Positions 1 to 64,000 of a stretch of 64,000 nucleotides of DNA are shown here, one piece after another; position 1 is the first letter of the stretch; the number at the start of each line of letters is the position of its first letter. A model generated the notes under the pieces. The model saw only the letters and a program-made list of their open reading frames with translations. It was not told where the DNA came from and did not search any database. The translations under genes were made by a program, and so were the position numbers. The DNA comes from a virus: IMG/VR virus record IMGVR_UViG_3300003583_000001, positions 1 to 64,000 of that record; one strand, 5' to 3'.

Positions 1-2591
1 GGGTTAATTCTTGTTAGTGATGTTATAGTACCCATTGTAAAATCGTCGAAGGTGAATAAAGACTGGAACTCAGACGTTGAATCACCATTTGGATTCTTAA
101 CGAATCCATACCCGCCGTCAAAATTAACAACTACCTGGGCTGCGGTTCCACTTGTAGAAGGTAGAACGATTGTTGGTGTGGTATTATACCCTTCACCGTG
201 ATTGTTTATTGTGATAGAGGTGATAACTCCGCTACCATTTGTTGTGATGAAGCCTGTAGCAGACACAACTGGGTCACCACCAGCATAACCACCGCCAGTA
301 AATGTAACATTGGGACTGCCTGTTGTTCCATTTGCATACCCAGTGCCACCATTTGTAATCGTAATGCTATCGACAAATCCAATACCACTATTTGCTGCTG
401 TACCAACTATCACATCTAAGAAAGCCACATTTGCAACATTTTTAACACCGACAAAATCAGTATTAAGCGTAACAGTTTCTTCGTTCTCTAATGCGCCTGG
501 TTGGAACGTTGCTCCACTACCAGTGCCAACTGCGTTGATAGTAAGTTCTAGATTTGGCTGTGCTGCAAGGTCGATCTCTTTCAAATCTTCACGAGACGTT
601 TTGATAGTCATACCAGCGCCTTCGACATACGAGAACGCAGAAGTATTACTGAATAGCCCAACATATGTTGTGTTTTGACCAACGACAACGCCAGTTACTG
701 TATTGTTAGCAACCGTATCAATCACACCATTTGCAGTTGCGACACCATTATACCAAACATCAGAAGCACCAGTCGCTGTTATAGCACTAATCGTTTCTTC
801 AACTCTTGTCTCTCGACCTCTTATCTTTTTACCAGCAGTAAACTCACCAGATGTTACTTTGATATTCCAAGTATTAGCATCTGATGCTGATGATGCAATT
901 CCAACCGCACCCGCTGTTGTGACTGAAACAGCATCAATGGTTTCAGTCGCTTGAACTGTACCGTTAGCATAATATAGTTCTATTTCTTCTGTTGCTAAAA
1001 ATGTACCAAAAGCAGGCTCAAGTGTTAGGAACTCACCGATTGTTGAATTACCAGTAGTATTAGCAACAGTTAGATACCCATAAGCATATGCTGATAAGTA
1101 TTGACCATTTGCTGCTGTTGTGAACTTCTTCATCTCAAGTTTTTCACCAACATGAGAAGAGAAGATGCTTGCATCAACAACCTCTAAGGTAATAGTCGAT
1201 TCTTCATCTACGATTTCATTAGCAGACAATGATGTATTATCTGCTGTATCAATAGAGACTTGATTTGCAAAAGTGCCACTTGTAATCACAAGAGTTGCAC
1301 TTGTATTTGCATCATCAGCGCTCAACGATGCGACTTTACTATTGGCAACAACCACATATTCTAGAACTGAAATCACTGCCCCATCATCAGGGTCTGAATC
1401 AAATACGATATGTGTAGAGTTCGTTGAGTACTCAGTGTTCGCTATGATTGTATTATTTGTGATAACAACAATATCATTTGAGTCTGATACAGTAGACCTA
1501 AGAAATGCAGGACCGTTCGTCGAGTTTGCTGTATATGCTGTTGGATATACTTTGACACCCAAAACAAAATCATCAGCAACGGATGCTGAGTTGGCAGCAA
1601 GATTGTCAAAATATTCATCAGCAAAATCTTGAGCGCTGATTAGAGTAACAATCTCACGTTCCTGCTTTACAGTCTCAAACTGAATAAACTGATTTAATGT
1701 GTTCGAGTTATCAACAGCAATCATCGCTGTGGCGACACGAACGTCTGTATAATCGTCTGTAGTATCACCATCATCTAAATCATTAAGTGTGTAACCCGTG
1801 CCACCATCTACAAGTTCAAAGTCAACTCGACCAGTAGCATCTTCAACGCCAGTGACACGAACTTTACCTTGTTTGCCTGTATCATCAAGCACATTGAACA
1901 AGTCGCCAACGGCGTTATTTCTACCACCATTCGTAACATTCATAGATGAAAGCGAACCAATAATCTTTGGTGCGTTTGCAAGCAACCCATCATCACTGAC
2001 TAACTCATCCGTTCTAAACGACCCCTTTATATTACTAATATAGAGAATGTCAATGATACGACCTTGAACTCTTTTCTTTACAAGACCTTCGACGAAAGCA
2101 GTAGCACCAGACCTAGAACCCGTGATTTGATTTTCAACAAACCCAGCAGACCTTGCTGACTGTGTGACTTCAATGTATTTGGGAATCTTATACTTACTAT
2201 GTGAAGCACGAAGTATATCATCAGCGGGATAGTATACTGATGCTTCTTCATTGAACAACATACGAATTAAAAGTTCAGTTGCTTTTGGAGTGCCCTTTGA
2301 ACGATAGTAGTCCATGATATGCTTGATAACAAATCGCTTGTCTACAGCCTTTGCATAAGGAAACTCTGAGAGATACTTCTCTTTGAAATGAACTAGAAAA
2401 CTATCTAATGTCTCATCAATGTCCCTGTTCTGAAACATCGAACGACTGAGTGTGGTAGGAGACGTTGAAGTGTTTTCCATAAACTCATAGTATGCCTTTG
2501 TGAAAGCAACTAGGTTTGGACCGTCTTCCCGATAAACAGCAGGAAACTGCTGTTCGATATACTCTGAGATAGTTTTCGATAGGTCATGCAT
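1..2591 (-). CDS. Baseplate wedge subunit (gp7-like), truncated by the left window edge
   Basis: Not in the ORF track (open-ended). ATG overlaps the gp6 stop (TAATG) and reads MHDLSKTISEYIEQQFPAVYREDGPNLVAFTKAYYEFME...YYRSKGT, typical of the gene after gp6 in marine T4-like phages. Confidence 0.8.
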   Translation of the reverse strand, partial: MHDLSKTISEYIEQQFPAVYREDGPNLVAFTKAYYEFMENTSTSPTTLSRSMFQNRDIDETLDSFLVHFKEKYLSEFPYAKAVDKRFVIKHIMDYYRSKGTPKATELLIRMLFNEEASVYYPADDILRASHSKYKIPKYIEVTQSARSAGFVENQITGSRSGATAFVEGLVKKRVQGRIIDILYISNIKGSFRTDELVSDDGLLANAPKIIGSLSSMNVTNGGRNNAVGDLFNVLDDTGKQGKVRVTGVEDATGRVDFELVDGGTGYTLNDLDDGDTTDDYTDVRVATAMIAVDNSNTLNQFIQFETVKQEREIVTLISAQDFADEYFDNLAANSASVADDFVLGVKVYPTAYTANSTNGPAFLRSTVSDSNDIVVITNNTIIANTEYSTNSTHIVFDSDPDDGAVISVLEYVVVANSKVASLSADDANTSATLVITSGTFANQVSIDTADNTSLSANEIVDEESTITLEVVDASIFSSHVGEKLEMKKFTTAANGQYLSAYAYGYLTVANTTGNSTIGEFLTLEPAFGTFLATEEIELYYANGTVQATETIDAVSVTTAGAVGIASSASDANTWNIKVTSGEFTAGKKIRGRETRVEETISAITATGASDVWYNGVATANGVIDTVANNTVTGVVVGQNTTYVGLFSNTSAFSYVEGAGMTIKTSREDLKEIDLAAQPNLELTINAVGTGSGATFQPGALENEETVTLNTDFVGVKNVANVAFLDVIVGTAANSGIGFVDSITITNGGTGYANGTTGSPNVTFTGGGYAGGDPVVSATGFITTNGSGVITSITINNHGEGYNTTPTIVLPSTSGTAAQVVVNFDGGYGFVKNPNGDSTSEFQSLFTFDDFTMGTITSLTRIN

Positions 2592-4369
2592 TACTGAGTC
2601 GCAGCCTCTACTGTTACGCTAACATCAACGTCACGGATTGAGATAATCTTGCTTGCAGGACCAATAATATCTTGTGTTTCTGGTCTACCATAAATCTTGA
2701 TGGCACTACCAGAGAAAGAACTAACATTCAAATCACGAATGACTACACGTCCTGTTGCGTAATCTACATTACCAACATTACCACTCAGCACTTTGAATCC
2801 ATCAACCGTATTAGTGAGAACTTCTAAGACACCTTCGCCGTTGTCTTGTATATATGCTGTCTGAGTTCCATAAGAAAAACTGGAAGTTTTGACTGCGGGT
2901 GTATGACGATTGATATCTTCGCCAGCAGTCAAAGGATGATCTAAAATTAAAGAGTTTTCAAAGTCAGCAGTGATGCTTGAAGCAGAACTCACCACTGGAA
3001 TAAAATCAATAATCATTCTAAGTTCTGTATCATTCGATATAATAGACGTATTTGTATCATCAATGACACGAGCAATTCGAGATTGCCTAGCATTCTTTTT
3101 AAAATCATTCAAGTAAGTCAGATTGTAAGATGCAATCGCATTTCTAACAAGCGAGTCTATTTCAGAATTAGTAGCATCTGAAGTTTTAGTATTGTAGTGT
3201 ACTGTTGTGTCAAGAGCAACATAAAGAAATTCAGGAGACCTAATTACTGGGTCGATTGCGAGTGGCGTGCGTTCTTTTAGAAACTTTCTATACTTCTCTT
3301 TAGCACCGTCAGATACACCATCACTATTTTGAATATCAACATGTACAATAACCTTACCATACTGTGGTGGATTTAGTTCTTCACCACCTTGTACTGATAC
3401 TGCTTGTATTTCAGAGAACTTGCTTTTCAAAAGATTTTCATAATCAGATTCTGTGACTGCTCTATCTTGTATTTGAATAGATTTTGGAGCATAGAACTTG
3501 ATTGAATCAAGCGTTTCTTCTTCAGCGCCACCAAAAGATGTTGATGTTGTTGTGACTGTCGCTGTGTAGCCTTGTATCGTGCCAGATGGTGAGAATGTAG
3601 TAGCACCGTTTGGTGTTGAACCATTTGCGATACGATAGATAACCTCTACGACTTCGCCTGTTTTTGGTTCTCTACCAAACACATCATTACCAAACTCTAG
3701 TTCGTAACGATTCAGTTCTGCTGGTTGTATATAGAACACATTATCACTTGAACCAACATCAAAGAGATTTGGTTTTGAAGCATATGCATTAACTTCAGCA
3801 CTAGCAGCAGAGGAAGCATATACATTTACTACAATACTGTCGGTGTCAACTCTCTTGTTAGAGATAAGATATTTTGTGCTTGCTGTTACGTCATAATATT
3901 CTCTTTCAATTCTACCTTCGTGAAGAGAAACATCGCTGACAGAATATACGCCAGAATTTGGTGTGATAGTATATACTTGATCTGTGCTAAACGTGTATGA
4001 CTTACCATCAACATTTGTGGTAAACTTTGTGTATTTCGGAATTGTGATGAATGCTGGATTATCACTTGGCGTAAACGTCAGTGTAACTTTTGCGTTTGAT
4101 GACCTGTATGACCTTGGTAGATAGTTCAACTCTTTTGCATGAGATACAACAGAATCTCTTAGTTGCGCTGAGTCAAGAAACATCTCACCGAGAGCCATGT
4201 TCGTATAAAAACTATTCTGAAATGTATTGTATGCCAACACATCAAGAATGACGGACATATTTGATCCGTCATAGTCATAGTCAGCAAATTGTGCTTGACC
4301 TTGAAGAAATGTTTTTAACTGATTCTTGATTTGATTGAAATCAAGTTCCGAGATAATAGTTCCTGCCAT
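2591..4369 (-). CDS. gp6: Baseplate wedge subunit gp6
   Basis: ELDFNQIKNQL...FADYDYDGSNMSVILDVLAYNT...FLDSAQLRDSVVSHAKELNYLPRS and QDRAVTESDY motifs. Confidence 0.95.
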   Translation of the reverse strand: MAGTIISELDFNQIKNQLKTFLQGQAQFADYDYDGSNMSVILDVLAYNTFQNSFYTNMALGEMFLDSAQLRDSVVSHAKELNYLPRSYRSSNAKVTLTFTPSDNPAFITIPKYTKFTTNVDGKSYTFSTDQVYTITPNSGVYSVSDVSLHEGRIEREYYDVTASTKYLISNKRVDTDSIVVNVYASSAASAEVNAYASKPNLFDVGSSDNVFYIQPAELNRYELEFGNDVFGREPKTGEVVEVIYRIANGSTPNGATTFSPSGTIQGYTATVTTTSTSFGGAEEETLDSIKFYAPKSIQIQDRAVTESDYENLLKSKFSEIQAVSVQGGEELNPPQYGKVIVHVDIQNSDGVSDGAKEKYRKFLKERTPLAIDPVIRSPEFLYVALDTTVHYNTKTSDATNSEIDSLVRNAIASYNLTYLNDFKKNARQSRIARVIDDTNTSIISNDTELRMIIDFIPVVSSASSITADFENSLILDHPLTAGEDINRHTPAVKTSSFSYGTQTAYIQDNGEGVLEVLTNTVDGFKVLSGNVGNVDYATGRVVIRDLNVSSFSGSAIKIYGRPETQDIIGPASKIISIRDVDVSVTVEAATQ

Positions 4370-4370
4370 T

Positions 4371-4772
4371 TTATCTCACTCTTTCTAAAAGTAACTCTAA
4401 TGTAACTGGTTCTTGTACGTTGACAACACGAAATACGATTGTGATTTGAACTTCGTGTTCTTGTGAAGTCTGAGCGATATACACATCAATAACATCAGCC
4501 CTTGGCTCATGCGCTTCAATAACGTCTTTTATATGCTCTTGCATCGTCAAGAATGTCTGTGCTGTAATGTTCTCAAACAGCATAGCACGAATGTTACCAC
4601 CAAGATTTGGTTGGAACAATCGCTCACCTCTATCTGTCAACATAAGATTACGAAGAGACTGTTTTACAGCATCAACATTCGTTTTGCGTAAGACTGTGCT
4701 ACGAATTGGATGCTTATCCAAGTCCGTAAAGAAGTCCGAGTATACAACTCTTTGTGTTAATGGTGTTGCCAT
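4371..4772 (-). CDS. gp25: Baseplate wedge subunit gp25
   Basis: AVKQSLRNLMLTDRGERLFQPNLGGNI...HEPR motif; late promoter upstream. Confidence 0.93.
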   Translation of the reverse strand: MATPLTQRVVYSDFFTDLDKHPIRSTVLRKTNVDAVKQSLRNLMLTDRGERLFQPNLGGNIRAMLFENITAQTFLTMQEHIKDVIEAHEPRADVIDVYIAQTSQEHEVQITIVFRVVNVQEPVTLELLLERVR

Positions 4773-4797
4773 ATGAAGCAATCTCCAGTTTTCTTTT

Positions 4798-4805
4798 TAT
4801 TTATA
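4798..4805 (-). promoter_or_regulatory. T4-type late promoter TATAAATA (gp25-gp6-gp7)
   Basis: Exact gp55 consensus, intergenic, about 25 nt upstream of gp25. Confidence 0.8.
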
Positions 4806-4808
4806 AGA

Positions 4809-6581
4809 CTAATTAAGGTATCTAGCGATTACATTCTCATCTAGTACATTGTTTTTTATAGACTCTCTTAAAGCCCTGCTGACAGATATGTTTCTTAACT
4901 CTGCTGGCTGAAAATGACCAGAATCATTTTTAATATAATTCTCTAAATCATATTTTAAAAAATGTTTTCTAATGATACCAGTGTAATACTTAGCACTCCA
5001 TTTTGCTTTGCCATTGACAATAAAAACAATATCACATGCACACTTATAATTATGCCAACTTTTACCTGGTGGCGCTGCTAATGGTCCACCATTTCTGTGT
5101 TTTCTGTATAACTCAGCTTGTTGAGCAAAAGTTCTTGTAGCAAACGAATACCTTGCTGTACCATTCATAGCTAAAATTTCAGGATCATTCTGAACATCAC
5201 GAATAGCATTAGCAAATCGTTCTCTGATTTTTGGATGAAGAGTGTTCACTTTAGCCGCAGTATCTTTAGCATATCTACCTTTAAAGTATGAAGCATCATA
5301 TAATTTATTATCACCAGACCATTTTATAACTGCACTGATTATAGACCCTTTATTTGCAATTGGTCTACCACCCGCAGCAGAAGATGCTGACCTTTGATTG
5401 CCTGCTCGTTGAATATCAGCATAGGTAGAAGAAGCGCTATTCACTCTCTTTGAAATGCACTCCCGCTCTGTCCGTATCTTTTCATCATGCGTTTTGTTGG
5501 CTTTTGCAATCTGACTTTTAACGATCTGTTCAATCTCTTTTGGCGCTGCTTGAGGGTTATTCTCTTGTGCTTTCTTAACTACCGCAGCAGTCATTGTTAC
5601 AATCTTTTTATTTTGAGTATCTGTCACCAACCCCTTCACACGTTCAAGTTTTTCAGTGAGCAACTTCTGTGTTGGTGCTAAATTCATAGCACTTACTTCT
5701 ACTTTATCAGCAAGAGCATCAACGTTTTTTTGAAGATTCTTAACCAACGCTTCTGTAGATTTTGCTGTATGTATACCACAACCTTCCGTGATTTGTATAG
5801 TGTCTGCTAAAGCACTCTGAACACCACCAAGAAGTGTGTCAACAGACGCTTTGAATTCAGCAGCGATTGCTTCTGCTTGCGCTTCTATATTCGCTTGTAT
5901 ACCAACAGTATCGACAGATTCAAGATCATCAAGTGTATCAATAATACTATCAGTAATATTCTCTACTGTGTTCACAGTTTCATCAATCAAATCTGTGACA
6001 GTTTTTTCTGCTTGTGCAGCAATTGTTTCTGGATTTAAATCACCTACAAGATCAAGCAAACCGTCAGTTACACTTGTGACAACGCCTGAAATAGAAGACT
6101 CAAGCGCATCTAAATCGAACGACTCTAAACTTAGTTCTTTTGGTGTTTTAGAAGCAGCTAGTGCAGCAAGCACAACTTCACATCCGCCAGCGATGGCGTT
6201 ATTAAATTCATCAATACCAGCACCTAAATCAGTTAGACCTTCAACAGACAAATCAAAAGTATCTAATGAAAATGATTTAACATCTACTCCACTATCAAAA
6301 AGAACTGCTGACAATTGAGAGGTATCTAGTGCAGCAATACTAGACGATAGATTTCCAACTGCTGATAACTCATCAGTGTTTAACTCTGTTAATTTCGTTG
6401 TAATACTCTCTTTGAGAGCAAACATATCTTGTGGAGCAAATGCTTCTGACGGTACAATAGCATTGAACTTTTGTAACTCAGAAAAAATCTCTCCGTCTGG
6501 ACCAGGCCCAGGTACAGAGTCTGATACTTCTAACAAATCATTAGTTGTTAGAAAAGGAACATCGATAGATAATAGAGACAT
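4809..6581 (-). CDS. Putative virion-associated protein with C-terminal M15-family (L-Ala-D-Glu-like) Zn peptidase domain
   Basis: C-terminal RTFAQQAELY, SWHNYKCACD and DSGHFQ motifs; long acidic helical N-terminus; ATG overlaps the gp5 stop. Confidence 0.75.
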   Translation of the reverse strand: MSLLSIDVPFLTTNDLLEVSDSVPGPGPDGEIFSELQKFNAIVPSEAFAPQDMFALKESITTKLTELNTDELSAVGNLSSSIAALDTSQLSAVLFDSGVDVKSFSLDTFDLSVEGLTDLGAGIDEFNNAIAGGCEVVLAALAASKTPKELSLESFDLDALESSISGVVTSVTDGLLDLVGDLNPETIAAQAEKTVTDLIDETVNTVENITDSIIDTLDDLESVDTVGIQANIEAQAEAIAAEFKASVDTLLGGVQSALADTIQITEGCGIHTAKSTEALVKNLQKNVDALADKVEVSAMNLAPTQKLLTEKLERVKGLVTDTQNKKIVTMTAAVVKKAQENNPQAAPKEIEQIVKSQIAKANKTHDEKIRTERECISKRVNSASSTYADIQRAGNQRSASSAAGGRPIANKGSIISAVIKWSGDNKLYDASYFKGRYAKDTAAKVNTLHPKIRERFANAIRDVQNDPEILAMNGTARYSFATRTFAQQAELYRKHRNGGPLAAPPGKSWHNYKCACDIVFIVNGKAKWSAKYYTGIIRKHFLKYDLENYIKNDSGHFQPAELRNISVSRALRESIKNNVLDENVIARYLN

Positions 6582-7891
6582 TATTCGTCCTCCCCTAGTG
6601 GGTGAGTATCTCTCCACAATTCTGGTGGGTCGGTGAAACTTGGATATGGCTCATCTTCTAATTTTGTTTCGATAGGAAACTTTCTATCGGGTGGATTACC
6701 AAATAGAGGTCTAAAGGCTGGTTGCTTGCCAGATGGTTTTACTCGTGGCACATCTACACCATTAAGAATGGTAGTGAAGCCTGGATCAACTTCAACTGCT
6801 CCACTAGTATTCAAATCAATCTTAGCACCTTCAACGGCGATGTTACCAGTTGCTTTGATGTTTGTTTTACCAGCAGCATCGAAGTAGGTATTAGCGCCAC
6901 TCTCAATTCTCACATCTGTGTTAGCATATGCAGAAACGAACCCTGTATTAGCATAGATGTGAATATTGTCTTTCTGCGCTTGAATGTAAACGCTTTTGTT
7001 AGCAAATACATTATAGTTATCAAGAAAGGCTTCTTGTCTGATTGCAGAACTTTTTTGTGAGAAGATATCACCAGAGTTCATATAGATTCCACCTGCAACA
7101 TTTAGATTGTAGTCACCATGCACCTTCGTGTTCAAACTACCATCAACAGTCAGATTACAATCAGATTCCACTGTGACATTACAAGTACCCTTTACGACAA
7201 CATCTGCTGTGCCGTTAATCATAATTTTACCGTTCTTCTCAATGATTGTTACTTCATCGCCAATAATCTTATTGACACGAGTACCAGTTGGACCAATTTC
7301 TGTAAATGTGCCAGAAGCATGATGCATATTGATACGCTCTGAGCCTGGTGTGTCATCCATTTCAAAGACATGACCCGATTCAGTTTCTTGAACTTTATTG
7401 TATGGGTACTCTGCATTATATGGTGGCGATGGTTCTGACCAAGAATACGCAGGGCAATGTTCTTGATTGATAAATTTACCAGCAACATGAGTTTCTCCAA
7501 TATCCTCACCTCTTGCAAGACGAGAAATATCTGGCTGATACGATGACACTGGATGTGGGTTAGCATCAGATGCTGCATTGAAACCAAGTGCTGTATTTAC
7601 AGCAGTTGTAGGCATACCAGGCATTACACCAAGAAGCATTGGGTGTTGAGCATCAGCACCATCAAGGAAAAATCCAAATACCCACGAACCTTCAATCGGT
7701 GGCTTGTAGTTGATATCATACGAACCAATAACAGGTATTGCCCAAGGTAGAGTTTCTGTCGGCACATCTTCTTTACTGTCTGGGTGAATATCAAAGCAGC
7801 GAACACGAACACGACCCATCTTTCTTGGGTCTCTACGGTCTTCTACGACACCCATAAACCATAGTAGATTTCTAAATCCATTTTCAGCCAT
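6581..7891 (-). CDS. gp5: Baseplate hub/tail spike gp5 (OB fold + beta helix, no lysozyme domain)
   Basis: WFMGVVEDRRDPRKMGRVRVRC and YPYNKVQETESGHVFEMDDTPGSERI motifs. Confidence 0.93.
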   Translation of the reverse strand: MAENGFRNLLWFMGVVEDRRDPRKMGRVRVRCFDIHPDSKEDVPTETLPWAIPVIGSYDINYKPPIEGSWVFGFFLDGADAQHPMLLGVMPGMPTTAVNTALGFNAASDANPHPVSSYQPDISRLARGEDIGETHVAGKFINQEHCPAYSWSEPSPPYNAEYPYNKVQETESGHVFEMDDTPGSERINMHHASGTFTEIGPTGTRVNKIIGDEVTIIEKNGKIMINGTADVVVKGTCNVTVESDCNLTVDGSLNTKVHGDYNLNVAGGIYMNSGDIFSQKSSAIRQEAFLDNYNVFANKSVYIQAQKDNIHIYANTGFVSAYANTDVRIESGANTYFDAAGKTNIKATGNIAVEGAKIDLNTSGAVEVDPGFTTILNGVDVPRVKPSGKQPAFRPLFGNPPDRKFPIETKLEDEPYPSFTDPPELWRDTHPLGEDE

Positions 7892-9213
7892 TACACTTCA
7901 CCTTCTGCCGTCATATCTGCTACTGTTGAAACTCCAGATTTATCTCCTGGAACAAGGTCTTTTATTATAGTCAGTCTGCTTGTATACTGTTTACCCTTTA
8001 TATAATGCTTGATAGTTTGGACTAACCAATAGCCAGAAAGACTTTTATGTCTATCTTTAGTCCCAACAACATTTTCAAATTGAGGTATGTCGAGTAAAAT
8101 AACATCACCAGCAAATAAATCATTTCTACCGTATATTTCTATTTCGATAGAGGTAGAGTTTAGATAGTATCTATTTGAAACTTTAGGACCAGTAATATCT
8201 TTGTATCTTTGCTGTTCTCTCTCGAAATCAGTGAATATCATATATGATTTCATAACATTTTCGTCACTGAAAAAAGCATCAGTAAATTTTTCAGTATGTG
8301 GAAACCTAACTGTATCACTCAAATGTTTGTAGTCTTGAAAGCTATCTTTGTATTTAAAAATATTGTGAATATACTGTTTGTTCAATATGTCAATTTCAAC
8401 AACATCAGAAATCATAGCACCAGAGTTCATTTCTGTAATCGTGTTTAATCGATTTGGTATAAAAAATGAAGTGATGTTATTCATTGCCCTATCTCTATCA
8501 GCAGGCCCCTCTATTGCAATAGAGGGGTCATACGAATATGCTTTTGCAGTAGGTTTAGATGTTCTAATCATTTCTTCATGAGTGATCATCTTAAACTTCT
8601 CTCTGTTTTGAAAGAAGTAATAATTAGAACTCTTATCATCAGCAGAGAATGATTTTCGACACAGAAAGTTGATAGCCTGAATAGGTTGTAGAGAAGGAAT
8701 AACTAGAGTTTGCGTACCAGTCGTATCTTGGATTTCAATATCGTTGGCAGAGTTTTTAAAGTTGGTTTCATCTACAATGAACTCATCAAATATTAGTTGA
8801 GCCATTTTTTTAGTGGTAAAATCAATATAACTTTTTTGTACGGTTTTACTCGTGCTTATAAAATGTTGTGGTGATATAAACTTTAACCTATAATACATAT
8901 AGTTTTGCTGATCACCAGGAACAGCATCTGATAAGCTATAAATTAAAAACTGTTGTGTAATCTCGTTTTCAAAAAAATCTACATATCTCAGTGTAAATAT
9001 TTCTTCGCCAAGAATAGGAAAGTTATCAATTAAACCTGAAGAATCTAATAGTGTCATTTCACCAAAAAGTAAAGGCGAATCAATAGACTCGGTAAACGAT
9101 ATCTCTGAGATATAATCTGATATGTCAAACGCAGGTTTTTTGAGTTCACCATAACGATTGAGCGTTGCCAGTTGAATATCACAAAATCCTACGTCAAATG
9201 TATCATCACTCAT
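7891..9213 (-). CDS. Baseplate hub protein (gp27-like)
   Basis: Between gp53 and gp5; ISFTESIDSP...FPILGEE and SLSGYWLVQTIKH motifs. Confidence 0.7.
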   Translation of the reverse strand: MSDDTFDVGFCDIQLATLNRYGELKKPAFDISDYISEISFTESIDSPLLFGEMTLLDSSGLIDNFPILGEEIFTLRYVDFFENEITQQFLIYSLSDAVPGDQQNYMYYRLKFISPQHFISTSKTVQKSYIDFTTKKMAQLIFDEFIVDETNFKNSANDIEIQDTTGTQTLVIPSLQPIQAINFLCRKSFSADDKSSNYYFFQNREKFKMITHEEMIRTSKPTAKAYSYDPSIAIEGPADRDRAMNNITSFFIPNRLNTITEMNSGAMISDVVEIDILNKQYIHNIFKYKDSFQDYKHLSDTVRFPHTEKFTDAFFSDENVMKSYMIFTDFEREQQRYKDITGPKVSNRYYLNSTSIEIEIYGRNDLFAGDVILLDIPQFENVVGTKDRHKSLSGYWLVQTIKHYIKGKQYTSRLTIIKDLVPGDKSGVSTVADMTAEGEV

Positions 9214-9808
9214 TTAACAAACTTCTTAAATTTTCTAGAACTGTTGGAACATACGAAGTATTAACGAGAATGATATTTCTTAGTTCCTCATTCTCTTCCA
9301 TTTCATAATCAAAACGACGTACAGCAGTCCAATCACCAGCAACAAAATCACCATTGAATGTCTGCGCTCTTATATATGAGTCTGGGCTAATCAGTATTGT
9401 CTCATCATCAGTCTTTTTCCAATGAACGATGTTATCTGTTCTGGTTGTATCTTGTCCCCATACGATAGCATCAGTGCCTGTAGGAAGTGCTTGACTCGCA
9501 TACTTCTTTCTAAAATATTCAGTGAAGTTCTCATAAGTCTTTGGCCATTGAGTGTATGGGTCAACAATATCATTAGCAAAATACACTAACCAACTCATAG
9601 CAGGGTCATCATAATAAAAGTCTGCAATGTCTTCTGCTTTCTCATTTTCTCTTATTGTATAACGAAGAAAAGAATATGGGTCATTTTGTGATAGATTATT
9701 TATTAGTGATGTTTTAAGAGAGATGTTCTTTACAGACTTCTCAATCGTAAAACTACCATTAGCAAAAGCGTATTGTGTTTGTGGATAGTATCTGAAATAT
9801 TTTGACAT
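9206..9808 (-). CDS. gp53: Baseplate wedge subunit gp53
   Basis: YFRYYP...EKAEDIADFYYDDP..WLVYFANDIVDPYTQWP...YEMEENE. Confidence 0.9.
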   Translation of the reverse strand: MSKYFRYYPQTQYAFANGSFTIEKSVKNISLKTSLINNLSQNDPYSFLRYTIRENEKAEDIADFYYDDPAMSWLVYFANDIVDPYTQWPKTYENFTEYFRKKYASQALPTGTDAIVWGQDTTRTDNIVHWKKTDDETILISPDSYIRAQTFNGDFVAGDWTAVRRFDYEMEENEELRNIILVNTSYVPTVLENLRSLLNE

Positions 9809-10704
9809 TAGAACAAAGCCTTTATTTGGGATTCAAGTGTATTTTCGGGTACTACTTCAGATGATCCACCATAATCTTCTCTAGTCCACATCTGCATTTC
9901 CTGCATAGTCACACTAAGTTTTAATGCTGCTGCATTACCACCTTCTAGAAACGCAAGTTCTCCACCACCACCATAATCAACATCAACTCTGTTAATCATA
10001 CACGGCTTGAGTACAAGCGCATCAACTCCTGTAATTAAAGGTAGACAAACACTAGGATAAGATAAAAACGTTTTACCACCGGCACTCACATTACTCGCTT
10101 TAAAATCTTTATAGTAAGGAAGACTGTGATATTTAAAAAGTCTTATGATTTCTTTAATCGCATTAGTTTCAGCACGAGATTTGGGTATAAATGTCCAATT
10201 GAAAGTAAACGTTCTTAAATCAACACCATCAAATAGTAATGCTTGGAAAGGATTTCTTTTGGCTCCAGCACCAGCTTCAACACCTTGCATCACAGCGGGT
10301 GCCACTGCACTAGCAGCTTCATTAACAAAGTAAGAGGCTGCTGCTCCAGCAAGCTCTTTCATTCCCACACCTCTTGCAGCATCTACCAATGCACTTATCC
10401 CATCCGATGCTAATGCACTCGTACCGATAGCAACAGCATTACCCACTAAACCAAGTTCTGTTGCAGAAACTCTTATACCTTGAGCATCGATTAAGGCATC
10501 AGGCAAAGAAAGAAAAACAGAATCTTGAATATTTGCTCTTGCACTTGTTATTGTGCCAGAATTTCTTTCACCATACGAATATTTCTTGAACATCAAGAGC
10601 ATACCAACATTTCCTAAATCAGAAGGAAATTGTACTTGGTTCACTTGATTTTCTGCTTTCTTAATATTTCGTATAGCATCTGGTGAGCGAGGCACATTAG
10701 ACAT
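9808..10704 (-). CDS. gp48: Baseplate tail tube cap gp48
   Basis: NPFQALLFDGVDLRTFTFNWTFIPKSRAETNAIKEIIRLFK motif. Confidence 0.9.
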   Translation of the reverse strand: MSNVPRSPDAIRNIKKAENQVNQVQFPSDLGNVGMLLMFKKYSYGERNSGTITSARANIQDSVFLSLPDALIDAQGIRVSATELGLVGNAVAIGTSALASDGISALVDAARGVGMKELAGAAASYFVNEAASAVAPAVMQGVEAGAGAKRNPFQALLFDGVDLRTFTFNWTFIPKSRAETNAIKEIIRLFKYHSLPYYKDFKASNVSAGGKTFLSYPSVCLPLITGVDALVLKPCMINRVDVDYGGGGELAFLEGGNAAALKLSVTMQEMQMWTREDYGGSSEVVPENTLESQIKALF

Positions 10705-10715
10705 GATTGAACCTT

Positions 10716-10743
10716 TATAAATACTTATTTACACCTATTTATA
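10716..10743. promoter_or_regulatory. Two late promoters: TATAAATA (+, 10716-10723) and TATAAATA (-, 10743-10736)
   Basis: Exact consensus on both strands in the 50-bp gap between divergent gp48 and gp4. Confidence 0.8.
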
Positions 10744-10754
10744 ACGAAAACAAT

Positions 10755-11207
10755 ATGGCATACCGAGGAAAATTCAGACCTTCAAACTCTCATAAATATA
10801 AGGGTGACCACACTAAGATTATTTATAGAAGTCTGTGGGAACTAAAGTTTATGAGAAAATGTGATGAGAACACTGGTATCGTTCAGTGGTCGTCAGAAGA
10901 AATAATTGTGCCTTATCGCAGTTTAATTGACGGTAAGAAGCATAGATATTTCCCAGACTTCTGGGTAAAAAAGCTAAATAGTGATGTAGTACTTGTTGAG
11001 ATTAAACCAATGAATCAATCTGTGCCACCACAGAAGAAGTCTAAGGTGACAAAGCGATATCTCGAAGAAGTGAAGACATGGGGCACGAACTTATCCAAGT
11101 GGCGTGCTGCCCAAGAATATTGTGATGATAGAGGTTGGACGTTTATGGTTCTAACCGAAAAAGGAGAGGCAAGAAGTTGGCGACAGTATTTGACGAACTC
11201 TTATTAA
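10755..11207 (+). CDS. gp4: Head completion nuclease gp4
   Basis: MAYRGKFRP.N..KYKGD...IIYRSLWE...HRYFPDF...VEIKP. Confidence 0.93.
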   Translation: MAYRGKFRPSNSHKYKGDHTKIIYRSLWELKFMRKCDENTGIVQWSSEEIIVPYRSLIDGKKHRYFPDFWVKKLNSDVVLVEIKPMNQSVPPQKKSKVTKRYLEEVKTWGTNLSKWRAAQEYCDDRGWTFMVLTEKGEARSWRQYLTNSY

Positions 11208-11785
11208 GAGGTGTGAAGAAGGGTCAAATCCCTGCTCGCACACAAACCGCACGAGAGTGGTATCGTGATGCCGCTAGAAGCACAGGTGCGCTTCAACCAG
11301 CAAAACTTGTAAAGTCTGACCCAGAACGTGGACGCTCACAGATTCGTGTGGGCGATATGTATCTATATCATTACGATCCAAAGTACAAGAAAACACTACC
11401 TTATTATGACAGATTTCCTCTTGTATTTCCTTTTAAGAAAGTTCCAAAAGGTTGGCTGGGCATCAACATGCACTATCTACCGTTACAGCTTCGTGCAAAG
11501 TTGATGGACAATCTATATGATCTAGCGTCAAATAAAAAATACGATGAGACAACAAGATTGCGTTTAAACTATGATGTGTTAAATGGGGCAGCGAAGTTTA
11601 GACTATTCAAGCCTACAATACATCGTTATTTGATTAGCCGTGTAGAATCTAGAATGATTTACATAAACCCATCTGAATGGGACATTGCGTTGTTTCTACC
11701 TCTTGAGAGATTTTATGAAAACAAAGGCCGTATCAAAAAAGGTCAAGTCTACAAAGACTCCAGACAAATGATTAGAGGAAGCTAA
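11177..11785 (+). CDS. gp2: DNA end protector gp2
   Basis: YDPKYKKTLPYYDRFPLVF...GINMHYLP; probable TTG start after AAGGAGAGG. Confidence 0.93.
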   Translation: MATVFDELLLRGVKKGQIPARTQTAREWYRDAARSTGALQPAKLVKSDPERGRSQIRVGDMYLYHYDPKYKKTLPYYDRFPLVFPFKKVPKGWLGINMHYLPLQLRAKLMDNLYDLASNKKYDETTRLRLNYDVLNGAAKFRLFKPTIHRYLISRVESRMIYINPSEWDIALFLPLERFYENKGRIKKGQVYKDSRQMIRGS

Positions 11786-11787
11786 TA

Positions 11788-12546
11788 ATGGCATTTAATG
11801 TAGCAGATTTCAGAGCGCAAATATCAAGCTCTAAATTTGGCGGTCTTGCGCTTGCAAATAAGTTCATTGTACGAATTACACCACCTTCTAAAATATTTGC
11901 TGGTGATGGTGATTCCTTTCCTACAATGGAACAGTTGACTTTCTTCTGCAACACCACAAGTCTTCCAGGAAAGACCATAAACACATTTGATTACAAGCCT
12001 ATTGCTTACGGGCAAGTCAACAAGATGCCCATCTCACGGTCGAATGATACATTTACAACAAGTTTCTTTGGTGATTCGAACTATCTGATAATGGGCTTCT
12101 TTCAGCGATGGTTAAACTACATCGTACAAGATGGTGGTGAAGTTTTTGACGGTAGAGGTTATAGAGAGATTGGATATAAAGAAGACTATGCTTGTACGAT
12201 AGAAATTATTGGATACGATTACGATAGTTCCGAAAAAGTTGTATATACGTTATATGAAGCATATCCAACACAGATTGGTGCTGTATCGATGGGATGGGAA
12301 CAAAACGATACGTTGATTCAGATTCCTATTGAGTTTACATATGATGATATGTCGATTGATAGATCATCAGCAAACAGTTCTGACGTTAATAAGCCTAGAA
12401 CACCAGTAGGATTATTCACTCGAATTGCACAAGCAGCATCTATTGCTGGCGTAATAAATACAATTAACAGACCTCGAAATATACAAGATTTGATTAATCA
12501 AGGAACAACAATCCGAACTCTAGGAAGAGGACTCGGAGTACTTTAA
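11788..12546 (+). CDS. Tail tube initiator / gp54(gp19)-like protein
   Basis: LYEAYPTQIGAVSMGW and EFTY tube-fold motifs; located between gp2 and gp26. Confidence 0.8.
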   Translation: MAFNVADFRAQISSSKFGGLALANKFIVRITPPSKIFAGDGDSFPTMEQLTFFCNTTSLPGKTINTFDYKPIAYGQVNKMPISRSNDTFTTSFFGDSNYLIMGFFQRWLNYIVQDGGEVFDGRGYREIGYKEDYACTIEIIGYDYDSSEKVVYTLYEAYPTQIGAVSMGWEQNDTLIQIPIEFTYDDMSIDRSSANSSDVNKPRTPVGLFTRIAQAASIAGVINTINRPRNIQDLINQGTTIRTLGRGLGVL

Positions 12547-12562
12547 CGGAGTGATTTAAACT

Positions 12563-13258
12563 ATGGCATTACCTAAAATTGATACCCCTACATTCATGCT
12601 TGAATTACCATCTACAAAAGAGAATATCAAGTATCGGCCATTTACCGTCAAAGAAGAAAAAATTCTTCTAATGGCATCACAAGGCAAAGAAGAAAAAGAT
12701 ATTCAAAATGCGATAGAGCAAATTTTGACAAATTGCATTATCAGTGATATTAACGTTAAAACTCTAGCTCCATATGATATTGAATATTTGTTTTTAAATT
12801 TGAGGGCAAAGTCTGTAAACAATATTATCGAACTAAAAATTACTGATGATGAAGACAACATCGAATATGACATTAGTATTAATCTAGATGATATTAAAAT
12901 AACAATGCCCGAAAGAAACAACATTATTCAAATAAACGATAGTATCTCTCTGATAATGAAAGACCCAGATTATGCTACAGTGAAAAAACTTGAGAAAAAG
13001 TCAGAAGATCAGGTGATGAATAGTATTCTTATTGAATGTATTGATCAGATTTTAGTAGATGACGATGTTATTCTTTTGAAGGATCACACGAAAAAAGAAC
13101 AAGATGAGTTTATCAATTCATTCAGTTCTAAAGACATGAGAAATGTTGAAGAATATTTCAACTTGATGCCTAAATTATCCCACGACGTATCTTACACTAG
13201 AGAAGATGGAACAGAAGTAACGAAAACGCTCGAAGGGATGCAAAGTTTTTTTACTTAA
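12563..13258 (+). CDS. gp26: Baseplate hub subunit gp26
   Basis: MALPKIDTP...YRPFTVKEEKILL...DIEYLFLNLRAKSV...LEGMQSFF. Confidence 0.93.
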   Translation: MALPKIDTPTFMLELPSTKENIKYRPFTVKEEKILLMASQGKEEKDIQNAIEQILTNCIISDINVKTLAPYDIEYLFLNLRAKSVNNIIELKITDDEDNIEYDISINLDDIKITMPERNNIIQINDSISLIMKDPDYATVKKLEKKSEDQVMNSILIECIDQILVDDDVILLKDHTKKEQDEFINSFSSKDMRNVEEYFNLMPKLSHDVSYTREDGTEVTKTLEGMQSFFT

Positions 13259-13428
13259 TGATGATCCATAATAATATCTCTAATTATTATAAGGTCATCT
13301 TTTCCTTAGTCCAACATCATAAATATTCTATAACCGAAATTGAAAATTTGATACCATTCGAACGTGACTTATATGTTGAAATGCTTATTGATCATATTGA
13401 AGAACAAAATGCAAAACAACAAGGATAA
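13258..13428 (+). CDS. gp51: Baseplate hub assembly catalyst gp51 (56 aa)
   Basis: Hand translation MMIHNNISNYYKVIFSLVQHHKYSITEIENLIPFERDLYVEML...; TAATG-coupled to gp26. Confidence 0.88.
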   Translation: MMIHNNISNYYKVIFSLVQHHKYSITEIENLIPFERDLYVEMLIDHIEEQNAKQQG

Positions 13429-13434
13429 CGTCAA

Positions 13435-13821
13435 GTGTCTGAAGAAGAAACTAACACCGTCACCATTGATGCAGCGGCTTTGCCTGGTGCTGATGCAAAT
13501 GGTGATGGTCATGTCTCACAAGAAGAGATGGATATGTACCTTGAGTTCAAGCGTAAAGAGTTAGAAGACGCTGATGCTCGTAGAGATGCGATGAGGCAAA
13601 TGACTTGGTTTGCTTTGTTTGGAATGCTTCTGTATCCGTTTAGTATCTTCTTCACTTCGTTATTTGGTGTAGACAAAGCAGCAGTGATTATTGGTAACAT
13701 TGCACCAACATACTTTGTAGCAATCTCTGCACTTGTTGCTGCTTACTTTGGTGCTAATGCTTACAGTGATAAGAAGGGTAGTAAACCATCAGGTAAACCA
13801 TCAACACCTGTTAAGAAATAG
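13435..13821 (+). CDS. Membrane protein with EF-hand-like loop and two TM helices
   Basis: DANGDGHVSQEE loop, two hydrophobic segments, basic C-terminus. Confidence 0.7.
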   Translation: MSEEETNTVTIDAAALPGADANGDGHVSQEEMDMYLEFKRKELEDADARRDAMRQMTWFALFGMLLYPFSIFFTSLFGVDKAAVIIGNIAPTYFVAISALVAAYFGANAYSDKKGSKPSGKPSTPVKK

Positions 13822-13839
13822 CTTACTCTAAACATCATT

Positions 13840-13879
13840 AGCGATAACGCTATTATACCATGTTTGGAGAAAAAGTCAA
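13840..13879 (-). promoter_or_regulatory. Orphan antisense sigma70 promoter with AGCGTTATCGCT motif
   Basis: TTGACT-N16-(TGG)TATAAT-AGCGTTATCGCT; related copies at 54546 and 48756. Confidence 0.7.
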
Positions 13880-13896
13880 TAGGAAAATAGAAGAAA

Positions 13897-15981
13897 ATGG
13901 CTGAAGCAACATTAAATGACGTAATGAAGACGATGCGAGAAGAGGGTATGCAGACTCGTGATACGGGCGCTAACTCTCTTAGAGTTGCTATCGACTCTCT
14001 TAACATGACTGTCAACGCACTAGGTAATATTAATAACAGTTTAAAATTCTTTACCGAGACTTTTCTAGAAAATATGAAGCGTAGTCGTCGTGAAGCATTA
14101 TTAGCCAATAATGCTAGACCAGAACTTCTTGCTTCGCTGGGAAAACAATCAGGTGAAGAAAAAGAGAAAGAAGTTGACGTTCCTAAAAAGAAAGGTGGTA
14201 TTCTTGCTAGTCTTTTCGGTTCTCTAGGCGCTTTAAGTTTAAGCGGAATTGTAAAAAGTATAGGTGGTGGACTTCTTAGCTCATTTAAACTCTTATTCAG
14301 CCCAAAAGCACTACTTAAAATATTTGCTAAGTTTGCCTCTAAATTTGGACCTATTGCTATTGTTGCAGGTATTATTGCATCGATAAGCGGCGCTATTTCC
14401 TCATTTATGGAAAGCGATGCGGACACATTATTTGGTAGAATTTATGATGGTTTTCTTGGTTCAATAGGGCAAGTGATAGAGTTCTTTACTTTTGGTTTTA
14501 TAAAAAAGGAACAAATAGAAGAACTTCTAAAACCACTTAGTGACTTCATGGATGATGTTGGAATTTTTGTATTGGAAATGATCGACCAGCCTGGAATAGC
14601 GATTGATACAGCTATTGCATCAATGAAAAAAGTTGGTATATGGTTCTCAGATGTGCTGGGTGATCTTTTTGAGAGTTTAGGTTTAGATGACTTAGCAAAA
14701 ACTCTTTTTGGAACAAAAGTTTCAGGCGAAATGGTAGCTAAATTTTTCAAGAATTTGTTCAACCCAAAACCAGAAGAGGGCTACTTCAGCATCGTAAAAC
14801 TATTAACTGATGTGTGGGATACTTCTAAAAAAGCAGTCGAAACTACTACTTCAAACGTGTCAAAGTTCTTCACTAACTTGTTTTCTTCAACGCCAGAAGA
14901 TGGTTACTTCAGTATAGCAAAGGTATTGAGTGATTTATTTACGTCTGCTAAGACCACGTTAATTGCTGGTAAAGAGTCCGTGTCGAAGTTTTTCTCTAGT
15001 CTATTCTCTTTGACACCAGACGAAGGTTATTTCAGCATAGCAAAAGTATTAAACGATTTATTTACGTCTGCTAAGACCACGTTAATTGCTGGTAAAGAGT
15101 CGGTATCAAAGTTCTTTACCAACTTATTCGCTGAGAAGCCAGAGGAAGGTTACTTCAGCATAAGAAAAGTATTATCTGATTTATTCACGAATGCTAAGAC
15201 CACGTTAGTTGCTGGTAAAGACACAGTAGTAAAGATTTTTACAAATCTATTTTCTTCAGAGCCAGAAGATGGTTACTTTAGCGTAGTCAAAATGGTTATA
15301 GATGCTTTTAATTCTGTTTCAAATTTAGCAGAAACGTTTTATACTAAAGTTCAGAATCTTGTTGCTGAGAATATAGTTGATCCAATAGGTAATGCGTTTA
15401 CCAGTGCTGGCAAATTCATGTCATCCCTACCAGATAGGATTATGCTTACGATTGAAGAAATTTGGATTAAGACTATGGCAGATTTGAAAATTGGTTTCAT
15501 TAAGTTTGCAGGTTTTGTAAACACCCTTCCAGATAGGGTTTTGCTTGCTGCTGAGTCAGCATTAGCTAGTACCCGACTTGGCAGACGGTTTGTCGATGAA
15601 GAAGGTATTAAAGCGAGACAAGAAGCGCTTGATGCAAAAGCTGGAGGCGATCAAGCAAATATTGATGCAATAACCGCACAAGAAGCTGCTGATTTAGAAG
15701 CGCTTCGGCTAAAAAAAGCTGCGTTAAACACTGATGCAATAACTGCGAAAAAAGATACCGATTTGGAAGCAGCCCGGCTAAAAAAAGCTGCGATGGATAA
15801 ATTTGAAAGAGAATACGATGCTCAAGTGGCTGCTCCTGTTGTTGTTAGTGGTGGTAGTGTTGGGCAACAGATAACTGGTGGCACACATTATCATGGTCCA
15901 GTAACAAATGCCCCTTCAGTGACTCAGAGCGCTCCGGGTGGGTATAGCTCTCAGCTTCCAACACAATCAAGCTATATGTAA
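13897..15981 (+). CDS. Tape-measure / tail length regulator (gp29-like)
   Basis: Follows gp26/gp51; amphipathic helical repeats and a hydrophobic Gly-rich segment. Confidence 0.7.
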   Translation: MAEATLNDVMKTMREEGMQTRDTGANSLRVAIDSLNMTVNALGNINNSLKFFTETFLENMKRSRREALLANNARPELLASLGKQSGEEKEKEVDVPKKKGGILASLFGSLGALSLSGIVKSIGGGLLSSFKLLFSPKALLKIFAKFASKFGPIAIVAGIIASISGAISSFMESDADTLFGRIYDGFLGSIGQVIEFFTFGFIKKEQIEELLKPLSDFMDDVGIFVLEMIDQPGIAIDTAIASMKKVGIWFSDVLGDLFESLGLDDLAKTLFGTKVSGEMVAKFFKNLFNPKPEEGYFSIVKLLTDVWDTSKKAVETTTSNVSKFFTNLFSSTPEDGYFSIAKVLSDLFTSAKTTLIAGKESVSKFFSSLFSLTPDEGYFSIAKVLNDLFTSAKTTLIAGKESVSKFFTNLFAEKPEEGYFSIRKVLSDLFTNAKTTLVAGKDTVVKIFTNLFSSEPEDGYFSVVKMVIDAFNSVSNLAETFYTKVQNLVAENIVDPIGNAFTSAGKFMSSLPDRIMLTIEEIWIKTMADLKIGFIKFAGFVNTLPDRVLLAAESALASTRLGRRFVDEEGIKARQEALDAKAGGDQANIDAITAQEAADLEALRLKKAALNTDAITAKKDTDLEAARLKKAAMDKFEREYDAQVAAPVVVSGGSVGQQITGGTHYHGPVTNAPSVTQSAPGGYSSQLPTQSSYM
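14743..15310 (+). repeat. About five tandem 123-bp (41-aa) repeats in the tape-measure-like gene
   Basis: FFxNLFxxxPE(E/D)GYFSIxKVLxDLFTSAKTTLIAGKESVSK units, partly near-identical at DNA level. Confidence 0.92.
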
Positions 15982-15986
15982 CCAAA

Positions 15987-16016
15987 TAAAAAGGGGAGCT
16001 AAAAAGCTCCCCTTTC
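15987..16016. terminator. Bidirectional intrinsic terminator between convergent tape-measure and gp32 genes
   Basis: AAAGGGGAGCT-AAAA-AGCTCCCCTTT with A/T tails. Confidence 0.88.
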
Positions 16017-16018
16017 TC

Positions 16019-16951
16019 TTAGTCTTCAGCCAACTTCTTGAAGAACGATAAACTATCATCCTCCGCATCATCAACTGTATCCATTGCCCACGACGGCGAT
16101 GAATCTTCAGTCTTGCGTTCAGGAGCAGATGCTTCCTTGAACTGAGGCTTGAAGTCCATCACCGTCGGCTCGTCTTCCTGAGCGGTCGTTTTGGGTGCGT
16201 GTGAACCGCCATCAAGAGCGAGTACCCGATAGAGTTTAGTCTTCAGGTCATCATAGCTCTTGAAGTTCTTAGGATCGACGAGTTCTTGTAGGGAGTGCTG
16301 CGACTTCCAGATACGTTCCAACTCATCATCATCAGTATGAAGAGGAGTGGCAGAAGCAAAATCGGAACGGTCGTAGTTACGATATCCTTCTACATTACGA
16401 ATCTTGAGATTGAAGTTTGCACCTTCCCAAAAGTCAAAAGGATTCACTGGAGTCTCATCTTCAAACTGAGGATTCATTGCTTCGTTCAGCTTGTCGAAAA
16501 TCTTCTTGCCATACTGATAGAGAAAGACCTTACCTTCGTTCTCAGGTTTAGCGGAATCCTTTACGATATAAACGTTAGAGTAATATTTCAGACGGCGCTT
16601 CTGCTTACGAGCAATCTCCTTATCAGAGTCAACACCAGAGTTCCAAAGTGTAGAGTTGTATTCAGACACTGGGTCTTCTTGACCGATTGATGTAAGGTTG
16701 TTCTCGATATACCAACCACCTGGACCTTGAAAGCCGTGGTTCCAGAGACGAACGAAAGGCATGTCTTCGCCGTCGGGTGCTGGTAGGAAGCGTAGTACAG
16801 CATAGCCATTACCAGCCTTATCGACTTGTGGCTTCCAGATACGGTCATCACCGTAGGTCCGCTTTGCTTCACTACCGTTCAACTTTTGAAGTTGAGCGTT
16901 TAGCTTGTCAAAAGAGTTCTTTTGAGTCTTCAAGTTTGCGAATGCGTTCAT
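16019..16951 (-). CDS. gp32: Single-stranded DNA-binding protein gp32
   Basis: DDRIWKP..DKAGNGYAVLRFLP...YIENNLTSIG...GKKIFDK...NYD; acidic tail. Confidence 0.97.
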   Translation of the reverse strand: MNAFANLKTQKNSFDKLNAQLQKLNGSEAKRTYGDDRIWKPQVDKAGNGYAVLRFLPAPDGEDMPFVRLWNHGFQGPGGWYIENNLTSIGQEDPVSEYNSTLWNSGVDSDKEIARKQKRRLKYYSNVYIVKDSAKPENEGKVFLYQYGKKIFDKLNEAMNPQFEDETPVNPFDFWEGANFNLKIRNVEGYRNYDRSDFASATPLHTDDDELERIWKSQHSLQELVDPKNFKSYDDLKTKLYRVLALDGGSHAPKTTAQEDEPTVMDFKPQFKEASAPERKTEDSSPSWAMDTVDDAEDDSLSFFKKLAED

Positions 16952-16974
16952 TTGTATTTTCCTTGTATTGCGAT

Positions 16975-17565
16975 TTATCCAAAACGATCAAGTAATGTTT
17001 GCTTCATTACTGACCTATCATATTGTAGAAACGGTTTGTATTTACTACTCTTAGAGTATACAACCTCCCAGATGATTTGTAAAGCTATTTTTGAGTTCCA
17101 ATGCTTAAAAATATCTAGAATGTCGTCGAGTATAATCAGTGATTCCAGTGAAAAACGTTTAGCGATAACTTCGTTTAACAATGGCGGGTGCTGACCATTC
17201 ACCACTTTAAAGTTAGAGTCAAAATCTTCGTCTAATGTTCGTATCTCCTGTTTGAAGTGATATGTTAGTGATTGAATTTTCTTCGACCACTGCTTATATA
17301 TATCGTCGCTTTCACTGTTTAGCAGGTCTCCAACCCATATCTTTTTGTCAGAGTTGACCATATTAGCAACGATATAATTCTTGTAATCGTTATGTTTTGA
17401 TAACTTATAGAACTGAAACTTATCCTTTCGAATCTCGAACGACTGCGGAGAAGCATTTACCTTGCCGTTGTACTTGAAGTAGTCATACGACGAGGTGAAA
17501 TGCCTCTGTAGTGCTAGATACGCAATGTATGTTTCATATGCGTCTCTGGTCGAGTATGTGTTCAT
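16975..17565 (-). CDS. gp59: Helicase loader gp59
   Basis: YLALQRHFTSSYDYFKYNGKV...FEIRKDK. Confidence 0.92.
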   Translation of the reverse strand: MNTYSTRDAYETYIAYLALQRHFTSSYDYFKYNGKVNASPQSFEIRKDKFQFYKLSKHNDYKNYIVANMVNSDKKIWVGDLLNSESDDIYKQWSKKIQSLTYHFKQEIRTLDEDFDSNFKVVNGQHPPLLNEVIAKRFSLESLIILDDILDIFKHWNSKIALQIIWEVVYSKSSKYKPFLQYDRSVMKQTLLDRFG

Positions 17566-17789
17566 ACGGGCAGCTTGGCTGTTCTCTCCATTAGACGGAG
17601 GTCTTCAGCTTCGTCCTGAATGCGAGACTTGAGATTTGTATTTTTGCGAATGATATCACCTAGTGCTTCAATTTCGATATCATTCTTTTGAGCATAATCC
17701 AAGACAGCATCCATATAGTTGCTATCAGGCTGCTTTGCGAGTTTATGCACATAAGTCATAAAATCATCATATTGTAATGTTAGCGTCAT
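17562..17789 (-). CDS. gp33: Late transcription coactivator gp33
   Basis: NYMDAVLDYAQKNDIEIE...LKSRIQDEA; synteny with gp59/gp32. Confidence 0.88.
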   Translation of the reverse strand: MTLTLQYDDFMTYVHKLAKQPDSNYMDAVLDYAQKNDIEIEALGDIIRKNTNLKSRIQDEAEDLRLMERTAKLPV

Positions 17790-17947
17790 GGCAATCTCTC
17801 CTTCAAATGTAAAATCCTATTTTCAAAGTAATCTATGATTGATGTTTCGTCATTATAAACAGTATCAACCTTGTTTAAACAAACCTTTAAACCCTCAACG
17901 TGACGTTGGAACACAGCAAGTTCTATAAGTTCAGCCGCATCAAGCAT
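17786..17947 (-). CDS. Hypothetical protein (53 aa)
   Basis: Hand translation MLDAAELIELAVFQRH...; GGGAG RBS; ATGA overlap with gp33. Confidence 0.6.
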   Translation of the reverse strand: MLDAAELIELAVFQRHVEGLKVCLNKVDTVYNDETSIIDYFENRILHLKERLP

Positions 17948-17963
17948 TTGGTATCTCCCTGTT

Positions 17964-18179
17964 TTAGATTACGTCAAGACGAGTTAGAGCCATCTCTTGT
18001 TCCAAGAGTTGTTCGTATTCTTTCTCCGATATGATATAAGGGGATTGAGACATGAGCGATTGCACAGATTGATTCACAGAATCGTGAATGAAATCTTCTG
18101 CCTCATAGAAGTCTTCAAATTCTGTGACCTCTGGGTTTGGGTCAAGCGAGTCTACAGCGATTGTTACACGATATCTCAT
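17964..18179 (-). CDS. Hypothetical protein
   Basis: ORF in early operon, GAGGAG RBS. Confidence 0.65.
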   Translation of the reverse strand: MRYRVTIAVDSLDPNPEVTEFEDFYEAEDFIHDSVNQSVQSLMSQSPYIISEKEYEQLLEQEMALTRLDVI

Positions 18180-18364
18180 TCTACACACTCCTCAATACAA
18201 ATCTCCTTATGAATCTCATAACGGTAACCGTCGGCTGCTCGCCAAGTGTGCTTGACCGTATGCTCCAACATTGACAGATTGTCAGTGTCATAGTCTTGCT
18301 TTAACACCTGACGCTCTCCAGCTTTAGTACGCTTGTCTGTTTTGTAAATCTCTACAGTAAGCAT
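18176..18364 (-). CDS. Hypothetical protein
   Basis: AGGAG RBS, operon packing. Confidence 0.65.
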   Translation of the reverse strand: MLTVEIYKTDKRTKAGERQVLKQDYDTDNLSMLEHTVKHTWRAADGYRYEIHKEICIEECVE

Positions 18365-18374
18365 TGTCTTCTCC

Positions 18375-18593
18375 TTATGAACGAATGCCGTGTTCTGCTG
18401 CTAACTCAGTTCCGTTGAACAGAGTGAAGCCATCCACATCGTTGATAGCAACCATCACTTCGAGGTCGATACCAGCTTTGGTACGAACGCTCTCAATGCG
18501 ACCCCTACCAAGAGGAGTATCGATGAAGTTGCCTTCGGCACCCCAAAGGTCTTCCATGAAGGTCTTCATCTCAGGAGAAATAGTCTTGGTCAT
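18375..18593 (-). CDS. Hypothetical early protein
   Basis: First ORF after an early promoter, GAAAGGA RBS. Confidence 0.65.
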   Translation of the reverse strand: MTKTISPEMKTFMEDLWGAEGNFIDTPLGRGRIESVRTKAGIDLEVMVAINDVDGFTLFNGTELAAEHGIRS

Positions 18594-18621
18594 CTGTCTT
18601 CCTTTCATTCTCACTATACTT

Positions 18622-18650
18622 AATATAGCAACTCTGAAGACAAATGTCAA
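18622..18650 (-). promoter_or_regulatory. Early sigma70 promoter (repeat family)
   Basis: TTGACA-tttgtcttcagagttgc-TATATT with upstream A-tracts. Confidence 0.88.
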
Positions 18651-18678
18651 GAGTTATTTTCACTTTTTTCAAAAAAAA

Positions 18679-18754
18679 TGGTGCTGCCACGAGGATTCGA
18701 ACCCCGGACCTGAGGTTTACAAAACCCCTGCTCTACCGACTGAGCTATAGCAGC
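18679..18754 (-). tRNA. tRNA-Thr(UGU)
   Basis: GCTGCTATAGCTCAGTCGGTAGAGCAGGGGTTTTGTAAACCTCAGGTCCGGGGTTCGAATCCTCGTGGCAGCACCA; full cloverleaf with encoded CCA. Confidence 0.96.
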
Positions 18755-19914
18755 TTAATATTCATATGTGTTAGCATATCGTTTGCTAGGTCACGAAACC
18801 AAACGCTATCGTGACCTCGTGTAGTCTCAGCGGCTGTCCCAATACGAATACCACTTGTTTCTACAAAAGAGCGTGGATCGTTAGGCACACCATTCTTATT
18901 CACTGTGATGCCCTTTGCTTCAAGCATATCTGCTGCATCTCGACCAGAACGATTCGTCCCACTGAGATTTAGCAAAACGATATGAGAGTCTGTACCACCA
19001 GTCTGTACGTTCATACCTCTGTTAGTGAATACATTACACATCACTCTAGCGTTATGAATAACCTGCTGGCTGTATAGTTTAAAGTCATCAGTGTTAGCCT
19101 CAATGAACGCTTGTGCTTTTGCAGCAATCATATTCATCAGAGGTCCGCCCTGTGTGCCAGGAAATATAGCGCTATTTATTTGCTTCGTATAAGATGGGCG
19201 GTTCCATAGAATGATGCCGCCTCTGGGACCACGAAGCGTCTTATGAGTTGTGCTTGATACTACGTCAGCAAAATCACATGGGTTTTCATAGGCACCACCT
19301 GCAATCAAGCCAGAGTAGTGAGCCATATCTACGAATAGATAAGCGCCAACACTGTCTGCAATCATCCGCATTGCTTCCCAGTCGATTTGTCGAGGATAAG
19401 CACTCGCACCAGCAACAATCATCTTTGGCCTGAACTGACCAGCCTTATCAGATACCTCTTGGTAATCGATGAAGCCATTCTCGTCCACACCATATGAATG
19501 TGCTTTGTATATTTTTCCTGAAGCAGTCATTGGCGCACCATGAGTTAGATGTCCGCCAGAAGCAAGGTCCATACCGAGGATCGTATCACCCGGTTTTAGG
19601 AATGCTTGATATACAGCCATGTTAGCATTAGCGCCAGAGTGCGGCTGTACGTTAGCATACTCACACCCATAGAGTTCTTTCAGTTGGTCAATCGCCAACT
19701 GCTCAATCGAATCCATATGCTCACAGCCGTTGTAATAACGCTTGCCTGGATAACCTTCCGCATACTTGTTTGTAAAGACGCTACCACAGAGTTGCATAAC
19801 AGCATCACTAGCAAAGTTCTCACTAGCAATCAACTCAATCGTATCATTTTGTCTAGTAACCTCACTTGATAAAATTTTATTGACCCTACTGTCAATTCCT
19901 GTACCGTGATACAT
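18745..19914 (-). CDS. glyA: Serine hydroxymethyltransferase
   Basis: IELIASENF, NKYAEGYPGKRYYNGC, VQPHSG and TTHKTLRGPRGG (PLP lysine); start at 19914 after GGAG. Confidence 0.97.
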   Translation of the reverse strand: MYHGTGIDSRVNKILSSEVTRQNDTIELIASENFASDAVMQLCGSVFTNKYAEGYPGKRYYNGCEHMDSIEQLAIDQLKELYGCEYANVQPHSGANANMAVYQAFLKPGDTILGMDLASGGHLTHGAPMTASGKIYKAHSYGVDENGFIDYQEVSDKAGQFRPKMIVAGASAYPRQIDWEAMRMIADSVGAYLFVDMAHYSGLIAGGAYENPCDFADVVSSTTHKTLRGPRGGIILWNRPSYTKQINSAIFPGTQGGPLMNMIAAKAQAFIEANTDDFKLYSQQVIHNARVMCNVFTNRGMNVQTGGTDSHIVLLNLSGTNRSGRDAADMLEAKGITVNKNGVPNDPRSFVETSGIRIGTAAETTRGHDSVWFRDLANDMLTHMNIKLL

Positions 19915-20002
19915 TTCATCTCCATTATCTCTCATAAAGTCCCAATGCGACAATCGTTTTTCGTTCATTTTAATAGCATTCCAATAAACAGTTAGTAGAT
20001 CA

Positions 20003-20188
20003 TTATACTTTATCATTATAACTATTCACAAATTTGTGGGCTAGTGATTCATTGTCATATTTATATTTTACAGCAAATTCTGTGTTGGAATTTTTATGAT
20101 GAATCCAAATTTCATATCCATCATTATCAAGGTCATGAACTCTTGCAAATCCATCACGTTCATTCGAGGGCATTTTTGCAACCAACAT
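20003..20188 (-). CDS. Hypothetical protein
   Basis: GGAG RBS, 61-aa ORF. Confidence 0.55.
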   Translation of the reverse strand: MLVAKMPSNERDGFARVHDLDNDGYEIWIHHKNSNTEFAVKYKYDNESLAHKFVNSYNDKV

Positions 20189-20205
20189 AAAAACGACTCC
20201 AACAG

Positions 20206-20235
20206 AAAAATAGAGGGGAGAACAACTCCCCTCTA
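20206..20235 (-). terminator. Intrinsic terminator after the OMP-like gene
   Basis: TAGAGGGGAG-TTGTT-CTCCCCTCTA-TTTTT. Confidence 0.85.
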
Positions 20236-20244
20236 TATATCACG

Positions 20245-20620
20245 TTAGAATTTAACTGAGGTTGTGAACCCCACAAAAGTATCTTGATATGCAGCGTCAC
20301 CATCTGTCGTCATTTTAACATATGGCGTTACACCAACATTAAACAATTCCAAATTGTATCCAGCTTCAAGTTCAACGCCGGTCAATTCAAACTCATCAAC
20401 AAGTACTGTTGGCGTTACACCAACATAAATATTATTCCAATCGACGGTTGCGCTAGGCTCTGCTGTGATTGTGCCTGCATCGATTGCATATGCTACATCA
20501 TTGCTGAGTGTAAGACCGAGACCATATGGCAATAGACCGCCTTCTGGTGCTGCTTCGCCATCTGCTAGTGCAGGCGAAGCAAGAAATGCTGTAACTGCTA
20601 CAGCGGCTAGTAGCTTCTTC
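20245..20620 (-). CDS. Small outer-membrane beta-barrel-like protein
   Basis: Sec signal (MKKLLAAVAVTAFLASPALA), alternating beta strands, C-terminal VGFTTSVKF ending in Phe. Confidence 0.7.
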
Positions 20621-20645
20621 ATTTATTTGACTCCTTTAAAGTTAA

Positions 20646-20905
20646 AAATGACAGGAAGGTCCGAAGACCCCTTCTGTTTCCAAGCGTCCTGTCCCGCTCA
20701 TAAGAATTATGCTGCTAGAGCATATTCCTGAGAAACGAAATTATCGTTTGCATTTAGTTTGTTTTAGTCATATCGTGACCAATCGGTAACTCCAGTCCTC
20801 TATTATCTGCATGTCGAAACCTGTTTCGCCCCCATAAGGTTTATGGTGGAGGCGTCCGGTACTGCCCCGGAGTCCATTACAGTTTTCAATTTCCTTCATC
20901 GTTAC
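20646..20905 (-). ncRNA. ssrA: Circularly permuted (two-piece) tmRNA, tag ANDNFVSQEYALAA; outer ends approximate
   Basis: Acceptor piece ...TCCGG-GGCAGTA-CCGGA-CGCCTCC-ACCA (ends 20844), 10-nt spacer, coding piece GGGGGCG... (starts 20833) with G3-U70 pair, tag ORF 20751-20707, CUUCGG-capped terminal hairpin. Confidence 0.95.
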
Positions 20906-20943
20906 TTCTGTATATATCTAATCCCAAAAGACTAGATATATAA

Positions 20944-21642
20944 CTATTTCTCTAGCATCTTTCTCTTGAATGCTAACCAACCAATGAATCGTTTTTCAAA
21001 CCACCACTCAAGGTCTTTATATTTCTTGAACTGCTGGTCAAATCCAGTAGGATCAAACGATGGCTTGGGATTGCGAACGTTTGTGCCAGGAATAATTTTG
21101 TTCGTGGAATACTTAGCATATTGCTTTTTACCCATAATCTTCTGCACGAACTCAGGCATATCCAATAGATAGTAGTATTCAGCATCCATTATGATTTCAT
21201 TTTCTATCTTTTTGTTAGGCCAGTCGTGCTTGTATAGAGGTTTCAATTCATCAGGTCGAATGTCACGATTACTACCCAAATCTATCACATTAGGGCTCCA
21301 GTGAATAGTGAAGTTCTCTGGAGGAATTACCATGTGAAGTTCACCAAAGATTGAGCTACCTCTTGGTATATGTGTGCAAAAGATAGGGTTTTTAATATCC
21401 ATAGACAACAGCAGCTTTTGCTGATCAGCCATATCAGCACCACCACGGGCAATCCCATCTGCTCTGGTAGAAGTAACCTTGTCTAGCAATCCTTTATATT
21501 TCTTATTGAATGACCGATAGAGAATAAACTCGTTCCTGACAGGTTTTAGCAATCTGATTGCCTTTTTGACCCTATTTTCCATATGGTCGATCTGTCTTGC
21601 ACTGATAACATCTTCATTTAGGTATGACTTAAATGTTAGCAT
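20944..21642 (-). CDS. Putative internal head protein, possible ADP-ribosyltransferase fold
   Basis: N-terminus MLTFKSYLNE resembles the T4 capsid-targeting sequence; ILYRS...IFCT...ENEII pattern. Confidence 0.55.
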   Translation of the reverse strand: MLTFKSYLNEDVISARQIDHMENRVKKAIRLLKPVRNEFILYRSFNKKYKGLLDKVTSTRADGIARGGADMADQQKLLLSMDIKNPIFCTHIPRGSSIFGELHMVIPPENFTIHWSPNVIDLGSNRDIRPDELKPLYKHDWPNKKIENEIIMDAEYYYLLDMPEFVQKIMGKKQYAKYSTNKIIPGTNVRNPKPSFDPTGFDQQFKKYKDLEWWFEKRFIGWLAFKRKMLEK

Positions 21643-21643
21643 A

Positions 21644-23788
21644 TCAGTCTTCTTTTGATGGGTCAACTGGCACATCAACTTCGATATCACCGTCCTTGAT
21701 AGCTTTAGTTACTAGGGCAGCAAGGTTCCAATCGTATGTACCACCAAACTTTCCTTCAGGGTCGTAACCATCTTCTTTTTTCTCTTCGCTCATGCTAATC
21801 ATCCTTTGAAGTGATAATAGTATTCTACGACTTTCTACTGCTTCTGTCAACCCTTTTTTCAATTTTTCTACAATACTTTTGTAAGCAAATCCCATGTAGA
21901 CGCCTTGAAAGAATATTCTACTTGAACCATCAACTGTTCGTTCTTCTGCTTCTACAACTTTGATGATAGAAGTGGGTGGTAAAATAATTTCTTGCTCAGG
22001 TTCGTGTTGACTATGTTCTAAGATGGGTATAACCTTAGACCCTTTCGGTAAAAAGATTCTCATTCTATCTTTACCGCCGATAGTCACATCTGTTCTTAAA
22101 GATGCGCTTGTGAAAGCTGGGTCAACGTATTCATAGCCAGGAACAATCGCTTCTCTCATTTCATATGGCACCAGAGTAGAACGATACACATACATGCTCT
22201 CTGGTAGAGGCTTTAGCGTTTCAAAAATTTTTGCCATTTTAGCAATCTTTTTCGTGCCGCTTGTCAATTCGTCAATTTCAGCCTTAGTAAGAGGTTCTTT
22301 TCTAAACAACTTACTCACAATTTTTCTAAGAGGATCGTTGAAAGAAGTATAACCCGAACCACTATAATGTACAACATTTTTATATACTGATTTGGGCAAA
22401 TTCTCTATCTCATTATAATAATTGAGTCCGTCTTGACTTTGTAAGTGCTGGCGAATTGTACCAATATCATATTCCGAACTCTCTACAAAGAAAGTCCCTT
22501 TAATCTTTACTTCACTCGTACCAGTTCCAGGCATTGTTGATTTGAACTCTGTCATATCAATATCTAACTTAGGCTTCTTTTTTACCTTACTGGGCTTTGA
22601 TACGGCAGTTTTTATAGAATCAAAAGCAGCTTCTTTCTTAGCATTTCGATAAGCAATAATTGCCATCATATGTTTTTCGTCGCTGGCATCAACAGGCATA
22701 GCCATATACTTCAGAATCTCAATCCAAATTTGTCCAGTTGCGCCCTTGATATTACCCAAGTTTGCGTCAGGAAGACTACCGCCAGCAGCCATCGTATCTA
22801 CGAGTTGTTTATTAAACGTACTCATTTGATTATACACATATTGTAAATTATCAAAATCTACTTTCTTTACATCAAATCCATTTACTCGTAATGCGTTTGC
22901 CATTTTAGCAAACTCTGGAATTGTTCTAAGAGCATTAGCAAGAGCGCCAACTGATGACATATCCTCTGGATCGAAAACTCCTGAAGAATCAATCTTTTTC
23001 TCTACTTCCACTTGCTTTTCAATATGCTTCGCTACTTCACCTGACATTTTAGTGGCCGCTAACTTATCAAGGAGTTCTGTATCAGAAGGCACATCTAAAT
23101 CGTATTGACCAAAAGTGTATTTCTTTGATGGTGCTATTGTATGTGTTTGCTGGACTGGCTTTTTTGGCTTCATAGAGTCTAGAGACTTGAGAAGAGCGTC
23201 TGAATTGTCATTTTTAGAAGGATCGAAACCAAACTCTTTGAATTCTTTTGCTTTGAAAATTGCTTCAGGAGATAGTGCTTTTTTTCCTATAAAGACATAG
23301 CCATGATTGTATTTTTTAGTAAACTGTTTTTCGCCAACCTGAGTTACTTGAAACACCGTGAAGATATTCATCGAAGATTTTTTGAGCGCTTTAATGGCAA
23401 TGCGTTCAGCTACTTTTCTTTTTCCTATCTGACCATGTAGACGAATTGCTATACCAGTAAGTTTCGGACCAACTGTAGTTATTGCTTTTTTTGCAAAATC
23501 AAGCGTTGTCGCAATTACAGGCAAAATATCTGATGGATTATGAAACTTCCACCATCCAGCTTTGCCTCCAACCTTTTTAACTTTACCCACATCTAGAGTG
23601 TATATACCTTCGCCATTTTGCTCAACAAGACGTATGATATATGTGCCGCCATTAATTGTAGTAGCACCATACATTTTGCTTGGTAAGACTGTATCATCAG
23701 TCATATAATATTCTTTGGGATTGTTCAACGCTTCTGCGAGAAGAATGTCCTCATTCAGATTGTTAAAAATATCGAATTTTTTCAGCAC
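21644..23788 (-). CDS. alt: Alt-like ADP-ribosyltransferase (R-S-E class)
   Basis: YSGSGYTSFNDPLR, VYRS, FTSASL and EQEIIL catalytic motifs; 714 aa; late promoter upstream. Confidence 0.85.
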   Translation of the reverse strand: MLKKFDIFNNLNEDILLAEALNNPKEYYMTDDTVLPSKMYGATTINGGTYIIRLVEQNGEGIYTLDVGKVKKVGGKAGWWKFHNPSDILPVIATTLDFAKKAITTVGPKLTGIAIRLHGQIGKRKVAERIAIKALKKSSMNIFTVFQVTQVGEKQFTKKYNHGYVFIGKKALSPEAIFKAKEFKEFGFDPSKNDNSDALLKSLDSMKPKKPVQQTHTIAPSKKYTFGQYDLDVPSDTELLDKLAATKMSGEVAKHIEKQVEVEKKIDSSGVFDPEDMSSVGALANALRTIPEFAKMANALRVNGFDVKKVDFDNLQYVYNQMSTFNKQLVDTMAAGGSLPDANLGNIKGATGQIWIEILKYMAMPVDASDEKHMMAIIAYRNAKKEAAFDSIKTAVSKPSKVKKKPKLDIDMTEFKSTMPGTGTSEVKIKGTFFVESSEYDIGTIRQHLQSQDGLNYYNEIENLPKSVYKNVVHYSGSGYTSFNDPLRKIVSKLFRKEPLTKAEIDELTSGTKKIAKMAKIFETLKPLPESMYVYRSTLVPYEMREAIVPGYEYVDPAFTSASLRTDVTIGGKDRMRIFLPKGSKVIPILEHSQHEPEQEIILPPTSIIKVVEAEERTVDGSSRIFFQGVYMGFAYKSIVEKLKKGLTEAVESRRILLSLQRMISMSEEKKEDGYDPEGKFGGTYDWNLAALVTKAIKDGDIEVDVPVDPSKED

Positions 23789-23817
23789 GGTAAACTCCCA
23801 GTGTGTACGTTTACTCG

Positions 23818-23825
23818 TATTTATA
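23818..23825 (-). promoter_or_regulatory. Late promoter TATAAATA for the alt operon
   Basis: Exact consensus 30 nt upstream of the alt start. Confidence 0.8.
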
Positions 23826-24236
23826 TTAGATGTGAACTACGAGAACCTTGGGCGTTTTGTTGAGTTGAAAAGCAACATCGAGGCGAGTGTTGCCACCAAG
23901 GACACGCATCTTACCACTCTCTCTGAACATCAGAACGATGGGCATCGTCATTGGCATATCGTTACCAATGCGCTCATAGAGATTAGCAATCGTCTGCTCA
24001 TTACGAAACTCAGGATATGAGCGATACGAGCGAATGAGATTGAGCAACTGCTCCTTAGAGCGAGTGTGTGACCTATACCCAATGTAAGCGTCTGTGACGC
24101 CATCAAGTTCAAGCACATCGCCTTCTGAAGCCGCCTGAAGAAAGGCTGCCTCGCTATCAAAGAAGTTATTACCCTTCAGTTCGATTTCAACGAAGTACTC
24201 TTGCTTGAGGTCTGCTTCAGAAGGTTTGATCCACAT
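23826..24236 (-). CDS. ParB/sulfiredoxin-like domain protein
   Basis: MPIVL...RVLGGNTRL motif. Confidence 0.6.
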   Translation of the reverse strand: MWIKPSEADLKQEYFVEIELKGNNFFDSEAAFLQAASEGDVLELDGVTDAYIGYRSHTRSKEQLLNLIRSYRSYPEFRNEQTIANLYERIGNDMPMTMPIVLMFRESGKMRVLGGNTRLDVAFQLNKTPKVLVVHI

Positions 24237-24237
24237 A

Positions 24238-24453
24238 TCAGTCTTCCCATTTAATAGTGAAAGGAACGATTGCTTCAGCATTACGCTTGGCTTCATCGAA
24301 ATTATCGAATTTACCAATCATCCTTGGTCCAACCCAAAGCTCGAATTTGTCGAGTGTGGTCAAAACAATCTCCACTTCTCTACTGGCATTCGTAGCAACC
24401 CAACCACTCTTGAGTGTAGGTGCTGTAACGTGAAGCGTTTCGAAGTTCATCAT
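24238..24453 (-). CDS. Hypothetical early protein
   Basis: First ORF after promoter, GAGGA RBS. Confidence 0.65.
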   Translation of the reverse strand: MMNFETLHVTAPTLKSGWVATNASREVEIVLTTLDKFELWVGPRMIGKFDNFDEAKRNAEAIVPFTIKWED

Positions 24454-24487
24454 GGTCTCGTTCCTCTTTCTTTCTGTCTATATACTT

Positions 24488-24516
24488 AATATAAGCATTC
24501 TAGAGGCAAATGTCAA
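24488..24516 (-). promoter_or_regulatory. Early sigma70 promoter (repeat family)
   Basis: TTGACA-tttgcctctagaatgct-TATATT. Confidence 0.88.
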
Positions 24517-24545
24517 GAGTTTTTTTGATGTTTTTAAAACTTTTT

Positions 24546-24875
24546 TTATCGACCCCAGTACAGATTTTTCTGCACCTTGTACATGATTGACCAGATTGCA
24601 AGATAGGCATCATGTCGCCAGCTTTGCTTCACGCTATTTTTGAAGTTATCATAGTCGATATTCATAATCTTCGAATTCATCACGCCACAGAAAAACTGCT
24701 TGGTCATGAACAGACGAAACCTGTAATCGCTATCGGTGCTTTCGATGATCTGTTTTGCTAATCCTGGGAAAGCATTTTCCAAATCTTCTCGTACTCTTGC
24801 TCTCACAACCAAGTTCATTTTATTAGTGCGGTCCTGTACTGCACTAATGTAACTGTCATTCATCACAATCCACAT
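24546..24875 (-). CDS. Conserved-looking phage hypothetical protein
   Basis: MWIVMNDSYISAV...LVVRAR...DYRFR...IDYDNFKNSV. Confidence 0.7.
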   Translation of the reverse strand: MWIVMNDSYISAVQDRTNKMNLVVRARVREDLENAFPGLAKQIIESTDSDYRFRLFMTKQFFCGVMNSKIMNIDYDNFKNSVKQSWRHDAYLAIWSIMYKVQKNLYWGR

Positions 24876-24877
24876 AC

Positions 24878-25060
24878 TTACTTTTCCTTTTTAAATCCTA
24901 CACCGTTGTCCATTTTTTCATGATACATACCATGCTTGACAAACTCTTCCCAAACAGTCTTTTGAGAATAACCAGCTTCTACCTTGTATATCTTACGCCC
25001 GTCTCCATCATATTCCCATTCACGTTCTTCCGGGTCAAGTTCGATACGTTTCTTTTCCAT
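24878..25060 (-). CDS. Hypothetical protein
   Basis: AGGAG RBS; EWEYDGDG motif. Confidence 0.6.
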   Translation of the reverse strand: MEKKRIELDPEEREWEYDGDGRKIYKVEAGYSQKTVWEEFVKHGMYHEKMDNGVGFKKEK

Positions 25061-25071
25061 GATGGAGACTC

Positions 25072-25290
25072 CTACTGAATTTCTTCTATTATGTAGTCTT
25101 CCATTACATCGTTATAAAACGACTTGACAATTTTTTCTATATCATCGCCTTCATACTCAATCTCATACATCTTACCAATACGAACATCTTTCACTTCTGA
25201 AAATTCAAGAACCCTCAAAGCATCAGCCACTGCCGTTCCGGGATTATCTTTGATCCCGGAACGAAGCATGGTAATAACACGATATTTCAT
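25072..25290 (-). CDS. purS: Phosphoribosylformylglycinamidine synthase subunit PurS (copy 1)
   Basis: IKDNPGTAVADAL...VRIGKMYEI...NDVMEDY. Confidence 0.85.
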   Translation of the reverse strand: MKYRVITMLRSGIKDNPGTAVADALRVLEFSEVKDVRIGKMYEIEYEGDDIEKIVKSFYNDVMEDYIIEEIQ

Positions 25291-25952
25291 TAGTCTTGAA
25301 CAAAATCCTCAATCATTGGAAAGACCTTATCAATCTCTCTAGCACACATCTTTGCTAACTCACGATGCTCCTTCTGAGTCGAAGGGTCCGTCCTCAATTC
25401 AATATAGTGAATCCAGCTACGAAGTGTGCCATTAACATACAAGCGTGACCACGTTAAACCCTCTGGTAGAATTGCTCGAACTTGCTCTTTAGCTATTCCC
25501 TTTTTTAAGGCTTGATCATATGTATCAAACGCTAACTTTGTGATATCGTCTTGTTTATCCTTCCACCACTGGTCAAGTTCTTCATCATCACTCTCTAGTG
25601 AGTTCTGACGATTTTTCAAATCCTGCAAACGAGTTTCTCTATAGTCTCCCACTGTTTCAGTGGCAGCATAACGCTGGCTAAATTCTTGAAACGAAAAGGA
25701 ACGATGCCGAATCAGCTGCCTCCCGATATCACGAGTCGTATCAACCTGTAGGCAGATATTCACCATCTCGAAGGGCGACCAATGCTTATGACGCATTAGA
25801 TACTTAATAAGCCCATCGCTCTTCAACGCTGAGATTTGACTAGTAGGATTACTGACCCTGGCGTAATAGGCTACTTGGTCCATCAGAGTTTCATTAGGAC
25901 TAGCGCTCATACGCTGCGACCATCCTTCAAGTTTAGCGTTCTGACTAGGCAT
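25290..25952 (-). CDS. thyX: Flavin-dependent thymidylate synthase
   Basis: HWSPFEM, RHRSFSFQEFSQRY and TQKEHR motifs. Confidence 0.97.
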   Translation of the reverse strand: MPSQNAKLEGWSQRMSASPNETLMDQVAYYARVSNPTSQISALKSDGLIKYLMRHKHWSPFEMVNICLQVDTTRDIGRQLIRHRSFSFQEFSQRYAATETVGDYRETRLQDLKNRQNSLESDDEELDQWWKDKQDDITKLAFDTYDQALKKGIAKEQVRAILPEGLTWSRLYVNGTLRSWIHYIELRTDPSTQKEHRELAKMCAREIDKVFPMIEDFVQD

Positions 25953-26085
25953 TTATATCATATTCTCCTTACAAAAACATTTCTGGGCGTAGACCACTAA
26001 AGCCTAGCGCTAACCCAATGAGCGCTCCGATAGCGAACGCTTTTACAAAATCACTCATATCACTCATTATATATTCTCCTTGATT

Positions 26086-26162
26086 TGGCGGTCCCTATAG
26101 GATTCGAACCTATGACCCACAGCTTAGAAGGCTGTTGCTCTATCCAACTGAGCTAAGGAACC
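26086..26162 (-). tRNA. tRNA-Arg(UCU)
   Basis: GGTTCCTTAGCTCAGTTGGATAGAGCAACAGCCTTCTAAGCTGTGGGTCATAGGTTCGAATCCTATAGGGACCGCCA. Confidence 0.96.
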
Positions 26163-26170
26163 ATTATTTC

Positions 26171-26398
26171 TCAGTCTAACTTCGATGCCCAATATCTGCG
26201 AGTAATGGGTTCTATGACGCCATCAGCAATAAGTTCATACTTATTAAAACCAAAGGCTTCTTCGCCGAAGTCAATAATATCTTCCATCACCGAACGTTCG
26301 AAATCCGTCATACAAGATAAACGGTCATCCATCGCTTTAGCATTCGCTTTGAGAATAGACTTCCATTCAAGAATTTCACCAAGCGTTTTAGTCATCAT
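26171..26398 (-). CDS. Hypothetical protein
   Basis: AAGGAG RBS. Confidence 0.65.
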   Translation of the reverse strand: MMTKTLGEILEWKSILKANAKAMDDRLSCMTDFERSVMEDIIDFGEEAFGFNKYELIADGVIEPITRRYWASKLD

Positions 26399-26406
26399 AT
26401 ATCTCC

Positions 26407-26781
26407 TTAGTGTACCGCTTGAATATCAAGACCGAGTTTTTGACCAGCATACTGACCAAACAGTTTGAACACATCACCGTGATTCACGGTCATGCATTCT
26501 TGAATTTGATAGGCGTGGATCATCTCATGAGCAAGAATGGTACGAAACGATTCGTATGAGTCAAACTCATCAGTCAGACCAAGAATGGTACCTCGACCAT
26601 CTTCTTCGTCTACACAATATCCCCACTCAGCGTCGAGGAAATCGATGTCGAGTTCGATGGCATCAATGTCAAGAAGACCCTCAAACATCTCTTCGTTGAG
26701 AAGGTTCATCTCTTTCAGAGCGATTTCTTCAGTGACTTTGAACAGACCCCAGTCTGCTGCGGTGATGGTAAGTTCTTTCAT
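26407..26781 (-). CDS. SprT-like HExxH metalloprotease (early)
   Basis: TILAHEMIHAYQ...NHGDVF. Confidence 0.75.
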   Translation of the reverse strand: MKELTITAADWGLFKVTEEIALKEMNLLNEEMFEGLLDIDAIELDIDFLDAEWGYCVDEEDGRGTILGLTDEFDSYESFRTILAHEMIHAYQIQECMTVNHGDVFKLFGQYAGQKLGLDIQAVH

Positions 26782-26811
26782 TTCTCTCTCTTTCGCTTTG
26801 TTCATATACTT

Positions 26812-26840
26812 AATATAAGCATTTCGAAGGCAAATGTCAA
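26812..26840 (-). promoter_or_regulatory. Early sigma70 promoter (repeat family)
   Basis: TTGACA-tttgccttcgaaatgct-TATATT. Confidence 0.88.
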
Positions 26841-26869
26841 GCATTTTTTTCGCTTTTTGAAAAAAATGC

Positions 26870-26944
26870 TGGCTCCGTGGGTAGGATTCGAACCTACGAC
26901 CGGTCGGTTAACAGCCGACTGCTCTACCACTGAGCTACCACGGA
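26870..26944 (-). tRNA. tRNA-Asn(GUU)
   Basis: TCCGTGGTAGCTCAGTGGTAGAGCAGTCGGCTGTTAACCGACCGGTCGTAGGTTCGAATCCTACCCACGGAGCCA. Confidence 0.96.
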
Positions 26945-26956
26945 TTAACTTGTCTC

Positions 26957-27199
26957 CTATTTCATCGCACGAACGAAGCGACCAACGTCACTGTCTTTGA
27001 ACTGACCGCTCTTAGACCAAGTGCGGAACGCAGAGCATTCAGTGAACTTGGCAGCGCACGAATCAGCAAACTTGCAGGTATCGCAGGGAATGTCTGCATC
27101 GTTCAGCATCGCTTGGGGCGTCACTTCAATCGAACCAGCAGTGCTGGCATCGTAGTTGAAGTAGCTGTCATAACCAATCATATCCATCTTGCTTCTCAC
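26957..27199 (-). CDS. Cys-rich hypothetical protein (possible Zn binding)
   Basis: PCDTCKFADSC...EC. Confidence 0.65.
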   Translation of the reverse strand: MRSKMDMIGYDSYFNYDASTAGSIEVTPQAMLNDADIPCDTCKFADSCAAKFTECSAFRTWSKSGQFKDSDVGRFVRAMK

Positions 27200-27240
27200 T
27201 TTCGATCTAAGAGAGAACCCTTTCTCTCTTCCATATACTT

Positions 27241-27269
27241 AATATAAGCATTCTGAAGCCAAATGTCAA
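27241..27269 (-). promoter_or_regulatory. Early sigma70 promoter (repeat family)
   Basis: TTGACA-tttggcttcagaatgct-TATATT. Confidence 0.88.
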
Positions 27270-27332
27270 GGGTTATTTTCAAAAAAATGCATTTTTTTTC
27301 AAAAAATATGCTGAATCCACAGCGAAGATTTT

Positions 27333-27509
27333 CTAATCAGTATTGGCTAAGCACTTCTGAACCAAAGTCTTGGCACTGATTATCGCATCAGCGCCAAATC
27401 TCAATTTGATTATATTATAATACACGACCTCATCAAAGTCAATCATTTTATCCTCACAATGTTTAATATATCTCATTGTGTATTGTTCTAGTGTAATATT
27501 TTCTGGCAT
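27333..27509 (-). CDS. Hypothetical protein
   Basis: MPENITLEQY..., TAATG-coupled to purM. Confidence 0.55.
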   Translation of the reverse strand: MPENITLEQYTMRYIKHCEDKMIDFDEVVYYNIIKLRFGADAIISAKTLVQKCLANTD

Positions 27510-28438
27510 TACACGACCTTCCCTAGTACCTTTGAACCCGGAATATCCAGTTCTTCTTCTGCTATTACAAGCATACCCCACCCACAATTGAAAATGGATT
27601 GAAACTCAACAATACTCATCTTCGAACGCTCAAACAGTTTTTTCCACCATGCATTTTCTGTCAGAGTATTTGTTATCGCAAAGTCTAATTTATATGATAG
27701 CCCATTTAGCACTCTGGGTAGATTACCATGAATACCACCACCCGTAATGTGAGCGCAAGCGTTGATTCGATTTAGATTATTCATAATCTCATCAACATAG
27801 ATTCGTGTTGGCATTAGAGGTATTTCGTCATATGTGAGTATAGAGCGCATCAAACTATATCCGTTAGAATGAGGACCAGAACTTGGAATACCTATGATGA
27901 GATTACCGGGCTTAACATTTACTGGTAGCTTCTTCTTCACGATACCCATAGCAAATCCAGCAAGGTCAAACTCGCCCGTTGGATAGCAGTCCGGCATTTC
28001 TGCTGTTTCGCCACCAACAAGTTCACATCCTGCAAGAGCGCAACCGTCTTTGATGCCTTTAATTATCTTCATAGATACGTCTAAGTCTAGTTTACCTGTT
28101 GCATAATAGTCTAAGAATGAAACAGGCTTTGCACCAACACACAATAGGTCGTTGACGCACATCGCTACTAAGTCAATACCAATCGTATCATATTTCTTGA
28201 AGTGCTTGGCTACAAGCAGCTTAGTCCCAACACCATCTGTGGCAAGAGCAACAGTCTGAGGTTTAGGTAGACCACTGCGACGACCATGACTTGTTTGCGC
28301 TTTCCGCAAAGAAGTCGTTTCGTCTAACTCAAAAGGTATATCTACCAGTGCAGCATATTGTTTGTCAGCACCGATAGCTTGTGTGAACTTGTTAGCCAGT
28401 TCAACATCAACCCCTGCTTGTTTATATGTCGTTTTCAT
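27509..28438 (-). CDS. purM: Phosphoribosylaminoimidazole synthetase
   Basis: TYKQAGVD, TDGVGTKL, GIDLVAMCVND, GGETAEMP, SSGPHSNGYSL and AHITGGG. Confidence 0.96.
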   Translation of the reverse strand: MKTTYKQAGVDVELANKFTQAIGADKQYAALVDIPFELDETTSLRKAQTSHGRRSGLPKPQTVALATDGVGTKLLVAKHFKKYDTIGIDLVAMCVNDLLCVGAKPVSFLDYYATGKLDLDVSMKIIKGIKDGCALAGCELVGGETAEMPDCYPTGEFDLAGFAMGIVKKKLPVNVKPGNLIIGIPSSGPHSNGYSLMRSILTYDEIPLMPTRIYVDEIMNNLNRINACAHITGGGIHGNLPRVLNGLSYKLDFAITNTLTENAWWKKLFERSKMSIVEFQSIFNCGWGMLVIAEEELDIPGSKVLGKVV

Positions 28439-28502
28439 AAGATTTTTCTTTTCTTTAGAGTATAGTAGAGAGAGGCTACCTTATATGGAATAGGTGGTCC
28501 CA

Positions 28503-28745
28503 TTATGATCCCATTCCCCCTATCACACGATCAGTCTTTTCATAGACCACAGAAAAATCACATCCATAAGCCGGGCAGATTTCAATTTTATCAGGTAGCC
28601 CATTGTTATCCTTGTTTCCAAGTTCATTAGAGATAAAGTAATGACCAGAATTTTCTGGAAACACTTTACGCAAGAGGTTTTCTAATTTTTCAATATACTC
28701 CTTGGCGTCTTTTAAAGTATCAAGTCGGTTAGATATTTCGTTCAT
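28503..28745 (-). CDS. Hypothetical protein
   Basis: ORF in operon. Confidence 0.6.
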   Translation of the reverse strand: MNEISNRLDTLKDAKEYIEKLENLLRKVFPENSGHYFISNELGNKDNNGLPDKIEICPAYGCDFSVVYEKTDRVIGGMGS

Positions 28746-28748
28746 TTT

Positions 28749-29375
28749 TCAATCCCACAAATGTTCATAATATTTACCAAACAGCCTAAACCCGTTGGTC
28801 ATTCGTAGTTGATGTGCTTTGCAACCTTCGTCGTCAATCCATTCAAAACGACCACTAAAAGGTCCACCGTCTTCGCCTTCGATGTATGGACCACGGTAAT
28901 CTTCTTGCCAATGATCTCTACATTTTTGTTCGAATGCCCAAATCATTTCATCTAGCACCCAGTCCCAACGCTCAAAATGTTTAGAATCAGCATTGCCACC
29001 TTTACAGTATTCATCAATATTCTCTTTAGTAGCTTGTAGTTCTTTTGGAACATCTGCATTAGTTACAAGGGGAGCGCCATGTTTTGTAGCTTTTAACTGT
29101 ACAAGCATAGGCAGGATAATAGGAGCAAGGGTGTGATCCATACTCCAAGTGTCCCAAGGATCAATACGCACTTCGAACCTTTGTCTTTCGAGTTTGTCTA
29201 AAATCTTGTTGATGGTTTTGTTGTATACCCACTGAAGACCATCTTGAAGCGTCTCAAGTGTTTTTTCGAGTCGAGTGTTACTTTCAGTCCATTCTCGATT
29301 GTATTTTTTATCCATGTAGCGATTATGAACATAACTGACCCAGCAATCATTATAGGATTTAATCGACACTTTCAT
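28749..29375 (-). CDS. Conserved-looking phage hypothetical protein
   Basis: DPWDTWSMDHTLAPIILPML...NGFRLFGKYYEHLWD. Confidence 0.75.
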   Translation of the reverse strand: MKVSIKSYNDCWVSYVHNRYMDKKYNREWTESNTRLEKTLETLQDGLQWVYNKTINKILDKLERQRFEVRIDPWDTWSMDHTLAPIILPMLVQLKATKHGAPLVTNADVPKELQATKENIDEYCKGGNADSKHFERWDWVLDEMIWAFEQKCRDHWQEDYRGPYIEGEDGGPFSGRFEWIDDEGCKAHQLRMTNGFRLFGKYYEHLWD

Positions 29376-29784
29376 TTTTCATCTCACCATCAAGAACAAC
29401 ATACATATAAACAGGACATCCACTCGATTTAATATAAGCACGACCACCATCAATCATATTGCCGTTCCCAAACATCTTGTAGTCATGTCGATGGGCACTA
29501 TACTGTAGATTACCATCATCATCTTCGACACACCCAACCTCCTGTTTTTCAATCCTATCAGCATTAGTAATCATTAGATTGCCGCTCATTGGATGATAAT
29601 AAATGCCAAAATACTTGTTACCAAAGTCAGGATGTGGCGTATCACGATAGAAGATATCCATCGCTTGTGCTTCGTGTCCTAGTGCAGACGTACACACATA
29701 CTTGACAGGAACTCCATCTTTCTCTGTATAGTGTTTGCAAATCTTATCAGTATCAAATTGTGGTTCGTGTTTAATCATTTTCAA
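29359..29784 (-). CDS. Hypothetical protein
   Basis: YSAHRHDY...MIDGGRAY. Confidence 0.7.
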   Translation of the reverse strand: MKMIKHEPQFDTDKICKHYTEKDGVPVKYVCTSALGHEAQAMDIFYRDTPHPDFGNKYFGIYYHPMSGNLMITNADRIEKQEVGCVEDDDGNLQYSAHRHDYKMFGNGNMIDGGRAYIKSSGCPVYMYVVLDGEMKNESVD

Positions 29785-30098
29785 TCACTCGTTTTGGCTA
29801 GAGCCTTGCGAATCCATTTGACCTTGTAATCCTTACTCCATTCTCTAAGATAATCATTGTCTTTATCGAACAGTTCCAGCATTTCATCTTCGTTCATGGT
29901 AGTAGTGTCTGTAATGTATTCTCCCATATGTTTTTGAGAGAACTCTTCACAGTTGTCCTGCGTTACAGTGTCTTCAGCCCATTCAATTGCAGTGCCGTGC
30001 AGCTTAGGCAAATCATCCTTATGCATTACATAACGCATACGATACGATGAAATACAAGTTACAACAACATAATCTTTTTCTTCTACATTATCAGTCAT
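29781..30098 (-). CDS. Hypothetical protein
   Basis: ORF in operon. Confidence 0.65.
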   Translation of the reverse strand: MTDNVEEKDYVVVTCISSYRMRYVMHKDDLPKLHGTAIEWAEDTVTQDNCEEFSQKHMGEYITDTTTMNEDEMLELFDKDNDYLREWSKDYKVKWIRKALAKTSD

Positions 30099-30100
30099 TA

Positions 30101-30466
30101 TTATCTCCTCATCTTTGCTAGTGCTTCAGCATCTTCAGTAGAAAACACTGGAACCATATTACTCTTGTGCATCGTTGCAATACCAAGTAGCTTACGCTTA
30201 CCACTATATTGCATAGGTTCTTTTTTCGGTGCCACACCAGTTGGAATTTGATTAGAAAGCGTGGTGGGCCCGGCAGGATTCGAACCTGCGACAACGCCGT
30301 TATGAGCGGCGGGTTCTGACCGCTGAACTACAGGCCCGTTATATCCCATCTTCTTGAGAAACTTTGCATGAGCAGCATCTGTTTGTTGCTGCTTCTTTGA
30401 CTTCTTCTGTTTTCGCTTCTTCGTACTCGTTGTACTGAAGTAAGCTGGAAGCATATGCATCGACAT
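30101..30466 (-). CDS. Basic phage protein containing an in-frame nested tRNA gene
   Basis: GAGGAG RBS and own promoter; C-terminal GIATMHKSNMVPVFS...MRR motif recalled from T4-like hypothetical proteins; abuts the next ORF. Confidence 0.75.
   Translation of the reverse strand: MSMHMLPAYFSTTSTKKRKQKKSKKQQQTDAAHAKFLKKMGYNGPVVQRSEPAAHNGVVAGSNPAGPTTLSNQIPTGVAPKKEPMQYSGKRKLLGIATMHKSNMVPVFSTEDAEALAKMRR
30262..30337 (-). tRNA. tRNA with CAU anticodon, most likely tRNA-Ile2 (lysidine)
   Basis: GGGCCTGTAGTTCAGCGGTCAGAACCCGCCGCTCATAACGGCGTTGTCGCAGGTTCGAATCCTGCCGGGCCCACCA; G1-C72 paired (not initiator); C4-G69 and C5-G68 TilS determinants. Confidence 0.93.
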
Positions 30467-30494
30467 CTCTGTTTCTCCTCATTAGTATTATTAT

Positions 30495-30523
30495 ATACTA
30501 TACGAGAAGGGATATAAAGTCAA
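30495..30523 (-). promoter_or_regulatory. sigma70 promoter for the tRNA-containing gene
   Basis: TTGACT-N17-TAGTAT. Confidence 0.7.
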
Positions 30524-30528
30524 CCTTT

Positions 30529-30882
30529 TTATGAGGGAATTTTTGGACCTTTATCTGCTGGTTCCGGGAGATTCTTTTTCATATCAAACTCCCACTCTAG
30601 TGCTTCATTAATTTCAACAATGAAGCAAGCATATCCTTCAGGGTCAACACCAAGAACGACCAAATCTTCCTTATGAGAGTATACACCTACGAATATATCA
30701 CCCTTAGCGGTTTTCGTTAACCCACTTGCAACCAAGACATAACCTTCGTCATCAATATACTGTTTAATATCTTTTGTATCGTCACACACCAGATTAACTG
30801 GCATGGTAAATATAGCCGATTTTGCGGGGGTTGAAATCATAATAACAGCAGCGATAGTAATTGCAGATAGTAATTTAAACAT
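30529..30882 (-). CDS. Secreted hypothetical protein
   Basis: Signal peptide MFKLLSAITIAAVIMISTPAKSA; AAGGAG RBS. Confidence 0.65.
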   Translation of the reverse strand: MFKLLSAITIAAVIMISTPAKSAIFTMPVNLVCDDTKDIKQYIDDEGYVLVASGLTKTAKGDIFVGVYSHKEDLVVLGVDPEGYACFIVEINEALEWEFDMKKNLPEPADKGPKIPS

Positions 30883-31549
30883 TATACTTCTCCTTGTATG
30901 AAACTCTGGCATCCACAAACCCTTCAATGAAGTTGTCTCTATTTTCAACAAACACTTGTGGTTCAGAGCCATCGACCGCAATAATCACTACGGTGCGACT
31001 GACTGGGATTTCAGTTCGTTCCTCATACATCACAGCATAGCAGGACGCTTGCATAAAGTAGTTAGAAATCCATTCTTTCTTTTTGGGTTTACGAGATGTT
31101 TTGAAATCAATAATGGAGAGTTTCCCGTCGAACTCTGCGATACAATCTACCCTACCTGCTGTTTTCAGAAAGTCAGAATACAGCGGTGCTTCTAGATATT
31201 GAATGTTATCAATATATGTGTCTAGGATAGGTTGGATTTGTTTGAACGTAAAGACGTTCGCTGGCATCTGACCATCAAGATAGTCAGGCTTATTGTTGAG
31301 GTAGTCTTCACAGATTTGGTGAACCTTCGTACCTCTAGAACCAGCTTGTGTAGAAATGCGATTAGCTTCTTCTGCGCCAACACGTTTTCTCCAAGCAGCA
31401 ATGCCTGCTTTGCTTAGTTCTGATAGTATAGTCGTAACTGACGGGTAGCGATTTCCGTCAGGCGTGTTGTACACCCTACCGCTACCCGTCGTTTCAGCAA
31501 TTAGCTCCGTTAGAGTTGGAGCATTCACATGATTAAAGTGTTTCATCAA
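30875..31549 (-). CDS. PD-(D/E)XK exonuclease (Cas4-like phage exonuclease)
   Basis: YPSVTTIL, RGTKVH, AGRVDCIA, IIDFKTS and YFMQASCY. Confidence 0.9.
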   Translation of the reverse strand: MMKHFNHVNAPTLTELIAETTGSGRVYNTPDGNRYPSVTTILSELSKAGIAAWRKRVGAEEANRISTQAGSRGTKVHQICEDYLNNKPDYLDGQMPANVFTFKQIQPILDTYIDNIQYLEAPLYSDFLKTAGRVDCIAEFDGKLSIIDFKTSRKPKKKEWISNYFMQASCYAVMYEERTEIPVSRTVVIIAVDGSEPQVFVENRDNFIEGFVDARVSYKEKYNV

Positions 31550-32301
31550 TCTAGTCCCAGTTTGGACCTCGCTATAATATAGGACTTTACGAGGTCTGAG
31601 CGAACAATGTCTTCAGCAGTAAATTCGATAAAATCAAATTCTTCCATACTATCTATAATGCGTAAAAACTCTCTTAGTCCGCTCAGTTCTTTTTTTCGCT
31701 CGCTTGTCAAGTCATCTTGACGAACGTCTCCACAAAATATAATCTTACAGTTTTCACCAACTCTTGTCATCACAGAATGCAACTCCATCGCATTCATATT
31801 TTGAACTTCGTCTACAATAATAACACAATCATCTAACGTAATACCACGAACAAACGAGGTTGACATAAACTCTACGATGTTCTTTGTCTTTAGTATCTCG
31901 TAAGCGTCACCACGGTTGAATAGCTTTCTAGCAATGTCCTGATAAGGTGCTTCATACACCTTCATCTTCTCTTTCTGATTGCCGGGTAAGAAACCCATAT
32001 CTCTCGTTGGTACTACTGATCTAATGACAAAAACTTTATTAAAAGATTTGTCTTCAAGCACAGACTTCAGTGCTAGATACAGACCAATGAATGTCTTTCC
32101 TGTACCAGCAATACCATGAAGCATTAGATGATAATCGTTGTGCCAAGAATGAAAAGCGTCTTCTTGTGCTATTGTTATTGGTTTGATTGAGTTGAGTTTA
32201 AACTTCTCTCCTACGTTCAGGTTTCCAGATTTGTCCAAGACTTTATCTTGGCGCAGTTTTCTTTTTTGTCTTTTTGTTAAGCGTTCTGGACTTGTGAGCA
32301 T
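31546..32301 (-). CDS. phoH: PhoH-family ATPase
   Basis: GIAGTGKT, GFLPG, RGITL, IVDEVQN and GDVRQ. Confidence 0.95.
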   Translation of the reverse strand: MLTSPERLTKRQKRKLRQDKVLDKSGNLNVGEKFKLNSIKPITIAQEDAFHSWHNDYHLMLHGIAGTGKTFIGLYLALKSVLEDKSFNKVFVIRSVVPTRDMGFLPGNQKEKMKVYEAPYQDIARKLFNRGDAYEILKTKNIVEFMSTSFVRGITLDDCVIIVDEVQNMNAMELHSVMTRVGENCKIIFCGDVRQDDLTSERKKELSGLREFLRIIDSMEEFDFIEFTAEDIVRSDLVKSYIIARSKLGLD

Positions 32302-32309
32302 GGATTGTC

Positions 32310-32540
32310 CTATTTTGTTTGAATGTTTGATCCCCTATTGGCTTTTTTCACTCGCTGTAAAACGTCATTGAACCCGTTATCAATCCTACCAGCAACACTA
32401 CCAGTACCTGATACGATAGCAGGTGCAGAGACTAACATTTTATAGCTACCATCCTTAATAACTTCTTGTGCTTCCTCCCATGTACAAAAGGTTGTCATAG
32501 TGTCACCAGTTTCAATATGCTCAAATGAATATGTAGGCAT
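32310..32540 (-). CDS. FmdB-like small protein
   Basis: MPTYSF...TG...GFNDVLQRVKK; usual phoH neighbour. Confidence 0.7.
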   Translation of the reverse strand: MPTYSFEHIETGDTMTTFCTWEEAQEVIKDGSYKMLVSAPAIVSGTGSVAGRIDNGFNDVLQRVKKANRGSNIQTK

Positions 32541-33148
32541 TATTGTTCTCCAGTGACGATGTTATATATTTGTTTCCAATTTCTTGCAGTACGCATATTT
32601 GAAGTAATGTAGTTTTGATTGTGAGTGTGTCTCATAAGGATTGGATTGAGGTTAAACTTCAATCCACATTCTGCGTTCTCTACTTTATCTTCAATCCACC
32701 AGCATTCAGAATCCTGAAACTTCATCAACTCAGCGTCTTTATCAGCACCTGTTTCAATACAAGTGATGAAGTCAAAGACATTTTCTCCAAATACTCTCAC
32801 CAAGTTTTCTTCACGAAGGGCTGTAGCGTATGGATTAGTAGAGAGTGATGTAATCACGCCGAAGATATATCCATGCTCTTCGTTCAGCTTTTTTACATAC
32901 TTCACTGCATCTCTAAGTGCGGGCAGAAACCCAATCCATGCGCTCTCATTAAACTCTGTTACAAGTCTACGACCATCATCCTTATCAACAACTTCATCGA
33001 ATATCTTATCGATACCATAGGCGTGTTGATAGCCATCAGATAGCGTATATCCTTTTTCATCCATAAACTGGAAGAATCGATACGACCAGTCAAGTAGTAC
33101 ACCATCACAATCAGTTAGTATCAATTTAGAGTTCTTCATAAACCTCAT
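32540..33148 (-). CDS. HAD-family 5'(3')-deoxyribonucleotidase-like protein
   Basis: ILTDCDGVLLDW and WIEDK. Confidence 0.85.
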   Translation of the reverse strand: MRFMKNSKLILTDCDGVLLDWSYRFFQFMDEKGYTLSDGYQHAYGIDKIFDEVVDKDDGRRLVTEFNESAWIGFLPALRDAVKYVKKLNEEHGYIFGVITSLSTNPYATALREENLVRVFGENVFDFITCIETGADKDAELMKFQDSECWWIEDKVENAECGLKFNLNPILMRHTHNQNYITSNMRTARNWKQIYNIVTGEQ

Positions 33149-33296
33149 TCTCTCGAATCTTGTTTTTCTGACGACGCCGTTCTTGATAGGCGTGTTCTTT
33201 TGCTTTTTGAGCGCCTCTGCTTTTCTTTACTCTACGCTCAAATCGATTTGGGTCGTCGTCCCAAACGTTTTTCTCTCGACGATACGTTTTACCCAT
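33126..33296 (-). CDS. Small basic hypothetical protein
   Basis: MGKTYRRE... overlapping its neighbours. Confidence 0.6.
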   Translation of the reverse strand: MGKTYRREKNVWDDDPNRFERRVKKSRGAQKAKEHAYQERRRQKNKIRENEVYEEL

Positions 33297-33723
33297 TTTT
33301 AGCCTTAACATCCTCTGCAATTAAATTTGGAAATGCTTCGTTGATTGTCTTTACAGTCAATCCCTTAACATGCTTACCATCTTTCATATCAAGAAGAAGG
33401 AGCGCATCCTCCTTGTTGACAGTCTCAAGCAGTTGAATGAACAACTGCTCTCTCTTCATCGGCTTGACGTTTGTGCCAGTGCCTTCATAGAAATATGGAA
33501 TACGCTTTGAATTTCTATATAGCATACCATGGTCGTCTACTGCTTCTGATGGTGTGTATGGAGGAGCGCCTTCGGGTAAAAGGCATTTGAGAGAAGGACA
33601 ATACATTGCTTTGAGGATTGTCTTCAATGGCTTTGCTTCATTCTGCTTGAGCCATTTTACTTTCTCAGCTTTGGATTTCATCTTAGATGCTTTGCCTAAG
33701 ATTTCCGAAATAGATAGTTGCAT
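33289..33723 (-). CDS. Conserved T4-like hypothetical protein (rnh neighbour)
   Basis: LPEGAPPY...KREQLFIQLLE. Confidence 0.8.
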   Translation of the reverse strand: MQLSISEILGKASKMKSKAEKVKWLKQNEAKPLKTILKAMYCPSLKCLLPEGAPPYTPSEAVDDHGMLYRNSKRIPYFYEGTGTNVKPMKREQLFIQLLETVNKEDALLLLDMKDGKHVKGLTVKTINEAFPNLIAEDVKAKNG

Positions 33724-34590
33724 TTAAAATTCACCTATGTTTTCAATAAGATTTTTCAATCGTTTTTCAATGAAGTAGTTAAAGAGTTTAGAGCGATCAC
33801 CGCTCTCTTCATTGTATTTAGTCATCACTTCTTCTTGAATATAATCAGGCACCATAGACAAGTCAATCATTGCCTTATTGCGTTGATAACCACGAAGAAT
33901 TGTTTCGTCCGTCATACAATCATTTTTAAGTTCAGCAGTATACTGTGCGATACGCTTTTGTGTCATAGGTCTCTGTCGAGTTCCCATAACAAGACAATCG
34001 TCTTCTGATAGCATGTTAGGCACACCATCGCCAGTATCACCCTTCATAATGTGTTCCATTATGTATTGATTAGGATTAGCATGACGAAGCCACCGCTTAC
34101 GAATAGGATCGTATTGTGTTACATTAGCATACTTGTGCAGTTGAATAAAGTCTTTATCAGCAGAAAGAATCAAAATCTTTTCTGTTGAGCCAGCGTTCAA
34201 TTCAACGCCAAACTTATGACACAGCGTACCGATTGCATCATCTGCTTCAGCACGGTCAACCTGAACTGTTTTGTATGGAAAAACTTCTTTGATTTCATCT
34301 CGCACAAGATTTAGGATACGAAAAAGTTCGTTCCAGTTGAGTTCAGAGGTCTCACGAGACTTCTTGCGATTTGCTTTGTAATATGGGAATATATCTCGAC
34401 GCCAGTAGTTCTTATCATCGAAACAGAGAACAAGTTCTCCATAATCTTTGACGAACTTCTGACGATACGAGCGAATTGAATTGAGAACCATATGTCGAAT
34501 GAGACTTTCCTCAAACTCGACATTATGATGGTTGCCAATTTGAACCATGACGTTACTAATCATCACTTGGTTCATATCTACGAGAATCAC
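33724..34590 (-). CDS. rnh: T4-type RNase H (5'-3' exonuclease)
   Basis: ILVDMNQV, YWRRDIFPYYKANR, EADDAI, SADKDFIQL and GDTGDGVPN. Confidence 0.95.
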   Translation of the reverse strand: MILVDMNQVMISNVMVQIGNHHNVEFEESLIRHMVLNSIRSYRQKFVKDYGELVLCFDDKNYWRRDIFPYYKANRKKSRETSELNWNELFRILNLVRDEIKEVFPYKTVQVDRAEADDAIGTLCHKFGVELNAGSTEKILILSADKDFIQLHKYANVTQYDPIRKRWLRHANPNQYIMEHIMKGDTGDGVPNMLSEDDCLVMGTRQRPMTQKRIAQYTAELKNDCMTDETILRGYQRNKAMIDLSMVPDYIQEEVMTKYNEESGDRSKLFNYFIEKRLKNLIENIGEF

Positions 34591-34594
34591 TTGT

Positions 34595-34981
34595 TTATCC
34601 TTTTCTATTTTTGAGACGTAGGCGTTCGTCTTTTACAGCATTGTAGTAACCTTTGTACCAACCATCGGCTTTGACTTCCATCATGCCTAGGCCCAAATCT
34701 TTGACCTGCCATAACTTGCTACCTGTAAAGAATTCACAAGCCTCACTCATCAGATACCACTCACCAATGTGAATGTTGGTGTGAATAGGCATATTCCGAT
34801 GATCTAAGTTTGCAGTGAGTTTGTCAAATGCCTTTGAAAGTTCGCTGCGAGTGAAGCCTTTGCTTGGAAAGTTGTGATAGTAGCCTTCGCTCGGAGGGTT
34901 GCGCCAGTAGCCTTCAACGTAATGACCGTCTCGGTAGTGCGAATCCACGTACACCTTATTTTTCATCATCTGCTCCTTCAT
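34595..34981 (-). CDS. Hypothetical early protein
   Basis: YVDSHYRDGHYVEGYWR motif; follows a promoter. Confidence 0.65.
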   Translation of the reverse strand: MKEQMMKNKVYVDSHYRDGHYVEGYWRNPPSEGYYHNFPSKGFTRSELSKAFDKLTANLDHRNMPIHTNIHIGEWYLMSEACEFFTGSKLWQVKDLGLGMMEVKADGWYKGYYNAVKDERLRLKNRKG

Positions 34982-34994
34982 TGTCTATACTTAT

Positions 34995-35023
34995 AATATA
35001 AGCATTCTGACGCCAAATGTCAA
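34995..35023 (-). promoter_or_regulatory. Early sigma70 promoter (repeat family)
   Basis: TTGACA-tttggcgtcagaatgct-TATATT. Confidence 0.88.
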
Positions 35024-35033
35024 CCCTTTTCTT

Positions 35034-35972
35034 CTAAAAAGATGATAAAAATTGCGTCCATTCCTTTTGACGGCGAGACCAATTGAAAGTGTTGTTTGTA
35101 TTGTGTATTTGTAAATTCATATCTAACACACCATATGTTTTGATATGCTCTATAGCACTCTCCAAATACCTATGCGCTCTGTTAGCGTGAATCTGCACAT
35201 CCTCATCCCACTGATACATAGTAGTCATATTAGCAGCAGTCTCAGGAAGAGCAGCATAGTTTGGATGGACACAGAGACACCCAGCAGACATGGCTTCAAT
35301 CAACGCAATGCACGAAGTCTCTTGCCAGATAGACGGATAGGCGAAGATGTGAGCGCTTTGTAGCGCCTTTCTAACCTCTTTATTAGACACTGACCCATGA
35401 TAGCGAATCTTCGGATGTTGCTTCAGTTGGTCGAACAGAGCCTTGTACGGCTCATCTCTTTGCTCCCAGCCATAAATCTTGAACGAACTATACACATCAA
35501 GTTCAATGTTATCATGCTGTTTAGATAGAGCGTCAAAGATAGGATACAATAGACCTAACCCACGATGAGGCGTCGTATGATAGATGATACGAATCTTACC
35601 ATCATTCGGCTTCTTATGCTCAACAATAGGTTCAATAGCATTCTTGAGAATATGAGAGTGACTGTATGGCACACCCAGAAAATCATGATACTGTTGAAAC
35701 TGCCACTGAGAGACGAACACCAGCTTATCATACTTCTTATAGCCGCCATCTTTCAAGTGGGCGACTTCAGGGTCTCCTGCTAGATCATGACATACAAGAA
35801 TCTTTTTCAAATCATCTCGTAATTCACGAGTGCGAGAGTGGATAATCTGAAAGTTCTTTAGCAACTCTTGAGGAATGCGTTGTTGCATTCCAATTGCCAT
35901 CATTTCAGTTCCACCCATCGCATTCTGTGTCAACTCATTACGAATGAGTTCGCCTGCTACGATTTCGACCAA
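35034..35972 (-). CDS. GT-B (GT4-like) glycosyltransferase
   Basis: GGTE and YPSIWQETSCIALIEAMSAG (EX7E). Confidence 0.9.
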   Translation of the reverse strand: MVEIVAGELIRNELTQNAMGGTEMMAIGMQQRIPQELLKNFQIIHSRTRELRDDLKKILVCHDLAGDPEVAHLKDGGYKKYDKLVFVSQWQFQQYHDFLGVPYSHSHILKNAIEPIVEHKKPNDGKIRIIYHTTPHRGLGLLYPIFDALSKQHDNIELDVYSSFKIYGWEQRDEPYKALFDQLKQHPKIRYHGSVSNKEVRKALQSAHIFAYPSIWQETSCIALIEAMSAGCLCVHPNYAALPETAANMTTMYQWDEDVQIHANRAHRYLESAIEHIKTYGVLDMNLQIHNTNNTFNWSRRQKEWTQFLSSF

Positions 35973-36247
35973 TGGAAATCACTTTGATGTAAATAGCTGT
36001 TGATCTCGAATTTAACCATCGATTCAATACGGAAAGACCGCCAAGCCTCTTTCTCTAAATCCCATACAGCAATTGCTTTGGGTTCATCTTCTGGCTTAAC
36101 TAGAACCTCTTCAATGTCCTGTTGCTCTGGCAAATACTCTTTTTGAAGAGTACACCACATCGTTCGCATATCGCCGTTTACCTTCTTAAAGGTAACCCAA
36201 CAACGACTAGAGTGTAGCTTCTCTAGAATATCCAAATACTCCATCAT
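35957..36247 (-). CDS. SH3/WYL-like beta-barrel protein
   Basis: VTFKKVNGDMRTMWCTL...VWDLEKEAWRSFR. Confidence 0.8.
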   Translation of the reverse strand: MMEYLDILEKLHSSRCWVTFKKVNGDMRTMWCTLQKEYLPEQQDIEEVLVKPEDEPKAIAVWDLEKEAWRSFRIESMVKFEINSYLHQSDFHWSKS

Positions 36248-36452
36248 ATCCTCCACTTGTTCCTTCCACATGGTCTAAAAATTCTATAAATTCTTCGAAG
36301 ACAACATCATTAAAAGTTATGATGTGACTTCCGTCTGGAATTCTATTATACACGATTACATATTGACGCTTGTATGCTTTCACAATTTGCACAAATTGAT
36401 CACGGATCGTATCATCAACATCACATTGTAATATGTACTTACCCTGCATCAA
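36207..36452 (-). CDS. Hypothetical protein
   Basis: ORF filling the operon. Confidence 0.5.
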   Translation of the reverse strand: MMQGKYILQCDVDDTIRDQFVQIVKAYKRQYVIVYNRIPDGSHIITFNDVVFEEFIEFLDHVEGTSGGYDGVFGYSREATL

Positions 36453-36699
36453 CCGGTGCCTTGTCTTTCATTGTCCAGCCACGTTTAATCCAATCACGAT
36501 AAGTAGTTGCAGCAGTAACGCCAAACGACTTCTGAATAGATCGTGGAGTAGGAGAGCCTCGCTTCCAAGACTTGAGCGCCTGCATCGTCTTATCAAGTTC
36601 ACTACGTTCACGCCTAACAGCCTTTGTAATGCTCTTATTCACACCCACTAAACCCTTAGACGTATAATGAACTCCAGAACTCTTCTTGCCTTTTCCCAT
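36439..36699 (-). CDS. Basic hypothetical protein
   Basis: GGAG RBS; MGKGKKSSG. Confidence 0.65.
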   Translation of the reverse strand: MGKGKKSSGVHYTSKGLVGVNKSITKAVRRERSELDKTMQALKSWKRGSPTPRSIQKSFGVTAATTYRDWIKRGWTMKDKAPVDAG

Positions 36700-37161
36700 T
36701 TATTTCTCCAAATGTATGATATTAAAACCGGGTGTAGTATATAGAAAAGTGAGTGGTTGCTGATCTGTATAGAATTCAGAATACACTAATTTTTTAATAC
36801 CACTTTGATAAATCAGCTTCGCACATTCAAAGCAAGGCGAAGTCGTAGTATATAGAGTTGCTCCATTTGCAGATGAACCATATTTTGCCAGTTTCATCAA
36901 AGCATTTGCTTCTGCGTGTAACACCTCTTTTTTCGTAGTGGATACAGCACGAAGAGTATCATAGTCTTCACAGAGATTAGGCATTCCAGTTGGCATACCG
37001 TTCCACCCCATAGAGATGATACGTTCATCTTTGACGATTACACAACCCACCTTACGACGCTTTGCGTGAGACATTTCTGCAACACGATATGCAATGTCCA
37101 TATAGAGGCGATGGTATTTGTCTTCTTTGTATGCGACCTCTTCAGCCGCAGAATAAACCAT
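36700..37161 (-). CDS. cd: dCMP deaminase
   Basis: HAEANA and SPCFECAK. Confidence 0.93.
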   Translation of the reverse strand: MVYSAAEEVAYKEDKYHRLYMDIAYRVAEMSHAKRRKVGCVIVKDERIISMGWNGMPTGMPNLCEDYDTLRAVSTTKKEVLHAEANALMKLAKYGSSANGATLYTTTSPCFECAKLIYQSGIKKLVYSEFYTDQQPLTFLYTTPGFNIIHLEK

Positions 37162-37166
37162 TTTTA

Positions 37167-37328
37167 TTATCCCTTCTCAATCAAGTTCCAGACTTGCTTC
37201 CTATCATATCCCATATTGCACATTTGGTCAACAAGTTCTTCAATGGTAATCTTACCATAGTCGAAACTTTGGATAATCTTATTGACCTTAGCGGTCCAGA
37301 AAGCCTTTGCTTCTACAACGTTATTCAT
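37167..37328 (-). CDS. Hypothetical protein (53 aa)
   Basis: Hand translation MNNVVEAKAFW...; ATGA overlap. Confidence 0.55.
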   Translation of the reverse strand: MNNVVEAKAFWTAKVNKIIQSFDYGKITIEELVDQMCNMGYDRKQVWNLIEKG

Positions 37329-37543
37329 TCGCCTTTTCCAATCAAATATGTTTTCAAATCGACGACGTTTTCATCATTGATCATTCGAATGATGATATTC
37401 GTTACATCGATATCCATTTGAAGCATCTTCATCTTCTCCTGTAGTTCCATTAACTCTTCTTGATAGTATTTCAACTCCTTCTCTTTTTTTAGACGAGATG
37501 CGATAAGTTTATCAAGAATGATTATGTTAGTTTCTTCAGACAT
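37325..37543 (-). CDS. Coiled-coil hypothetical protein
   Basis: Coupled to the SleB-like gene. Confidence 0.65.
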   Translation of the reverse strand: MSEETNIIILDKLIASRLKKEKELKYYQEELMELQEKMKMLQMDIDVTNIIIRMINDENVVDLKTYLIGKGE

Positions 37544-38115
37544 TAGCGACTATAGAAGAGGTGGGCACCAATGCGCTGCTGGAATGTGTATGCTGCTGCC
37601 CAATATGGCTGAACGTAATGAGCATGATACCAAAGAGAATTATTAGTGTTATCGTATGCGTTATCATTATCTGGTCCTTCTTCTTCACGATTCATCATTG
37701 CGACTAGTGCGATAAGAAAGTCTTCCTCATAAGCAGCAGCATCTTTAATTCTATCAGTCTTACCATCGCAGTACCAAGAGAATTGGCACTTGTTGCGAAG
37801 TGGGTTGCCGTTCGAATCTCTCACTGCTTGATAAACAACTCCACAGATTGTATCTGGAAACGATTTATCTCTGGCACGATTGATGACCACGTTAGCAATC
37901 GCTTCTTTCTCATCGTCTTCTTGGTGCCTTGCTTCAAAGTAGATATTAGTTGCAAGACAATGCGCTTGGTCAATCACAGATGCGTCAGTCGTTTCATATA
38001 CTATATGAAATTGCTTATCTGGATTACCAGCAGTGCTTCTATCAGCAACGAGAGCGTAGGTTACCGCAGCCACCAGAGCAATCACGGACACCTTGTATGC
38101 TTTATTCATCACCAT
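37543..38115 (-). CDS. SleB-like cell wall hydrolase (Hydrolase_2) with N-terminal membrane anchor
   Basis: CLATNIYFEAR, VANVVINR, FPDTICGVVYQ, CQFSWYCDG and IGAHLFY. Confidence 0.92.
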   Translation of the reverse strand: MVMNKAYKVSVIALVAAVTYALVADRSTAGNPDKQFHIVYETTDASVIDQAHCLATNIYFEARHQEDDEKEAIANVVINRARDKSFPDTICGVVYQAVRDSNGNPLRNKCQFSWYCDGKTDRIKDAAAYEEDFLIALVAMMNREEEGPDNDNAYDNTNNSLWYHAHYVQPYWAAAYTFQQRIGAHLFYSR

Positions 38116-38257
38116 ACCACCAATCCATTTTGTTGAGATAGTCGTTTATCTGTTCGAGGGTCACCTCGATGATGTTATCTACACACGCCACGCTCTTGAT
38201 ATACTTCTGCATACCAAGGTCGATTTGGTCGTGAGAGGTGTAGTTAAACTTCATCAT
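38102..38257 (-). CDS. Hypothetical protein (51 aa)
   Basis: Hand translation MMKFNYTSHDQ...; TAATG coupling. Confidence 0.5.
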   Translation of the reverse strand: MMKFNYTSHDQIDLGMQKYIKSVACVDNIIEVTLEQINDYLNKMDWWYGDE

Positions 38258-38442
38258 TACGCTTTGTATCCCATGTTGTAAAGAATGTCTAGAATGCTAT
38301 CAATCGTTTCTCTGTCTGTAGCGAGGAGCTTTTGCTCTGATTCGCTGATGACTTTCTTGATAGCAGCGATTTGATCGTAACGATCTTCGTTTCCCTTCAG
38401 GGTTGCTGCTACCTGTGTTGCGAATTGATTGTGGGTGAACAT
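38257..38442 (-). CDS. Hypothetical early protein
   Basis: Follows a promoter, AAGGA RBS. Confidence 0.6.
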   Translation of the reverse strand: MFTHNQFATQVAATLKGNEDRYDQIAAIKKVISESEQKLLATDRETIDSILDILYNMGYKA

Positions 38443-38475
38443 TTTCGAATCCTTCTTTGCTGTGTTCATATCTAT

Positions 38476-38504
38476 AATATAAGCACTCTGACAGCAAATG
38501 TCAA
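38476..38504 (-). promoter_or_regulatory. Early sigma70 promoter (repeat family)
   Basis: TTGACA-tttgctgtcagagtgct-TATATT. Confidence 0.88.
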
Positions 38505-38524
38505 GGGTTTTTTTCAAAAAAAGA

Positions 38525-38911
38525 TTATTTTTTTGCACCCCGTCGAAACGCTTCTCGCTCAAGGCGCTTCTGCTCTAAATGCTCACGATGCTTGATACCA
38601 CGCTGACAAGCATCATATGCGCCAGGATTGGTTATATAGTCATTGCATTCGTGTTCTTGAGGATGAGGCAGATGATGATAGACAACGGTGTTAGTAGTCT
38701 TAGGCTTGTCCATATTCTCGCCTACTTTAGACCCCACAATAGCACCGACTACAGCACCACCCACAGTGGCAATGCCTCTACCAGAACCTTTGCCGATAGT
38801 ATTACCGAGAAGCCCTCCAGCAACGCCACCGATAACTGTACCGCTATCTTGGTTTGTCACACAAGCAGAAACTGCAAGAGCGAACGTAACAGTGAAAAAT
38901 ATTTTACGCAT
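38525..38911 (-). CDS. Glycine-zipper outer-membrane lipoprotein (17-kDa antigen type)
   Basis: Lipobox VSAC and GTVIGGVAGGLLGNTIGKGSGRGIATVGGAVVGAIVGSKVG. Confidence 0.88.
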   Translation of the reverse strand: MRKIFFTVTFALAVSACVTNQDSGTVIGGVAGGLLGNTIGKGSGRGIATVGGAVVGAIVGSKVGENMDKPKTTNTVVYHHLPHPQEHECNDYITNPGAYDACQRGIKHREHLEQKRLEREAFRRGAKK

Positions 38912-39156
38912 TAGATTTCCATTTCTATTTCGTAGTCTTCGATTACAGAGTGAGCAAGCAATCCCTCACACATTTCTCTGACCCGCTGTTCAGCGATTGC
39001 TGGGTCATCAATATCAACATCAACTTCGATAAACTTGCCTTGACGGATTTCATTTACACCAGTGATACCCGCTTGGCTAAGAGCCATTTCAACTCCTTTG
39101 CCATGCGGGTCACGAGTGACAAATGTCTTCAAACGAATAAAGACATTTGCTTTCAT
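38911..39156 (-). CDS. purS: PurS (copy 2)
   Basis: RDPHGKGVEMAL...IRQGKFIEV...MCEGLLAHSVIEDYEI. Confidence 0.9.
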   Translation of the reverse strand: MKANVFIRLKTFVTRDPHGKGVEMALSQAGITGVNEIRQGKFIEVDVDIDDPAIAEQRVREMCEGLLAHSVIEDYEIEMEI

Positions 39157-40106
39157 TATTCAGCGTCAGCGTATTCTAACGCTTTCTCTAAAGCATTCAT
39201 CTTCTTCTTCTGGTTCGCACCAAACCAAGCAGACTGCATACGAGTATCGTTTGAGCGACCAGCAACGTGGTCAGTGAAGTAGGTCACTGCATTGTAAGCA
39301 GTCCACCAGGAGCCTTCAGCATACTCAGCACCAGGCTGAGTCTCAACCAACTCACGAACAGTCTCACCCGTGCGAGTGAGGTCACCCTTCGTACCAGTCT
39401 TAGTACCGAACAGTTCAGTGAGATACTCATCAAGAGAAGGAGCGTTGTAACGCTTCGAACCAAGATACTGAGCCATCTCACGATACTGGTCCATCTTGCT
39501 GTGAGCGATACCAAGAGTAGCCTTGACGCTTTCAGCATCAAACGCTTTACGGTGGTTCAACTTTACAGCATTCTCAGCAGTCTTGCCGAGAGAGTATGTC
39601 AGCGTATTGTTACACACCACACGAATAGGAGTGAAGCGAATATCAATCGACTTACCATACTGATGAGGGTTAGAGAACAGCAGGAACGATTCAACCTTGT
39701 CTCCGTTGAAGAGTTCAAAATCATCTTCGACCTTGGCGAGCGCCCAGACAATCTGACCATCTTTGAGAGAGCCAGCAGTGTGCATTTTCATATCACCTGC
39801 TTCAACAAACTCATTGAAGAACTCAAACGCTTCAGAGTTCTGCACTGGGTTCCAGTTAGCACCAACCTGAGTTAGCACCTTACTGTCAATGTCACGCACG
39901 AGCGCTTTTGAACCAGTCGGAATCTTCTCACCGTTGAACTCGACGAAAGATTCGAGTTCTTCAACACGCCAGTCGAGACCAGCGAGCGCCATCATATCCA
40001 TAGCAGAAGTGTCTTCAGGCACTTTAACACCCAGACCATGCCAAGGAACATCCCCAACATATGCCATCTGCGCTTCACCGTTTACGATTTCAAGTTCGTG
40101 AGCCAT
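39156..40106 (-). CDS. DUF932-family protein
   Basis: MAHE...PWHGLG...TPIRVVCNNTL...WTAYNAVT. Confidence 0.88.
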   Translation of the reverse strand: MAHELEIVNGEAQMAYVGDVPWHGLGVKVPEDTSAMDMMALAGLDWRVEELESFVEFNGEKIPTGSKALVRDIDSKVLTQVGANWNPVQNSEAFEFFNEFVEAGDMKMHTAGSLKDGQIVWALAKVEDDFELFNGDKVESFLLFSNPHQYGKSIDIRFTPIRVVCNNTLTYSLGKTAENAVKLNHRKAFDAESVKATLGIAHSKMDQYREMAQYLGSKRYNAPSLDEYLTELFGTKTGTKGDLTRTGETVRELVETQPGAEYAEGSWWTAYNAVTYFTDHVAGRSNDTRMQSAWFGANQKKKMNALEKALEYADAE

Positions 40107-40140
40107 TTTCTTTCTTCCTTTTCAATCATTCAATATACAT

Positions 40141-40169
40141 ATTGTAACAGTTTTCAAAACAAAAGTCAA
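40141..40169 (-). promoter_or_regulatory. sigma70 promoter for the DUF932 operon
   Basis: TTGACT-N17-TACAAT. Confidence 0.8.
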
Positions 40170-40198
40170 CCACTTTTGTGACTTTTATTTCAAAAAAG

Positions 40199-40546
40199 TT
40201 ACGCTGTATGCCAACTGTCTTCATGTTCGTATTCGACGTATTCAGCACCATCATATTCACTGGTGCCGTTGATGCGAAACTTTCGCCCAGCATCTACCCA
40301 GACTATATCTAGATGTCCGGCACCACTGGTGCAAACATACGTCCATTCATCGACCTCATAGACGCTATCTTCGGACTTGATATACGCTTCAATCTCGTCA
40401 CGCTTATCTTCCAAAACCAGTTTGACAATCTCAGCGTCAAACATCATCCAGCCGCCATAGTCTTCGTTCCAGGTACTCCAACCAGCGGTGCCATGGCTCA
40501 CTAGCACAGCAACCTTGCCGTCTTCACGGATATATTTTTCGATCAT
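40199..40546 (-). CDS. Hypothetical early protein
   Basis: GKVAVLVSHGTAGWSTWN...EYDGAE. Confidence 0.7.
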   Translation of the reverse strand: MIEKYIREDGKVAVLVSHGTAGWSTWNEDYGGWMMFDAEIVKLVLEDKRDEIEAYIKSEDSVYEVDEWTYVCTSGAGHLDIVWVDAGRKFRINGTSEYDGAEYVEYEHEDSWHTA

Positions 40547-40573
40547 GTCACTTCCTTTCATTGTCATAACTAT

Positions 40574-40602
40574 AATATAAGCATTCTGGCGGCAAATGTC
40601 AA
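40574..40602 (-). promoter_or_regulatory. Early sigma70 promoter (repeat family)
   Basis: TTGACA-tttgccgccagaatgct-TATATT. Confidence 0.88.
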
Positions 40603-40630
40603 GCACTTTTTTGAAGTTTTTTTAAAAAAA

Positions 40631-41068
40631 TTATTCCTCACCGTCTAGGATGGCTAGAAACTCATTATAGTATGTGATTGGGTCTGTATCAAACTCTTCC
40701 ATTGGAATAACTTCTTCGATGTTATTGTGTAGAGGGTGGTGGTTTCCTTGCATTCTCATGATTAAGGCTTTCGTGCATTCTACCATCAGAGCAGCATCAT
40801 ACCCTAGTTTCTCATCCTTGTTGATATTGAATCCCATATCTCGTAGCGAACCCAGTGTCTGCACAAGAACTTCAGTAGCAATGTCAATCGCTACTTCTAC
40901 CTGCTCCTCTCGAATTCGCTCGTGTAGTTGCTCTCTGTTCTGAGGAGGCTCAAAGTCTGATGACATTCGTTTTGGAAAGAAAATAACATTTGATGCGATG
41001 GCTTCATTGTCCAACGTAAACTCCACCTCGCCAATTTCTGGGTCATCTGGTGTAAAAGTAATATCCAT
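40631..41068 (-). CDS. Acidic hypothetical protein
   Basis: SNVIFFPK motif, AGGAG RBS. Confidence 0.7.
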   Translation of the reverse strand: MDITFTPDDPEIGEVEFTLDNEAIASNVIFFPKRMSSDFEPPQNREQLHERIREEQVEVAIDIATEVLVQTLGSLRDMGFNINKDEKLGYDAALMVECTKALIMRMQGNHHPLHNNIEEVIPMEEFDTDPITYYNEFLAILDGEE

Positions 41069-41132
41069 TATTCTCTCCTATATCGCTCGTATGTAAAAGT
41101 AATGTTCATTATTCTCTCCTATATCGCTCGTA
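41051..41132. repeat. 41-bp tandem duplication spanning a gene junction
   Basis: 41051-41091 and 41092-41132 match at 39 of 41 positions. Confidence 0.92.
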
Positions 41133-41817
41133 GTAAAACACAGTCGCCATTGATACGACCTGTTGCAATACCTGGCTTTGTTTTGATTTCACTAAACGCT
41201 TTGATAGAACGAAGTTTAGTAGATATTAGCACACTACTAAGAATTTCGGGTTTGCGAACCTTCTTCTTGAATGATTTATCCTCATCGAAGTTCTGTAGGG
41301 TCGTACCCTTTACAGATAGCTTCTCACCTTCTTTTGCTTGGTAGATAAACAAGTCACGATACTTCGTATTGAAAACGAATAGTACCTCGCTCTGAGGAAT
41401 GACGATAGGATCAATGCTATTCAGCTTGAAGTCGCCATCAGACTGTTTGTATTTGAGTTTTGAAACAATCTTCTCGGATGACACCTTGCGCTTCACCCGC
41501 ACCTTCTTCTTGCTTGCAGCATAAGAATTAGCGTCTTCGACAAGAGTAGTCACAAATGCGAGAAACTTCTTTCGTTGTGGGAGTTTGAGATAATCGTATG
41601 ATTCAACGAGGTCAGGAGTTTTATCCTCAACCAACTCTCGTAGCTCTTCCTGCAAGCGAGAATAATATTCAGCAATCTTAGCTGCATACTTCTTTGCTGG
41701 CTTCAGAACAATCAGCCTACGATACAGACTGAATTTGGACTTAGCAAAATCGTCGATGGCATTTTCACATTCGCACATCAGTTGATCATAAGTCATCTGA
41801 GATTTGTTCATCGTCAT
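41119..41817 (-). CDS. Conserved T4-like hypothetical protein
   Basis: KLKY...SIDP...FNTKYR...VKGTTL...KKVRKPE...GRINGD. Confidence 0.8.
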   Translation of the reverse strand: MTMNKSQMTYDQLMCECENAIDDFAKSKFSLYRRLIVLKPAKKYAAKIAEYYSRLQEELRELVEDKTPDLVESYDYLKLPQRKKFLAFVTTLVEDANSYAASKKKVRVKRKVSSEKIVSKLKYKQSDGDFKLNSIDPIVIPQSEVLFVFNTKYRDLFIYQAKEGEKLSVKGTTLQNFDEDKSFKKKVRKPEILSSVLISTKLRSIKAFSEIKTKPGIATGRINGDCVLLRAI

Positions 41818-41840
41818 TCCTTTTCGTTTCTGATATATCT

Positions 41841-41869
41841 AATATAATCATTTTAGAAACGAATGTCAA
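41841..41869 (-). promoter_or_regulatory. Early sigma70 promoter
   Basis: TTGACA-ttcgtttctaaaatgat-TATATT. Confidence 0.82.
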
Positions 41870-42282
41870 CCCTTTTTTAAAGATTTTACATGAGAGCGGT
41901 GAATTTTGCAGTTGATGATACCATTGAGATATGAGTCATCTAGCAGAACGTTTCTATCAAACTGCTCTTTAGCCTCTAGATAACCCATCTCTCCCTTGGA
42001 CATACAAAGGTAAAGAATATCACGGCGAAACGCCTCTCTACCATTTTCTAGTAGAAGACTCTTCACCAACTCAGAACTACCAAAATAGTCTTGCCAATCG
42101 GACTCAACTATCTTACGTCTTTTGCGAGTCTTACCTTTGAGTGGAGGTAAGGTCTTCTTAGACCAAAATAGCTTCTTACCAACATACTTTTTATCAGTAT
42201 CTAATTGTGTAATAATATAAACGAATCCGATATAATCTTCAGGTATATCTAAGAATTCTTCACCATTGTAAAACCATGTTAT
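41866..42282 (-). CDS. GIY-YIG (Seg-like) endonuclease with probable ATA start
   Basis: Frame reads (I)TWFYNGEEF...GFVYIIT...KYVGKK...SDWQDYFGSS; the ORF track shows only the last 67 aa. Confidence 0.8.
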   Translation of the reverse strand: MTWFYNGEEFLDIPEDYIGFVYIITQLDTDKKYVGKKLFWSKKTLPPLKGKTRKRRKIVESDWQDYFGSSELVKSLLLENGREAFRRDILYLCMSKGEMGYLEAKEQFDRNVLLDDSYLNGIINCKIHRSHVKSLKKG

Positions 42283-42422
42283 TCTACCGTCTCCTCGTCA
42301 TCAATCAACGTATCATCGCCACAGAAAGGGCAATAGAGAACTTCATCATATAGTTCGTGTTTGATAGTGAATACCGCTCCACACGAATCGCAAGTATGCT
42401 CTACATTATATTCATCATCCAT
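42279..42422 (-). CDS. Small Zn-ribbon protein (47 aa)
   Basis: Hand translation ...CDSCG...YCPFCG. Confidence 0.75.
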   Translation of the reverse strand: MDDEYNVEHTCDSCGAVFTIKHELYDEVLYCPFCGDDTLIDDEETVE

Positions 42423-43380
42423 TACTCTGTCCCCAAACATCTTCCCAAGAACCACTCAGTGCTGCGGTAGCGTAGTCGGTAGAACGATTCTCGAAGAAGT
42501 TTGTGTGAGTAGGAGCGTTAATCATTTCCTCTACCCACGGCAAAGGATTCTTCTTGACTTTGAAGATGCCTCTCATACCCATAGAAATCAAACGACGGTC
42601 AGCGATGTAACGAATATATTGCTTGACTTCTGCTGCTGTGAGATTCTCCATCTCACCCATCTGAAATGCTAGGTCAACGAAATCGTCTTCAAGTTCTACC
42701 ATCTTCTCTGCGATAGAATAGATTTGACCCTTCGTATCATCATTCCAAAGTTCTGGTTTCTCTTCAAGGTATGAACGAAACAAAGCAATGATGCCTTCGG
42801 CGTGCATCGTTTCATCAACGATAGACCAAGTAACAATCTGACCCATGCCCTTCATCTTACCATGACGAGGAAAGTTCAGTAGCATAATGAACGAACTGAA
42901 TAGTGCTAGTCCTTCAGTGAATGCAGAGATTGCAGCCATCTTGACTGGTAGCACTGCTTCGTTATCTACCTTAGCCATAAAGTATTCATGCTTCTCACGC
43001 ATAGCATCATACTCTAGGAACTCATTGTATGTGCTTTCTGGCATACCAAGAGTTTCGATTAGATGTGAATATGCAGCGATATGGATTGCTTCACGAGCAG
43101 CAAATCCCATAAGCATCATACGGACTTCTGGTTGAGGAAAGTGTGGCAGGTAGTTTTTAACGTAACCACCTGCCACGTCGATATCGGATTGCGTAAAGAA
43201 CCGAAAGATTTGTACAAGAAAATATTTTTCGGCGCTTGATAAACGATTACGCCAGTCTTTGATATCTTCCATCATCGGCACTTCACCATGCAACCAATGA
43301 GATTGCTCGTGCTTTAACCATAGATCATACATTTTAGGATAGTTAAATGGCTTAAAATAAAGCCTCTCATCGGTTAGCAT
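42415..43380 (-). CDS. nrdB: Ribonucleotide reductase class Ia beta subunit
   Basis: FFTQSDIDV, EAIHIAAYS, WSIVDETMH and NFFE. Confidence 0.96.
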   Translation of the reverse strand: MLTDERLYFKPFNYPKMYDLWLKHEQSHWLHGEVPMMEDIKDWRNRLSSAEKYFLVQIFRFFTQSDIDVAGGYVKNYLPHFPQPEVRMMLMGFAAREAIHIAAYSHLIETLGMPESTYNEFLEYDAMREKHEYFMAKVDNEAVLPVKMAAISAFTEGLALFSSFIMLLNFPRHGKMKGMGQIVTWSIVDETMHAEGIIALFRSYLEEKPELWNDDTKGQIYSIAEKMVELEDDFVDLAFQMGEMENLTAAEVKQYIRYIADRRLISMGMRGIFKVKKNPLPWVEEMINAPTHTNFFENRSTDYATAALSGSWEDVWGQSNG

Positions 43381-43387
43381 ATGTTTT

Positions 43388-43549
43388 TTAGCCTTTCATG
43401 ATTAGTGTATATGCGCCATAGGCAAGAGCGCAACCGGCGACAATCTTAACAACTGTTACTGGCAATAGAAGCAGTACAAGACCACCGACAACCATTACTG
43501 TGCCGTCTAGTGTAGTACGCTCTGACATTCGATCTTTAAACCATTGCAT
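43388..43549 (-). CDS. Small two-TM membrane protein (53 aa)
   Basis: MQWFKDRMSERTTLDGTVMVVGG...; AAGGAG RBS. Confidence 0.7.
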   Translation of the reverse strand: MQWFKDRMSERTTLDGTVMVVGGLVLLLLPVTVVKIVAGCALAYGAYTLIMKG

Positions 43550-43560
43550 TGTAGTTCTCC

Positions 43561-43710
43561 TTACTTTTTGATTGGAGTTGGGGTTTCGGGTACTGTAGCT
43601 GCTGGTACTGACTTCTCTACAAAGGAACTTTTAATATCAGCTCCAAATATATACACAACACCAACAACGACTGCTACGAATACCAGTCCAGCAATAACGA
43701 TTTTATTCAT
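43561..43710 (-). CDS. Small membrane protein (49 aa)
   Basis: MNKIVIAGLVFVAVVGVVYIFG...; AGGAG RBS. Confidence 0.6.
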   Translation of the reverse strand: MNKIVIAGLVFVAVVVGVVYIFGADIKSSFVEKSVPAATVPETPTPIKK

Positions 43711-43948
43711 CGTCATCTCCTTTCTTTAGGAGGTCTATGCTCTCTTTGAGACCAGTATAACCTCCCGCTAGTAAATTTTCATTAACAAAAATCTGAGGGA
43801 CTGTACGAAGATTGTATTCAGCCATGAGGTCAAAACTATCAGCCAAGTCAACCTCGGTATAGTCTAACCCATTATCCCTCAGAAGTTTCTTTGCGGCTTC
43901 GCAATAAGTACACCAATCTGATGTAACTATTTTAATGTTCATTAGCAA
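43703..43948 (-). CDS. nrdC: Glutaredoxin
   Basis: WCTYC, TVPQIF and GGY. Confidence 0.93.
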   Translation of the reverse strand: MLMNIKIVTSDWCTYCEAAKKLLRDNGLDYTEVDLADSFDLMAEYNLRTVPQIFVNENLLAGGYTGLKESIDLLKKGDDDE

Positions 43949-44426
43949 CTCTTTTATCGTCTTCAGAGCGAGGCTTCAATGCGACCCCGTTGAGGTTTTT
44001 AATCAACCTCTCAATCAAATATCTCTTCCATTTTGAAATAGGATACTTCACTGTTTCGGAATCAACCATCATCAAAAACAGTTCGTTGATAGCTTCTTCT
44101 GCTTCCTTTGATATTTCGTTTACCTTATTAACTTCATTATAACAACGAAGTTTCCACGCTAGATAGTCATATGTAACATACGCCTTCCTAGCAAAATCAA
44201 TATCAAGCAACTGCTTCAAACCAGGAGCCATTGGCATACAGTATGGTTTGTAGATGAATCCCTCTGGAACAGTGAGACGAACCCAACGATACGGATGCAC
44301 ACCAATTTCTTTGAGTACTGGCACAAACTTTTTAACAGCTTTATCTTCAAACGATAGCTTCTCAGTTAGTTCATAACCAACCTTTGGTGTGTTCCACGAA
44401 GTCTTCGTATCTTCAGTCATAAACAT
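43932..44426 (-). CDS. Hypothetical protein, degenerate DUF1353-like
   Basis: LTVPEGF...KAYVTYDYL...F...M...ISKWKR pattern. Confidence 0.5.
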   Translation of the reverse strand: MFMTEDTKTSWNTPKVGYELTEKLSFEDKAVKKFVPVLKEIGVHPYRWVRLTVPEGFIYKPYCMPMAPGLKQLLDIDFARKAYVTYDYLAWKLRCYNEVNKVNEISKEAEEAINELFLMMVDSETVKYPISKWKRYLIERLIKNLNGVALKPRSEDDKRVANEH

Positions 44427-44445
44427 TATAACGCTCCTTTAATCA

Positions 44446-46236
44446 TCAACCCTCACAGGCAATACAATCTTCACCCATAGCAAGGGCAGTCATATCTAGT
44501 TCTTGAATAACTTGCCTTTCAATACGACGAGACACTTTGTCTGCTTTACCAATCTTTTCAGACCGGCAATAGTACATCGTTTTCAGACCCTTTTTCCACG
44601 CTAAGAAATGAACAGCGTGTAAGTATTTCACATTTGCGTCTGGCCGAAAGAATACGTTCAGAGACTGTGCTTGGTCAATAAACATCTGTCTATCAGCAGC
44701 GTGTTCGATAACCCAACGCTGGTCAATTTCCATTGCTGTCTTATATATATCTTTCTCGTAATCAGAAAGAAACTTCACATGCTGTACAGAACCTTCGTGT
44801 GCAATTATCGATGACCAAACTCTATCATAGTTGATTGAAGGGTCTTCGTCAATCTTTTTCTTGATTAAAGCGTCAAGAAACTTATTTTTATTTAGAAATG
44901 AACCACTTAGTGTGTCTTGCCTGTATGCATTAGCTCTCCAAGGCTCGACAGAAGGAGATGTATTGCCCATAATGATGGAAGAAGATGCATTAGGAGCAAC
45001 AGCCATAACGTGACTGCAACGACGACCAGTACCCTTAGCATCAGGTGCTTCTCCTCTGCTCTTACCCAGCTTCAAATTTGCTACGTCTAGGCCTTCTCTG
45101 ATATGCTTGAAAATACGCATGTTGAGAGACTTAGCAACAGCAGATTCGAATGCAGTATTTCTCTTCTGAAGATATGCATGGAACCCAAGAGCGCCTACAC
45201 CAACTGACCGTTCTCGCATAGCAGAGTATTTAGCTCTTGAAACAAAATCAGGTGCATCATTGATAAACTTTTGTAAGACGTTATCAAGCATCTCTAGAAC
45301 ATCTTCTAGAAACTGTTCATTCTGAGACCATTCATCATAATGCTCCAAATTCAAAGACGATAAGCAGCAAACAGCAGTGCGGTCATTGTCTGTAGGTAGT
45401 GTAATCTCAGAGCAGAGATTTGATTGTCTAACCTTCAAACCCTTATCTTTGAGCCAAGATGGAAGATAGCGATTTGACGTATCAATATAGTGAATGTATG
45501 GCTCACCAGTTTGCATACGCATTTCAAGAATACGCTGCCACAACTCACGAGCAGGCACAACTTCTCTAACTTCATCAGTCTCTGGTTCTTTGAGTTCCCA
45601 ACTATCATCTGCGTTTGGATCAAGCATAGACTTCTCTACAAGATTCATAAACTTGTCAGAGATATTGATGCCGTGATGAAGATTGAGACAACGAAAGTTC
45701 TGGTCGCCAGTAGGCTTTCTCATCTCAAGGAACAACAGAATATCTGGATGGTCAATATCAAGATAAGCAGCATAAGAACCACGACGAGTCTTGCCCTGAC
45801 GATACGCAAGAGAAGAAGCGTCATACATCTTTAGATGTGGGAGGACGCCCGTAGACTTATCACCAGCAGAACGAATGCCAAACCCAACACCCACGCCACC
45901 GCCAAGCATACTAAGCCAGTTAGTTTCAGAAAGCGTATCAACTAATCCCTCCGCAGTATCTGGAATCCAATTCAAGTAGCATGAAATAGGTAATCCTTTC
46001 GATGATTTACCATAAGATAAAATAGGTGTAGAATAACTTAGCCAATGATTTGATGAGTATTCATATAGCCGTTGAGCATGTTCAGGATTCGAACCAAATG
46101 TTTTAGAAACAAAAGCAAATCGTTCTTGTGGGCTTAATTCATCATCAGCCATGTATGACTCTTTAAGACGACGAATACCCAACTCATCAAATAGTTGGTC
46201 TTTATTTGGGCTAACTGTAATTCCCATATGTTCCAT
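44446..46236 (-). CDS. nrdA: Ribonucleotide reductase class Ia alpha subunit (short form, no ATP cone)
   Basis: PISCY, SNLCSEI, AVCCLSS, APNASSS, YY and C-terminal CIACEG. Confidence 0.96.
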   Translation of the reverse strand: MEHMGITVSPNKDQLFDELGIRRLKESYMADDELSPQERFAFVSKTFGSNPEHAQRLYEYSSNHWLSYSTPILSYGKSSKGLPISCYLNWIPDTAEGLVDTLSETNWLSMLGGGVGVGFGIRSAGDKSTGVLPHLKMYDASSLAYRQGKTRRGSYAAYLDIDHPDILLFLEMRKPTGDQNFRCLNLHHGINISDKFMNLVEKSMLDPNADDSWELKEPETDEVREVVPARELWQRILEMRMQTGEPYIHYIDTSNRYLPSWLKDKGLKVRQSNLCSEITLPTDNDRTAVCCLSSLNLEHYDEWSQNEQFLEDVLEMLDNVLQKFINDAPDFVSRAKYSAMRERSVGVGALGFHAYLQKRNTAFESAVAKSLNMRIFKHIREGLDVANLKLGKSRGEAPDAKGTGRRCSHVMAVAPNASSSIIMGNTSPSVEPWRANAYRQDTLSGSFLNKNKFLDALIKKKIDEDPSINYDRVWSSIIAHEGSVQHVKFLSDYEKDIYKTAMEIDQRWVIEHAADRQMFIDQAQSLNVFFRPDANVKYLHAVHFLAWKKGLKTMYYCRSEKIGKADKVSRRIERQVIQELDMTALAMGEDCIACEG

Positions 46237-46259
46237 TTTTTCCTATTCCTTTATGTCTT

Positions 46260-47276
46260 CTAGTTTGCTAGTTTATTTCTAAGTATTTGCAAATTATTAC
46301 TTTCTGGCGCTTCTCGTAACAATCTAGCAAACTCCATCATCATCAAATCTCCATCATTTTCAATTGGCGTCAAATCTCTATCATTTGCAGCATCAACAAA
46401 CGACGAATTCGATTGTCCGACTTTTTGAAATTCTGTGTATCTCCACACAATGTCTTCAGCTTTATCACCAATAACATTTCGTATTTCATCTCTATTTGTA
46501 ATTAAAAATGACGATTGGTATATTTTATGGTACAGTATAGCATTTATTTGACTCGTAGTCAAGTTAAATTGTTTCATTGCCTCATCAGTAATGTCGTAAA
46601 AATATTGAAACCAAGACACATTCGAATGTAGTTTAATATCGAATTCGTTTTGAATCATATATTTAATGGCAGGGTGATTGATGTTATTTTTAATAGTTTT
46701 AAATACAAGAACAAGTCGAAGATCATTACACATTCTAGATAATGGTCTAGCACCATGCAGAGCATTCGAATCGAATATAAACAGTCGCCCACATTTCGGC
46801 AAAATTGAATAATCGATATCCTTCGTATCACGATTAATGATTACAGTTTCGCCGCCCCATTGATAGTTCCATTGCGTATTTAAATAAACCATACATGTTT
46901 CAGATGGCTCATGATATTCCCGTCCTATCCACGGGTCATCTGTATGGATATATCCATCAGTGCCATATGTATATCCATTAAAATATAGTCTATTGACGCC
47001 CGTATTGTCACCGTCGGGTAGATGTGGTTTTATGTTTTCCCATATATCAAATAAGTCTGAATAAGTATCCTTGTAATAACTTAGCTTAGATATATCATAC
47101 GGAAGATATCTAGATATGTTCTTAGAACGATTATCTGGACTACAGTTCCAATGTCCATGTGAGTCGACAGAATTATTTGCTTTCCATCCATATTTCATAC
47201 CTTGTAATGGATACTTGTTTCTTATATATCTAACACTATGATCGTCGATAAAGTTATCTATAGTTTTATACAACAT
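46260..47276 (-). CDS. 2OG-Fe(II) oxygenase with degenerate C-terminal helical domain
   Basis: GYIHTD, VYLN..W...WGGET and LHGARP...R.VLVFK. Confidence 0.85.
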   Translation of the reverse strand: MLYKTIDNFIDDHSVRYIRNKYPLQGMKYGWKANNSVDSHGHWNCSPDNRSKNISRYLPYDISKLSYYKDTYSDLFDIWENIKPHLPDGDNTGVNRLYFNGYTYGTDGYIHTDDPWIGREYHEPSETCMVYLNTQWNYQWGGETVIINRDTKDIDYSILPKCGRLFIFDSNALHGARPLSRMCNDLRLVLVFKTIKNNINHPAIKYMIQNEFDIKLHSNVSWFQYFYDITDEAMKQFNLTTSQINAILYHKIYQSSFLITNRDEIRNVIGDKAEDIVWRYTEFQKVGQSNSSFVDAANDRDLTPIENDGDLMMMEFARLLREAPESNNLQILRNKLAN

Positions 47277-47745
47277 TCAATATTACCCCCAATTTGTTAA
47301 TGTTTTCGCTAGATAAGTCAAAACCATTAACGATTGTATCACTTCTCATAGAAGGCCTTTGCTCTAAGAGGTTAGCAAACTCTATCCATCTTAGTTGTGT
47401 AATCCATGGGTCAGATAAAACATTATTATTAATAATAGAATTTATCCTATCTTTCTTTTTACAAAATATATTAACAAGAACTTCAGCCTCGATACCAATT
47501 ATACTCTGAATTTCTTCTCTCTCTACTAAAAATGATTTGGAATCTTTGTAATAAGTAGTACCGTAAATAGAATGAAAGAGTCCTGCTTTTAGTTCAACAG
47601 CAGGACGACCAAAATTATTCAAAATATTAGAGGTGCCAATCAAATGTTCTAATAGTGTTCTTTTAGAATGCCGCAATTTATCAGCACCAATTGAACAAAG
47701 ATAATTAATTGGTCTTTCTAACTCTTCTATCATACTTTTTTCCAC
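47266..47745 (-). CDS. DUF6817-like (HD-related) protein
   Basis: HSKRTLLEHLIGT...AGLFHSIYGT...IGIEAE. Confidence 0.75.
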   Translation of the reverse strand: MEKSMIEELERPINYLCSIGADKLRHSKRTLLEHLIGTSNILNNFGRPAVELKAGLFHSIYGTTYYKDSKSFLVEREEIQSIIGIEAEVLVNIFCKKKDRINSIINNNVLSDPWITQLRWIEFANLLEQRPSMRSDTIVNGFDLSSENINKLGVILNVV

Positions 47746-48779
47746 GTGATTAATTCCATTTCTGCTTCAAGACCGCTATATGAACTACTATCTATAATGA
47801 GTTGAATGTCAGCAGATTTCATCCCGCTGATTATCATATCATTTATATCTTTGCCTGGAGTGTCTGGCCAGAAGCATACTTTATATCCCTCTTTAACACA
47901 CTTCTCCATCTTCTCAACGATTTGCTTATTTCTCGGTTCATTGTCAAATACGATAGTAGCATTCTCAGTACGCATCAAACTCTTGAACGACGCACCAGCC
48001 ATCGCAATAGAATTATCAAGGAACAAACTATCGATTGGTCCCTCAACGACTGTATATTTACTATTATAGTCTAAATCTTGTAGCCCGTATACCTTTTCTT
48101 TGTCTTCATCTAGCATTATAGTTATATATCTAAGCTGGTCTTTATCGAACGCTCGACCTTGAAATCCAAACACCTCTCCTCTAGCATCTATAAATGGTAG
48201 TACAAGTCGAGAGTGTTCTTTCATCTCTAGTTTGCCTGGTACTAGAGAGTTGACGTACTCAACAAACTTGGAAGCGTAGTATAATTTATAATGTTTATTT
48301 GTGGGGATTTTTCGTGATTCAGCATACACTCGTGCCTTGTGATTAGGCATGAGTTGAGAAATCTTTTTGATTTTGAGGAGAGGAGAACCACGCTTGCGAA
48401 ACTTCGGTGTCTTGAAGTTTAGTGCTGTAGGCTCTTTCTTCTTAGTTGATAGCTTCTCTAGACCATGCTCAGAAACATAGTCGTTGTATAGCATAGGGTC
48501 AACCAACTTTAGAAAGTGCCTAAGATTATGACTCGCATTGCAATTATGACAATAGAACACAGTCAATTCATGACTCTTTTCGAGTATCCACCCACGAGCC
48601 TTCGTCTTCGATTTTTGGGAATCACCACAGATAGGGCAACGACAGTTGACCCTGTATGGGTGCATAGACTTTACGCTAAATCTCTCTAGTCTATTTGACA
48701 AGAGATTAGCAAACTTCATATCAATAGGATTCAATAACTTATTCCTTACATCAACAGCGATAAAGCTATTATACAGCAT
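47730..48779 (-). CDS. gp61: DNA primase gp61 (true start probably about 45 nt inside)
   Basis: CRCPICGDS, YCHNC, FQGR, VEGPIDSLF, VFDNEPRN and KDINDM. Confidence 0.95.
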   Translation of the reverse strand: MLYNSFIAVDVRNKLLNPIDMKFANLLSNRLERFSVKSMHPYRVNCRCPICGDSQKSKTKARGWILEKSHELTVFYCHNCNASHNLRHFLKLVDPMLYNDYVSEHGLEKLSTKKKEPTALNFKTPKFRKRGSPLLKIKKISQLMPNHKARVYAESRKIPTNKHYKLYYASKFVEYVNSLVPGKLEMKEHSRLVLPFIDARGEVFGFQGRAFDKDQLRYITIMLDEDKEKVYGLQDLDYNSKYTVVEGPIDSLFLDNSIAMAGASFKSLMRTENATIVFDNEPRNKQIVEKMEKCVKEGYKVCFWPDTPGKDINDMIISGMKSADIQLIIDSSSYSGLEAEMELITWKKV

Positions 48780-48795
48780 ATGTAGGAAAAGTCAA
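48756..48795 (-). promoter_or_regulatory. Primase promoter with AGCTTTATCGCT motif
   Basis: TTGACT-N16-TATAAT-AGCTTTATCGCT. Confidence 0.75.
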
Positions 48796-48796
48796 C

Positions 48797-49213
48797 CTAA
48801 AATATGGCAGAAATATCAACCTTGGACATTAAAAATCCTATAGCAGCGGCAGAGGCGATTACGCCATACTTCCACTTTTCAAGCATGATGATACGTTTCT
48901 CGTGCTTTTCGAACATTAATCTTACAACTTTAAACTCTGCTACAATCGAGTCGTAGTTGCGCTCCATCGTATGATTGAGGTCATCACGAAGTTCAGAAAT
49001 TCTCTTATGAGTTATACTGATGCTTTCGTCTTGATTTTCAATACGAGTTTCATGCACCGCCAGCAACTTTGAAATATGACCAGATACCTCAGCCATTTTT
49101 TCAATTGCTCTATCTAGTCTATCAACTAGAAGTCTGTTGGTCTCAACTGTAGTTTTGATGTCACTCACTTCATTTTGAAGTTTGCTCAGTTGGTTCTGAT
49201 TCTGATCCGTCAT
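48797..49213 (-). CDS. Coiled-coil protein with C-terminal TM helix
   Basis: KLLAVHETRI...LEKWKYGVIASAAAIGF. Confidence 0.7.
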   Translation of the reverse strand: MTDQNQNQLSKLQNEVSDIKTTVETNRLLVDRLDRAIEKMAEVSGHISKLLAVHETRIENQDESISITHKRISELRDDLNHTMERNYDSIVAEFKVVRLMFEKHEKRIIMLEKWKYGVIASAAAIGFLMSKVDISAIF

Positions 49214-49583
49214 CTGCTGGTTTAATCGCTTTCTCGTAATAGAGGATAACTTCCCTTTGTTGGCGAATATATCGTTCCAACTCAGATACGTTTAGTGCTA
49301 AGTTTTGATATCCACGAATAGAAAATGCAACAATAGCGAGTTGACCGTTTTCGTCTCTAAACTCTTCTAAGAACTCATCGATGTTCTTTTCGCTTACAAC
49401 TCGAATATCAACGTCATACAGTTCAATTGGTTTTGGCGGGGCCGCTTCCTGAATCTGTTTTGACTGGTACTCCGTCTGCGTTACTATCTTTGCTGGCAGC
49501 GGCTTTCTCCCGCTGGAGCATCCGCTGGCGAGCATCGTTACCGCTAAGAGACTCAATACGAGCCCAAACTTTTGTAGTTGCAT
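49170..49583 (-). CDS. o-spanin (outer-membrane lipoprotein)
   Basis: Lipobox LASGC, Pro-rich segment, overlaps the i-spanin 3' end. Confidence 0.8.
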   Translation of the reverse strand: MQLQKFGLVLSLLAVTMLASGCSSGRKPLPAKIVTQTEYQSKQIQEAAPPKPIELYDVDIRVVSEKNIDEFLEEFRDENGQLAIVAFSIRGYQNLALNVSELERYIRQQREVILYYEKAIKPADDGSESEPTEQTSK

Positions 49584-49911
49584 TTTTCATCCTCTCTTCA
49601 AGATTCTGTGGGTCTTTCAGCGCATCTTTCGATAGGTCACGCTTCGATAGAACCTTTCGCAGCTTGTCTTGCTGCTCAGTTGCTTTTGTGAGATTGCTTT
49701 GAAGTTCTTTGTTTAGTGCTTGTTGCTGTTGAATATCAGAATTCATCTGTTTGATTGTCGCTTGAGAGGTTTCAACAGCCTGTTCTAGCTTCGCTTGGTT
49801 CTCAGCATAGATAGCAAGGCGCTCTTGCGTGTCCTCATAATACATGAAACCACCGTAACCGATACCACCTAGAACACCCATAAGAACAAAGATTAAAATG
49901 AAGATAGGCAT
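49423..49911 (-). CDS. i-spanin
   Basis: N-terminal TM helix followed by a long coiled coil. Confidence 0.8.
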   Translation of the reverse strand: MPIFILIFVLMGVLGGIGYGGFMYYEDTQERLAIYAENQAKLEQAVETSQATIKQMNSDIQQQQALNKELQSNLTKATEQQDKLRKVLSKRDLSKDALKDPQNLEERMKNATTKVWARIESLSGNDARQRMLQREKAAASKDSNADGVPVKTDSGSGPAKTN

Positions 49912-50399
49912 TATTTAACTCCTTCAAGCTCTTTTCGCTTCAACAGCTTCTTCTGTGATTTCTTAGATACTACTGGATCATCAGGTGGCAATCCAGCGAC
50001 ATTACCACCACCAGCAGCATTAGCAATCTCTTCAAAGCGAAGATTGATATCATTGTTCTCTGAGAGTGTTGTGTAGTGCCTCATGAATCCTTCTCGAAGA
50101 ACCTCATTGGAAGTTTCTTCAGTGTAGTCCTTACCTTCTTTGACAAGATACAAAGCAGCCGCATACGAACCCAATCTTGTTTTACCGCCAGGAATCTTCT
50201 CGACTAATCTCTTTAGATTTAAAATCATTAAATCGTATAGACCAAACGCATCTCGTTCTTTAATTGTACGCAAGTCTTTTCTGCTCTTTAGAATATTACC
50301 ACGCTCATCAATTATTCCACGTTTGTACGCTTCCCACTCATTGAAAGGAGTGGCAAGTCGTTTAACCATGTTGTATACGAGGAATAAATCGACAATCAT
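49911..50399 (-). CDS. Conserved T4-like hypothetical protein
   Basis: KRLATPFNEWEAYKRGIIDERG. Confidence 0.8.
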   Translation of the reverse strand: MIVDLFLVYNMVKRLATPFNEWEAYKRGIIDERGNILKSRKDLRTIKERDAFGLYDLMILNLKRLVEKIPGGKTRLGSYAAALYLVKEGKDYTEETSNEVLREGFMRHYTTLSENNDINLRFEEIANAAGGGNVAGLPPDDPVVSKKSQKKLLKRKELEGVK

Positions 50400-50773
50400 T
50401 AGATGTTCCTAATCTTCTCTATTACATTTGAATCCATACCAATGTCTGTACTTAATACACGCTTCTTATTATATACCACAAAATCTGGCATAAAATTAAG
50501 TTTCAGGAGGAACGGCTTTAGAACTTTTGAATGTTCTTCTAGCTTTAAAAATAAGATATTAGTTGCTGCTAAACCAAAACAGTTATAGAGAACTATAATA
50601 TGATTGAGTATTAGCCGTTCCTTTAACTCGCCTGAACCTTCATAACGATTGAAGAGTCGCTTGAGATACTGTATACGTTTCAGATCATCCTCGAACTCTT
50701 CATAGCTTGAACACTGTGGGTTATCATAGTGCTTTGACGCATAAATTAAAAAAGTTTGTTCAGTTAATTCCAT
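50399..50773 (-). CDS. Conserved T4-like hypothetical protein
   Basis: YASKHYDNPQC...EFEDDLKRIQYLKRL...ERLILNHII. Confidence 0.8.
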   Translation of the reverse strand: MELTEQTFLIYASKHYDNPQCSSYEEFEDDLKRIQYLKRLFNRYEGSGELKERLILNHIIVLYNCFGLAATNILFLKLEEHSKVLKPFLLKLNFMPDFVVYNKKRVLSTDIGMDSNVIEKIRNI

Positions 50774-50798
50774 GATAAATCCACAGTGTTACAAAAAA

Positions 50799-51374
50799 TT
50801 AAGATACGGTAATTGTACCTGCTGCTGTTCCGATAGCACTTGAGTTAGTGATAGTGGAAACAGTAGAAGTACCAGCATCCTTGATAGTACCACTATTTAG
50901 AGCAGTAGCGTTAGCGCCGATAGACACTACGTCTGTTGCAAGTAGTTCGCCTGATGACCATGTATGCGTAAATACAAGTTCGTTTGTACCTGTACCAGAA
51001 GCATATGGCAGAACGATATTAACACTGGTGCTTGTACCAGCGCTATCATTCGTTACAGTTAGCTGTGGTGTACCACTAGTGGTATCAACATCAACTGCTT
51101 CGTTGAAACGAACACGAACTGAGAGAGGAGCAGCAGTAGCTGCTGCAATTGCAGTTGTGATGAATTCGATTTCAGTAATATCAGCAGCACCAATGCCAAC
51201 AGCTTGAGCGCCGATAGCAACTAGAACTTCTGGTTGGGCGCTTGCATTGCCGTTACCAGAAAGACCAGGCTCTGCGACCCAACCAGCGGATGTAGCATAG
51301 ACCTGCTTCTTCTGTGCGTCTGTTAAATACTTTGGTTTTGCTTCGTCAGCATCTGATGTACCCCAGAGTGCCAT
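50799..51374 (-). CDS. Virion structural/decoration protein (Ig-like)
   Basis: MALWG start, EVLVA and YASGTGTNELVF. Confidence 0.7.
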   Translation of the reverse strand: MALWGTSDADEAKPKYLTDAQKKQVYATSAGWVAEPGLSGNGNASAQPEVLVAIGAQAVGIGAADITEIEFITTAIAAATAAPLSVRVRFNEAVDVDTTSGTPQLTVTNDSAGTSTSVNIVLPYASGTGTNELVFTHTWSSGELLATDVVSIGANATALNSGTIKDAGTSTVSTITNSSAIGTAAGTITVS

Positions 51375-51402
51375 GGCGTATCTCCTTCTTGAGTTTGTGT
51401 AA

Positions 51403-51603
51403 TTACTTTTTAGCTTCTTTTTTAGCGATAGCCTTACCGATTGCCTTACGGCGCATTTTAAGATACTTATCAGAATCGTCTACGTCACCATCATTATCGA
51501 TATCAGCATCTGCTTTTCCAACAGGGTCCATACCATCACCGTCATCAGTCTTTTTACTGACCTTTGCAAATTTCTCTAAAAGTTCTAAAGCGTCTTCAAC
51601 CAT
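51403..51603 (-). CDS. Small protein with DxDxDG motif
   Basis: MDPVGKADADIDNDGDVDDSDKYLKMRRKAI. Confidence 0.7.
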   Translation of the reverse strand: MVEDALELLEKFAKVSKKTDDGDGMDPVGKADADIDNDGDVDDSDKYLKMRRKAIGKAIAKKEAKK

Positions 51604-51865
51604 CTGAATATTCCTTTATCTTAATTTTTAATTTGTTCTTACCTTTATGAAGACGATGAAACGTTTCTTTAGGTATGAATATTGTATTTGAACTATTTAT
51701 ACTAAATGGTAAGTCGTTGTCGTATTGAAACATCCAACCATCACCTTCAATAACTTCTACAAGTCTATCTGTCTCATCACGGTGCCATTCAAGTTCAGTC
51801 GTATCATCGTCGAACTCACGAATCCAAACACCACCTTCTTTTTCATAATCTATATAAGGCTTCAT
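51596..51865 (-). CDS. Cupin-like protein
   Basis: WHRDETDR...FIPKETFHRL. Confidence 0.75.
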   Translation of the reverse strand: MKPYIDYEKEGGVWIREFDDDTTELEWHRDETDRLVEVIEGDGWMFQYDNDLPFSINSSNTIFIPKETFHRLHKGKNKLKIKIKEYSDG

Positions 51866-51868
51866 ATT

Positions 51869-52405
51869 TTACCACCAAGAGCTAGGGTTATCAACTTGCA
51901 TACCAAGCATCTTAGCGTATCGTGGTAGACGACACGCCCAATAAGATGGCTTTGTTTTATCGTTTCTTGTATCACATTTATGTCTTGCAGCGAATGACTT
52001 TCTAGCAGCAACGTCATTGATCTTAGCTTTAAGACCCGTTGTATCACCCCAAGTAACTTTCTTTACATTGCCTGTAGACGGGTCTTTGACATACACATAG
52101 AACTTCTTTGGACCACCACGCTTTGGCTTATTGAGTTCTGGTTCATCTTCTTCGACAAGCGGGCAATCAAGAGGAACTTCTTCCCCTTGATAGTCAGCCA
52201 TCTCGCCAAGATTGGTCTCTAGAATTTGAGCATCAAGCGGAGACACATTCAATTTACCATCTTTATAGTATTGTCTTGCTTCACGAAAGAATTCAAAATA
52301 GCTTTCTGAAAGCGGACGATACACATTATCTACAAGTGGAATATCATTTGCCTCCATAAACCACATAGCTTTTTCTACATCCGCATGTTGCTCAAACTTC
52401 ATCAT
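51869..52405 (-). CDS. Conserved T4-like hypothetical (head-associated) protein
   Basis: KKFYVYVK...KSFAARHKC...YWAC. Confidence 0.78.
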   Translation of the reverse strand: MMKFEQHADVEKAMWFMEANDIPLVDNVYRPLSESYFEFFREARQYYKDGKLNVSPLDAQILETNLGEMADYQGEEVPLDCPLVEEDEPELNKPKRGGPKKFYVYVKDPSTGNVKKVTWGDTTGLKAKINDVAARKSFAARHKCDTRNDKTKPSYWACRLPRYAKMLGMQVDNPSSWW

Positions 52406-54477
52406 TGGCCGGGTGTGTCCTTCTTATACTTAGCGTTCAACTCATCTGTACCCTCTTCACCTGCACCATATTCTTCATCAACCATTTTAGCAAGCGTTCT
52501 TGCGTCAAGTTTGAGACTATTCATGCGAATGACTTCTGCTGCCCAATAACCCACACTATGAGTCTTGTCTTTAGCTCTTTCTTTTTTAACTAATTCGACA
52601 GCTTTTTTATATTTATCTTTGTTCAACATAAGTCCTAATTTAGACTCGTCTACATCTGAAGATTCTACGACTGATGGAACGAATCCATCCTTTGCTGTTT
52701 GTTCCGAGAATTTATTAGCAAACATTGTATCGTTAAGCATATCAGTAAACGATTCGTTCACATCATCTGTTGTGGTATCACATTGACCACAGCATTCCGG
52801 TGTTCCACAGTTATCATGAACAATTTCTTCACTACGAACTTTAGCGGCTAGGTCAGCGTCAGCTTTACCCCATGTACCCTTTCCTTTTGTAATGAAAGAG
52901 TTTACACGAGCATACGCCCACTGCTCTTGACCAGCGCCTGGGCGATGACCAGTTCTCCAAGCAGCCATACCTCTATCATAGACCTTCTTTAGAATGCCAT
53001 AGGAGATACCAGACTTTTCAGATTTTTTTTTTAATCCCTCAAGAGATTTTTCTACAATCACTTCTTCGAACATCTCGTTCAAAACATCATTGAGCATATA
53101 GTCAACTTCTTCGATGAAACCCTTCTCATCAAGTTCAACTGGCTTTGCCATGTTGACTCTATAACGCTTGAAACGTTGGTCATGCTTGACTGTGCTTTCT
53201 TTGCCAAACATCTGATGATAGCGCTTTGTATGCGTTGAAGTCTTTGTTACAGCATCAGAGTCGCCTGCGTGTTTGTCTGGATAAGCAGATGCATCATCGC
53301 TATCTTTCTCTGCTGCTTTGCTAAACTGAGCATCACGCTTTTGCTTTGTAGATTTAGCAAGACCACTATGATACTTAGCGGGCTGAGAACCCTTCTTATC
53401 ACCAATATCTTTATCTTCTCTTTCAAAAAGATTTTCAAACTCTTCATTGACGCTTTCTTCAGCTGGGCCTTGTCTAACCTTTGCAAGTCTTTCTTTCTCA
53501 GCTTTCTTTACTCCTTGGAATTGCTTTTTAGCAATCTTTGCAATAGCACCTTTCTTTTTTTCAACCTTCTTGTCAATCGCCATCTTTTCTGATGGACCGA
53601 GGTTTTTATAATCTAAACCTTTGGCACCAGCAACTTTCTTTCTGATGATCTCAATTGCTTTTTTACGAGAACGAAGTTTCAACTTCTCAGGTGATGCCAT
53701 CTTCTTTGCAGCAATCTTACGACCACGCATAATCTTAGCTTTGGCTTTCTTGAAAGACATTGCTCTCTTTTTACGATCAGCGACACTGAGAACAGCTTCG
53801 AACATCAAGTCTTCGCCAAGCTCTTGTTCCATCTCTTCAGCAATCTTCATACCATCTCTGACTGCTTGGTACACCTTACTTGCAGAACTCTGTAGCTTCT
53901 TAGGAAGACCAGACTTGAACGCTTTCTCATCACCCGCAGAAGCAGCGGCTCGCATCTTAGACGCTGACATGCCAGCAGCGCCTTCAGCATCTGGATCACG
54001 TTCGCCAGCAGATACGACTTCAATAGAGTCGAATGTGTAGTCTTTACCGTTGTATTTGTTGAGTAGGGTTTTAAACTCTTCAACTCTGTCTGAACCAGCA
54101 ATCATAATCAGTTTTGTATGACCCATGTCTTCTAGCTCTTTAGCAACCTGCATAAGCGTTTTTGAGCGAGACTTTGTGACCATATTACCAAATGCTTTCT
54201 TTGCGAGAGCAATCTTAGTAGCATATGGTAGTGGGTTCTTCTTTGAGTCGTATGATTGTGAGAGATAGAGGTGTGACATCGCATTGTTCTGTTTTGCGAC
54301 TGCGTTGATCTTGTCAACGAGTTTTTCATGCCCAATCGTGGGAGGATTCATCCTTCCAAACGAGAATACCGCTGTTGGTGATACGGCCTCTTCTAACGAT
54401 GGATTGATATCAATCGTATTCTTTACGACAGCATCGTTCTTCTTCTTGTCCTTTTTGGACTTCTTTTCGTCTTCCAT
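52402..54477 (-). CDS. HIGH-family nucleotidyltransferase (cytidylyltransferase-like) multidomain protein
   Basis: FGRMNPPTIGHEKL, AGSDR and MSASKMR; later VYDRGMAAW...QWAYARVNSF domain. Confidence 0.85.
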   Translation of the reverse strand: MEDEKKSKKDKKKNDAVVKNTIDINPSLEEAVSPTAVFSFGRMNPPTIGHEKLVDKINAVAKQNNAMSHLYLSQSYDSKKNPLPYATKIALAKKAFGNMVTKSRSKTLMQVAKELEDMGHTKLIMIAGSDRVEEFKTLLNKYNGKDYTFDSIEVVSAGERDPDAEGAAGMSASKMRAAASAGDEKAFKSGLPKKLQSSASKVYQAVRDGMKIAEEMEQELGEDLMFEAVLSVADRKKRAMSFKKAKAKIMRGRKIAAKKMASPEKLKLRSRKKAIEIIRKKVAGAKGLDYKNLGPSEKMAIDKKVEKKKGAIAKIAKKQFQGVKKAEKERLAKVRQGPAEESVNEEFENLFEREDKDIGDKKGSQPAKYHSGLAKSTKQKRDAQFSKAAEKDSDDASAYPDKHAGDSDAVTKTSTHTKRYHQMFGKESTVKHDQRFKRYRVNMAKPVELDEKGFIEEVDYMLNDVLNEMFEEVIVEKSLEGLKKKSEKSGISYGILKKVYDRGMAAWRTGHRPGAGQEQWAYARVNSFITKGKGTWGKADADLAAKVRSEEIVHDNCGTPECCGQCDTTTDDVNESFTDMLNDTMFANKFSEQTAKDGFVPSVVESSDVDESKLGLMLNKDKYKKAVELVKKERAKDKTHSVGYWAAEVIRMNSLKLDARTLAKMVDEEYGAGEEGTDELNAKYKKDTPGQ

Positions 54478-54526
54478 TTTTCTCTCCAGGTTTTCCGTAG
54501 ACTTGACTGGTCTATGATATGTTGAT

Positions 54527-54534
54527 TATTTATA
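54527..54534 (-). promoter_or_regulatory. Late promoter TATAAATA
   Basis: Exact consensus upstream of the nucleotidyltransferase operon. Confidence 0.8.
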
Positions 54535-54545
54535 CGAAATAAGTA

Positions 54546-54585
54546 TTGACTATCTCTTCAAACATGATATAATAGCGTTATCGCT
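54546..54585 (+). promoter_or_regulatory. Orphan antisense sigma70 promoter with AGCGTTATCGCT motif
   Basis: TTGACT-N16-(TGA)TATAAT-AGCGTTATCGCT, pointing into the 3' end of the glycosyltransferase operon. Confidence 0.7.
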
Positions 54586-54587
54586 TA

Positions 54588-55286
54588 TTATGCATTAGTA
54601 AATGTTGTTGATTTTAATCTTTGTGTATCAGTATAGTATGTCTTAGTGACACCAAGAAATGGAAAGAGTTGTTGACATATCAATGCATCATTGGGCCACA
54701 TTCCATGATCATAAGCAGCACCGATGATTTGATCTGCTCCTTCTGGTTTAATGACATATGCTGAAGCACCAGCGATACCCTGTGGAACTTCCATACTATC
54801 AATCACTGGGCAGTCAACAAGTGGTCCAGGTGCTGTTTGCACCACAGAATGAAAACGACCATCCATACGAGTGTTTCCTCTTGGCTCGTTGATACCAATC
54901 ACTTCATAGTCTGAGTCAATCACATATTGAGCGTCAAACTTACGAAGAAACTTAGCATCGTGTTCTAGAATTAGAATTGGTTCGCTCTCTTCTACACACT
55001 TCTTCCACAGATAGTAGTGACTCATAGCACAAGCATAACGACGCTTTGGTGGACCACCATAATAATGAAACTTCATCTTGAGTTCCTCGTTGTATACACG
55101 ACCGCTGTCTGGCCATGTCCACTTCAGACCTTCTTTCTCCATATGCTCATCGACATTATCTGCTACGATAGCATCAAACCTTTCGATTGTAAAGTCATTT
55201 CCAACATTTTCTGATGACTCAACGAGAGTTTTGTATCCCCCCTCAGATAGAGCGTGGTCTTTCATTACGATTGCAAAACATTTCAT
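54588..55286 (-). CDS. GT25-like glycosyltransferase
   Basis: FDAI, CAMSHYYLWKKC, ILILEHDA and ASAYVI. Confidence 0.85.
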   Translation of the reverse strand: MKCFAIVMKDHALSEGGYKTLVESSENVGNDFTIERFDAIVADNVDEHMEKEGLKWTWPDSGRVYNEELKMKFHYYGGPPKRRYACAMSHYYLWKKCVEESEPILILEHDAKFLRKFDAQYVIDSDYEVIGINEPRGNTRMDGRFHSVVQTAPGPLVDCPVIDSMEVPQGIAGASAYVIKPEGADQIIGAAYDHGMWPNDALICQQLFPFLGVTKTYYTDTQRLKSTTFTNA

Positions 55287-55897
55287 CTTTCTATCCTTAC
55301 AATGTAACTGTCTGGTATACGAGATGATTTCCTCAAATCAATATTCGTTACCTTATATTGATTTATTGCTTTCGCAAAACCGCCCCAAAGTTCTAAGTTA
55401 TAACGATCTGGTCTATCTTTAACCCACTGATGTGACCACTCATTTTCTGTCATGATATCAAGAGGCCAAACGTCTTCCACATAGAAGATGCCGTCGTCTT
55501 TTAGAAAACCGATAAGATTTTCAAACGTCTTTGTGTTTGCTTCTGGTGTGTGAAGACCATCATCGATGATGAAATCGAACTTAACATCACCCCAAGCAGA
55601 TTCGATAGCACTCTTCATTTCTGGCAAGGTAGAGTCTGCTTTCATCCAATGAACTCTATCATGTTTTAAAATGGAGAGTTCTTCTGGCGTAATTCGAGTG
55701 AAGATATCAACACCATAGACTTGAGCATTAGGAAAATATTCAATCCAAGATGAATGACTTGTACCCTTCCAAATACCAACCTCTAAGATATTGATGGGGT
55801 CGTTTCTCCGTGTCTCAAAGTCTTTAGCATATACCTCATAGTAATGATGCTTGTCTTTATCACAAGAGTGTTTTCTGAAGATTTCATTAAGTTTCAT
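55283..55897 (-). CDS. Class I SAM-dependent (sugar O-) methyltransferase
   Basis: ILEVGIWKGTS, FDFIIDDGLH and YVEDV. Confidence 0.87.
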   Translation of the reverse strand: MKLNEIFRKHSCDKDKHHYYEVYAKDFETRRNDPINILEVGIWKGTSHSSWIEYFPNAQVYGVDIFTRITPEELSILKHDRVHWMKADSTLPEMKSAIESAWGDVKFDFIIDDGLHTPEANTKTFENLIGFLKDDGIFYVEDVWPLDIMTENEWSHQWVKDRPDRYNLELWGGFAKAINQYKVTNIDLRKSSRIPDSYIVRIER

Positions 55898-56579
55898 TGC
55901 TCAAAGCCCAATAGTTTTTGGTTGGTCCAGTATCGAAATCGTACCCCCATGTGTTGATATCAACATCATACCAGTCAGCAACGATTTGAATAGTCTCTGG
56001 TGTGTACATATCTTTATATGAGTTGGGGTTGAGCGCTGTCACATTACGGGCCCGAGTCATTTCTTTGATATCAAAATATTGGCAAACATCTTCATTATAA
56101 TTTTCAAATCGGAGAATGTCTGTCATAACATTGCCAGCATCATTTCGAACGTGTTCAAATGCAGGATACCAATTTCTAACGGCTCTATGCCACATCAGAG
56201 GAACATTGCCCCACTTGAATCGCTCCTCAAGAAACGCTTCAAATGATGACACATCTGCATAAGTAGAGTCTTCCTTCTTCTCTACTTCAATGACCTTTTT
56301 AGCAAACCAATATCGTGACACAACTCTATCCCAAGGATTTCTAATGATTGCAAAGAATTTATGAGATTGGTGATATTTGCTATCAATATCACGCCATCTT
56401 GCGTGTTCGTATCCCTGATGGTCTTTGGTTTCAGCCATCTTCTTTTTAACAGCATCAGCATGACCTTCTTTGTGTGTATTGGGTGTGGCTATAGACACTC
56501 TGCCTTTCAACAAGTTTGAACTGCGAATTGTCATACCTCCATTTTTGCCTATATGAATGAAGAAAAGTGGTTTAGACAT
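55887..56579 (-). CDS. Sulfotransferase-family protein
   Basis: FIHIGKNGGMTI (5'-PSB) and IIRNPWDRVVS (3'-PB). Confidence 0.87.
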   Translation of the reverse strand: MSKPLFFIHIGKNGGMTIRSSNLLKGRVSIATPNTHKEGHADAVKKKMAETKDHQGYEHARWRDIDSKYHQSHKFFAIIRNPWDRVVSRYWFAKKVIEVEKKEDSTYADVSSFEAFLEERFKWGNVPLMWHRAVRNWYPAFEHVRNDAGNVMTDILRFENYNEDVCQYFDIKEMTRARNVTALNPNSYKDMYTPETIQIVADWYDVDINTWGYDFDTGPTKNYWALSNET

Positions 56580-56590
56580 AATAATAATCC

Positions 56591-56635
56591 TTAAATTTTA
56601 TCATTCTTTGGTATGTGAATAAACAGTTTCTTCAT
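56591..56635 (-). pseudogene. 14-codon remnant of a sulfotransferase N-terminus (MKKLFIHIPKNDKI*)
   Basis: ATGA-coupled to the upstream GT and carries the FIHIPKN motif. Confidence 0.65.
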
Positions 56636-57435
56636 ATCCCAAGGATTCCTTTGATAGCGTTCATATCTTCGCCCTTATCACCCAGATGATCCTTGAGAAA
56701 GAAGTGAACGAAGTGTGCTTCTGGAATCTTACTGTCTTCAGCACCACGATACAAAGCATTCCATCGCCAGTCCATATGCTTGACATTAGCACCGTCTTTA
56801 CGAAGCCAATAGTTCAACAGCACTTGGTCTGTCGAGTAGCGAAATAATCCAACACCATCTACAAGGTCTTTGAACATTGGTCGATGAATGAATTTATCAG
56901 GTTCTTTGTACTCAGGAACATACTTGCGAATCGAGTTGTTGAATAGCATCATACCCATATTCATAAATCCAGCGCCGTCTTCGTTCCACTGCCAGTCAAC
57001 ATCATTGCATGGTGCTTTCTTGAACATATCACCAGAGTATCCACGAATCTTTCTTCGATGATTATGAGAGAGTGGTAGGTCTCTTTCTAGCACACCACCC
57101 CAATCATATTCTGATGGCAAGTCATCAAAGATGTTTGGTGCTGATTCACGAATGAAAATATCAGAATCGATAACAGCAATCTGGTCATAATCATCTAGAT
57201 ATGTGAATGCCCACTCCTTCTCGAAGATTGGTAGATAGCCTGCTTCTTTCATCAATCCAATCTTGTTACGCCCAGTACGAGCCATCTCTGGATTGATACG
57301 AAGTTTTGGCTCTCTCATAATCACATGGTCGATGCCATACTTCTCGCAATACTTCGCTGCTGACTCTGTACATAGATCATACAGATTACTTTGCCCACGA
57401 ATAGGAATATAGATTTGAAATAACAATCGTTTCAT
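56632..57435 (-). CDS. GT-A glycosyltransferase (GT8/GT34-like)
   Basis: IDSD DxD motif, NMGMMLFN, DQVLLN and FVHF. Confidence 0.85.
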   Translation of the reverse strand: MKRLLFQIYIPIRGQSNLYDLCTESAAKYCEKYGIDHVIMREPKLRINPEMARTGRNKIGLMKEAGYLPIFEKEWAFTYLDDYDQIAVIDSDIFIRESAPNIFDDLPSEYDWGGVLERDLPLSHNHRRKIRGYSGDMFKKAPCNDVDWQWNEDGAGFMNMGMMLFNNSIRKYVPEYKEPDKFIHRPMFKDLVDGVGLFRYSTDQVLLNYWLRKDGANVKHMDWRWNALYRGAEDSKIPEAHFVHFFLKDHLGDKGEDMNAIKGILGI

Positions 57436-58158
57436 TTAAATACCACCACCTTTTTTCTCGCCTAGATTTTCGTTTGATTTGTAGTTCTCTTTGAAAGACT
57501 CTAATATAGGCTGATAATTATCAACTGCTGTTTTACCCCAAATTGTCGATTCTCTCAACCAACCAATACCGGCTATTGGGTCTGTGATAAACAACTTAAC
57601 ATCGCCACGACTATTATCTGTTAGAAAGAACTGATTGTCAATATGATTGATTCTCTTACCACTGTTTACGTTCTCTAGCAATGTGTTTGCTGTAGCCGCA
57701 GTGAGAGCATATGCGTGAGCGCCACCGTGTCTTCGCCTCTCCTCTAATCGTGAGGGAGGTCCAATCTGTTCGTGATTATAGCTTTCGGGGTCTTTGACTT
57801 TATATCCTAGACAAACGAGTGCGTTGTCCGGTATGTCTATATCTACTTTGTGATATAGAAGTGCGTCATGCTCTAAAATAATCGCACAATCATTCTCTTC
57901 TCTTATCTTGTGCCACAGAAGAAAGTGACCTGCTGTTGCCATAGCAGCTTTGCCTTTTGTGCTTGGCTTCTTATTGTCAAACTTAACGCCTTGCTTTTGA
58001 ACGTATTCCCAAGGGCTATCATTGTCTTCGGTTGGCTGAAGACCCTCAAAATACTCCCAAGGCATTCCTATTTTATCACAGGAATCAGCAGCAGTCTTTG
58101 CATACTCGTTTGATATATCAGTATCGATTTTTAATATATACGCTTTCGTTGGTTTCAT
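57436..58158 (-). CDS. GT25-like glycosyltransferase
   Basis: AGHFLLW, IILEHDA and GAHAYAL. Confidence 0.8.
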   Translation of the reverse strand: MKPTKAYILKIDTDISNEYAKTAADSCDKIGMPWEYFEGLQPTEDNDSPWEYVQKQGVKFDNKKPSTKGKAAMATAGHFLLWHKIREENDCAIILEHDALLYHKVDIDIPDNALVCLGYKVKDPESYNHEQIGPPSRLEERRRHGGAHAYALTAATANTLLENVNSGKRINHIDNQFFLTDNSRGDVKLFITDPIAGIGWLRESTIWGKTAVDNYQPILESFKENYKSNENLGEKKGGGI

Positions 58159-58174
58159 AACAATCCTCACATAC

Positions 58175-58214
58175 AAAAATAGGGCTGACACATCAAGCAT
58201 CAACCCTATTTATA
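58175..58214 (-). terminator. Terminator hairpin with an embedded late promoter (TATAAATA 58214-58207)
   Basis: TAT-AAATAGGGTTGA...TCAGCCCTATTT-TT. Confidence 0.7.
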
Positions 58215-58233
58215 GTTCTTCATGAAAGATATT

Positions 58234-58398
58234 TTATCGGCTTCTGCGTTCTGCTAATAGTCTACTATAAATCTGTTCTACCTCTTTACGATGAGTTGGA
58301 CCCAGTGCATACATACCTAGCATTTGATTGCAAACATTAATCTGACGATCTACTACCCAGTTATCCATTTTCTTTTTGAAATATGTTTTTACTGACAT
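58234..58398 (-). CDS. Hypothetical protein (about 54 aa)
   Basis: MSVKTYFKKK...; AGGAG RBS. Confidence 0.55.
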   Translation of the reverse strand: MSVKTYFKKKMDNWVVDRQINVCNQMLGMYALGPTHRKEVEQIYSRLLAERRSR

Positions 58399-58426
58399 GG
58401 TTAAAACTCCTACGTTTTCAATATTA

Positions 58427-58463
58427 AAAAAGCAAGAAACCCTTTCGGCGTCTCTTGCTTTTA
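58427..58463. terminator. Intrinsic terminator
   Basis: AAAAAGCAAGA...TCTTGCTTTTT inverted repeat. Confidence 0.7.
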
Positions 58464-58540
58464 TTTAGTGTGTAGGAGTCATAATCAGATACTACATTTT
58501 TGCTTATCTGATAGAACTATTTATGCGATGTGACATACTG

Positions 58541-59770
58541 TCATTTCTGCCAACCTTTCTTCACATCAGCAGAGAAGTTAGCGTGACTGAACTGAAGTCT
58601 ATCAATTAGCTTTACAGCATTGCCTTTCATTCTATCTACAGCAACGAAGCCTTCTTGACCCGTAACTTTGTATCCATCTTTTGTAGAGAGTAGCGTGTTG
58701 ATTGTAGCTGCTTGGTCCATCTTCTTGATGATGATTTCCTTCGCTTGCACAATCTTATCCATCAGGTCAAAAATCAATTTGATTTTTCTGCTATCAGTCT
58801 TTGTAAAATAGTCCATAACAGATGCTTGACGATTACGAACGCCAGACTTACCCTTGTCCGTAATACGCTTGCCTTCTTCTTTTCCAAAGTAATCCATGAG
58901 ATACTTCATAAGGTCTTTGGTTAGCTTTGTCGTGTTTCCCATTCTCTCACCAGCACGAACCTTTGTGTTGAGGAAGGTTTTTGTTCTCATAAGAAGTTCA
59001 TCGTTGTCCGAAATGCCATTGAGTGTATCACGGTCAATCTTATTGAAAATCTTACCAGCGTCTGATAGGATTGCTGTAATCGCAGCAGTCTCTTTTTCAG
59101 TCATCATAGCTTTGCCAGAAACATCACGATATACGGCGTCGGTAGAGAATACTCTAGATGTGTCTGTCAGAGTTTGTGCAATTGGCTTCGCAAAACTTGC
59201 CCGCATTGTTTCAAATGAGTCACCCGTGTAAGTAGTATGCCATACGACACCGATTCTGGCTCGTGCAATCTGACGACCCAATGGAGTGTCTTTTGGTACA
59301 GCGTAAACAATGGTATTAGGATGAAAAGTAATATGCTTGACACCATTATAGGTAATGTCTTTCGTGTCACCTTTGGTAAAGAGAAGGTCACCTTGAATGA
59401 CACCTGTGATGCCCAGTTTCGAAAACTCTTGTAGCGCAGCCTTAAGTTTATCTGCCAAATCACCAGACGTATCTGCATCAATATCAGCTTCTGTCTTATA
59501 TACCTTAGCGTTCTTGTTAAAGATACCCTTCTTGGCAACGAAAAATTTGTTATCATTTGGATCAATCCCTGCAAATACGGCTGGAGCGCCGTCCCATTTC
59601 ACCGTAGCGTCTACTGTAGTCTTAGCATCGCCTGAGAGCATATCACGAAGCGAACGTAGAAAGTTAATCGCTTCACGAGCGCCATTCACGCCGCCATTGA
59701 GAACGTTGTCCTCAATATGCTCCATATGAGTATTCTTTTGTTCTATGAGATAGGAGTTAAAGTTTTTCAT
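58541..59770 (-). CDS. Conserved T4-like protein (DUF6267-like) with KWDG motif and capsid-targeting-like leader
   Basis: MKNFNSYLIE-QKNTHMEHIED...TVKWDGAPA...EGFV...VKLIDR. Confidence 0.8.
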   Translation of the reverse strand: MKNFNSYLIEQKNTHMEHIEDNVLNGGVNGAREAINFLRSLRDMLSGDAKTTVDATVKWDGAPAVFAGIDPNDNKFFVAKKGIFNKNAKVYKTEADIDADTSGDLADKLKAALQEFSKLGITGVIQGDLLFTKGDTKDITYNGVKHITFHPNTIVYAVPKDTPLGRQIARARIGVVWHTTYTGDSFETMRASFAKPIAQTLTDTSRVFSTDAVYRDVSGKAMMTEKETAAITAILSDAGKIFNKIDRDTLNGISDNDELLMRTKTFLNTKVRAGERMGNTTKLTKDLMKYLMDYFGKEEGKRITDKGKSGVRNRQASVMDYFTKTDSRKIKLIFDLMDKIVQAKEIIIKKMDQAATINTLLSTKDGYKVTGQEGFVAVDRMKGNAVKLIDRLQFSHANFSADVKKGWQK

Positions 59771-59780
59771 ATTACGTTCC

Positions 59781-60911
59781 CTACAACTTAATCTTAAATC
59801 CAACACGGGTTCCAGCAGCAGATGGACCACCATATGTTGATAATCTAAATTCTTTAAATACAGGTAAAGTCTGCATTTTCAATATATCATTTTGTTTATT
59901 TACATTATATACTTCAAAAGTATCACTTGACCTATCGTGAATTACAAAATAATCATCCCCACCTTTTGTAAAATGTTCTAATATCTTTACATGAATCTTT
60001 ACCATTAATGATTTATTTGTAGTTTTAAATACAGAGGGGAGTTTACCAGATTTAACTACTCCTTTGTCTCCAGCATATCCAATGGTAGAGTCCATGCTTT
60101 TAGCATACTCCATTATAGCATGGAAGGCACCACCTTCATTTCCTTTCTTTTTACGAATACTATTCCAAGTATTATTTGGTTTTTCAAATACTTTTTGAAG
60201 CTCTGGAACATTCTCAATATATAACTCTGCCGTGGCATCTAATTCTGCTTTACCCGCTTCTGATTTAGCATTTTGCTTTCTTCTTGCAGTTATATCAAAA
60301 AAAGTAATTTCATTAGCTCTAGCGTTAGTTCCCTTTATCTCAAATTGAATTCTTTTTTTACCAATTGTCATTACCAAATCTGGTTTTGTTGAGCTACTAG
60401 GTGCAACTGAATACTCAGACTTAAATGATATTTTTTCTTTTAAACACAACTCTTTTATAAACGCCGCACATTCTTCTTGAGTTTTAGTTCCAGAGGCAAC
60501 TCTTTTCTGACTTTTGCCGCCCGGTTTTTTAATATTACCAATTGGAACATATCCATCAAAAGGTTTATCATAACCTTTTAATGATACTTTTGCGAAAAAT
60601 CGATCTAAAGGAACTTTACCACCGGGAATTCCTGATATCTGTCTCTTGTACAGTGTAGCTGGGGCAGTAAACCAAACAGTTGTTCCAGCCGAGAGACTTT
60701 TAATTACCTCTCCATTTTTATCTACCAAATCTGTTTTACTTAGTGTTGGAAATCCCTCTGGATATGAATAATCCTTACCAGCAACTGGAGCATAAATGGT
60801 TCTTGTTCCCTGTTGAGGTTTATCTCCTCCCACTCCATTTGGAAAATTATTCGGCCCAAATTTTGCTTCAGAGAGCGTATTTCTATTAATAAACTGTTTT
60901 AATCCAAGCAT
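59781..60911 (-). CDS. Putative PD-(D/E)XK nuclease with capsid-targeting-like leader
   Basis: KPDLVM...QFEIKG; leader MLGLKQFINRNTLSEA. Confidence 0.65.
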   Translation of the reverse strand: MLGLKQFINRNTLSEAKFGPNNFPNGVGGDKPQQGTRTIYAPVAGKDYSYPEGFPTLSKTDLVDKNGEVIKSLSAGTTVWFTAPATLYKRQISGIPGGKVPLDRFFAKVSLKGYDKPFDGYVPIGNIKKPGGKSQKRVASGTKTQEECAAFIKELCLKEKISFKSEYSVAPSSSTKPDLVMTIGKKRIQFEIKGTNARANEITFFDITARRKQNAKSEAGKAELDATAELYIENVPELQKVFEKPNNTWNSIRKKKGNEGGAFHAIMEYAKSMDSTIGYAGDKGVVKSGKLPSVFKTTNKSLMVKIHVKILEHFTKGGDDYFVIHDRSSDTFEVYNVNKQNDILKMQTLPVFKEFRLSTYGGPSAAGTRVGFKIKL

Positions 60912-60923
60912 AGGCGTGTCCTT
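60865..60923 (-). repeat. 59-bp leader repeat, copy 1 (RBS + first 16 codons)
   Basis: 57 of 59 positions identical to 61645-61703. Confidence 0.93.
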
Positions 60924-61691
60924 TTATTTTCCTGCAATAACTTTTATAACGTCTGACTTATTACTTTTCCAATGCGAAGTCAACGCTTTAAAATCTTCTG
61001 GTTGTATTGCAGACCCACCACCTACACCAGCCTTCTTAAATTTTCTCTTGACAGGTAATGTGTGGTGGAGATTTGTAGGAGCAACGCCAATCATAACAAT
61101 CTTATATTTCTCGACTAGACGTTTTTCATAACTGTCGAAATGGTCTATAATTTCATCTTTCTGATTCTTCACACTCTCAGTATATAGATGAACATATGCG
61201 CCCATCTGCTTATTGACATATAAAACTATAAGATGATTCTTCTTCTTTTCTTTCAGTGTAGAATTTAATCCCAGACTATCCATCGCATCAGTCATGGGAA
61301 TATCAATCTTCGACTTTTTACTAATCTCTTTTCGTTTCTTCTCAAACTCTGGGCCATGATGTTCAACACTTCTTAGCACTGCTGCAACATACACATGGAC
61401 CATTTCGTGCAACAATATAGCAACGACACTCTTCTTATCACGCTCAAGGATATTAGATATCTTCAAATGTCCTACACGCACAACTTCTCTAGAAGGGCCA
61501 CGCCCCTTTACCATAACTGCAACTTCCCCGCCTAGACGTTTATTTTTATACCAACTAATAGGAAAATCATTTGGAAGTTCGTTATTAAAGTATAATTTGT
61601 TAAATGTGGTATACATCTTTTTGAGGTCGAGGTCAAGACCAGAGGCTTCAGAGAGCGTATTTCTATTAACAAACTGTTTTAATCCAAGCAT
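60924..61691 (-). CDS. SprT-like metalloprotease with capsid-targeting-like leader
   Basis: FNKLYFNNELP, ILLHEMVH...HHGPEF; leader MLGLKQFVNRNTLSEA. Confidence 0.8.
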   Translation of the reverse strand: MLGLKQFVNRNTLSEASGLDLDLKKMYTTFNKLYFNNELPNDFPISWYKNKRLGGEVAVMVKGRGPSREVVRVGHLKISNILERDKKSVVAILLHEMVHVYVAAVLRSVEHHGPEFEKKRKEISKKSKIDIPMTDAMDSLGLNSTLKEKKKNHLIVLYVNKQMGAYVHLYTESVKNQKDEIIDHFDSYEKRLVEKYKIVMIGVAPTNLHHTLPVKRKFKKAGVGGGSAIQPEDFKALTSHWKSNKSDVIKVIAGK

Positions 61692-61703
61692 AGGTGTGTC
61701 CTT
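61645..61703 (-). repeat. 59-bp leader repeat, copy 2
   Basis: 57 of 59 positions identical to 60865-60923. Confidence 0.93.
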
Positions 61704-61719
61704 GCAATCTCTCTTTCGT

Positions 61720-61953
61720 CTATTTATACGAACATACTTTCTTACCCAGAGCCTCTGCTTCGTGAAAAGTCTTACGAGTGTGTAGTGCAACTAGATTATC
61801 GTTCTTATAGATGAACGTGTGAAAGACTTCTGGTTTAGCCCACATCATCGTCCTGAGTGTTTGCACCCAGTTTAGATTATACTTCTTCAGCATCTCAGCA
61901 TCTTTATGCCATTTGAGATTGTACTTGGCTTGTTCGACCCGATATGTTTTCAT
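61720..61953 (-). CDS. Hypothetical protein
   Basis: AAGGA RBS. Confidence 0.6.
   Translation of the reverse strand: MKTYRVEQAKYNLKWHKDAEMLKKYNLNWVQTLRTMMWAKPEVFHTFIYKNDNLVALHTRKTFHEAEALGKKVCSYK
61721..61728 (-). promoter_or_regulatory. Late promoter TATAAATA
   Basis: Exact consensus 30 nt upstream of the SprT-like gene. Confidence 0.8.
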
Positions 61954-62117
61954 CGGTTAATCCTTTCATATACATCCTTGACCATGAAGTATGGCACACC
62001 AGAGAGAAGTTCAGCAGTCTCTAGCATATGAGTCTCACTAAATTCTTCACGACCACTCTCTAGAATACGAGCCTCGTCAATCGCTTCAATAGCCATGTCT
62101 TTTATCGTTTTTTCCAT
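61950..62117 (-). CDS. Hypothetical protein (55 aa)
   Basis: MEKTIKDMAIEA...; AAGGA RBS; preceded by TTTACA-N17-TAGTAT (62172-62144). Confidence 0.55.
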   Translation of the reverse strand: MEKTIKDMAIEAIDEARILESGREEFSETHMLETAELLSGVPYFMVKDVYERINR

Positions 62118-62181
62118 TCGTTCGTCCTTTTTGATGTATTCTTATACTACACGATTTATCACACTGTGTAAAGTCTTTTTG

Positions 62182-62189
62182 TATAAATA
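62182..62189 (+). promoter_or_regulatory. Late promoter TATAAATA for the secreted-protein operon
   Basis: Exact consensus 40 nt upstream of 62230. Confidence 0.78.
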
Positions 62190-62229
62190 AACACATGAAG
62201 TAGAAATAATTTGTATTAGGATTGATGAG

Positions 62230-62775
62230 ATGAATAGATTTATCATTGCTTTGTTTGCTTTAATTTTTGCATCTACAAGCGCATATGCACAAACAGAAGA
62301 TAAGATAACGACGGATAATACCAGTAGAATTGACTCTACGACTACGGTTAAGTCTCCTCCGCCGTCTGCTATTTCTCCCACTATCAATACCTCAAATTCT
62401 GATTTGTGTACGATTGGCGTTTCCGGCGCTGTTCAGACACAGATTCTAGGTCTGTCTGCTGGTAAGACTGTACGAGATATGAATTGTGAGAAGTTGAAGA
62501 ATGCTAAAACGCTATATGATATGGGAATGAAAGTTGCTGCTGTATCTGTGATGTGTCAAGATAAACGAGTGTTTGATGCTATGATGCACGCCGGAACACC
62601 CTGCCCGTATGATGGTAAGATTGGAGTTGAGGCTAAAGCAGCGTGGCAAGACGATGAAGCGATGCAGCCAAAAGAAGAAAATACAGTTAGGAGTGTAATG
62701 GATGACGATAGCACGATTACCCTTATTGGTGGCGGCATTGTTCTCGGTTTGCTTACCATTCTCAGCTTACTCTGA
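62230..62775 (+). CDS. Secreted Cys-rich protein with C-terminal TM anchor
   Basis: Signal peptide; SPPPSAISP...DMNCEKLK...GMKVAAVSVMCQD...AGTPCP. Confidence 0.8.
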   Translation: MNRFIIALFALIFASTSAYAQTEDKITTDNTSRIDSTTTVKSPPPSAISPTINTSNSDLCTIGVSGAVQTQILGLSAGKTVRDMNCEKLKNAKTLYDMGMKVAAVSVMCQDKRVFDAMMHAGTPCPYDGKIGVEAKAAWQDDEAMQPKEENTVRSVMDDDSTITLIGGGIVLGLLTILSLL

Positions 62776-63553
62776 GACAAAGACTGCTACGTCTGGAAAT
62801 GCAGCAGACGGTCAAACAGTATGGGACATGCAAACGATACTACCACCTGAAACTGGTCTTATCGTAAATCAAGTACATTATAACTATACAGTAACAAAGG
62901 TTAGAGAAGACGACTTTACAGTAACGATTCAAAATGAAAGAGTTGGCGGTGGTGAAAACATCTTTGAAAGCACAGATGATTGGTCTGGATTAGACGGTAA
63001 CACGATTGATAAGAATATACCCGTTGCAAATCTACCAAGAGAAATATGGGGGGATGGAAGTCTGACTACAACTGGCGAAGGAACTATAACAGACGCTAAT
63101 GTTCGTTATAGCTATATATTTGACGACTGTCTTGACCCACTGACGAATCCGTTATGCCCACAAGATGAACCACCAGAATTGCCTGTAATTATAAATCCAT
63201 TTGATTCAGATGAAGTACAAAACGCTCTTGCAGACAAAGCAGATGTAGATGATGAAGATGATGAACGTAAAGATGATGAAGAGAATAGTTTAGAGGACAA
63301 GGAAAAGAGAAGACAATTAGCACAAGAGAACAATCCACTACTAAACAATGCAGCACAGCTTGCTGCTTTGTTTGATCAAATGTCTCTTGTTCCTAAATTT
63401 GATTCGTATTATGCTGCTGATATACAAGGCGGCACCTATGAAGAAACTATTGAGTTAAAAGATGGTACATTACCTGATAACAGAAGGGCAATGAGAAGCC
63501 TCGCTAAAGACCAAAAGTTTGAAACAATCATTAGGTCACAGTACGACAAATAG
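62702..63553 (+). CDS. Secreted hypothetical protein
   Basis: Signal peptide; CLDPLTNPLCP; C-terminal QY. Confidence 0.75.
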   Translation: MTIARLPLLVAALFSVCLPFSAYSETKTATSGNAADGQTVWDMQTILPPETGLIVNQVHYNYTVTKVREDDFTVTIQNERVGGGENIFESTDDWSGLDGNTIDKNIPVANLPREIWGDGSLTTTGEGTITDANVRYSYIFDDCLDPLTNPLCPQDEPPELPVIINPFDSDEVQNALADKADVDDEDDERKDDEENSLEDKEKRRQLAQENNPLLNNAAQLAALFDQMSLVPKFDSYYAADIQGGTYEETIELKDGTLPDNRRAMRSLAKDQKFETIIRSQYDK

Positions 63554-63564
63554 GAGATAAGAAT

Positions 63565-64000
63565 ATGGCTAAGAGAACGATAGGTTATTTTTTAGCAATC
63601 GTTGGAGCAGTATTTGCAAGTCAAGCACTCGCAAACGAAAATGCACCAATCACAGGAACAGTAGAATCTAAGTGTGTAATCTTTACTGAAACACAAGGTG
63701 TATATGGCACACCACTTGCAAGCAGACTTTCTACTACTGCGGCAGATGGTGGTGTTCAACCAATCATTCGTTATGACGTAGCGCTTGCTGATGCGTTTAA
63801 AGGAAAAATAACATTTCCAAGTGAATTTTCAAGTTCACCAAGCCTAACAGATACTCTAGCATTCACAGGGAATGTTGAAGTTCATAGTGTATCTGATACT
63901 GGAATGGCGGACTATGACACTAACAAAATAACATTCAACAACACTCACGAATATGATTTGACGGTTGCTGGTACAACTAAGTTCAAAATCTCTTCACAGG
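63565..64000 (+). CDS. Secreted fimbrial/pilin-like protein, truncated at the right edge
   Basis: AGGAG RBS; MAKRTIGYFLAIVGAVFASQALA-NENAPITGTVESKCVIFT...GVYGTP. Confidence 0.65.
   Translation, partial: MAKRTIGYFLAIVGAVFASQALANENAPITGTVESKCVIFTETQGVYGTPLASRLSTTAADGGVQPIIRYDVALADAFKGKITFPSEFSSSPSLTDTLAFTGNVEVHSVSDTGMADYDTNKITFNNTHEYDLTVAGTTKFKISSQ

Follow-up and report, generated by a model that had tools for sequence, protein, structure and literature searches.

The loss of a stop codon through tRNA maturation has been proposed both for phage T4 and for bacteria. For T4, it was proposed that maturation of a tRNA-Arg severs the segB message right after its last sense codon, i.e. before the stop, so that the mRNA would be damaged and its product left incomplete (Brok-Volchanskaya et al. 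2008, NAR 36:2094, PMC2330249). A survey of bacterial genomes identified 250 among 115,660 t(m)RNA genes that are overlapped by an upstream CDS on the same strand, i.e. candidate non-stop mRNAs, with examples including smpB/ssrA in Carsonella and an ftsW-family gene/tRNA-Ile in Helicobacter (Hudson, Lau & Williams 2014, Front Microbiol 5:421, PMC4131195). Two further systems show what cleavage can do to a message. In Escherichia coli, a single RNase P cut separates the secG mRNA from the tRNA leuU in less than 30 s, after which the secG mRNA has a half-life of <30 s and is degraded from its 3' end, with 80% of the mapped 3' ends located within the coding region (Mohanty & Kushner 2008, PMC2241853). 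The arfA mRNA, for its part, is cut by RNase III upstream of its stop codon, and the resulting non-stop message is a substrate of tmRNA (cited in PMC4131195).

Here, we describe a phage glyA gene, encoding a serine hydroxymethyltransferase (SHMT), whose stop codon lies inside a tRNA-Thr. The idea that overlap with a tRNA produces a non-stop message is already published for T4 segB and for bacteria, and glyA is a further case. Like segB, glyA is an ORF of a T4-type phage that abuts a tRNA with which it is, or would be, co-transcribed. However, segB is a homing endonuclease gene cut just before its stop, whereas glyA encodes a metabolic enzyme and has its stop 7 nt inside the tRNA. As in the bacterial survey, we find a valid tRNA preceded on its own strand by a CDS with a Pfam match, whose stop codon falls within the tRNA, and the same non-stop prediction follows. 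The surveyed cases come from bacterial genomes, whereas here, in phages, several unrelated ORFs run into one tRNA and the junction can be traced, which, together with the many alternative neighbours of this one tRNA, makes glyA somewhat more informative than the usual case. The secG-leuU transcript resembles the one we propose for glyA in that mRNA and tRNA are joined, but secG reaches its stop 14 nt short of the tRNA, and freshly cut secG mRNA therefore retains it, while the glyA stop is inside the tRNA. The arfA layout is conserved and forms the basis of a regulatory circuit, whereas the glyA overlap is labile among relatives.

Mitochondria offer another parallel, known as tRNA punctuation, in which tRNA excision sets the 3' end of the mRNA and messages that end in U or UA gain their UAA by polyadenylation. 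There, as in glyA, the ORF abuts the 5' end of the tRNA. Unlike these messages, cut glyA mRNA would end in an in-frame AA, and only one relative (L236, in which the TAG of a 186-aa ORF straddles G1 of the tRNA as ta|G) would fit the mitochondrial pattern. Completion of the glyA stop by added A residues was considered and rejected, because the partial codon would become AAA (Lys) and not UAA.

The sequence analysed here (the window) is a stretch of 64,000 nt from a 73.9-kb IMG/VR virus entry that is 43% complete. The window has a GC content of 39.6% and carries T4-type genes (gp32, a gp59-like loader, and an Alt-like ADP-ribosyltransferase), and the phage is uncultured, marine, and T4-like. A search of 50,697 GenBank phage records, run as DNA with window positions 18300-21000, returns distant matches to glyA and to the tRNA and no close relative.

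All features located below lie on the minus strand of the window. The glyA gene (18745..20016; ORF list, translation, and Pfam) is the sole long ORF at the locus, encodes 423 aa, and has no stop codon of its own. The tRNA-Thr(UGU) (18679..18754; ARAGORN and Rfam) is 76 nt long with an encoded CCA, and by direct reading of the sequence the two genes share 10 nt (18745..18754), which are nt 1–10 of the tRNA. Specifically, glyA ends in ...ATG AAT ATT AAG CTG CTA TAG, where AAG takes its third base from G1 of the tRNA (18754), and the TAG stop (18747..18745) corresponds to U8-A9-G10 inside the mature tRNA-Thr. The preliminary description of this DNA had placed the glyA stop within the tRNA, and both ARAGORN and the ORF list bear this out to the nucleotide. 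The identical 10-nt overlap is found in 5 viral and 5 metagenome contigs, and an exact search with the 3' half of the tRNA plus the T-run that follows it matches five glyA contigs only.

The sequence of the tRNA itself dictates where such an ORF ends. U8 and G10 are conserved tRNA positions, and UAG is present at nt 8–10 in all 10 aligned copies of this tRNA-Thr, as well as in 3 of the 4 tRNAs of the window. Given that UAG is kept in the tRNA, an ORF entering in that frame must stop there. As such, the uncommon feature of the locus is an ORF without its own stop, rather than a UAG within a tRNA. Every overlap we observed uses this single frame, the one with the shortest extension; in either of the others, 13 or >30 tRNA-encoded residues would be added. 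TAG also terminates other long ORFs of the window, and an out-of-frame TAA adjoins G1.

It is extremely improbable that the overlap is an artefact, i.e. that the tRNA is a pseudogene or a false call, or that glyA is degenerating or wrongly delimited; all that speaks for this is that such overlaps are generally rare in bacteria. The tRNA-Thr scores 68.8 bits against Rfam RF00005, its anticodon is read by ARAGORN as tgt, and its acceptor stem (beginning GC... and ending ...GC A CCA) contains G1:C72 and C2:G71, positions that act as identity elements for ThrRS in E. coli. Differences among the 10 aligned copies, which come from different contigs, are located mainly in loops or are compensatory, with compensatory pairs in three stems (3:70, U:A/C:G; 28:42, G:U/U:A; 51:63, G:U/A:U/C:G). 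Together, these features argue that the tRNA-Thr is genuine. It reads ACA, which in the window's long ORFs is the commonest Thr codon (344 of 865).

The glyA side of the overlap is equally free of signs of decay. The product matches the Pfam SHMT profile PF00464 over residues 41–411 (E 4e-147; 490 bits with a cut-off of 27), and the match runs from profile position 4 to 396 of 399, so it is full-length. Its translation includes THKTLRGPRGG, presumably the usual PLP-binding lysine site, and no in-frame stop occurs earlier than the TAG at 18747..18745. Across six contigs, dN/dS is 0.07–0.25 at a dS of 0.04–0.19, which indicates that glyA is kept by purifying selection.

The overlap also appears to leave a mark on the protein. 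Tail length past the conserved C-terminal WF motif was scored in 76 of 80 phage GlyA loci, the remaining 4 having no recognisable WF motif. Of these 76 homologues, 62 have a tail of 12 aa, 7 have one of 13 aa, and one each has 14 and 22 aa, and a tail of 16 aa is confined to the contigs in which glyA overlaps the tRNA. Judging from this comparison, the window GlyA extends about 4 residues (IKLL) beyond the usual C-terminus.

Upstream of glyA, a 61-aa ORF (ORF61; 20003..20188, from translation) overlaps the glyA start by 14 nt and serves as a synteny marker, with homologues on 8 viral contigs, some of them without glyA. A strong terminator-like hairpin with an 11-bp stem (20210..20236; terminator scan) lies upstream of the ORF61-glyA-tRNA block. 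On the other side, the tRNA is followed by a T8 run (18671-18678) and then by an early-promoter cassette (both within 18622..18678; promoter scan and alignment A1). This promoter, TTGACATTTG-N13-TATATT, has its -35 at 18650..18645 and its -10 at 18627..18622, matches the motif at 11 of 12 positions, and opens the next transcription unit. The first gene of that unit is a 72-aa ORF (ORF72; 18375..18593, from translation), another synteny marker, with homologues in 29 viral contigs. The motif has eight perfect copies in the window vs 1.9 expected, and no copy in the window is located between the 20210..20236 hairpin and glyA, which, together with the hairpin itself, counts against the explanation favoured below. 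The terminator scan finds no terminator-like site between glyA and tRNA-Thr, and the promoter scan lists no promoter in the 3' part of glyA that could drive the tRNA separately; such a promoter would not rescue the glyA stop anyway. The T8 run was considered as a terminator after tRNA-Thr and rejected, as it is not conserved in L090, L125, and L130. Searches with Pfam and PHROGs assign no function to the small neighbour ORFs ORF61, ORF72, ORF125, ORF63, and ORF66.

Evidence from RNA takes the form of contigs assembled from RNA libraries, which are blind to 5' and 3' ends, strand, and expression level, and whose uncovered parts are uninformative. One of these (X3, record 9) spans the glyA/tRNA junction at 18709-19107, which does not imply a single transcript, and DNA carry-over is possible.

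Close packing of ORFs and tRNAs is the rule in the window. A same-strand ORF stop is located 6–12 nt before each of tRNA-Arg, tRNA-Asn, and the tmRNA, and overall every tRNA of the window, along with the tmRNA, either has a same-strand ORF stop at most 12 nt upstream or lies inside an ORF. Early messages thus seem to have tRNAs built into their ends, and a copy of the repeated early-promoter cassette comes directly after each tRNA.

How the overlap arose can be read from relatives with and without glyA. GlyA homologues are encoded on 80 viral contigs, and the tRNA is present only in the five closest (95–96% identity), all of which have the 10-nt overlap. The other 75 loci have no tRNA that overlaps or abuts the glyA end, and the 71 of these with a WF motif end at their own stop. 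The glyA clade is shallow (dS 0.04–0.19), and the invariance of the overlap within it is uninformative either way. A different contig, L229, carries an identical tRNA-Thr with the same downstream T-run, early promoter, and ORF72, and there no glyA adjoins the tRNA; instead, another small gene ends 27 nt ahead of it. The 10 nt directly preceding the tRNA in L229, TGAATATTAA, are identical to the final 10 nt that glyA has in front of G1 (18755..18764). Because L229 has this leader without glyA, the final codons of glyA are the native tRNA leader, reused as (A)TG AAT ATT AA(G). The shared leader also marks the right-hand cassette junction, and therefore indicates that a glyA cassette was attached at a point 10 nt ahead of the tRNA, with its own stop lost. 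The event may have been an insertion of glyA, or a loss of glyA from L229.

Other genes have come to lie in the same position. In scans of viral and metagenome contigs, the same tRNA-Thr type has about 12 distinct 5' contexts, and in four of these a real gene stops at nt 8–10, i.e. glyA, two lineages of an ORF with a PYWEYM motif, and an HNH endonuclease-like ORF (L222:300-686), with one doubtful frame in addition. A 30-codon frame in L225, L228, and L231 was not counted as a gene, as it has no start codon. In other contexts the upstream ORF has its own stop, at 0 nt from the tRNA in L126, 4 nt in L215, 5 nt in L214 (an ORF that is lysozyme-like by sequence, as judged without a family scan), 8 nt in L125, 13 nt in L224, and 27 nt in L229. 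The position is also seen beyond this tRNA type, e.g. in L145, an independent case in which nt 8–10 of a different tRNA-Thr supply the stop of a 2OG-Fe(II) oxygenase gene. Overlaps with tRNA-Val in L157 and L187 were set aside as artefacts, their "ORFs" being read-through of preceding tRNAs in arrays.

In the sister contigs, the gene order is tmRNA, ORF126, ORF61, X, tRNA-Thr, early promoter, and ORF72, where X represents three small ORFs replacing glyA. The last of these encodes a 63-aa protein with the PYWEYM motif and ends in ...KSPL at the identical tRNA TAG, in the same frame (L090/L095/L123). A diverged PYWEYM homologue in L130 ends in ...KNMPL within the tRNA, and L125 is a close relative of L130 in which the PYWEYM ORF has its own TAA. 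The two leaders, "cgt TAA tat att atG" in L125 vs "cgt TTA aag aat atG" in L130, are equal in length and frame, and a single base change at this codon (TAA/TTA) toggles the overlap state.

These comparisons bear directly on an idea of the preliminary description, namely that tRNA maturation turns glyA into a non-stop mRNA and GlyA into a substrate for trans-translation, with conservation of the overlap among related phages as a check. Its structural logic stands, in that cut glyA RNA would have no in-frame stop, but conservation of the overlap does not, as this is labile across tRNA-Thr neighbours. None of the relatives has glyA at the tRNA with an earlier stop, although L125 shows a sister ORF with one. 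From the sequences compared, the overlap is labile and not conserved as such, and the 5' flank of this tRNA-Thr appears to be a hot spot of cassette exchange. There may be weak positive selection for overlap, since the share of contexts that end in the tRNA (four and one doubtful out of about 12) is high.

The preliminary description had noted a phage tmRNA gene less than 2 kb away, and we locate it 1.87 kb upstream, at 20616-20947 (20616-20938 as called by ARAGORN), as a permuted two-piece alpha-type tmRNA with the tag ANDNFVSQEYALAA (ARAGORN; Rfam RF04321, 106 bits, and RF01849, 91.5 bits). A literature search on phage-encoded tmRNA found no paper, and searches on phage stop codons or non-stop messages at tRNA overlaps gave nothing relevant. 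In the glyA and sister groups, both of which overlap, the tmRNA is 1.3–1.9 kb from tRNA-Thr. It also lies close by in L126, whose upstream ORF stops before the tRNA begins. The 7-kb L130 contig, which does have the overlap, lacks it, and so do contigs that carry this tRNA in tRNA arrays. Since the tmRNA is present or absent independently of the overlap, it follows lineage and not overlap state, and its apparent link to the glyA overlap is circumstantial.

With this in mind, we consider it unlikely that the overlap is a programmed non-stop device, in which RNase P would act as a timer, GlyA made late would be tagged via the phage tmRNA and degraded, and the enzyme would be confined to the early window. 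Such a device would draw on the facts that cleavage at G1 would remove the stop and that added A residues would restore no in-frame stop, that the nearby tmRNA has a tag ending in YALAA, typical of degradation tags, and neighbours tRNA-Thr in both the glyA and sister groups, and that several ORF families terminate in the same tRNA; programmed non-stop messages are moreover known, e.g. arfA cut by RNase III (cited in PMC4131195). However, the overlap toggles by one base in close relatives, six of the genes found next to this tRNA retain a stop of their own, the cleavage-before-stop layout is not conserved, and the 75 other glyA loci have no tRNA at the gene end. A cassette junction at -10 accounts for the overlap, and the tmRNA occurs beside the tRNA of L126 without an overlap and is missing from L130 with one. 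No SmpB (PF01668) is found in the 73.9-kb record, which at 43% completeness cannot speak for the whole phage. Finally, secG-leuU mRNA is also destroyed within seconds of the RNase P cut despite having its stop outside the tRNA, which argues that an overlap adds little.

Control could also run in the reverse direction, with terminating ribosomes holding the acceptor and D arms unfolded, delaying RNase P and throttling the supply of tRNA-Thr. Judging from the established footprint and helicase properties of ribosomes, termination only 10 nt into the tRNA would presumably mean that the D arm and the 5' strand of the acceptor stem are both covered and unwound, and all overlaps use the shallow frame only. 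Yet we find no sign of selection for the overlap and frequent relatives with their own stops, ribosome occupancy would be transient, and the tRNA folds alone, its acceptor stem and D arm being formed and the A/U-rich leader unpaired in the predicted fold of the RNA by itself. This reverse control is therefore very unlikely.

The overlap is probably a case of tolerated packing combined with a recombination scar, in which the UAG at nt 8–10 of the tRNA acts as a back-up stop codon. A glyA cassette would have been joined 10 nt upstream of tRNA-Thr without a stop of its own, and its translation would cross the native leader and tRNA nt 1–7, gain about 4 residues (IKLL), and end at the UAG. Under this explanation, glyA and tRNA-Thr would form one primary transcript, GlyA would be synthesised from nascent or unprocessed copies of it, and a ribosome terminating at the UAG would transiently unfold the acceptor and D arms. 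A glyA message with a stop must include at least tRNA nt 1–10. RNase P cleaves the folded precursor 5' of G1, and it can soundly be inferred that cleavage would give a stop-less glyA mRNA. The upstream RNA would end in ...AUU AA-3'OH and, lacking both a stop and a protective structure at its 3' end, would be expected to decay rapidly. Ribosomes left on it would stall and have to be rescued, whether by tmRNA or by a back-up factor, and if tmRNA acts the product would be ...MNI plus the tag.

The cost of the scar would be small beyond that of the phage's usual layout, in which ORF stops fall 0–12 nt before tRNAs. Cleavage would deprive every ORF that abuts a tRNA of its 3' end, and soon of its stop, so a stop 10 nt into the tRNA would add little cost. 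This small extra cost fits the free toggling seen among relatives, and the overlap would be near-neutral, neither strongly favoured nor disfavoured by selection.

A broader proposal concerns the clade rather than glyA, i.e. that tRNAs are deliberately placed within coding sequences or at their ends, so that host RNase P would determine how long selected early messages last, while phage tmRNA would clear and tag the run-off; we regard this as distinctly unlikely. The examples that would fall under it are glyA, the PYWEYM ORF, and the HNH gene ending in tRNA-Thr, along with a gene of PHROG 27048. This last gene reads through tRNA-Met, tRNA-Pro or tRNA-Trp + tRNA-Ile.

For annotation, these findings mean that a phage auxiliary metabolic gene can be intact despite an overlap with a tRNA, and pipelines should neither trim nor reject either call. 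For experiment, the locus provides a simple natural construct with which the cost of an mRNA-tRNA overlap could be determined in terms of protein yield and tmRNA load. If the reading as a programmed device were true, it would represent a new viral way to time-limit early proteins via host RNase P and the phage's own tmRNA, but the comparative data argue against it. For the evolution of these phages, the origin of an overlap is documented here, with a junction 10 nt from the tRNA, a conserved UAG that catches the frame, and a point change that toggles the state.

Genes other than glyA also end in or at tRNA-Thr. On contig L222, an HNH endonuclease-like ORF of 129 aa (L222:300-686, minus strand) immediately precedes a tRNA-Thr of the same type and, as with glyA, ends at nucleotides 8-10 of the tRNA. 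A homing endonuclease adjoining tRNA-Thr could be the driver of gene shuffling at this site, as SegB is in the tRNA region of T4. On L145, a 2OG-Fe(II) oxygenase gene (PF13759; L145:803-1411, plus strand) ends at a TAG that forms nucleotides 8-10 of a tRNA-Thr(UGU) different from the one overlapped by glyA, with a PHROG 27048 gene 20 nt downstream of this tRNA; L146 carries the same tRNA-Thr as L145 with a different upstream sequence. A 186-aa ORF on L236 (L236:1279-1815, plus strand) has a TAG stop whose third base is the tRNA G1 (ta|G). After a cut by RNase P, its message would end in UA, which could be completed to UAA by addition of A residues, as happens in mitochondria.

Within the window, a PHROG 27048 ORF (30101-30466, minus strand; 121 aa, function unknown) stays open across a 76-nt tRNA-Met(CAT) located inside it (30262-30337, minus strand). 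Full-length homologues occur on at least 281 viral contigs; their N- and C-terminal parts are conserved and the linker is variable. In some of these, the linker consists of one or two tRNA genes (Met; Met and Pro; Pro; or Trp and Ile) across which the reading frame runs on with no stop, while others have no tRNA. Exact removal of the 76 nt would shift the frame of the ORF, and no conserved internal start lies 3' of the tRNA.

Same-strand ORFs also stop shortly upstream of tRNA-Arg (26086-26162; 8 nt), tRNA-Asn (26870-26944; 12 nt), and the tmRNA (20616-20947; about 6 nt), all on the minus strand. All stable RNAs of the early region seem to be excised from transcripts that also code for proteins. 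Phage tmRNA tag peptides differ between close relatives (ANDNFVSQEYALAA, ...YALVA, and ANDNAFIEDYALAA; related contigs L095/L124, with the tmRNA at L095:830-1151, and L090:327-698). Immediately upstream of the tmRNA unit, a gene at 21644-23788 (minus strand) encodes a 714-aa protein in which an ADP-ribosyltransferase exoenzyme domain is recognised (PF03496, E 7e-11). The protein is probably one of the Alt-like enzymes with which T4-type phages modify host proteins.

The tRNA-Thr and tRNA-Asn genes are each directly followed by one copy of a repeated early-promoter cassette, TTGACATTTG-N13-TATATT, with an A/T tract upstream. Of the eight copies in the window (18622-18650, 24488-24516, 26812-26840, 27241-27269, 34995-35023, 38476-38504, 40574-40602, and 41841-41869, all minus strand), seven are perfect and the remaining one has one mismatch; allowing up to three mismatches gives 12 matches vs 1.9 expected. 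The cassette is similar to mobile promoter cassettes known from T4-type phages, and may act as a source of homology for cassette exchange.

What the first reader, a model, noticed from the sequence alone, without database searches (positions are those of the whole stretch)
30101..30466. Intact tRNA-Ile2(CAU) nested in frame, on the same strand, inside a protein-coding gene
Seen: a perfect 76-nt cloverleaf with CCA (30337-30262) starts exactly at codon 44 of a 121-aa ORF. It is read as GPVVQRSEPAAHNGVVAGSNPAGPT with no stop. The ORF has a GAGGAG RBS and a sigma70 promoter, and it ends flush with the next gene. Recalled, not searched: the flanks (MHMLPAYFSTT..KKRK and GIATMHKSNMVPVFS...MRR) match a T4-like hypothetical family, so the tRNA seems to occupy a variable linker of a real gene. 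Inference: each transcript yields either protein or tRNA, because RNase P and 3' processing destroy the mRNA. That would make it a processing-versus-translation switch or dual-coding DNA.
Basis: partly seen in the sequence, partly recalled or inferred. Interest (0 to 1): 0.9.

Follow-up and report, generated by a model that had tools for sequence, protein, structure and literature searches.

The report
tRNA gene nested inside phage gene
A complete, working-looking isoleucine-type tRNA gene lies in frame inside the floppy middle of a small conserved marine-phage protein gene. In 71 of 72 related phage sequences that carry one or two tRNAs at this spot the reading frame stays open, so the same DNA appears to be kept both as tRNA and as protein code.

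Summary
ARAGORN and Rfam (67 bits) call a 76-nt tRNA(CAU) with CCA at 30262-30337 (-). It starts at codon 44 of the 121-aa ORF 30101-30466 (-) and is read through without a stop.

- **The ORF is a real gene.** It matches phrog_27048 over its full length. tRNA-free homologues occur in Delftia phage PhiW-14, Acidovorax phage ACP17 and a Synechococcus phage, and there are more than 700 metagenomic relatives.
- **The frame is kept.** I anchored separate searches on the N- and C-terminal domains. Of 159 unique relatives, 72 carry one or two tRNAs (Ile2-type CAU, Pro, Arg, Ala, Trp, Thr, Ile-UAU) in the same linker. In 71 of 72 a single ORF runs through them; chance gives about 0.11 for one tRNA.
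- **Both products are under selection.** Flanks have dN/dS 0.05-0.45. Nested tRNAs keep their stems through compensatory changes.
- **The slot is modular.** The tRNA-coded residues fall in a predicted disordered linker, and cassettes are swapped by recombination at the tRNA borders.
- **Identity.** G3-C70, C4-G69 and C5-G68 support tRNA-Ile2 rather than tRNA-Met.

The "protein or tRNA" switch is plausible but untested. The only published precedent found is selC nested in selB (Mukai 2021). This scan has already reported the same phage family on other DNA.

The parts
30490..30523 (-). Two overlapping sigma-70-like promoter matches upstream of the gene (TTGACT-17-TAGTAT and TTTATA-17-TATAAT)
   Evidence: consensus match only. 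About half of the relatives, with or without tRNA, have a match of at least 10 of 12 positions within 120 nt upstream. The mean best score is 9.0-9.2, against 7.8 in shuffled sequence.
30475..30480 (-). GAGGAG Shine-Dalgarno, 8 nt before the ATG at 30466
   Evidence: Sequence read.
30101..30466 (-). 121-aa ORF, a member of phrog_27048 (function unknown), which contains the tRNA
   Evidence: (E 1.1e-14, profile positions 1-127 of 127).
30338..30466 (-). Codons 1-43: conserved basic N-terminal domain (MxMHLLPxY.TTT..KKRK...HAKFLKKMG). A helix is predicted at residues 24-39.
   Evidence: HMM hit. AlphaFold2 pLDDT about 92 over the helix.
30262..30337 (-). 76-nt tRNA(CAU) with encoded CCA, most likely tRNA-Ile2 (lysidine type). 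It is read in frame as codons 44-68 plus the first base of codon 69.
   Evidence: The cloverleaf is the minimum-energy fold within the mRNA context. G3-C70, C4-G69 and C5-G68 match Silva 2006.
30224..30261 (-). Linker after the tRNA (rest of codon 69 to codon 81, TLSNQIPTGVAPK). In relative L118 the homologous stretch follows a tRNA-Pro instead.
   Evidence: local alignment of L118 against the window, 0 of 1000 shuffles as good. Low pLDDT.
30104..30223 (-). Codons 82-121: conserved C-terminal domain (Y.G.RKLLGIATMHKSNMVPVF...AKMRR). A beta-hairpin and a helix are predicted.
   Evidence: HMM hit, invariant columns and the model.
30105..30110 (-). GAGGAG formed within the last three sense codons (Met-Arg-Arg), 6 nt before the ATG of the next gene; a likely Shine-Dalgarno for translational coupling
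   Evidence: Sequence read; the coupling is an inference.
29781..30098 (-). Downstream 105-aa ORF, which starts 2 nt after the stop of the nested-tRNA gene
   Evidence: No PHROG match.

Best explanation
A functional tRNA gene, most likely tRNA-Ile2(CAU) for AUA codons, is written into the codons of the disordered linker of a small, conserved, probably early phage protein (phrog_27048, function unknown).

Ribosomes read straight through the 76 nt as 25 linker residues, so the full-length protein is still made. The same transcript can also fold the cloverleaf and be cut out as a tRNA.

Selection keeps both products: the ORF stays open and the flanks evolve under purifying selection, while the tRNA stems are kept by compensatory changes.

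The linker acts as a slot. Different tRNAs, one or two at a time, replace each other there by recombination, with breakpoints at the tRNA borders and in the conserved coding flanks.

Shown: the anatomy, the conservation of frame and stems, and the mosaicism. Inferred: that the tRNA is matured and charged, that the protein is made, and that processing and translation of one transcript compete. I give the core claim (dual use under selection) about 0.8. I give about 0.3 to the idea that the competition is itself an adaptive switch.
For: **Anatomy**
- tRNA and ORF as described.

**A real gene**
- Full-length match to phrog_27048.
- tRNA-free homologues in PhiW-14, ACP17 and BUCT-ZZ01.
- 714 relatives in the protein search.

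**Frame kept**
- Loci anchored on the C-domain: 20 of 20 tRNA-bearing genes have one ORF, and none has the two domains in different frames.
- Union with loci anchored on the N-domain: 72 of 159 unique ORFs carry tRNAs in 12 arrangements, and 71 of 72 are a single ORF ending in a recognised C-domain.
- Null expectation: only 33% of the frames of 86 free-standing tRNAs are open. Every nested tRNA sits in an open phase, usually its only one.

**Selection on the flanks**
- dN/dS is 0.05-0.45 among tRNA-bearing genes.

**Selection on the tRNAs**
- Nested Pro tRNAs: 13 of 23 stem pairs show compensatory double changes.
- Nested CAU tRNAs: 8 of 21 pairs do, and no pair is broken in 7 unique sequences.

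**Linker**
- Residues 40-94 have pLDDT about 54-79 and lie between two confident elements.
- The cloverleaf is the minimum-energy fold in context.

**Cassette exchange**
- Window against L090: N-part 55% identical, N-end plus tRNA 108 of 109, C-part 94%.
- L090 and L033 share the Pro cassette (113 of 116) but hold Met-type and Arg respectively in the first slot.
- L082 keeps an in-frame 26-nt 3' remnant of tRNA-Pro.

**Ile2 and codon need**
- The acceptor-stem discriminators are present.
- The contig's other tRNAs read ACA and AGA. AUA makes up 12.9 per 1000 codons.

**RNA libraries**
- Contigs from two studies bridge the tRNA on both sides: X2 record 10 (30007-30564) and X1 record 4 (30169-30385).
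Against: - No direct evidence exists for a mature tRNA, for aminoacylation or for the protein.
- The RNA-library data are assembled contigs. They cannot show ends, strand or level, and they may include DNA.
- The protein's function is unknown: no Pfam, PDB-fold or Atlas lead. A functional link between protein and tRNA therefore cannot be argued.
- One relative (L304) has the gene interrupted after the tRNA by about 0.6 kb, so the gene is not indispensable in every lineage.
- Sampling returns the best 80 loci per scan, so it is not a full census.
- Relatives are related to each other, so 71 of 72 is not 72 independent trials. There are 12 arrangements.
Confidence: 0.8

Rival explanations
1. Adaptive switch or timer. 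RNase P and 3' processing of the nested tRNA destroy the mRNA, so each transcript gives either protein or tRNA. The phage uses this competition to limit or time the protein. The stop-less 5' fragment might be handled by the phage's own tmRNA.
For: - The cloverleaf folds in context.
- A strong promoter-like site and a Shine-Dalgarno lie upstream.
- A tmRNA gene lies on the same contig.
- Mukai proposed the same logic for selC in selB.
- It is established knowledge that RNase P cuts tRNAs out of mixed tRNA-mRNA transcripts.
Against: - More than half of the sampled family members (87 of 159) have no tRNA and keep the same gene, so the protein does not need such control.
- The tRNA identity is interchangeable across 12 arrangements. 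That fits a permissive slot better than a tuned regulator.
- No processing data exist.
- The tmRNA link rests only on its being 9 kb away.
Confidence: 0.3
2. The tRNA is a dead relic. It no longer works as a tRNA, and its sequence survives only as linker codons.
For: Some relatives do carry remnants or apparently truncated copies. L082 has a 3' piece of tRNA-Pro. P0041 lacks the residues of the 3' acceptor strand (protein level only).
Against: - The window's copy has a perfect cloverleaf with CCA and scores 67 bits.
- Nested CAU and Pro tRNAs change by compensatory pairs with almost no broken pairs. Selection on linker codons would not produce that pattern.
Confidence: 0.06
3. The ORF is not translated as one protein. 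The tRNA insertion killed the gene and the open frame is an accident or a gene-caller artefact.
For: For one locus alone, an in-frame and stop-free insertion has a chance of roughly 0.1.
Against: - 71 of 72 tRNA-bearing relatives keep the frame.
- dN/dS of both flanks is far below 1 among them.
- The RBS and start are conserved.
Confidence: 0.03
4. Splicing-like removal. The tRNA is cut out and the two mRNA halves are re-joined, or the C-terminal half is translated on its own.
For: None was found.
Against: - Nested tRNAs are 74, 76, 77 or 78 nt long, and most of these lengths are not multiples of 3. The frame is kept only when the tRNA is counted in.
- The only ATG after the tRNA (codon 85) has no Shine-Dalgarno, and that position is not conserved.
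Confidence: 0.01

Closest known systems
selC (tRNA-Sec) nested inside the selB ORF of Alphaproteobacteria (Mukai 2021, Int J Mol Sci 22:4605, PMC8124441)
   Same: - A whole tRNA gene lies on the same strand inside a protein ORF and is read through in frame.
- A remnant tRNA occurs in some relatives.
- The author proposes that folding and processing of the tRNA lower the yield of full-length protein.
- The evidence is bioinformatic only.
   Different: - In selB the tRNA lies in a C-terminal extension; here it lies between two conserved domains.
- In selB one fixed tRNA is functionally tied to the protein (SelB carries Sec-tRNA). Here at least seven kinds of tRNA, one or two at a time, are interchangeable, and the protein's function is unknown.
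- That case is bacterial; this one is phage.
- Here there are selection statistics: 71 of 72 frames open, dN/dS and covariation.
Mixed tRNA-mRNA transcription units, such as the E. coli thrU-tyrU-glyT-thrT-tufB operon and the phage T4 tRNA cluster (own knowledge, not searched here)
   Same: tRNAs and coding sequence share one transcript, and RNase P and RNase E release the tRNAs from it.
   Different: In those units the tRNAs lie between ORFs, so processing separates the products without destroying a coding sequence. Here the tRNA is itself coding sequence.
Dual-function RNAs, such as tmRNA, SgrS/SgrT and RNAIII/hld (own knowledge)
   Same: One RNA carries both a structured non-coding function and a translated reading frame.
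   Different: In those RNAs the coding and structured parts are mostly side by side. The peptide is small, and the RNA is not a canonical tRNA embedded in a conserved two-domain protein.
Earlier reports of this scan on other DNA (e1-5379051, e1-5379063, e1-5876011, e1-5834560)
   Same: They describe the same small marine-phage gene family with Trp, Pro, Arg, Ala, Met or Thr tRNAs in the same linker and the frame kept.
   Different: - This window carries the Ile2-type CAU tRNA alone.
- New here: the Ile2 signature test, N- and C-anchored sampling with one exception found, a second C-terminal domain type, quantified mosaic breakpoints, and RNA-library contigs that bridge the tRNA.

Membership tests
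tRNA (Rfam RF00005) | Cloverleaf with four stems, a 7-nt anticodon loop with U33 and a purine at 37, and a T-loop GTTCGAATC | tested here: met
   ARAGORN. Rfam 67.3 bits against a gathering score of 29, model positions 1-71. The anticodon loop reads CTCATAA. The cloverleaf is the minimum-energy fold with 40-nt flanks.
tRNA (Rfam RF00005) | Maturation to a stable, aminoacylated RNA | not testable with these tools
   The only RNA data are contigs, which cannot show ends.
tRNA-Ile2 (CAU, lysidine type) | Purine at position 3 paired with C or T at position 70 (tRNA-Met and tRNA-fMet usually have C3-G70), together with C4-G69 and C5-G68 (Silva et al. 2006, PMC1635315) | tested here: met
   The window tRNA has G3-C70, C4-G69 and C5-G68. 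All 7 unique nested CAU tRNAs have G-C or A-U at 3-70, with 4-69 and 5-68 invariant.
tRNA-Ile2 (CAU, lysidine type) | Not an initiator: the 1-72 pair is formed, there is no A11-U24, and the anticodon stem lacks GGG/CCC | tested here: met
   G1-C72 is paired, 11-24 is U-A, and the anticodon stem is CGCCG/CGGCG.
tRNA-Ile2 (CAU, lysidine type) | C34 converted to lysidine by TilS and the tRNA charged with Ile | not testable with these tools
   The 73.9-kb contig, about 43% complete, has no TilS-family gene. A host enzyme would be needed.
phrog_27048 (phage protein of unknown function) | Full-length match to the family profile, with both the N- and C-terminal conserved blocks | tested here: met
   E 1.1e-14, residues 1-121 on profile positions 1-127 of 127. 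Invariant Y87, G89, G95, A97, H100, K101, S102, P106, M119, R120 and R121.
Nested tRNA-in-ORF arrangement (selC-in-selB type, Mukai 2021) | An entire tRNA on the same strand, inside the ORF and read in frame | tested here: met
Nested tRNA-in-ORF arrangement (selC-in-selB type, Mukai 2021) | The tRNA is the specific ligand of the protein that contains it, and it lies in a C-terminal extension | tested here: not met
   The tRNA lies between two conserved domains, and its identity varies among relatives in 12 arrangements. The protein's function is unknown. The locus resembles that system but is not a member of it.

The most novel reading that the evidence does not exclude
The gene is a dedicated landing pad for tRNAs. 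Its conserved coding flanks would serve as homology arms through which co-infecting phages exchange tRNA cassettes. RNase P cleavage of the nested tRNA would make the early protein self-limiting, leaving a stop-less 5' fragment for tmRNA. One transcript would then deliver a burst of protein first and a stable tRNA afterwards.
Probability: 0.2. Interest if true: 0.9.

Novelty: new variant of a known kind. Interest (0 to 1): 0.8.

Why it matters
A canonical tRNA gene and a protein-coding sequence are normally treated as mutually exclusive annotations, and gene callers mask one with the other.

Here selection demonstrably maintains both readings of the same 76 bases across dozens of divergent phages. 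This shows that a tRNA sequence can serve as linker codons.

- **A tractable natural system.** It allows a direct test of how translation and RNase P processing compete on one RNA.
- **A visible mechanism of tRNA exchange.** A recombination slot with coding homology arms shows how phages may reshuffle their tRNA sets.
- **A warning for annotation.** Pipelines that discard ORFs overlapping tRNAs will lose real genes.

The only published precedent found, selC in selB, is a single bioinformatic report. The phage case is more frequent, more varied and easier to test.

Tried and rejected
- **Megablast against cultured phages:** no match. Distant blastn found only the tRNA itself, for example the phiKZ tRNA annotated Met or Ile in different records.
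- **Protein function:** Pfam gave no family for the protein or its three cultured-phage homologues. Foldseek against the PDB found nothing. The ESM Atlas returned only unnamed viral clusters below 0.8.
I could therefore not fetch DNA for the three-tRNA form (P0087) or for the apparently decayed forms (P0020, P0041). Those remain hints at protein level only.
- **Cryptic tRNAs in long linkers:** relatives with linkers of 140-246 nt and no called tRNA yielded none, even at a relaxed ARAGORN threshold. These hold a real conserved middle peptide.
- **Excision and re-ligation, and separate translation of the C-half:** both rejected; see the rival explanations.
- **Suspected tRNA-Pro remnant in L011:** not significant (179 of 1000 shuffles as good). 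The same test on the window's post-tRNA linker was also negative.
- **Read laying:** all runs are contigs. Gaps in cover mean nothing, and the depth peak over 30238-30304 sums contigs of unrelated tRNAs. I drew no conclusion about ends, strand or level.
- **Contigs that stop matching exactly at 30262:** these fit relatives with another cassette after the tRNA. They are not RNA 3' ends.
- **TilS family on the own contig:** none, but the contig is a fragment.
- **Literature:** four searches for a phage precedent found none. The library lacks most subscription journals.

Full report
**What is there**

On the minus strand, ORF 30101-30466 encodes 121 aa. ARAGORN places a 76-nt tRNA with anticodon CAT and an encoded CCA at 30262-30337 on the same strand. 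The Rfam tRNA model scores it at 67.3 bits against a gathering score of 29.

The first tRNA base is the first base of codon 44. In that frame the tRNA reads GPVVQRSEPAAHNGVVAGSNPAGPT without a stop, and its other two frames are closed. A GAGGAG lies 8 nt before the ATG, and the next gene's ATG is 2 nt after the stop. Two overlapping sigma-70-like matches lie 25-55 nt upstream.

**The ORF is a real gene**

The ORF matches phrog_27048 from end to end (E 1.1e-14). tblastn finds the C-terminal half in Delftia phage PhiW-14 gp114, in Acidovorax phage ACP17, and in an unannotated ORF of Synechococcus phage BUCT-ZZ01. None of these has a tRNA inside the gene.

The large protein collection holds 714 relatives, mostly from marine and other aquatic metagenomes. 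The alignment shows three parts:
- a conserved basic N-terminal block,
- a conserved C-terminal block (Y.G.RKLLGIATMHKSNMVPVF...KMRR),
- a variable middle.

AlphaFold2 with a 50-sequence alignment gives a confident helix (residues 24-39) and a beta-hairpin plus helix (95-120). Residues 40-94 between them have low confidence, and these include the tRNA-coded stretch.

The window's phage has T4-type baseplate wedge and hub genes, ribonucleotide reductase and primase. The contig is 73.9 kb, 39.6% G+C and about 43% complete.

**Is the open frame selected?**

I collected loci anchored on the C-domain alone, so that the state of the N-half could not bias the sample. I then collected loci anchored on the N-domain alone. 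For each locus I located both domains in any frame with HMMs and called tRNAs with ARAGORN.

- **C-anchored set.** 20 de-duplicated genes carry tRNAs between the domains, and all 20 are one ORF. No locus has the two domains in different frames.
- **N-anchored set.** Fourteen loci seemed to lack the C-domain. On inspection, most of them (including all ten that carry tRNAs) end in a second, divergent C-terminal type (...AYNKG...GKRR or ...DIGR), and every one is an open ORF.
- **Union.** 159 unique ORFs; 72 carry one or two tRNAs; 71 of 72 are a single ORF ending in a recognised C-domain.
- **The exception.** In L304 about 0.6 kb is inserted after the linker.
- **Arrangements.** Twelve were seen: Arg, Pro, Arg+Pro, Trp, CAU, Ala+Pro, CAU+Pro, Ala, Arg+CAU, Thr, and a long-armed Ile(UAU) alone or after Trp.
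- **Null expectation.** In 86 unique free-standing tRNAs from the same contigs only 33% of frames are open, and 24 have none. A random in-frame, stop-free placement of one tRNA therefore has a chance of about 0.11.
- **Phase.** Every nested tRNA sits in an open phase, usually its only one.

**Both products are under selection**

Among tRNA-bearing genes the N- and C-domains give dN/dS of 0.05-0.45. For example, the window against L084 has 5 synonymous and 1 non-synonymous difference, and L011 against L082 has 28 and 10.

The nested tRNAs evolve as tRNAs:
- Seven nested Pro tRNAs have compensatory double changes in 13 of 23 stem pairs.
- Seven unique nested CAU tRNAs have them in 8 of 21 pairs, with no broken pair.

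The cloverleaf remains the minimum-energy fold when 40-nt mRNA flanks are included.

Precise excision of the tRNA followed by re-joining cannot explain the frame. The tRNAs are 74-78 nt long, and most of these lengths are not multiples of 3.

**tRNA identity**

ARAGORN says Met. Silva et al. 2006 (PMC1635315) report that G3 or A3 with C70 or T70 marks tRNA-Ile(CAT). [quoted passage not shown]

The window tRNA has G3-C70, C4-G69, C5-G68, a paired 1-72 and U11-A24. All seven nested CAU tRNAs keep these features.

The contig's other tRNAs (Thr-UGU, Arg-UCU, Asn-GUU) fit a phage that supplies A-ending codons, and AUA is 12.9 per 1000 codons. Ile2 is therefore the better call. Lysidine formation would need TilS, which the contig fragment does not encode.

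**How the slot changes**

DNA alignment shows mosaics with breakpoints at the cassette borders.

| Comparison | N-part | N-end plus first slot | Second slot (Pro cassette) | C-part |
|---|---|---|---|---|
| Window vs L090 | 55% | 108 of 109 identical (both Met-type) | present only in L090 | 94% |
| L090 vs L033 | 90% | Met-type vs Arg | 113 of 116 identical | 61% |

- L118 joins a Pro tRNA to the same downstream linker that follows the CAU tRNA in the window.
- L082 keeps an in-frame 26-nt 3' remnant of tRNA-Pro behind a tRNA-Ala.

The conserved coding flanks thus look like homology arms for cassette exchange. This is an inference.

**Expression**

Marine metatranscriptome runs from several studies hold parts of the stretch. 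When laid on the window, a 558-nt contig (X2, 30007-30564) covers the promoter region, the whole ORF with the tRNA, and the start of the next gene. A 217-nt contig from another study (X1, 30169-30385, no differences) bridges both tRNA borders.

This fits an unprocessed transcript. However, contigs cannot show ends or strand, and DNA carry-over is not excluded.

**Interpretation**

The core reading is a tRNA gene and protein code sharing the same bases, both kept by selection, in a permissive disordered linker that serves as an exchangeable tRNA slot. I hold this at about 0.8.

Processing and translation of a single transcript must compete, because RNase P cleavage at 30337/30338 would sever the mRNA. 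Whether that competition is used as a switch is untested. It is made less necessary by the many tRNA-free members of the family (87 of 159). I give the switch about 0.3.

**Known relatives and novelty**

The only published nested tRNA-in-ORF I could find is selC inside selB (Mukai 2021, PMC8124441). It is bioinformatic and describes itself as the first such report in bacteria. Searches for a phage precedent found none.

This scan has already reported the same phage family on other DNA. I re-derived the result independently and added:
- the Ile2 test,
- two-sided sampling with its single exception,
- the second C-terminal type,
- the breakpoint measurements,
- the RNA-library contigs.

Noticed in passing
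window 20616-20938 (-): The phage contig encodes a permuted (two-piece type) tmRNA with tag peptide ANDNFVSQEYALAA. It scores 106 bits on Rfam tmRNA_permuted and 91.5 bits on alpha_tmRNA, which hints at an alphaproteobacterial host.
   Followed up: partly
window 18679-18754 (-) and ORF 18745-20016 (-): tRNA-Thr(UGU) overlaps the last 10 nt of a 423-aa ORF (phrog_9968, labelled methyltransferase), including its stop codon. RNase P cleavage at the tRNA 5' end would therefore remove that gene's stop.
   Followed up: partly
L027:3152-3247 and L097:283-374: Nested in the same slot is a tRNA with anticodon UAU (Ile, reads AUA) that carries a 23-nt insertion or long arm in the variable region. Rfam tRNA scores the L027 copy at 59.4 bits. 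Its acceptor stem resembles that of the CAU tRNA. It may be a TilS-independent way to read AUA.
   Followed up: partly
L082, about 7-33 nt after its nested tRNA-Ala (gene coordinates 204-236): An in-frame 26-nt remnant of the 3' end of tRNA-Pro (21 of 26 identical to the intact L033 copy; 0 of 1000 shuffles as good). One cassette partly overwrote another.
   Followed up: yes
L304:1498-2356: The only broken member found. The N-domain, tRNA-Arg and linker run into an unrelated tail. The C-domain lies about 0.6 kb downstream in another frame, which suggests that an extra gene was inserted.
   Followed up: partly
L255, L256, L263, L268, L272, L284, L291, L299, L301, L318-L320, L322 (L314 is similar): A second C-terminal domain type (...IGQAYNKGGLVVL...GKRR or ...APAYNKGPYQVI...DIGR) replaces the MHKSN type behind the same N-domain and tRNA slot.
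   Followed up: partly
window 30104-30112 (-): The invariant C-terminal Met-Arg-Arg codons (ATGAGGAGA) contain a GAGGAG that sits 6 nt before the next gene's ATG. Part of their conservation may serve translational coupling.
   Followed up: no
L050, L096, L115, L116, L160 and other long-linker relatives: A subfamily without tRNAs has a conserved extra middle peptide (..M.FDEY..YV.G.YK.PK..) where the short-linker members hold tRNAs.
   Followed up: partly
window 26086-26162 (-) compared with the nested Arg tRNAs in L011, L030 and L033: The two free-standing tRNA-Arg(UCU) sampled (the window's copy and one in a related locus) have no open frame. The three unique nested Arg(UCU) tRNAs carry one extra D-loop base (78 nt against 77 for the window's copy) and are open in the frame used. 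This could be adaptation to being read, but the numbers are small.
   Followed up: partly
window 30529-30981 (-) and 30875-31549 (-): The listed 150-aa ORF upstream overlaps the 3' end of a PD-(D/E)XK-type exonuclease gene (phrog_298) by about 100 nt. Its true start is probably an internal codon.
   Followed up: no
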